DNA from: Tubiluchus corallicola
Taxonomy: Eukaryota; Animalia; Priapulida
DNA length: 64,000 nt
Direction of reading: 5' to 3'
Assembly: GCA_030141605.1 (NCBI GenBank)
Contig: JAQGDQ010000055.1
Span: 496,001-560,000 of the forward strand
Position 1 is the stretch's first letter. Each line of letters opens with the position of its first letter. A program made the translations under genes and the position numbers. Of this stretch, positions 1 to 64,000 are shown in pieces. The notes below the pieces were generated by a model. The model searched no databases. It was not told the origin of the DNA and saw only the letters and a program-made list of their open reading frames with translations.

Positions 1-2568
1 TCCTTGCGTTTGCTATATAAACTTGGCATTGTATATAAACTTTAAATATTTTAAGTGGATTAACATACATTACTGATCGGAGTATTTCCACTATATGCAA
101 CAAATACATTTTAGGTGAGACAGATATATGCAACTGATTAGTTCAAGAGTATAATTACGTAGATAGTTAGTTCAAAAATACGAGATAAAACATTAGTTAA
201 TACATGTACTTAACATTGAAATTTACACATCAACTCGCAGCAAATGTCGGAGAGTTTACAGTAAAAGTAGTTCACACTTGTGAATTTGCTATCAGAGAGA
301 AAACTCGCGACAGAAAACTCGCAAGTCTGAACGCGCCGTCCGTAAGAGTATGTAAGAGCTCTAATAGTCAAGTCTCTACGTATGTAAGAGCATTAGCTAC
401 AGGTGCGTATCATAATCATTGGTGAAATTAGCTCTCTTATGTGTAGCTAAGCTTCTCGATTTCCGATAATTAGCCGCTCGGATTGGCAGATTTAAGACTA
501 AGTGCAAATGCAAAGCACAAATCTGCTGAAGTAATCATTATAATCTTGTCCTATAGCAACTGTGGATTCTTATTCGTTTGCAGTTAAGAGTGGTGTCAAG
601 GACTCGGACAGAGAGGACAATCGCTAAGAGGGCCATCTTTTCATTACGCAGTGCACTAATTGCTCGCGTGAGGAACACACAGTCGCTATGTCAACGGAAG
701 AGGAGTGCAGCAGCGTCCTGCCAGCATGCCAATGAGATGCTGTGTTGCTTGACATTATCGCTGTCATCTGCCACGTTTCTGCATCACTATCAGCGCGCCT
801 TATATTGCCTTTTTGACCGTAAATGCCACAAAGAATAAAGTTGATTGATGAGTTTGTACAAAAGCTCGCAAAGCTCTAAGGAAAGGCTAAGTAATGGCAG
901 CCAATTGAAAACAAACGGGACATTCTCATGTCCGTGTTGGTATATGTACTCTTCATAATCTTGGGCTTCATATTAGGATACAACAGGAGAGAAACTTTAC
1001 GCAGGGCTGTTATCTCACAACAGCAGGCTTCACAACAAGATCCACTATTTGTAAGCCACCCCATGCAAACAGCCAAAAAACTGCTGACATTAAAACTGCC
1101 AGTCGTGAGTCGTCACTGTCATTCAAGCTCGAAAATTGTCGAAAATCGTATATACTGTGGGGATGCGTCAAAAAGAGATCAGATCCATCGGTCCTGTGTG
1201 AAAATGAATAAAACCAAATTTCTGTGATGATTTTCATCAGGAGTAAAGGAACCTCTTCATTTTCTATTAGACATGTCGAGACTGAGCAACCATAAAAGTT
1301 TTCATATGTCACTACCATTCTGAACTAACGTCTACAACTGCAAGTCTCAGTACCTTTGCAAGTTGCATTTGTTTAAATCAGCAAATGCCATACTATTTGG
1401 TTTCGGCGTAGTGTAGTATTGCTGGTCAATATACAGTAGTTATAAGGGGTAAACTGACTCTAAACAAGTCCAAATTCCAAAATCATTTTTGCTAACAACA
1501 TCAAAATCTTGCCATATTACATGTTCGCAAACAAGCATAATGAAATTGCTAAAGGCAAGCTCTGGAACAACCATTCTTAGCTCATTAAAGGGGTCAGAAA
1601 AGACCGACAATTGCAATTGTTGAAAAACCCAACAATTGCAATGTTTTCAGATTATGGGCCTTATGGTCCTTATGATTACGGGCCTGATAATAGAATATGA
1701 TCTATTGTCATTGTTTTGACGTGAATTTGACCTCAGCCAAATGCACATTACCAATGCAAAGCGGGTATACGATTTTTTGTGTGCTCTTACAAGAAGTTTG
1801 TCAATCTTTCGCCATTCCGAATTGCCCCACAAAGTTTAGTCATTTTGAAGAAAGCCCGCACCTAGTTCAACTGCACAATTAAACTTTGTGAGTTTAGTTT
1901 TTAGCCATTGAGCTGCAAACGTGGATAAACGTGCACCTATACCACAGATGAGACTAATTAGTGATAATCCCATAGTTCCTCTTTCCAGGAAAAATGGATG
2001 AAACGCCGTCACGAATAAACCATTCAGAGCACAAAAAACGGAAAAATTCGGTTGCTGCAATTTACAAAATAATTTTTGCCTGCAGTATTCAATTTAAAAC
2101 GTAGGTGTATGTATTGCAACGATGCTGGGTCCTCGTCGCCATGAGGATCTGATTCGTTGCTCCCATGATCGGTTTGTTCCTTCACGTTTCGGATACCAAG
2201 TGGTCCGGGTTCAAAGCCAGGATGATAAAAAAATTTATAAAGACAAACGCAGATATGTAGAAATGACTCGCACATGTCGGTTGTGTGTACGGAACAGGTG
2301 CTGCAGTTGGAAAAACACCTGTCTGACGTTTCTGTTTACCTCTGAATCGACGAGGCCATTCCATATCAGCAGTTTTATACCTAGTATGCAACGCTGATAT
2401 GCAATGGCATCGTGATGGTTCGAACCATCACGATTTGGGGATGGAAGGGGGGGGTGATAAATGGCACTTCGACTTTGCAACAGTATCCTAAATGTTGTTA
2501 TTGCGGCTGCTGAAATATAGTTAGTCAAGTGGGTTAACTAAAAAAAGTAAGTCTATGTGTAAGAAGTC

Positions 2569-2569
<1 letters not shown>

Positions 2570-2611
<42 letters not shown>

Positions 2612-2640
2612 CCTGTTGCTCTTGCTGTTGTTGTTGCTGC
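2570..2640. repeat. (GTT)n microsatellite
   Basis: Direct inspection. Confidence 0.9.
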
Positions 2641-2748
2641 TGTCATCAATGACGTCGTTTCTGATGTTAATTTTGTTATGGTTACTGCTGTTACAGTTGT
2701 TGTCGGGGTTGCTGCAACGTTAGTGAATCAGATTCTATGTAGACGTAC

Positions 2749-2904
2749 CTTTATCATTTTGAAGTACGTCTGCGGTGTGTCCCGTGTCCACACTGTGGTG
2801 TGACGTTTATTGTACTGCCGCTTCCAACCTGTGTCCTCATCAGCGTATTGCTTGAACAACAGGAAGTCATCATCAGCAGCGACCCGTACCTCCCCTACCT
2901 GCAT
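2749..2904 (-). CDS. STARD10: First coding exon of a START-domain lipid-transfer protein, STARD10/PCTP-like; remaining exons probably lie left of the window
   Basis: Minus strand ATG at 2904 reads MQVGEVRVAADDDFLLFKQYADEDTGWKRQYNKRHTTVWTRDTPQTYFKMIK (52 codons), then donor AAG|GTACGT at 2748. Matches the STARD10 N-terminus as I recall it (human ...PDDQDFRSFRSECEAEVGWNLTYSRAGVSVW...LHKIK). The next expected exon (YDVLHD) was not found in 1-2700. Confidence 0.8.
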
Positions 2905-3425
2905 GCTTGTGCACAGGAACTGCTAGCACAGGTGGAAAAACTGTGAGTAACTGTATGTCATGATAGTTATGATTATTTTACAAAGCACCGGCCTTTAGAT
3001 GATCACGTTTTGATAAAAGAAGCTCCATCATGCCGATTTAAGCTGTCATATTGCTTCAGAAATGCCTTTCCGTTGGTCGCAAAATCTCTAAATTTAAGAA
3101 GAAAACAATTATTTGCCTCAACTAATTCTATCTGGGTAAAGGGAATCACTCAAAAACAAAAAAGTAATACAGGAAATCAAGCAAGTTTTTATTTAAATTC
3201 ACAAAAACTGAAAATTAGATAAGCCTAGCGCTAAAATCAGAGATGATGTAATCAAGCTGTTTGTCTGTACATCTGTCCGTCCGCACATTAAAATGAAAAC
3301 AGATAATGCAACAATGATTGGGCAAAACCTGAAGACCCACTGCCTCAAATGGTCAAAGATCAAGGTCACAAGGTCACATAATGTCAAAACAAATTTTGAC
3401 CATTGTCATTTCATATATCCTCTAA

Positions 3426-3596
3426 TGGTGCGTTTAGTCTAGAGAGTTCTCTAAAAAGTTTTTGTGCAATTCTCTCTGAGAGTAAACTTGCAAGTGTGAA
3501 TGGTTTTGCAAGTGATTGCTAACTCAGCGAGATTTTCTGAGAGTTGAAACTTGTACAAGAACTTGCGAGAGAAAACTCTCTAGTCTGAGCGCACCG
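3426..3596. mobile_element. PIF/Harbinger-like MITE (171 bp)
   Basis: TIRs of about 20 bp (GGTGCGTTTAGTCTAGAGAG / CTCTCTAGTCTGAGCGCACC) flanked by TAA on both sides. A related partial end lies at about 270-339. Confidence 0.7.
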
Positions 3597-4894
3597 TAAG
3601 ATTTGCAGTGGAAAACATAAACTAAACATTTTCTTTAGCTCAATAACTGTTTGTGGTGTGCAGAGAAAATTTGTCTATGTGTTGTTATTAGGCAACTAGA
3701 GAAACTGACAATGACAAAACTGACTGTTTTAGAATTAAGTGGCTAAATTTACACCACAAACAGTAAACAGTAAACATTAAGCAATGAGCATATTTCACAA
3801 CACGCCACAAGCAGTTGCCGGTTTGCACCCTTTATATTCGATAACAATGTATTCTGAATGAACAATTCTGAGGCTCTTTGCTTTTGAGGTTAACAGTTAA
3901 TACTTTACTTGATCTGACATTTAATGTAAATACAATGAATAAGATCATAGGTTAAATTTGTGGTATCACGATACATATACATCCATGTCACATACATATG
4001 CGTGGGTAAGTCGTTTAGTCATGTCTACTGTGTGACTGTATACTTCTAGCCGCAATAAAATCAGAACAGAAGAAGCTACATTAATATGTATAATCACCAA
4101 CAGTGATGAGCCTGAGCATGATGTACGAATGCATTAATGTTGGATTCCACCAAAGCTCACAAGTTTAAAACAATCGAAAGTAAATTTCTACCCATAGTGA
4201 CGTCATTGACGGACGCGGGTGTGCATCACTATTGGGTATCATCTAATTCTAGTTCTTACTATAATGTCTAACCGAATTTTTCAACATTCCTAACTGTCAA
4301 CTAATTTACGCTAAAGAACATATTAAATACTAAATGACTTTAAATGTGGTACTGCCATTAAGTACTAGGACTACAATGTGATTAGAGTTAACCAGGTAAG
4401 ATAACTCATTTACTTATGGATTACATAGCCGTAGCGTTACTACTGAACACCGCAGCTAGAGTGTTCAGTGAAGCGGCTAGTTACATAATTTTGTATGAAT
4501 GAAAAAGAACATTTTTCTAATCAACATTTTAAAAATTTTATGTTAAGAACTATATCTACTAAGCCTCAGCGAAAAGTTAAAGTTCTCAAACGAGACTTCC
4601 CAAAGAGGGTTAGAATATTCAGAGTAACTCTCTCTGAAGAGGCTCGTTTAAAAGTTGTAATTCCGTAATACTAGTTCACTGGTGATGCCTACTCTGGTCA
4701 TAACATTGACATAACAACGACATTAAATTATATGTTTAGAACGTGTACAGTGCTAAACGCGAGTAAACGAACACAATAGCAGAACAATCTATCAATAGTA
4801 AAGAGCTTGTTATAATGGCATATCTCTATCCATGAACACCCAGAAAAACATGAAATTATTAAAGTCAATGAACGTATGTAATAAAATAAGTTAC

Positions 4895-5110
4895 CTGTAC
4901 TTCCGGACCGAAGACTTCCTAATGGAAACGTGGAAATGCTTTGCGAAGAACGTGCTAAACGCGTGATCACAGCACGCAACCCACGCACGCACGTGTGTCA
5001 AACCCGCATGATGTTATCCATACACAAAACAAATTCTCATTCAGAAGCCAGCGTGTCACGCCGCGCCGCGAACAAACAGTTAAATAATACAACTCGTGTA
5101 TGTCTGGTCC
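4895..5110 (-). promoter_or_regulatory. Probable promoter and non-coding first exon of the STARD10-like gene
   Basis: Minus strand CCGGAAGTACAG|GTAACT is an ETS-like site followed by a good splice donor (exon edge at 4895). A CpG-rich cluster with CACGTG/ACGCG motifs lies at 4940-5100 in otherwise AT-rich DNA. Confidence 0.5.
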
Positions 5111-5644
5111 TGACCATACAACACACACACGTCATAAGCATTGAGTTTCTGGGGAAGCAACGTCACGACCAGTACCAACTAATCGATAGTAACAAAGATG
5201 CCTGCATGTAAAGCAGCGGCTTACATATAATTGCCTCACGATTCCCAGTGATTAAATGCTTGGAGACATGTGCACAGGTAGTTTTATTACTCCTCATAAA
5301 GGCTGCGTGGGTAAATATTAGACAAACTAAATTAATACTGTACAGCGACAGTTAAAAGGTCGGCTTGCATGTAAAACTACAGAATTGCTTTACAGCCACA
5401 AAAGGTAGTTGCTATTACAGTATGCTGCTAGCGTAAATGATGAAAAGAACAAACATTAGAAACAACAACCACTATGACGTCATTCTGATGATGACATTGG
5501 TGACTACAAAAAGATAGTGACGGAAGTACCTAAGAAAGAAGACTAAATTTATGCCGAATCTTCTTCACTTTCTCCTTCTGTTTTCGTCTTCCTTTTTGTC
5601 TTTGTTCTCTCTTTCGCTGCCTTTCCTTTTCGCTTTCTAATACT

Positions 5645-5655
5645 TTCTCTCTGTG

Positions 5656-5752
<97 letters not shown>

Positions 5753-5765
5753 CTCTCTCTCTCTG
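5645..5765. repeat. Compound (GTCT)n/(CT)n/(CG)n microsatellite
   Basis: Direct inspection; includes an alternating CG run of about 16 bp. Confidence 0.9.
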
Positions 5766-6029
5766 TCACGCCACATTTTACACACATGTTTTCTTTATAT
5801 TATGTTTTTTATTATCATTATTATTTATTGTAATTGTAGTAGTGCTATATTAATATAAATTACGCTTGAAGTAAACCGTAAATCATATTTTTCTAATTAT
5901 GGTTCTCTGTGCATACTAATATGCGACTAATCTAACATTAAAAAATAAAACACGAAGAAGCAAAATGCGCATGCCTAGTTGAACATTGCATAGTTGATGT
6001 CACTGCCGCTGCTACTGTAGCTCTTACGT

Positions 6030-6112
6030 ATGATGATGACGATAACGATGATGACGTTAGCGATGATGACGATCATGATAATGATGATGATGATGGTGGT
6101 GGTGGTGGTGAT

Positions 6113-6144
<32 letters not shown>

Positions 6145-6155
6145 TGGTGGTGGTG
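6030..6155. repeat. (GAT)n/(GGT)n/(GGC)n compound trinucleotide repeat
   Basis: Direct inspection. Confidence 0.9.
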
Positions 6156-7065
6156 AGACAAATTGTGAAATTAAAACTTACTGCATGATTTTGTACGATG
6201 AATTTCTTTGTCAGCTTAACTTTAGGACAAAATTTAGAAACAACTTAGCCATCACATAATATTAAGGGTCTGTAAGTAATTAGAGAAGTTTGATAGAACC
6301 CGCTCTGCATTTTTCATGAATTTTTAAAGCGCTCTCTGAAATATCACCTGATATTTATTGGATACACAGAGCGTGTGACGTTATAAGTAATGCTGTTGAG
6401 TGACGCATTTACGTCTTTGCATCGTGGCTGACGCAAGTTAAGACTCAACTCTTAATAGCGTAAATAACCTCTCACACTCATAATAGTGGCTGAGATAATA
6501 TTATAAATTTTCAACTTTTACCGTCAGTATAGCATTCAGCCTATATAGGATATTTACATAATTAGTTGAATAAGTTCTTAATGAGCAACTGAAACAACTA
6601 ACTAGTTAATTAACATTTAACAATTAAATAATTCCAATGTACGTAAATTAGAAAGACTCGACATTTCAGTTAATCGAATCACTACGTATTATATTCATGA
6701 GAAATGATGATGATGATGATTAGTCTTTTATTCTAAAGTATATATTTACATAAATGGGTCTCTAGTTGCAGACAAGTTTAACTTAATTATAAGTGCACAT
6801 ATGCACGTTGATACATTAATGATACAATGTATATGTATCATATGTATGTATAGCTAATACGATGTTACTAAAATTGTCAAAAATTATAACCAGAAAAATA
6901 CATTTGCCGTTATTAAGATTATTGTGCAATATGCCAGATCACTAATTAACTTTTAGCTGATATTTGTCATAGTGATTATAGAAAATATTTGCATCTATGC
7001 GAGCAAATCTATGCCTAGCTTTTATGTGAGCTATATCTTTTATAAATCATCCTGTTTTCCTTTAA

Positions 7066-7684
7066 AGGAAGACAGAATGCTTTTTCATATACTACCCCAT
7101 TTTCAAGTCCGGTAAAAAGTATACATTTTAACACAATTAATACTGCAAACGCGTTTCTGATAATTATGAAATACATCAAAAACTTAACAAACGGCGGGCG
7201 AGCCCAACTATTGATGACATCACAAACTAACATAATTTTCAACAGCAAAAATATTCCACGAGCGTGTTGCACGTGTTTGCGAAAGCGTAAATTGAAGTAC
7301 AGTGCTACTGTAAGATATTCAGTGTGTTGTACTAAAACTAGGCAAGCTTTAAGATAAAAATTCAAATTTCAAATTTATCGCTGTGCTCACGCATGAGCTA
7401 TCGAACGTGTGTAGTTGGTCACAAACTAAAACATCTGAACTGAGAGGTACAGCACCTGTTTTTTGTGCAATACGTTTACGAAATGCAGGCGCTAATGCCC
7501 GTCTAACTAGCGAATGTTAAATTGCAAGTAATAGCGAAAATCTAGTAACGCGAACGCGAAATTGTGTTTGTGCGGTAATAATTCTTTCACGTAAGTCATT
7601 TTTGAAAAAATAGTATGTTTCCTTTCAATATTTTAAAGAGTGGATTGTTTTGACCTACAGTCTAAGATTGGGTCCGGTTTTGCT
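7066..7684 (+). mobile_element. TTAA-flanked non-autonomous DNA transposon (Kolobok-like MITE), family A copy 1
   Basis: TTAA|AGGAAGACAG...CCGGTTTTGCT|TTAA. Colinear and highly similar to copies at 16642, 50429 and 59827. Confidence 0.8.
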
Positions 7685-7853
7685 TTAACAAAATCACTTC
7701 AAACGTTTTTTTTTGGTTTTGTGTGGTTTTGTGTATTCTGTGCATTTTTTAATTTCATTCACAAAACAGTAAGACTTATAACTAACATTATTGGCCTCTG
7801 TATTTACGTAATATACTGAATGTACTGAATGCATGAATGTACTGCTAACATAA

Positions 7854-8470
7854 TGTTGCGGGGTCGAGTTTCGCTCTGTTTTGCGTTCAGACTTTTCACT
7901 CACCTAAGATATGCGGCCTGTATGGTATTTCGAGTCGTGTTAAAGTGAAACACCCTTATAAATTTTAAATGTACTAGTCTTACCTGAATGGAATTCATAA
8001 ACCCCGCGTTCTCATTGGCTCTAAATTCGAACACTCACCTGTTTTCACCTGCAAGTCTATAAATACAAGTGCCGCATCCTGTTTCTTTGAGTCCGGTGGT
8101 TGCTGGTGTTTGTAACGCTAAACAGGACAAGACTGCACCCGTCCTCTCAGGACTTGTCTTCCAACTGTTTCAGCGTAATGTGAGGAGGCCCTCGAGGGTA
8201 GATTCGTTTTCTGTGTTTTTTATGTTTAGCCAACTGTATGTTTCGGTCGTGGGTAAAGAACTCTATTTAGCAGTAACAATCTAGTTTTTACAAAGTTAGT
8301 AGTTAAGATAAGTTTTTTAGTCGGGTCTTATACCGCTCTTTTTAAGCTGTTTCCCAGTTGCTTGGTTTGTTAGTTCTGTTTCAGGATCCTCTCGCCCACC
8401 GATAGCACTGGTTCAAACCGTCCAGGAGTGATTGCTACGACCCTGGCGGCGTGAACCCGACGGCGGAACA
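7854..8470 (+). mobile_element. Solo LTR (617 bp), Gypsy-like 4-bp TSD
   Basis: Ends are TGTTGCG...CGGAACA (TG...CA, imperfect inverted termini), flanked by ATAA at 7850-7853 and 8471-8474. Contains ATTGG (CCAAT box) near 8015 and TATAAATA near 8058, and is more GC-rich than its flanks. Confidence 0.7.
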
Positions 8471-9839
8471 ATAATAATGGCGAAACTCATGTCTTTGTTA
8501 CAAGCCTCACAAAGTATTATTGTTATTAATTCGGAAAGTTGTACCTCTTTGCCCCATTTTTCCTTTGCTTGCAAGCAGTCCGCCGAAATATTATAGCTGA
8601 CATTGATTCTCAGTCCTTTCATGACTGAATCACGTTAAACCATTAATAGCACAGACAACGCAATTATTTACATGCTGTTAACCTAGGCTTCGCTAATTAA
8701 TTCATTATAGATTTAACATCCGATAAGGTTAATGATAAAACCATGTACTGTGGACAATTTCAAATGGAACTAAAGGGAGTGGAAAATCGTGTTAAAGCAT
8801 CTGAAAATTTCTTTGTAACAGTTTTATGCTGCCAATGTGACGTATCAAGTCTTATCGTACTCTTTGTCTTTGAAACCATCTGTTACTGTTAGGCAACGAC
8901 AGGAACTAGCACTGCTTATTAGACAAAGTTAGATCATAGTTTTATTTGTACATTATTTAATTTTACGATAACTTTTAAAACCTCGTAAACTTAGCACTAT
9001 TTACAGTTAATACATTTTTATGATTCTAAAACTGATTAATTTTAGAATGACTGTGTATGTAATTGTAAATTCTAACTTTTTAATTGTAAAGCGCATCGAT
9101 ATGACCGATATCATGCACTACTTAATAATAAATTATTATTATTACTATCAAAGTTTTGCTCCTAAATATTGCTGAAGCTTCTATGTCTGCAATGTAATAA
9201 AAGGTAAATAAAACGTCTTTTACTATACTGAGCAGAGATAATCTTCTTAAAAATATTGACGTCGGGTCCCAGTTGTGTTAAAGTGCTAACGTGATTTGTA
9301 TTGCGTTGAATATCGTCTGTTTTTACAGTAATTTTATTTTCGACAGATGGCGCCACGCAGCCACAAATCTTATGAAACTGCGGCTGGCACGTGTATTCTA
9401 TTGCGTTGCAAAGAATTTTGAATTATACTGTACATTGTTCAAATATTAAAAATTACGTAATAAAAAAAACAAGTTTACCAATAAAATCTCACAGATTTGA
9501 ACGACTAGGCAATAATACTTTCTTCAAATGGGTCTGCATTTTCCTATGACCTGCACTAAGAAAGCTGAAGTTTGACGATATTTTCGTTTTCCTTTGGGAG
9601 CCAATTAGGAAATTTGCATTTAATCTCCTTTCTCTTATTATTTTTTAATAAGTAGACTTAACGTTAGATGGCAGCTCTTTCAAAATAATAAGCAATTGTT
9701 AGCTAATGGTGTATGATGTATAACCTTTTATTAGGACAAAAAATTTTTTTGCTTAAATGGTGGTGATGCCTCGGTCGCAGAGGCTAATGGCCGTACTTTT
9801 CATTTTATCTCGAATTTGATTTTGTCTTATCATTTTTTC

Positions 9840-10002
9840 GCATTATTATTATTACCATCATCATCATCGTCATCGTCGTCATCATTATCATCATCGTCAT
9901 CATCATCATCGTCGTCGTCGTCATCATCATCATCGTCATCATCACCATCATCGTTGTTATTAATATTAACATTACTACTATTATTGTTGCTGCTGTTGTT
10001 GT
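9840..10002. repeat. (CAT/CGT)n and (GTT)n compound trinucleotide repeat
   Basis: Direct inspection. Confidence 0.85.
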
Positions 10003-10052
10003 TCCGCAATACTGTTCCGACCGCGCCATTACATGACGTCACCACGCAAACG

Positions 10053-10562
10053 TAAATCAGGGGAAGAAAAGGCAATGTTAAATTATGTCCCAAAAAACTT
10101 TCCATGTAAATATATATTTTTAGCAAATCGCTTACCTGCTGGAAAGACTTATGTAACTAGAAATAGTAATTTAAAACGATCGTGCCATTTGGTAAAATGT
10201 CGCTGACTCACCCTCCAGGTTGCACCACTCACTAACCAAAAACGTATCTTTTTGTCTTATTGACATGATACAGTAATTTAAAATCTTAGTTAGTTAGTTA
10301 GTTAGTTAGTGCCGGTAACATAGGCGCTATGGATGCTCTGATTATTTTTTCAAATTTTTTACTCAGTGTTATCTAAACTTGTTTCAAATGGCTTACTGTC
10401 AAAATGGTTGCATCTAACGGTCATCGCGAGAGTTAAAATTACATGTTTTATACAGCGTTACTGCCGATGTAAGCCCTGCATGCAAAAAGGTAGTATGTAA
10501 ATGGTATAAAATTTCAAGGCCAATTTTTCAAGCTTTATGTAAGTGGAGGGTTTTCTTGTGCT
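10053..10562 (+). mobile_element. Dispersed repeat family B (right end CT|TTAA, Kolobok-like), copy 1
   Basis: About 500 bp colinear with 22047-22493 (TAAATCAGGGGAAGA...CTTACCTGCTGGAAAGACTTATGTAACTAGAAA...AAGCTTTATGTAAGTGGAGG...GCT|TTAA). Confidence 0.7.
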
Positions 10563-13020
10563 TTAAGGCAAGGCTCAGATACCCAAGGATTTGTTTGTGA
10601 CGTGGCACATTCTACGCCATCACCTCTAAGATGAGCCACTGAATTGACCCAGGTGCCTCAGCCACTTTTGGAAATGAATACATCTGTCGAGAACAACGCC
10701 AGTTTGGCTCTTCTCGAGTAAAAGTGTTTATTCAGGGTTGCATTGATCTGCCCTTGCAAACCTGTTTCATAGTATACATGTGACTCTGTATAAACTAGTT
10801 TTGTTTTCAATTAGCCTTGTAATCATTTGCATATAGGCTTCCTTCCCAGAAGGCATATATAGTTGTAATCTTGCCAAAAAATTTTTAGCTAGTTTGGAGA
10901 GACATAACATTGCGTTATGGCACTCTAATTCCTCCTTATCGAGGATAATCCGTACCGTAGCCAGTTCTCAATATGTAGTCATTATAATTGTATTTTGAGG
11001 TGTTTATGTAAATTGTTTCACTCATGCTCATTTAGATATAGTTGTTAACTTAATGCAGCCAATAGCTCCATTAGCTTTATTTTTTCTCTGCCTAAAACGT
11101 AGCATTTAGCTGTATTTATTCGCATCGCCATTATCATGTAATCGTTCTTTTACATATAATCCTTGTATATATGTCACTTGTTAAATGTTCGTGTAATGTT
11201 AAAATAATTATGCGCATATTTTAAATTTATCGTTTTTGTTTTCTATGAACGCCATTACTATTCAGAATTTCGATATTAACAAACTTTATTCTAATAATAT
11301 GTTTTCACCTCGCGAAATGCGGATTTGAACTTTAAAACATCAGGGCTTTCGGTCGCCCAATAATTGCTCCCCCCCCCTTTGTAAAGAGATAAAAAGATTA
11401 AAAGTTCTAAAATATTTACAAAAAAAGCAAAAATCTAATCCGTGTTCGCGACAACATCCACCTTCTAAGAATTTATGCCTGAAAAGCACTCGTTAACTAG
11501 AGACGTAGCGAACCTCGGCGAAACTGCGTAGATCAACGAACGCCAGTGGAACGTTGCGACCCATTTTTCACCTTCAGTGAGAAGCAAAAACAAAACAGCG
11601 CCTCTTTTTCAACAGTAGCCAAAGAGTTAACCATAATCGAAAAACAGGGGCGTTATTAGTCGCAAACGACCTCTCATACTGCTGCTTAAACATTCGTGTT
11701 TTTCTGATAAAATTTTGTCTGATTTTCCTCTTCATTGATACTGCAGCTGTCTTCCAGCTGTTTTCAAGAAGATTGGCTGTTCTAAATATGGACAAGCAAG
11801 AATCCTGGCTGAGTTATACGTAATCCTACACTTGGAGCCACTCAACATGGATAACGTATGTGCGGAGGCGGATCCATCTGCTTAGTTTTGGGTTACAATA
11901 CCATGATGCTTAACTAAGGCTCAAAAATGGTGCAGTCTCCGACTAACGGTTACATTTGTGCTGATAAAATTTCAGTCAACAAGAAAAACTGGCTATTTCA
12001 GTGATACTTTAATGATTAGAAATGATTTTGACGTAATTCACCCCTCCAAAAATGCGTGGCTTCACGGAGAAGTTGCAATTTGTTTTCTTTTACTGATGCA
12101 TATTGTTCTGTACTGGGGCGTGTCTAGACTATGGTCTTGCAGGTCGATTAGCAAAACCGATGCACCTCACATACAACATAACACCACGTGTTCTAAAAGA
12201 AAACTTTGGTCAAAAAATACTTAATGATTTACGCAAACTGATCGGAAATTAATTTCCGTTTTTGTTGCAGTTTAGATATTTATTTAGTTGGTGTAGTGCA
12301 AATGCACTGTTCTTAAAAGTTACAGAACCGCGCTACGCAACTGTATTTCACCCCATTTAACGCATTCTTCTAAAGTCTTTGCAACGCAATTGGCGCTGTA
12401 AACTTTAGTGACCAACGTTGTCCCATGAAGTACAAAATCAACCCTCTCCTTTAGCGCCGAATGCTTAACTATGTAAAGGTGTACTAGGATTTATAAGTCG
12501 TTTGTTTGCTAGACTAAATTATAGTATTCTTAGCTGTTTGACGAACAGCATTATCTTCATATCAAAATATAATAAGTATAAACTCACTAGTTAATACTGA
12601 AAGTCTAAATTGCTATGATTTTTTGCGTAGTTTAATTGGCTGCTGTGCTCATACGTATAAGGCATTAAAGTAAAATGATAATTAATTATAAGGAATTAAT
12701 TTATTAGGCACTTTTTTTAACAATCGATGTTACTATCACAGCAACACAATTTGGCTATAAAAGTTAAAATTAGCCAGTCAGAAATTGAGACTTTGTTGCC
12801 CTTAATTCAAAACGTTTGTTATAACAAGTAGGCCTAATATGCAACTTTACTTTACGCTGTGCGTAAATCACACAATTTTTGCTTAAAATCCGGCATTTTA
12901 CTTCCGGTCAATAGATTTATATCAAAAACTACAATGGTTCAGGAATAAACAGTGACCTGATGTTTTATATAAATCTGTTGATCTCTTTCTTAAACTGCAC
13001 TCATTTTTGAAATTATACCA

Positions 13021-13034
13021 ATGATGATGATGAA

Positions 13035-13097
<63 letters not shown>

Positions 13098-13115
13098 ATT
13101 GATGATGACGATGAT
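13021..13115. repeat. (GAT)n microsatellite
   Basis: Direct inspection. Confidence 0.95.
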
Positions 13116-14214
13116 AAGTCTTTATTAGCCTCTTTATGAAGGCAAAAAATTCTGGAGAAACGTTATACATTTCACATAGACACTGGACAGAGTGAATTCT
13201 ACAATATTACATGTTACGCATTCTGTAATTAGCTTTTTTAATTTGTACGTATAACATTATTTACAGCGATGCTAAACAAGAAGTATTAACGTGAGCGCTA
13301 AAATCAAGTTTATTAATTAATGAGGCAAGTTTCCTGTCTAGTAACTTAAAAATGCAGATAAATTAATATACTAAATTATTAAATTCCCAATTCAATATTT
13401 AAGCCCACAATGAGTTACAATAAATAATCTCAAAAACTATTGATAGCTAATAGCTAATTTCAATTTGTCAGAGTTTGCCATCCAGGCATTTACTCGTATT
13501 TTTGGTCGAGAGTCGAAAAACTCGACGAAAATCGCTATTTTTCTGGCTGTTGTTGTTCTTGTTGCAAGTGCAAAAGTAACACTGTAGCCAGTTTAGCTCA
13601 TTATTTAACAGCTAAAAACTTGTGTAATTAAATAAAGAGGATATTTAAAAAAAATAAAATAAATAAATAAAATGAAATAAGACGAATAATAAAAAAGGAT
13701 AAGTAATAACAAAATAATAATAACAAAACATAAATTTTATAAACTGCTTTGATTAGCTTAAGTAGTCTTATATTTCCTACTTCTTATAAAACAGTTGTAA
13801 ATCGACATCCAGCACTCAGCGACAGGTCTTACTGTGTTATATTAATTGTTGTCGAGGAACCGGTATCTGCTGATTATCAAAGATAATCCTCATCGATGAA
13901 ACACTGAACAAGTAGAAATGCCAGTTGCATGTACGAGGGTAGTGTGGTAGACGAATTTAATTAAAAGCAATTACTACCACCAATCCATTTACTGACAAGC
14001 TCAGTGTTGCTTAACTCTTGTTGCTAAGCCTACACTGCGATCACTCTGCTGTTTACTTTCAGTTTAAGTATTTTGAAAGCAAATAAAATCAAAATTAAGG
14101 TCAAGCTTTTTCCACATTTACTGTTGCAAGTCTTTCATAGATCAGAAAACTTGCGACGTTTGCCAAAGTTCAAGAGTGACAGTTTTCGGCGCTTGTAACC
14201 CCAAATAAACATGT

Positions 14215-14300
14215 CGTGTTGTGTTGCTATTAATGACGTCTGTAACCAATCATCGGGAACTAATGTTCTTCACCAATCAGTTCCCGGGCTTCTTCGTTGC
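14215..14300 (+). promoter_or_regulatory. Probable promoter of the SOGA/MTCL gene
   Basis: TGACGTC (CRE-like) and two CCAAT boxes (AACCAATCA, ACCAATCAG) about 130-180 bp upstream of the ATG at 14411. Confidence 0.4.
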
Positions 14301-14410
14301 CCAGGCTAATCATCCATGTTGCGGGGCGCTGGTATAACCAAGAAACTTTGTTAAACTACACACTCGCTCATACTTTCCATTTTGATGACCACGAAACGGT
14401 AGCCAGCAGC

Positions 14411-43379
<28,969 letters not shown>

Positions 43380-44489
43380 TAAAAAAATAGTCTCGTAATT
43401 AGAACAATAAGATACTTAATTTGTAAATTTGGTTATTTATAACTGGAAGTGGTTCCTTTTTCACGTATCTGCTACGTAGATTTCAGATCATCACTTACAA
43501 TACACGTCTGTGGTTACTGCTTAGCAATTAAATTTCTGGTGTCTTGAGGTAATTCTGTCCTAACAAGAATAACGTTTCTGGCACTAGGTGTCCACACCTG
43601 TTAAGGAAAATGTCATCCAAGAGTAAGTTGGTCAGATGGCGATATAGCGTTGCACAACAAGAAATGGCATGTATGGCTTCAAGTCTTTTTTACCAAAACA
43701 TGCTTGCCAAATTAACAAAAAGAACCACAACAAAACATTGAACCAGACTACCTACCAGTACTAACTAAACTTTCATTTTTTATACCTGTAATGAACAAGA
43801 AAACAGTGATAACCACGTGGTTGCAAATTACAAGCTTTCGAGCAGTTAGGTACGACATAACTAGTTGTAGCAACGTATTTATCTGGTTCTCTTGACTTTT
43901 CTTTGTCAAACCAAGCAGGTCCTTAATGATTTCTTTTTACTAATTAACATGGATTGATGAAGCAGTACCAGACTACTAAACTCTACTATGCACTTGGCTT
44001 TGTTCGCTGAGTTTCAAAAGTGGTCAAAATGCTTTAGTGACCACTGGTTTCACGAGCGATTATAATGATCTAATTTATATCAGTCAATTAAAATCACTAT
44101 AATCGTTGCGTGAGTTTAACAGCCCTTTGTACCCAACTCATAAACCACGAAGGAGACTTTCCGCTGCTAGAAAATTAAATCCCTAATCTCTGAAATAAGG
44201 AAGTGCTAGCTTTTGTTGGCACTGTCGGTCATTGTTAGCAAGAAGATTTAGTTCATTTCTGCCAGAAGCAATGCAAGGTTATTGTAAATAATGGCTTTAG
44301 TAGACCTAACGTTCAGACTATTTTATTTATTATTTGCTATTTATTATTTATGCGCATTTTAAATTATCAGTTTAAATGCTTTGTTAACAAATGCTGAATT
44401 TATTAAAACTGACTGAAACGGAACCTTTATCGGCTTTAATCTGTTTGTTGTAAACTTCGTAGTTTTATGAAACTTTTCTGGCTGTTAGT

Positions 44490-44645
44490 GTGACGATAGT
44501 GACGCCATCGATGACAACGATGACAATCATTATCATCATCATCATAATCGTCATCATCATTATCGTCGTCATCTTCATCAACATCACCTTCACCATCGTC
44601 ACTATCATTATCGTCGTCATCATTATCATCATCATAATCTTCATG
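44490..44645. repeat. (CAT)n-rich degenerate repeat
   Basis: Direct inspection. Confidence 0.8.
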
Positions 44646-47030
44646 TGGAAAAGGGACGCGAAAAATACAGTACTGTGCAGGCAAATATGAAATGTAAAAA
44701 TCAAAACTAATTTGAAAGCTGTGAATAATAACTACATTTACATTTATGTTAATTTTTGCATATAGTATATATATCATGAGCAAATGCTTGAACAGCAATC
44801 AGACATTTTATGTACAAATATGCAAACAATGCTTTTCGAAAGCAAACAGAAAAGCACCTATTATTTGTTTACACAGTTTATACCAGGAACAAAATAATTG
44901 AAGTTAATGATGTAATTCAACTCGGATACAGAATATTAACAAACAGTTCTATTGCTGCTTCAGCATTTTAAATTGATTTTTACTTGCAAAAGAAGTTTTA
45001 GAATCATATTATAAATTACTAACCCCTTAGTAATTTATAACGGACTTAGCATGATGTCCAAGTGAAGCAGTACGTAACTATAGCAACGCGGAACAGTTGA
45101 TGACGCGATGATATGAGCGTCAAAATGAAACCAAATTCTTGCATCCAAACAACCTTCTCAAGGAAAGTTGGTCCGACGTTTGGTGTCAAAGCCATGCAAA
45201 ATTTGAGATAGAATTATTGCGACCAGCGACCATTGAAGCTAAAATGGTAAGGTCATAGATGTAATATTGATATAAAAGTTTTTAGACACGCAGCACATTT
45301 TGCTGCTATTGTGTTGAAATCATACTTAAATTTGAGATTTCAATACCCTTCATCAATTTAAAATGTTCAACTAATATCAGACGGCACAAAAAATGTGCCA
45401 ACGTTTTGAATACGATGTTATAGGAAGAAAACAACGAAATGGCTCGAAAAAATAAACATTTTAAGCCATTTATCTTGGAATTTTCGAAAATACAGAAGTT
45501 TTAAAACAATAAGTCAAAACATAAATGCGTAGAAAAATGTTGTGTCACTGTTATTGAAATTTATAACAAAAGCCTCCGTGTGTATATAATTTTCAACGCA
45601 AACTAAACAAATTCGTTTCTTTAAGTTACTGACACAGTTTTTCACTTTTTAATGGGGTAGTTTGGGGTTTTTGGTCCCAGGACCCAGGCTCCGAGCGCTC
45701 GACAAATTTTGCCTTTATAATTCCTCTGCGTCAAATGACTCCCTGTGGGAATTCCACGCCTTCTCTAAGGAAATTTCAAGTACCGTAGTTCAGACGATTA
45801 AGTCCCATTTTTACTGATAAATTTTTATCAGTGCATTTTATGGTAAAGACCATGATGTTACCTGATTAATTTGATAGTCTTTATTGTCTTGCTGGCATAT
45901 AAGTGCTTAGCATCTCACATAGCAAAAGCTTTTCGGCCATGACTTAAAAACCATAAAACTACAAACCTTTAACTTTTCCTACCTAAAGGCTAATGTATTG
46001 AGATATCACACCATGAAATTTCAACTTTGTAGAGCACTCGCTTCTAATATTATTGTAATCTAAACTTCGGCACGTTTTTTCTGCGCCACCCTATAAATGC
46101 ATTCCTACATACTTGTAGCATTTGCAACTCGCTCTTTTTTTACTAACTTCACGCAGAGCATACATCTTAACGTGTCAATGACTGGGGGGGGGGGGTCCAA
46201 TGTTCGAGCCTTTTTGACTTGGAACCCTATTTTCCGTTTTGCAAACACAGAGTTCACTGAACTTCTAACAGTATTTGTTATTTGCTACTCCAATGTTTGA
46301 CAGGCGGAATCCAAGTATCAGAGCAATGTGATTTACTTAGAGAACATTTGGATTTTTACTGAAATCCAAAAACATGAAATTATTCCATGAAACTCAGAAA
46401 AGCAAGAACAAGCAGTTTCTTAGTGAAAGATAATGTCTTCCTTTCAATACGTAAATTGTATCTTCCGTAAAAACAGTACTCTTGTGGCTAATCCTGAAGA
46501 CGTCCATCCGGAAGGTAATTTGATTTGTTAGGACTTCTTTGAATCTCTTGGATTCTGGATTTGGCTACTGAGTTTACATGGGGGGGGGAGATTCACGGGA
46601 AGAAACGATGAGACTTACTACAAAATTTGTTAAAGTCGAAACTAAATAGTTATGCTCAAAGTTATTGATTTTTGGATGAAATATGAAACTCTTTGTCTAC
46701 GGAAATCGGAAATTATTTTATTCTAAAACCGGGAATTTAAGAAGGCATTCTTCAGCCACTGACTCAATGATTTTGGACGTTTTAAGTTTTGCAATTTTAG
46801 AACACCATCATTCTACACTCTCTCCGCTGTCCACTCTGTCCAGTTGATCTCTGGTCAACCCTTACACTAAACGTTAATCAAATATTAGCTGTTCGATGAT
46901 TTGACCCTTGCAAATGGTCACGATTATCAAGATACAATTTTGAAGAAGAGCTACAGGTATATCCTTTATCGAGAAACACTCTATCGCTCTTATTTCGTGA
47001 TAATAATTTGTTATTACTATAATGTTAAAA

Positions 47031-50000
47031 ATGAACACGTATCAGGTCAGTTTGAATAGAATTTGCTTTTCGTTTGGTATTAAATAATTATTTGTCTACA
47101 AAATTTTCTTAAAAACAAATGTATTAAATTTGTGCTAAGCATAATGGTTAAAATGCGTTCGTTCTAGATTATTCGGCAGGGCGTTTTCAGTGAAGTGAGT
47201 GTTTTTTTCTTTTGCTATCTGTAATAAATTTTAAAAAAATTGGTTCAACACCGAATTCCTACTCGAATATTGCACAAGTTAATGTAAACATCGGTTTTTC
47301 AGATGAGTGTAAATCATTCATTATCGTTTATTTCAATTGGTTATCATTTATTTCTTTTTCTTTTTTATTTATTAATACGGATAACACAAGATTTGAAGAT
47401 TGTACTGTTTTTTGCATTAATACTTTGTGCTTCAAACGCAGGGTGAATTTGAGTTCATAATAAAATTACTCCTGTCATTTGTGCTGATGTCAAATACGGG
47501 ATGGCTTCCAGAGACATCAGGCTCTCCCTCTTCCTTGACAAAGTCCATGGATTTCATGGAAATCGTTGCACACAACAAAGATTTGATGTCTTACTCCACT
47601 TACGACGTCAATGATGACGACAAGATCACGCTGGATGAGATGATCTATGCATTGCAGGATGACAGCGTTAATGTGATGAAACTGTTCAGAGCTGCTGATT
47701 CAAACGGTATTGTAACGACTTTTGTCTTGCTAGTACAGTAATAGTTCTCAGTTTCAAGGAAGCCAGGTACTCTAGGAGGCGCTGAAGTAGAATGGGTGAA
47801 AACACTACTGTCACAAGAATCACCTACTTGGTTAGATGGCAATCAAAATGTATCTTGCATAATTATTTTGACCATTTCGTTAACCATCTGCTTATTACTT
47901 CCGTTAAGAGATCTCGTTTTTGTCTTCGTTTGTTTGTCTGTCTGTTAGTCTGCTAACAAGACTGCACAAATATTCTATCCACGGAACTTTGTGGAGGAAT
48001 GGGATATGGGACAATGAAGGGTTCCGTAGGATCTCTTAAACTTTAGAAGGATTCTGGGCCATTAAGAGGAGGTAGTTTGACGCCCTAGGTAAACGTGTTG
48101 TTAGCGTCTCCTCCTCAATGATCAACCCCTTCCCCCACGGTCCACACCACATCCCCCAAATTGAACTTTCTTATGTAATATTATAATAAAATAATAATAT
48201 TAGGTATCTGCGTGTGAGGCTTATACAAGAATTATAGTGTGCTAATTAAGACTTAGTGTAGTCAGCTACCTATCTAGAGCTCGTGTTGATTGAATTTGAA
48301 GTTGAATTTATGACGCCATTGTACATCTTGGGTGCTGCGTGGAGTGGCGTAATCTTAGAAAACCAGATAAAGCAAAACCAGAAAGTGTTTTTCTGCGGGA
48401 AGACACATGCTAGCTTCCATGACTCATACATTTTAATAGGAAAACAACGCAAGTAGTTTGCTTTAATTAATTAATGTTACACACGTAAAGAATTATGCAT
48501 ACACTGTGTTATTACGCTAATTTCGGCTAAAATTCGGCTATGTTTTAGGTTAAAACTCGAAATTAAGCAATTACTGGGCAACAGCTTAGCTTGCTTAATG
48601 GTAGAACCGGCCCTGATTGAGAGGAAAAGAGACTACCATCTTTGAGTGGCTTTGGAGAGGTCGCCTGCAGCATAACAACAACAACTTTTTCTATATTTAC
48701 AAAACTGCGACCCCCTGAAAACATTTTAAGTTGCTTCCAACCATAAGTTTCAAATTTAACCTGTCAATATGATTACAATATCATATTGTATAATATCATA
48801 TAATATCATTGATTTTATAAATCTCTAAATTTTCCGAAGTTACAGCAATAAAGATCAAATACACAATGGTGACGGCGGCTAAATAGTTTTAATTTTTGTT
48901 GTCAAAAAAGGACCATATACGCGGCTATAATAAAAATATTTCAGCATTTAATAATTTACTAAAACATTTTTAATGGTTTCAACCGAGAGCTTTGAAAACT
49001 GAATCACATTTTTCTCTATTTAATTAGGTGATGATGCGTTAAGTTGTCAGGAATTTTTGGACGCTCCGTTTTGGCCAAATCGAGATGAAGTTAATTGTCG
49101 AGCCAATCGAGGTACGCTAATTACAAAATTGCGCATTTAGTATCGCAATACAAGAGTCTCGGGGCAGTACTTCCCTTCCATGTTCATTGGCTGCGGGACT
49201 TCGCCTTGATGATGTCAAATTAAAATGGCGTACTTATTGAATACATGACATGGTTGAATACTGTAGGCCATCCTGCGCTAAATTTAGCGCACTACGCATG
49301 CGCTAAATGGATTCGAAATTACGTTTGAGTTTAATACTTTATCTTATTCACGTAAATGTGCAATTGTATTTTTGAAGTGAATAAAAAATCTAATCTAATT
49401 TAAATTTTCGGGGAACCAGTGCGGTACATGGTCAGTCCAACTACCTCATTGGTGGTTTTTGTTCATTCTTTTAACTTTACATTGGAAATTTTGACAAATT
49501 TTTAAAAATTCTGTGAGTTTCTTCGTTTTGAAAAAAATTGTGCTTCTTCTTGACGTCAGTTTGGCGTCTTAAAAACCTGCTCGACCAGGTGTTGAACTCA
49601 CGCCAGCATGCAGTACGTAGCTATTGTTTTTCGCTTATCTTTTCTTGACAATGCCACATTGATAACTTAGTTGCATCTATTTTGTACAAAGCAATAACCA
49701 AACATATAATTACAAATAATCAGTTCAGTGGGTGTTTGATTTGCTGTGATTAAGTAGTACATGTGTTTTAGTAGCATAAAAATGAAATCAGACCATAAAT
49801 TATTTCGATAGGTCAGGTAGTGCTGTCGCAGTTTATGGTGTGATAATCACAGAGCTAAACGCAAATGTTGAGGGAGGGAATGTTGAGGAGCCTCACTAAG
49901 CGTTTGAAGGGCTCACAAGCCTCACTTATCATGACGCTATTGAAACAGCCAATTGTATCTCGCAGGGAAGTATTACCCCGAGACTCTTATATCGTAATTT

Positions 50001-53000
50001 ATGTTAGTGTCGTATCGTTGTATGCGATAATCAAACGCAATTACGCGATTAGTATTAAAGAATCAGCGCTAGAATCACAATTTTGAACAAAATTTTGAAA
50101 CATATTTATTCAGACCTAACTTTTGTTGAACAAGTTTTACTTTTGAGGCGAAAAACGTTTTCAAATTACCATATGATAAACAGGGGCATCGTGACGTGGG
50201 GCAATTGCAAAACTTAACATATATTCACTTATAGTTAGAAACTGCAGAAATTATTCTGTTTGGCTTGGTGAGATCGAAAATGCACTTTATGATATAGATA
50301 TCAATCGTTCTCAGACATTTTGATTCAAGAAATTAACGTATGACGTCACAGTTGCGTCATCGTTTGAAAAATGTGGTCGCTATTAATGAATAGAGAGAAA
50401 GACTGAAGTATCTTTACCACAGCCTTAAAGGAAGACAGGATCATTTTTCATATACTACCCAATTTTCCAAGTCCAATAAAAAGTATGCATTTTTACACAA
50501 TTAATACTGCAAAAGCGTTCCTGCTATTTAAATATAAGATTAAAATCTTAAATAGCGGCGGGCAGCTTTGTGTATTTTTCTTCTGTTAATAAGCTACAAG
50601 CAGTTCTTTTTTTCTTTTTGTTTACTTTATACGCCAGAAAGGTAATTTTCTGATGCAAGACCATATGCTAGAAAGTGTATTTCTTAACTAAATAACTGTT
50701 TTTTTATTTTTATTTTCTGTGGTTTTTCTGAGTCGGTGTTTAATTCAGTGGTTAATTATTAATTACACTACAAAATTAACAAAACTTGCTCTTATTTTTA
50801 GTTCGTCGGGCAGGATCAGTCGGCGCATTTTTGCCTGGTCATGATTGGACGTATGAAGGCGGTACGTTTGCATAATTGTACATAATTCGTTCTCGCATAT
50901 TTCTTTTTCTTTATTTTTCTTCATGCACATCGTCCGACATTTTATTTGGTGCTGTGCAACCTACTGTTCATGGTGCCGCAACAATTCTTCCAGCTTTGCC
51001 TGATGTCAAACACGTTTAATTTTACCACTCGAAACGTAAAAGCAAGCCGAACTGAGTTTCGCATTTTCGAAACAAACAAATACTGAATTCAGTTTAATTT
51101 GTAGCAGTTTTCTAAATGTAAGTACTTCTACTTTTATATCAAAAACAAGAACAAGTAATTAAAATATTTGCATAGTTGAATATTACATTTTTGCAATGAT
51201 GATATTGACAATGACGATGAAACAAGAGTAATTAGTACATATTTAGTAATAAAAGTTTACTGGTCTATTATAAGAGACCTACGTTTTAGTAAAGAGAAAA
51301 GAAATTACAATATGACTAACTTACGACACGATTACATTAATTGTATACGTTAAGTTTAATACAAAAGACTTTAAGACTTTAGACATACCTATTATACTGT
51401 GCTATTATTGTTACAATTAATCGCCAATGAAATGTTATTACCAGATGAGATTCAGTAACTGTTATGCGCGAACAATCCAGCTGTGTCTAATCGCTCTACT
51501 TTATGGTATTTAAGAAGGTTAGCTGAGTTAGCACAATCTGTCTGCTTTTAAAAATTTGACGTTTTTTGGATTTTTTAATATTAATTCATAATTCTGAAAA
51601 TCAGATATTTGCAAACGAGCTCTCATTTTTGTATACAAGCCTTTCTCTAAAATTCGATAGTGAATAACAGGAATGCTGAACTAGTTATGCCGCTGTTATA
51701 GTTTCTTGTGTTATTTCTATTTTACTTCCAGACAATGGGCAAGATTACTGGGTTAACAGTTACCCGGACTGTGGCAAGAATGCGCAATCACCAGTTAATA
51801 TAAATGATATGGATGCGATATATGACTCAAATTTGGATGATATAACGTTCACTGGATATGATTCTTTAAACGACATGATTAAGATGGAAAACACTGGACA
51901 CACTGGTAAGTCATTGGTAATGGAATAAAAAATGCATTGTTTTTTGGGTGACTCGCTCGCGAATTGACCATATAAAGAGGTCTATTTCGCTGTGATGCCG
52001 ACCTTGTTGTCGTTCATGTAGTAAGGTTTTATCTAGTTTTATATTGTGACATCACAACAAGGTTACTCCGTGACAATAACATAACAATCCATAACATAAC
52101 ATAACTTTCCATAACTATAATAATTGGGGTTCTAAATGACATATCCAGGCAAGATGGCAAAAATTCTATAAGAGAGAATTCCGGCTTAGTTCATCGTGCA
52201 AGTATTTTAGAACTGCTACAATCGCATTTACGTTGGTTTATGTCAAGGAATTCGAAACTTATATATGAAAACGATACTAGCAGATTTCTCTTGACATGCG
52301 TTCTATTTTACTGATCTTAGATCATTATTCTTAATAATTGTCTAAGATACCGGTACTGCCAATTCATCTAGTAAGAGATAGTAAAAATGATATATGGAAT
52401 AAAAAATGCGTTGTTTTTTGGGTGACTGGCTCGCGAACTAACCCTATAAAGAGATGTCCTTCGCCATGATGCCGGTCTTCTTGTTGTACATGCAATAAGT
52501 TTTTAGCCAGTTTTATATTGTGACATCATAAGAGAGTCTGGCTACAGTATTGAAGACAGTGAAAGAAGACAAAAAGAAAAGAGAAAGAAAAAAGCGTGAC
52601 AAAGGAAAACACACACAACAAGAAATGGACGAAAATAAACGAATGAAGAACAACGTAAAGAAAGACGCTGAAAACGATTTTTAATAAACATTTTGCAAGC
52701 TTACTTTCGTCACATTTTTTTAAATTAAGCTGTAAGTGCATGACCCAGCAGTCTCCACGTCGTCGTCGTCGTCTTCGTTACCAAAGTTAAGATTGGCCTC
52801 ACGCTGGGCTGTGACTGGACGGGTGAGCAGCTTCGATTTTTGGTTTGAGAGATTTTATTTCATGCTGTTTGTGGCTGTTTAACCCCGGAGAGGGAGAAAG
52901 TTTGTTTATTCCACATTTGTACGTAGCTGAGACTCCTTTGCTGGTCCAGTGGCTCATCTGAGAGATGTAGCCTTGATAATACTTTCGGTTTGCACAAGCC

Positions 53001-56000
53001 TGAATTGTATAAAGCAAATATTACTCAGACTAATTATTAAATCCACGTTTGATTACAGTCAAGCTAACGATTGGAGGGAATGATACAGCAACAATAAGCG
53101 GTGGAGGGTTGATGGGAATATACAGACTTCACAGTATCCACTGGCATTGGGGCAGTATGGACACAATGGGATCTGAACACATGTTTCAGGGCATGCATAA
53201 GCCCATCGAGGTTTGTTTTGTTCTCACTTTACTGTACTATTTTTGAAAAACGTGTCTGTGAACTTTCAGAAAAAGTGTAAACTGTGTTGAGAATGATGAC
53301 AACAGCAGCAGCAACAACATCAACAACATCATCATCATCATCATCAACAAGAACAACAACAACTACAGTAGTATCAGCAACAGTACAGTAACAAAGTAGT
53401 GCTATGGCTAATAAGACTATCTGCGAATTTTTGATATAACATAGTTTCTAAAAGACCATCAAAATTAATTAAAATAATGCCTAACTTAAAAACACTATTT
53501 CCCTAAAAGACGCACAACGCCAAAGGTAACTGTTAAACAACAACAGCTACAGCAACAACGGCGTCGACGACGACCATAACAGCAACAACAACAGCAATAG
53601 TATTAGCAACAGCTCAACAACAAAGTAGTGCCATAGTAATAACAATATATGCGAACTTAGGAATATTTTGATATAACATAGTTTCTAAAGCACCATCAGA
53701 ATTTATTAAACGTATGCCTAATGAGAACATTATTTGCGTAAATGATGCATAGATAATTTACACAATACATACCTTAGCTAAGTAATTTCCAAAGCGGTGG
53801 AACTCTTGCTAGTTAAAAAATGAAAAACTATAAAAGTATTATAAATGATGATGATATCATGCATTCGTCTTGTAAGCGTAAGATCCTTGGTTCAAATTTA
53901 GGCCGTGCAGCTATCATTATCTTTTGTTTTTAGATGCATATGGTTCACTATAACACCAAGTACATGGATCTCACAGGCGCAGTAGACAAAAGCGATGGAC
54001 TGGCAGTTTTGGGTATTTGGTTTGAGGTACAAACTGAATCATAAGTCATAATACAATTAGTTCCACGTCCAATACATTAACTGATGCATTTAATTTCGCA
54101 GGATAATTCGATGTTACTATTCCTTCAAATCAGTTTCATTTGGTAGTATTTACTGTTCTTCATCTAAATTGTCTCACACTTCAAAGGAAAATATCTTGGT
54201 CACATTATATCTCAAACCGTACTGATAATGAGAATTTGAAAGGGCAAAAATGTTTATTAGCTGCTACAGTTAATATCTTGATCAGAAATTTTCCTAAACG
54301 TAAAGAAGAAATAAGAGTTTGATTGTTTAAAACATTTTGTACTAGTGTATGTGGAGCATCGCTCTGGCGAGATTATTTTACACATTCATATCGACAATTG
54401 AAGGTTGCATACAATAATTGTATTACAAAACTATCTAAGTTACCATTTGATTGTAGTGCTCGGCAATTGTGTATAGGTGGAAATATTCCTTATTTTGACC
54501 TTATATTACGGAAATATTGTTATTTACTTATGAGACGACTGATTTACTATTTAAGCAATTCAGATATTCAGGTTATTTCAAAATTACCTAACTTTTCGCG
54601 ATTAACATCACACAGGTGATTCGCTGCATTTCAACTAACATTTCTAATATGTAAACATTTATTCTATTAATTTTATCTTATAGCTTTTAATTTTTTGTTA
54701 TAAATATGTTTTACGAACCTCGTGTTCGAAATAAAGTAATTTGCTTACTTACTTTATTTAGTGTGGAACTAGAACTATAATAGTTGCTACTTTCGTTCAA
54801 GCTCATTCTAATCATTTTTCAATACCTTAAAGTCATTCTTTGTTTTAATGATAGAAATTTACATTTTGTAACAGGTGGGTGACATGAACAGCGGTTTGGA
54901 CCATGTTACTAGCATGCTGAAAAACATTATGTACTTGGGCGAAGAAACTATGATAGGAGCCTTTGACATCACGAATCTACTTCCAATGGACATGATGTAT
55001 AAGAAAATGAAAGGGAGCAACTTAATGGGGTATTACCGGTACGCAGGCTCACTGACCACTCCCCCGTGTCATGAGTCAGTGACCTGGACCGTTTTTCAAG
55101 ACTACGCTACTCTGAGTGATGCACAGGTAGGCCTACATCTGAAAACATGAACGCAGAATTTTTTGTCTATGAGTCTTATTGATAAGTAGTTATTGTCGTT
55201 ACGTTAAAAAAAGCTTTTACAAGAAATGTATATCGTAACGTTTTGCATATGACTCTTTTGCTAATGACACTGATTTGGATATTTAGTCGTCAGTCTTAGA
55301 AAACTGTAAAAAATTCGTACAAATGAAAATTTGGTACAGTATCTCGAATTTTTTTAAAATACACAATTTGGTAAATATCCCTCAATAACCTACGAGTTTT
55401 TTATCATTTTTATCAGAAAGTAACACGGTTTCTATTGCACACTAGCCGTCATCATTGATTTTCCGATGATGGCTGCTATTCTGGGGTAGAAACGTTGACA
55501 GTTTTTTAATTATGAATTTAATTTAGTTTTTATTTCAATTCCGTACACATGGTACTATTATTACATATATTTACAACACACATAAAAATTATTGATAAAA
55601 GAGATTAAGATTACTAACTAAAAACCTAAAATACATATTTAAAAATACTTGCTTAAAAATTTAGAGCTTAAAATCATCACATAACATGTTTTGCCAGTTT
55701 TTAAAAAATAGAGACTCAAATAACATATCAGAATTTATACTGGCACAAACTAGAATGTCTTTTTTACTTGAAAAAGTGTGGAAGATTATTATGTGCACAT
55801 ATATAATAAAAGTGATAAAAAATCCGTTGGTTATTGCGAGATATTTGCCAAATTAAAAATTTTGTATTTTATTGCAGATGCAAGCTTTCAGGGCATTGTA
55901 CATGTACAACAAATCCAGCGGCGTGGAAGATAAAATCGTGGATAATTTCCGTAAAGTTCAACCATTAAACACGCGTATGATCAAAACCAGCATTGATCTG

Positions 56001-56168
56001 GGCGGGGGAACTACTACGACTGATATGACAACGACAAAGATGACTGATAAGACGACTACAATGATGACTACAACGAAAAAAAGCACAACAACAGAGTCTC
56101 TTGGTCACCAGATGAAATGGTGCATGCTTCTGTCATTGTTGGGTGTTGTGCTTTCAGTATTTTTATAG
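47031..56168 (+). CDS. Secreted or membrane-anchored alpha-carbonic anhydrase with an N-terminal EF-hand pair, about 470 aa, 10 exons
   Basis: Exons: 47031-47045 and 47168-47194 (both tentative), 47442-47706, 49028-49111, 50802-50861, 51732-51905, 53059-53210, 53934-54026, 54875-55126, 55878-56168, all GT-AG with matching phases. CA motifs: HDWTYEG, PDCG..AQSPVNI, NTGHTV (His64), HWHWG (His94/96), GSEH, EMHMVH (Glu117/His119), DGLAVLG, YYRYAGSLTTPPCHESVTW, DNFRKVQPLN. EF loops DVNDDDKITLDE and DSNGDDALSCQE. Thr-rich stalk and hydrophobic C-terminus WCMLLSLLGVVLSVFL. The CA part is high confidence; the fusion and start codon are less certain. Confidence 0.8.
50429..50565 (+). mobile_element. 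Kolobok-like MITE family A, 5' fragment
   Basis: TTAA|AGGAAGACAGGATCATTTTTCATATACTACCC... matches the first ~135 bp of 7066-7684. Confidence 0.7.
51920..52528 (+). repeat. Direct repeat of about 135 bp (51920-52054 and 52395-52528) in a CA intron
   Basis: ATGGAATAAAAAATGC.TTGTTTTTTGGGTGACT.GCTCGCGAA...AGTTTTATATTGTGACATCA occurs twice. Confidence 0.8.
53340..53750 (+). repeat. Diverged tandem duplication with (CAA)n heads
   Basis: CAAAGTAGTGC.AT...TTTTGATATAACATAGTTTCTAAA..ACCATCA...ATGCCTAA occurs twice. Confidence 0.65.
54150..54752 (+). mobile_element. Degenerate RTEX-clade LINE 3' fragment in a CA intron
   Basis: Frameshifted and stopped translation KYLGHII...NILIRNF...LFKTFCTSVCGASLW...LKVAYNNCITKLSKLPFDCSARQL...NIPYFDLILRK, which is the RTEX C-terminal pattern. 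Ends with AATAAA and a (TACT)n-like tail. Confidence 0.7.
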
Positions 56169-56368
56169 TTCGTGATTAGCTCAATCTTACTATTTTTACA
56201 AAGTAAAATTTTACCTGTTTTAATCTTTTCTTGAAAGTTCAAAGAATTTTGTAACACATGCAACTGTTTTGTTTAATATATTTACGTATATTAAAACATT
56301 AAAAACTAAAGTTTGTACAAAAGTTTTCTTTTTATGCCAGCGTTTTAGTTACATTTAGAGGATTGTAA

Positions 56369-56550
56369 ATGTTGTTTTTGTTATTGTTGTTGTTGTTTTT
56401 GCTGCTGCTGCTGCTGTTACTGTTGCTACTGCTGTTGTTGTTGCTATTGTTGTCGTTGCTGTTGTTGTTGCTGTTGTTGTTGTTGTTGTTGTTGCTGCTG
56501 CTGCTGCTGTTGTCGTCGTCGTCGTCGTCGTCGTCGTCGTTGTTGTTGTT
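56369..56550. repeat. (GTT/GCT/GTC)n compound repeat
   Basis: Direct inspection. Confidence 0.9.
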
Positions 56551-57526
56551 TATTCATCTATCTCAGGCTACGGTTTTTATCGTACGGAAGCTATCACCCA
56601 TGAGGATTCTGCCGGGGATTGCACAGACGTAAAAGAATCTGATTTTTCACTTTCTCAATACAACCTCAAACATGGATCATTAATGGATCACGTACGCTAA
56701 ACGGACTGCCCTAGTAGCTGTCGTATTGTTGGGGTTTCTTTAATTCTGTTGTATAAATGCATCTGCCCAACAATACCTGTTTTAAATTTTCACTAAAAAG
56801 CGGATACATGACAGTTTCTTATCATGAAAACCATTCACTTTAGAATAAATGAGCAAGTAAGTCGTGCGGAATCGAAGCACATTAGAGAATTCATTCTAGT
56901 TGCATCTATTTACAGCAACAAAAACCAAGGTATATCAATAGTATTAAGAAAAATGAGCCCATTTATTTCGCAGACATTAATGTAACAATAGTTTACAAGC
57001 ATCATCTGGCGCATAAACCCAAATTTACAAAATATGTTAAATATATAAACATGTTAAAAACTAAAAAAAATGATTTATTTTGAAAATAATTACGTCATCG
57101 GTACGCAGAAAATAAGCAGGAATGTTTTCCATAACCTGATGAAAGCCTCTGCAAAATTACTGTCGGTTTATCTATTGCACGATGTTAATTAGACAGGAGA
57201 ATAATGGACGAACAGTACGCATGTTTGCCAAATAATTTGCGACACCTGAATAGAGAAATAAAAAAATAACCAATAAAGTTGTCCTTTAGAGACAGGATCA
57301 GTAATTGGCAATTTTTTGCGCCCCTGTGGTATTTGGAAAGTTTTCTCGTGCCACCAAGAGATCCCGTAATTGTTGAGCCTAGATACAAATTCAGGGCTGT
57401 TTTATAATAAATTAACCACTGCCTTAGGCCAGACAAGTCCATTCAGGCAGCTTTCCTGTTTTAGCTCACGAAAACTCCTTTAGACACAATAGTTTTTGAG
57501 CGTTCAGTACGTGGCATGTTACAACA

Positions 57527-58432
57527 ATGAGTGGAGAAAGTTTAGTCGTTATCCGCTCTGTCTTACTCATTCTGTCCGTGGCATTTGTGAGGTGCGAAAT
57601 ATTCAGTTCAAAGACGAAATTCATCGATTTAAGCTACGACTTCGCTGAAGACGAGACAGTTTACTGGCCAACCACCAACCCATTCAACACCACTGTGTTC
57701 TTCAAAGGTTACACTAACGATGGTGTGTATTACGAGGCGAATGATTTCTGCACTGCAGAACACGGAGGGACTCACATAGACTCGCCCGTACATTTTGTCA
57801 AAGGTAACAAAGCTGTACATGAAGTTAAGCTTCATCAGCTCATCGGTGAAGCTGTTGTCGTTGATGTGAGAGAGAAGACGAAGAACAATGCTGATTATCA
57901 AGTGACTATTGATGACCTGAAAGCCTGGGAGACCCTACACGGGAAAATTCCCAACGACAGCATATTGCTGATAAACACTGGTTGGGCCAAGTTTTACCCA
58001 GACAGGAAAACCTATCTGGGAACTGATACGATGGATACGTCTCTGTTACATTTTCCAGGAATGCATCCAGACACTGCGAGATGGCTGGTAAAGAATCGAA
58101 AAATAAAAGTGCTTGGTCTGGACACGGCTTCGCTGGACTATGGTCAGTCAAGGTTGTACGAAGCACACCGAATTCTTTTCGAGAAAAATATTCCTGGTTT
58201 TGAAAATTTGGCAAATCTGAATCAACTTCCGGCGCGTGGTTCTACCGTTATAGCTTTGCCAATGAAAATTCGAGGAGGTACAGGAGCTCCACTGCGAATC
58301 ATAGCTGTGCTGGATGACACAGCTGGAGCAGGAAATGTTCATGGCTGGTCATCCGTGAACACTAGCCAGATAAAGACACTGATCCAACTTGCTTTAGTTT
58401 TCATTTGCTTTGGCAATTTTAGGTTACTATGA
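57527..58432 (+). CDS. Cyclase-family metal-dependent hydrolase (kynurenine formamidase KynB / isatin hydrolase-like), intronless CDS, signal peptide and hydrophobic C-terminal tail
   Basis: 301-aa ORF with AEHGGTHIDSPVHF (HxGTHxD metal motif), LHFPG, GLDTASLDYGQS, ENLANL and ALPMKIRGGTGAPLRIIA. N-terminal VLLILSVAFVRC and C-terminal LIQLALVFICFGNFRLL. Possible 5'-UTR splice acceptor TTTCCTGTTTTAG near 57463. Confidence 0.9.
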   Translation: MSGESLVVIRSVLLILSVAFVRCEIFSSKTKFIDLSYDFAEDETVYWPTTNPFNTTVFFKGYTNDGVYYEANDFCTAEHGGTHIDSPVHFVKGNKAVHEVKLHQLIGEAVVVDVREKTKNNADYQVTIDDLKAWETLHGKIPNDSILLINTGWAKFYPDRKTYLGTDTMDTSLLHFPGMHPDTARWLVKNRKIKVLGLDTASLDYGQSRLYEAHRILFEKNIPGFENLANLNQLPARGSTVIALPMKIRGGTGAPLRIIAVLDDTAGAGNVHGWSSVNTSQIKTLIQLALVFICFGNFRLL

Positions 58433-60348
58433 GTGTAGAAACTTTGAAAAATGTTTGCAGATCATCTGCATGTGTGACAAGCAGTTTTTTTTTTGTTGTT
58501 GTTAAATGTCTTCAATATTACCTTTCTGCAATTTTAACTTCCTTGTGACTTTTGTTGAAAAAGTTGTGTAATAAAGGCACATTCATAGTGGTACAGAAAC
58601 TCGCCAAGTAACTCGCAATAGGTCTCTTTCGTTAATTCTGAACTGAGTTGCGCATAGCCACTAATTATATCGAGTTTTGAGGCAAATTAACAAAAGGAGC
58701 GGGGGCATATGTAGGTGCTCAGTGTTATTTGTGTTAATTATTTTTAAGTACTCTGTATTTTCAATTTTTTTAGTGAATCAGTTTTAATGTTTTCTGATTA
58801 CTTTATCTTTGTATATATTTTTTCATATTGTCATAATTAAGTGATGCTCACGTTTTGAATTATTTCTATTATTCATTTTTTGTGACTATCCTGTTTTTGT
58901 CCTTGCTTGTGTAATTTTAGCTTGTATTTTGTAGAGTGCCCAATTTTCATTTTTTTATTTTTTTATTTTATTTCCAATTTGAATGATACTGCATGTCTAT
59001 TTTTAGTAAAATTTTTTAGCATCGTTTATTTTTAGACTGTATGAATAGCCAATTTGGCTAATGGTTTTTCTGTTGCACACCCGACTTTAAAAAAAGATTA
59101 TGTATGTTTCTCTGTCATAGTACAAACCTCGATTATTTTTATTAGTTAGATTTTTTGAGCTGTCCATTGCGTCTTTCTCATTAGAGCGATTGCACCTCTA
59201 TTAGCGTAACTGCTAGATTAAATTAGACAAAGGCTATGTTAGATGTGAGAATGTAGATTTTTGGCGCTTCTGAACTGCTCTTTACACGCTGGTGAATGTG
59301 CTCCCTAGGTTTTTGGTTGTCATAGTTTTAAAGAAGAGAACAAGTTATTCAACATGTTGCGTTTATTTTACTGTCATCACTTAAACATAGAAAAATAAAA
59401 CAAAGAAATTTGCAAAAGACTGTTGCCGCCATTCATATGAAAATTATGACCTTGCTGGTGACTTCGTGACTTTTCGTCAGCGCATCGTGGCTTTCCGTAA
59501 ACGCACACTGTTTAAACTAATTCAGACTTCTGCAGGTTACCTAAGATTCACACAAAATATTACAAAATTAGCTATCTATTTTTTGGAAAAACCTATTATG
59601 CTTTTGACGAAGAATGACAGTAGTATTTTTTTCAGGACGAATGATATCATTGGAAGAAGAATGGACATTGAAAATGGAAGCGTCCAAGCAGGAAATGATC
59701 GCGACTTTAAAATGATTTTACTAATTACACGAGGCGTTTACTGCAGTTTTATTACTAAATCCTTCTAACATTTTTGCGAACATTGAAATAAGCCTAACCA
59801 CCTAGAAGAACTGACCTTTCCTTTAAAGGAAGACAGTATGATTTTTCATATACTACATTTTCAAGTCCGTTAAAAGTATACATTTTAACACAATTAACAC
59901 TAGAAAGTCGTTTCTGATAATTAAATAAAAGATTAAAATCATAATTAACGGTGAGCGAGCCCAACTATAGAATGACATCACAAACTAAGATCATTTTCAA
60001 CAGCAAAAACATTCCGCAAGTGTGTTGCAAAAGCGCAAATTAAAGGACAGTGCTATGGTAAGATGTTCAGTGTGTTGTGCTAAAACTAGGCAAGTTTTAA
60101 GATAAAAATCCAAATTTCAAACTTACCGCTGTGTTCACGCATAAGCTGTCGAACGTGTGTAGTTTGTCACAAACTAACACATCTGAAGTGAGAAGTACAG
60201 CACCTGTTTTTTGTACAACGCTTTCTGAAATGCTGGCGCTAGTACCCCTCTAATTAGCGAATGGCGGAATGCATATAACAGCGAAGAACTAGTGGCGAGA
60301 ACGTGAAATTGTGTTTGTGTGGTAACAATTTTTTCAAGTAAGTCATTC

Positions 60349-63300
60349 ATACACTCATACGTCGAGACCGTCCCACACATAAACGTGGAGGAGGGGTTGC
60401 AATGTACATCCCAAAACACATGTCATTTAACGAAGCCAAAGGAATTAAAACTAACAAAATAGAATCAATTTGGTACAATATCGAAAACTACATAGTAGGT
60501 GTCATTTATAAGCCACCAAATCAAAAATATAAGACTTTTCTAAAACATTTTGAAATTGAACTTGAACGTGCTGTACTTGAAAATCAACCAGTTTTATTAA
60601 TGGGGGATTTTAATATCGATATTAATGCAACAAATACTGCTCAGTGCAAAAAGTATAAAGAAGTCTTGGACCAATATAACACGCAAATACTAAACGCAAG
60701 TAATAAACCCACAAGAATCACTAAAACATCATCTACTACCATAGACCACTTTATCTCAAACGCTAAAGACAATTTCCAAGTACAAGAAAACTTCTCGTGT
60801 GATTATTCTGATCATGATTTTATAATATTAGTAGACAAAAAAGAACCAACCAAAAACAATACAGGCACAGTCTGGAAAACAGTCAGAGATTATTCTACAT
60901 ATAATAAAGATATATTTCAAGATACTTTAACCAAATTGGACTGGAGTAATATTTACACAATGACTGACATTGACATGCAAATAAACACATTAATAAATAA
61001 TATGGAATACTGCCTGGATATCTATGCACCGTATAAAAAAATTAAAATACATCAGCAGCAATTTAATGCAAAATCTGCCTGCCCTTGGGTGGATACAGAA
61101 CTCGCAAAACTAAGACACAATAAAAATGAATTATATAGAACATATTTACATTTAAAAGGTAAAATCAATTACAATAATTACAAAAAGGCACGAAATAAAT
61201 TTAATAGCTACAACAGGAAACTCAAAAATAAATATTATATTAATAAATGCAATGATGCAACTACACCTAAACAAAAATGGCGTTTAATTAATGACGTACT
61301 TAACAGATACAGAAACGATCAATTACAAATAAATAGTTTACGAGAAAATGACAGTATAATATCTGATCCAGTTGACATTGCTAACAAATTAAATTCCACA
61401 TTTATCAATCTCGGAAAATTTGACAACTTGCCACACCAACATAATGCAAATATACACAATATATACAAAAACCAATCAGTAATACAATCCACTTTCCCAT
61501 TTACTAGCGTCACAGAATACGACATCTTTAGAATATTAAACAGTTTAAATATAAATAAAGGAAGTGGACCCTCAGACATGCCAATAAAGATCTTAAAAGA
61601 CTGTGCCAGCATCATTACTCCTCATTTAACATATATCACAAACCAAGTCTTAATGCGCTCAGAATTTCCAGCAGTGTGTAAGCAAGCAAACATAACTCCA
61701 ATACACAAGAAAGATGCTAAAGATGATGCTAAAAACTACAGACCAATCTCAGTAGTGCACGTACTAGCCAAAGTATTTGAAAGAGTTATCTACAACCAAA
61801 TAAACCATTACATTGAAAATAATAAGTTACTGTCAAATCATCAATTTGGTTTTAGAAAACTACATTCTACAATAGACGCGATAATTGATGCCACTGAAAA
61901 GTGGCGTTACAACTTAAATAAAAATAAATATATAACAGCAGCATTTTTAGATCTAAGTAAAGCTTTTGACAGCCTCGATCACAATTTACTACTAGACAAC
62001 TTACGCCAACTAGGATTCGATTATACTTCTCACAAACTAATTAATAATTACCTACACAATAGAAAACAAAGAGTCAAACTGAACAAACACACTTTTTCAA
62101 CATGGGACACACCACAGAGAGGCATCCCACAAGGTACGATATTAGGTCCATTACTCTTTTGTTTATACGTTAATAAAATTCATTTAGTTTTACATAATTC
62201 AGACTTAACACAATATGCCGATGATACAACACTCTATACAGCACACGCAGACTTTCTAACATCAAAAAATAATCTAGAAAAAGACATAACAAATATAAAT
62301 GCAGCATTTAACTATTTTGGTTTAAAAATGAATGATGATAAGACAGAATTTATAGTAATATCACCCAAATCCAATGACATTACTTCTAATGCAACACTAA
62401 AAGTAGGTGACTGTTCCATAGAACAAGCAAAAACTGTAAAATTTTTAGGCATTACTGTCGACAATAAACTCACTTGGGATGAACAGTTTCATCAAATACA
62501 CAACAAGATGGCATTAAGCACGACATTCTTACGCCAAACCAGAGGCCATCTAACGAAGAAAACAAAAATTCTCATCTACAAAAGTCTAATATTACCACAT
62601 TATCTATATGGTTGCACTTTACTTCAAAACGTTAAATATGAAAACTTTAGAAAACTAAATACGATGCAAAACTACGCACTTAGATTAATTCATGGCTACT
62701 CTAACAAAACTGCTAAACAACATGCTGCTTCTGCAACAAGCTTAAGAACGTCCACAAAAATACCAATATTAGAAGCCTATCGAGATTACAAAACACTGAT
62801 ATTTCTTTATAAATATATAAATAAACTGAGCATTCCATTTATAAACAATCCCTTAGCATTTATTCCTGATACCACATTGAACACTAGAACATACAATTTA
62901 AAGCAAATTACAGTAAACAATAAATTTGGAAATAACTCTATATCAAAACAGGCCATACATTTATGGAACTTACTACCCAGTGAAATAAAACAAATAGAAT
63001 CTCTCCACCACTTTAAAAAGAAATTAAAAGAATATCAATATAACAGGTTTCAACTTCATCATTGTGCAAATTACAATTGTACTAATTACACGGACTCCAC
63101 TTTCATATACCCCCGCCCCTGACTCCATATAATGATTAAAAATGAAATTTTTTAAAAAAAATTATGTAATGTAATACGTGTTATGTTAGTTTCGTGTCTC
63201 GTAATGTTAAATGTATAAATAGTGTGCACTATGTAATGTAAAATTTAATGTACTTTCCTATAATTGTTTGTGAAAATATTTTAATATGGTATTTGTAAAT

Positions 63301-63468
63301 ATGTTCATTATATTGTATATAGTTTGCACTTTAGTTTTTTAGTATGCACTGGACGCATTTGTCTTGAACAGTGTTGTTATTTTAACATTACGCTGAGGCT
63401 AACTCAATTTTATTATAATGAGGGAACCGTTTTTATGACAAATAAAGAATTAATATATATATATATAT
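60349..63468 (+). mobile_element. 5'-truncated CR1/L2-superclade non-LTR retrotransposon
   Basis: Begins inside the AP-endonuclease domain (YTLIRRDR..RGGGVAMYI), has an uninterrupted ORF to 63122, an AT-rich 3' UTR, AATAAA at 63441 and a (TA)n tail. ATTC is duplicated at 60345-60348 and 63469-63472. Confidence 0.92.
60402..63122 (+). CDS. LINE ORF2: partial AP endonuclease plus reverse transcriptase (906 aa)
   Basis: Endonuclease motifs GVIYKPP, MGDFN, PTRIT..TTIDH, SDH. RT motifs NYRPIS, QFGFR, FLDLSKAFD, GIPQGTILGPLLF, YADDT, KFLGI. Confidence 0.93.
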   Translation: MYIPKHMSFNEAKGIKTNKIESIWYNIENYIVGVIYKPPNQKYKTFLKHFEIELERAVLENQPVLLMGDFNIDINATNTAQCKKYKEVLDQYNTQILNASNKPTRITKTSSTTIDHFISNAKDNFQVQENFSCDYSDHDFIILVDKKEPTKNNTGTVWKTVRDYSTYNKDIFQDTLTKLDWSNIYTMTDIDMQINTLINNMEYCLDIYAPYKKIKIHQQQFNAKSACPWVDTELAKLRHNKNELYRTYLHLKGKINYNNYKKARNKFNSYNRKLKNKYYINKCNDATTPKQKWRLINDVLNRYRNDQLQINSLRENDSIISDPVDIANKLNSTFINLGKFDNLPHQHNANIHNIYKNQSVIQSTFPFTSVTEYDIFRILNSLNINKGSGPSDMPIKILKDCASIITPHLTYITNQVLMRSEFPAVCKQANITPIHKKDAKDDAKNYRPISVVHVLAKVFERVIYNQINHYIENNKLLSNHQFGFRKLHSTIDAIIDATEKWRYNLNKNKYITAAFLDLSKAFDSLDHNLLLDNLRQLGFDYTSHKLINNYLHNRKQRVKLNKHTFSTWDTPQRGIPQGTILGPLLFCLYVNKIHLVLHNSDLTQYADDTTLYTAHADFLTSKNNLEKDITNINAAFNYFGLKMNDDKTEFIVISPKSNDITSNATLKVGDCSIEQAKTVKFLGITVDNKLTWDEQFHQIHNKMALSTTFLRQTRGHLTKKTKILIYKSLILPHYLYGCTLLQNVKYENFRKLNTMQNYALRLIHGYSNKTAKQHAASATSLRTSTKIPILEAYRDYKTLIFLYKYINKLSIPFINNPLAFIPDTTLNTRTYNLKQITVNNKFGNNSISKQAIHLWNLLPSEIKQIESLHHFKKKLKEYQYNRFQLHHCANYNCTNYTDSTFIYPRP

Positions 63469-64000
63469 ATTCTTGAAAAAATAGTATGTTTCTTTTCTGT
63501 ATTTTAAAGAGTAGATTGTTTTGACCTACAGTTTAAGATTGGGCCCGGTTTTGCTTTAAGCTTTTATTCCAGCTTCTTTTTGATTTACAGGTTAGTATGC
63601 GGAGGCAGTTTGAATACGTCAGCGCTCTTTCTCCCAAATCATCCCAAATTATCTACAGAACAACAGCGTTTCCTTACTAGCTACTAGGAGCAAAGAAACA
63701 TGCAAATTTTAGCCGCCCACTAACTGATTGACAGTAGTATTTTTTTAAGGAACGAATGATATCATTGGAAGAAGAATTAACATCGAAAATGGAAGCGTCC
63801 AAGCAGGAAATGATCGGCTAAACTAAACTGAACGGCGGATAGTAAGCTACCAAAAGCATACCAATTGAAATTTTCAAACTTGCTCATCACTTAAATTCTG
63901 ATATCCCATCGAAAACATGAACTGCGATTCATCTTGAAAACACGATTTTTAAAAATGCGCTGAACAAATCAAAGAATTTTTCGCCCAATGATCTTTTCGG

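Follow-up and report, generated by a model that had tools for sequence, protein, structure and literature searches.

A predicted EF-hand and alpha-carbonic anhydrase precursor gene in the priapulid Tubiluchus corallicola

Nine exons joined in one reading frame

Exon-by-exon joining of nine forward-strand exons within 47031-56168 of the window (the whole 64,000-nucleotide stretch of DNA that was analysed) gives a single open frame of 461 amino acids, in which all eight introns are GT-AG with matching phases (Table 1). In-frame stops are present upstream of exon 1. All of the exon coordinates proposed by an earlier reading of the letters (the sequence-only reading) hold in this frame, and its match between the phase-1 donor at 49111 and the phase-1 acceptor at 50802 does carry the frame on into the carbonic anhydrase (CA). 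With splicing read from DNA, these nine exons probably belong to a single gene that would encode one precursor, and the most economical gene model is one in which this precursor contains both an EF-hand pair and an extracellular alpha-CA with intact catalytic residues.

Splice sites were scored with a rough matrix of splice-site frequencies and were ranked among the 798 GT and 717 AG dinucleotides in 44-58 kb. On this scale 15 of the 16 sites of the model fall in the top 9%, the exception being the exon-2 donor (86.5th percentile); the acceptor and donor of a candidate micro-exon at 47180..47194 lie at the 98.5th and 98.4th percentiles, respectively. Of two sequencing runs compared with the window, one has contigs that extend through introns and no splice joints, with no coverage at about 47341-47532 or on exon 3; the other, possibly RNA, matched with 6 short pieces at 85%, none of them within 46900-49300, and these gaps weigh neither for nor against the model. 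The upstream gene stops at 43379, and the possibility that the EF-hand exons are its tail was rejected on that ground. The cyclase next to the gene is closest to clusters from arthropods and molluscs, and there is no Rfam match within 43-60 kb.

Table 1. Exons of the gene model and other candidate features, in window coordinates
Feature	Coordinates	Strand	Remarks
Exon 1, coding part	47022..47045	+	ATG 47031, in-frame ATG 47022 (putative start); phase-0 donor, 99.4th percentile
Candidate cassette micro-exon or 5' UTR exon	47180..47194	+	15 nt, phase 0-0; 5 stop-free codons
Signal-peptide-like stretch, other frame	47393..47442	+	Hydropathy 3.3, basic n-region; then donor, 97th percentile
Exon 2	47442..47706	+	Atypical signal segment, EF-hand 1, entering helix and first 4 residues of EF loop 2
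Exon 3	49028..49111	+	Remainder of EF loop 2, Cys100, Cys117, R-A-N-R; phase 1-1
Exon 4	50802..50861	+	V-R-R-A (completes furin-type site), then CA-domain start W-x-Y
Exon 5	51732..51905	+	CA domain; equivalents of Cys23 and His64; PF00194 E=8e-14
Exon 6	53059..53210	+	CA domain; His94, His96, Glu106; Ser in place of Gln92; PF00194 E=4e-11
Exon 7	53934..54026	+	CA domain; His119, Val121; aligned to CA II chains
Exon 8	54875..55126	+	CA domain; Thr199, Cys203, Trp209, 10-residue insertion; PF00194 E=1.5e-19
Exon 9	55878..56168	+	CA-domain end, Thr-rich stalk, GPI-type signal, stop; PF00194 E=6e-5

Catalytic domain, C-terminus and EF-hand front piece

The frames of four exons match PF00194 along the fold (profile positions 1-58, 57-113, 145-217 and 216-253), and in alignments five exons tile two full-length CA relatives in order. 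Alignment to CA II chains places the zinc ligands His94, His96 and His119 at model residues 227, 229 and 252; the gatekeepers Glu106 and Thr199 and the proton shuttle His64 are also kept, and Gln92 is replaced by Ser. The CA domain is complete, as had been claimed, and by its residues the enzyme appears catalytically intact and is predicted to hydrate CO2. Cys155 and Cys346 are at motifs equivalent to those of the extracellular-CA pair Cys23-Cys203, and may form the corresponding bond. Exon 9 encodes a stalk (about 56010-56096) that is 49% Thr and contains a 24-nt tandem repeat, followed, as judged by eye, by a predicted omega site near 56097 (Ser439), a polar spacer and ~15 hydrophobic residues. 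This hydrophobic stretch reaches the stop codon, which does not agree with a transmembrane helix and cytoplasmic tail of the CA IX/XII/XIV type. The membrane anchor of the sequence-only reading corresponds to a hydrophobic C-terminal tail with no cytoplasmic portion, which looks like a signal for the addition of a GPI anchor.

EF loop 1 (47604-47639) is the sole match to the PROSITE EF-loop pattern in a six-frame translation of the window (127,996 residues). Loop 2 is completed by one (49028) of the 436 downstream AG sites tried, and when residues 31-125 were shuffled 20,000 times, no shuffle gave two EF loops. Both 12-residue loops fit the EF pattern, with ligands at positions 1, 3, 5, 9 and 12 and with Asp at position 6 where Gly is usual, and the two loops of the sequence-only reading, the second finished by exon 3, are upheld. 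Pfam was scanned with the exon-2 frame alone, and gave E=0.0012 and 18.8 bits with EF-hand_6 (under the 25-bit gathering score) and 16 bits with EF-hand_7 (under 30). The Atlas neighbours of exon 2 are EF-hand clusters, and a low-confidence single-sequence model of 62 exon-2 residues (pLDDT 64, pTM 0.23) has a helix, a loop at EF loop 1 and a helix. The EF piece has a calculated mass of roughly 10.6 kDa and is acidic (pI 4.35); its Cys100 and Cys117 could possibly form a disulfide.

Methionine makes up 5.2% of the EF module and 8.2% of the CA, compared to 1.6% of four coding stretches in two neighbouring host genes (post hoc Fisher p values of 0.018 and 9e-8, respectively), and at 7.8% here it exceeds the values across 88 CA relatives, which are at most 4.0%. 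EF-hand proteins such as calmodulin are rich in methionine anyway, so a methionine signature shared by the two parts is only weak.

The signal-like segment of exon 2 is atypical. Its core hydropathy of 2.66 is near the relatives' median of 2.61, but it combines an acidic n-region with a Lys in the core, a pairing seen in none of 75 signal peptides of relatives. For a CA that ends in a GPI-type tail and has the cysteine pair of extracellular CAs, a signal-bearing first exon is required. Candidate first exons for the CA (ATG-led, with a phase-1 donor at the 80th percentile or better) number 17 in 43400-50750, and all of them lack a signal-like hydrophobic core (the highest mean over 11 residues is 1.31); this agrees with the earlier failure to find another start or signal exon for the CA between 49111 and 50802. 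A CA start at an internal Met was rejected, as the N-terminal motif, one cysteine and any signal would be lost. The stretch 47393..47442 opens with TTG and contains no ATG, ends in phase 2 where phase 1 is needed, and is one of two non-microsatellite cases among 13 stretches this hydrophobic in 43.4-57.5 kb; it is a candidate for an original or relic signal exon, or else a chance product of a pyrimidine tract.

Precursor processing and alternative gene models

The motif R-V-R-R arises across the junction 49111>50802, as the sequence-only reading had it, but this furin-type site has two qualifications: 7 of 356 AG sites and 17 of 370 GT sites also yield such a motif (a chance rate of about 2-5%), and an in-frame second acceptor at 50814 (CAG) deletes V-R-R-A, hence the site exists only with acceptor 50802. 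Acceptor 50814 scores above 50802 on the rough matrix (98.9 versus 96.4 percentile), and with it R-A-N-R, a minimal R-X-X-R site, persists.

We consider it fairly probable that cleavage of the precursor yields an EF-hand propeptide and a GPI-anchored alpha-CA of ordinary type, as follows: after its predicted entry into the secretory pathway, a furin-type protease would cut the precursor at R-V-R-R to give a small acidic EF-hand piece and a GPI-anchored enzyme that would set pH and bicarbonate at the cell surface. The cleaved enzyme would begin a dozen residues ahead of W-x-Y, like ordinary extracellular CAs after signal removal. If Cys100 and Cys117 are paired there is no spare cysteine for a link to the enzyme, so the EF piece would be either a calcium-dependent propeptide in the ER/Golgi or a calcium-binding peptide released 1:1. 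Splicing, secretion, cleavage, GPI addition, calcium binding and enzyme activity are all inferred from sequence features. The gene likely arose by a phase-1 intron linking the 5' exons from a small secreted EF-hand gene to a CA gene, whose own signal exon they replaced. It would then illustrate clearly how a protein can acquire a new N-terminal part by way of a phase-1 intron, and such a natural fusion offers a simple test of whether an alpha-CA can be controlled or chaperoned by calcium binding. Should cleavage just remove the EF piece, the mature enzyme would be an ordinary one and the gene would be of interest chiefly for its evolution.

A calcium-regulated enzyme needs an uncut form, made through acceptor 50814 or by poor cleavage, in which the EF pair is tethered by the enzyme N-terminus and activity, folding or surface retention could depend on calcium. 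Acceptor 50814 would serve this well, being in frame, strong and without V-R-R-A, but the first AG past a pyrimidine tract is established as the one usually chosen, the 12-nt segment from one acceptor to the other is GC-rich and exon-like, R-A-N-R would stay, and seawater-level calcium would likely saturate canonical extracellular EF loops and make sensing less useful; we regard this form as quite unlikely to be the main product. It is unlikely, too, that the 12-nt choice between 50802 and 50814 is a switch between a cleavable precursor, with its peptide released 1:1, and a tethered, calcium-regulated surface enzyme; if it were, one gene would couple calcium handling to bicarbonate supply. The exons could also belong to two head-to-tail genes, a small secreted EF-hand protein (exons 1-3) and a CA with a first exon of its own. 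Stand-alone secreted two-EF-hand proteins do exist, namely the Orpins (10.1101/2020.05.22.110411), and read-through from exon 3 meets a stop after 9 more codons (about 49140), with an AATAAA at 49380. However, AATAAA is frequent locally (1.36 per kb), the read-through codons are intron-like (GC 0.33), both exon-3 splice sites are at the 99th percentile with a donor phase that fits exon 4, and the 17 candidate first exons include none that bears a signal. We judge two separate genes improbable; an EF-only splice form may accompany the fused one.

Last, the fusion may be real and its 5' end damaged, with 47393-47442 as the true signal exon; the copy here would then be a null allele or a young pseudogene, or the assembly would contain a local error. 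That stretch reads as a textbook signal peptide directly followed by its strong donor, 47443-47511 or 47443-47520 could be a short intron, and the modelled exon-2 signal is atypical. Against this, two independent lesions within 50 nt are needed, whereas the remaining 1.3 kb of coding sequence is free of stops and frameshifts, the acceptors 47512 and 47521 are weak (71st and 76th percentiles, versus 97.9 for the exon-2 acceptor at 47442), and pyrimidine tracts by themselves translate to hydrophobic residues. We think such damage improbable as well, and favour the intact gene with a cleaved precursor.

The sequence-only reading had also proposed that calcium binding and bicarbonate generation are coupled, perhaps for calcification. 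One precursor with an EF pair and an extracellular CA stands; a cut at the furin-type site would part the enzyme from the EF piece before the enzyme arrived at the surface, so coupling at the surface is undercut, and calcification is unsupported. A calcification role, in which bicarbonate and a calcium-binding peptide arrive together where CaCO3 is deposited (spicule, stylet, cuticle or concretion), is compatible with all of the above gene models, and we hold it to be doubtful. In the available text of the relevant papers, shell matrix proteomes repeatedly contain CA and EF-hand domains, each in proteins of its own (PMC13425148; PMC13190495), calcareous sponges have a membrane-bound CA specific to sclerocytes (PMC4265532), and ciliate armour needs a CA fusion (PMC13344042). 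On the other side, no result links the gene to mineral or to a mineralised tissue, the 461-amino acid frame has no Gly-X-Asn or long acidic repeat, and the neighbouring genes encode a coiled-coil protein and a cyclase-family hydrolase. Priapulids are not known to be mineralised.

Comparison with relatives and known systems

The toolkits with which animals handle calcium carbonate and pH repeatedly include both CA and EF-hand proteins, normally as separate components. The catalytic domain is 38-45% identical to its nearest relatives, the extracellular animal alpha-CAs, and has the zinc ligands, gatekeepers, His64 and cysteine pair in common with them; those compared included vertebrate CA IV (GPI), CA VI (secreted) and CA IX/XII/XIV (transmembrane), and invertebrate "CA2-like" membrane records from Pinctada imbricata, Potamilus streckersoni and Stegodyphus mimosarum. 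A hydrophobic C-terminal stretch is present in 63 of 84 CA relatives too. Among solved structures the best relatives of exon 8 are CA XII (E=8e-12), and exon 8 scores higher on CA XII, VI, XIV and IX than on CA IV; in a quick tree of 61 sequences, none of them CA IV, the CA has no supported sister branch. The front of the protein differs: 136 residues precede W-x-Y, versus at most 91 (median 25) among 79 relatives, none of which has R-X-X-R within the last 25 leader residues, and an EF loop occurs in 0 of 270 CA relatives.

Weak searches for longer proteins gave 0 of 56 candidates at E<=0.01 with the exon-2 query and 0 of 121 at E<=1e-10 with the exon-8 query. A Pfam scan of 106 of the 150 representative-search matches, which were mostly multi-domain CA records, contained no EF-hand family. 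In a metagenome scan of 82 stretches exon 2 matched none and exon 8 matched 20, all distant CAs, and at these 20 loci there was no EF loop or front-piece match. A literature search found no EF-hand-CA fusion protein, in line with the sequence-only reading, which knew of no such combination among characterised animal CAs; no relative in these searches has the same layout, and the fusion therefore gains no support from conservation.

Other fusions and EF-hand proteins offer partial parallels. Carb::Aldo of Colepidae ciliates, a CA fusion required for the ciliate armour (PMC13344042), and L-CA of calcareous sponges, a CA-vWA-Ig protein that has lost its zinc ligands (PMC4265532), resemble the present gene as lineage-restricted fusions of an alpha-CA to an unrelated domain; their partner domains are different, and the available text of these papers describes neither with an EF-hand or a cleavage site. 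Orpins are about 122 amino acids long, are reported only in Ambulacraria and have a conserved Trp after the first loop (10.1101/2020.05.22.110411). Abalone Hdh-SMP5, judged by the title of a cited paper, may be another small secreted two-EF-hand protein. Compared by layout and description, Orpins fit a signal peptide and two EF-hands into about 120 residues, a length like that of exons 1-3, but they end after the EF pair where the frame here continues into the CA, and their Trp is Met here. Nacrein, the shell CA of the pearl oyster, combines a CA domain with a proposed calcium-interacting module in one chain, according to the available text (PMC13190495). There the module is a Gly-X-Asn low-complexity repeat inside the catalytic domain, a repeat that is absent from the CA domain here, which has only the 10-residue insertion of exon 8. 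In the priapulid model the EF-hand pair lies outside the catalytic domain, a predicted cleavage site separates the two, and the enzyme, unlike nacrein, is predicted to be membrane-anchored.

Gene structure, EF-hand pair and carbonic anhydrase domain

The frame at 47031-56168 proposed in the sequence-only reading holds: its nine exons encode 461 residues, its eight introns are all GT-AG and their phases are compatible. Scored with a rough splice-site matrix, 15 of its 16 splice sites rank among the best 9% of the GTs or AGs between 44 and 58 kb, and the exon-2 donor stands at the 86.5th percentile of the same GT ranking. GC content is 38-55% in the exons versus 28-37% in the introns. The gene is known from the DNA of one genome, as predicted splicing.

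EF loop 1 (47604-47639) is the sole match to the PROSITE EF-loop pattern in the window's six frames (127,996 residues). EF loop 2 is, as had been claimed, finished by the exon at 49028, the only one of 436 downstream AGs that works when joined to the exon-2 donor. Position 6 is Asp in each loop. When residues 31-125 were shuffled 20,000 times, 0.34% of the trials contained a single loop and none contained two. The exon-2 frame by itself scores 18.8 bits (Pfam EF-hand_6 cut-off 25); its best solved structure is calsenilin, a weak match (E=0.007); it falls with Atlas EF-hand clusters at 0.90-0.91 with 88-124 features in common, the level of distant relatives; and its low-confidence single-sequence structure model (pLDDT 64, pTM 0.23) has a helix-loop-helix about loop 1. 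Judged from its sequence, the EF-hand pair is taken as real and predicted to bind calcium.

The exon-3 donor (99th percentile) and acceptor 50802 are phase 1 on both sides, and their junction yields the furin-type site R-V-R-R noted at first; among 356 acceptors and 370 donors tried, 7 and 17 respectively would also give such a motif, so it is support at the 2-5% chance level. Exon 3 (49028-49111) is phase 1-1 and the frame therefore survives its skipping, which would delete EF loop 2 along with the motif's first Arg.

The alpha-carbonic anhydrase (CA) domain is complete, as first described: the frames of four exons hit successive parts of PF00194, and two full-length relatives are covered by a tiling of five exons. 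Alignment to CA II chains locates His94, His96, Glu106 and His119 and puts Ser at the Gln92 position; His64, Thr199, Trp209 and both cysteines typical of extracellular CAs are retained. A stalk (49% Thr) follows, then a hydrophobic tail that extends to the stop (candidate omega site Ser439). The stalk stands as proposed, and the anchor, judged by eye, appears to be a GPI-type signal rather than a transmembrane helix with tail.

The protein is unusually Met-rich (7.8% versus a median of 2.5% and a maximum of 4.0% in 88 CA relatives), and the tree program flags its composition. Met is elevated in the EF and CA modules alike relative to neighbouring genes, weak support for one gene holding both; surface methionines could be an oxidant sink.

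The N-terminus and the surrounding locus

The N-terminus is the weakest part of the gene model, a question of which the EF-CA junction is independent. The modelled signal core has normal hydropathy (2.66, where 83 relatives have a median of 2.61); its acidic n-region plus a Lys inside the core is a pairing found in none of 75 relatives. Immediately upstream, in a different frame, 47393-47440 gives a textbook signal-peptide reading followed by a 97th-percentile donor, with TTG at its start and phase 2 at its end; the only phase-2 acceptors within exon 2 lie beyond EF loop 1. This stretch, which sequencing run X1 leaves uncovered, may be a chance translation of a pyrimidine tract, a relic, or the genuine exon carrying two lesions or errors at this spot. 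A candidate micro-exon (table) adds to the doubt.

The window is animal DNA of ~36% GC with introns rich in microsatellites. The upstream coiled-coil neighbour is, we presume, like SOGA/MTCL-type proteins. The downstream cyclase-family gene is isatin hydrolase / kynurenine formamidase-like, its nearest clusters being arthropod and mollusc, a placement that points to an invertebrate and no further; both its termini are hydrophobic, so it too may be secreted and GPI-anchored.

Features of the window in and around the predicted EF-CA gene
Feature	Position	Strand	Observation
Candidate 15-nt micro-exon, phase 0-0	47180-47194	+	Strong splice sites flanking both ends
Upstream neighbour, large multi-exon coiled-coil gene	14264-43379	+	Stop at 43379 closes last large exon
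Downstream neighbour, single-exon cyclase-family gene	57527-58432	+	PF04199, E=5e-41
Candidate LINE-type endonuclease-reverse transcriptase	60342-63122	+	Intact 926-codon frame, by resemblance
Dispersed repeat	50425-50563, 7056-7688, 16638-17235, 59817-60348		First copy, in intron 3, has very high read depth (sequencing run X1)
Duplication in intron 5	51920-52057, 52394-52531		138 nt, 84% identity
Palindrome or inverted-repeat pairs	25744-26101, 29118-30092, 32697-33430		Likely non-autonomous DNA transposons
Tandem duplication	24924-25312		Exact

Predicted processing and its alternatives

What the DNA shows is the frame, its motifs and its residues. By inference, the precursor would enter the ER, gain a GPI anchor and be cleaved in the trans-Golgi following R-V-R-R. 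The cell surface would then carry an ordinary CA of 31 kDa, borne on a glycosylated stalk, and an acidic EF piece of 10.6 kDa would be set free, its two cysteines likely paired together. On the predicted protein, we think it reasonably probable that the precursor is cut in this way and that the EF piece acts either as a propeptide dependent on calcium or as a calcium buffer released with the enzyme. That the main product is instead uncut, with the EF pair tethered to the CA, seems improbable, although R-V-R-R would be lost at a second in-frame acceptor, 50814, which lies 12 nt past 50802, ranks above it in the rough matrix and removes V-R-R-A, leaving only R-A-N-R. A switch between these acceptors to a calcium-regulated form is a rather doubtful idea; if true, one gene would couple calcium handling to bicarbonate supply.

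It is quite improbable that the EF-hand and CA parts are two genes: as had been stated, no separate CA first exon was found, since none of 17 ATG-led candidates with a fair phase-1 donor between 43400 and 50750 has a signal-like core, in a search of single first exons within that interval. Damage to the 5' end of this gene copy, to which the upstream textbook signal and the atypical modelled one would point, we judge equally improbable. As to function, which is a question apart from the gene models, the calcification role first proposed is unlikely: EF-hand and CA domains are each known from biomineral proteomes, but no feature at the locus indicates a mineral.

Comparison with known carbonic anhydrases

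We compared 270 distinct proteins from three sources: the best 150 of 1,579 representatives for exon 8 (E<=0.001), 13 cluster members, and the best 120 of 3,496 matches to an aligned query that combines two database CAs with seven window exons. No EF loop occurs in these 270 (154,943 residues), and the EF-hand front piece matches none at E<0.07; the sample takes in just the best-ranked members of a huge family and would miss an EF-CA protein whose CA is more remote. Numerous top matches are multi-CA records, and the alignment query is biased to its two templates. Pfam annotates PF00194 alone in all 120 alignment-query matches, though so divergent an EF pair may escape Pfam.

W-x-Y could be located in 79 of 88 relatives; the leader before it has a median of 25 and a maximum of 91 residues in these, versus 136 here. 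Among the matches listed, the closest CA domains share 38-45% identity with this one, and a quick tree gives the enzyme no supported sister. Titles and abstract openings of the literature found name no EF-hand-CA protein, though supplementary domain tables could still name one; where PMC6639325, PMC13425148, PMC13344042, PMC4265532, PMC13190495 and 10.1101/2020.05.22.110411 deal with CA or EF-hand proteins, they keep the two apart or describe CA fused to other partners. The combination remains as unfamiliar as it first seemed, with no counterpart in the 270 proteins or the literature covered. Among solved structures, CA XII, VI, XIV and IX are nearest to exon 8; the enzyme is of the extracellular alpha-CA kind, and within it the gene is, across the relatives and literature covered, a previously undescribed layout.
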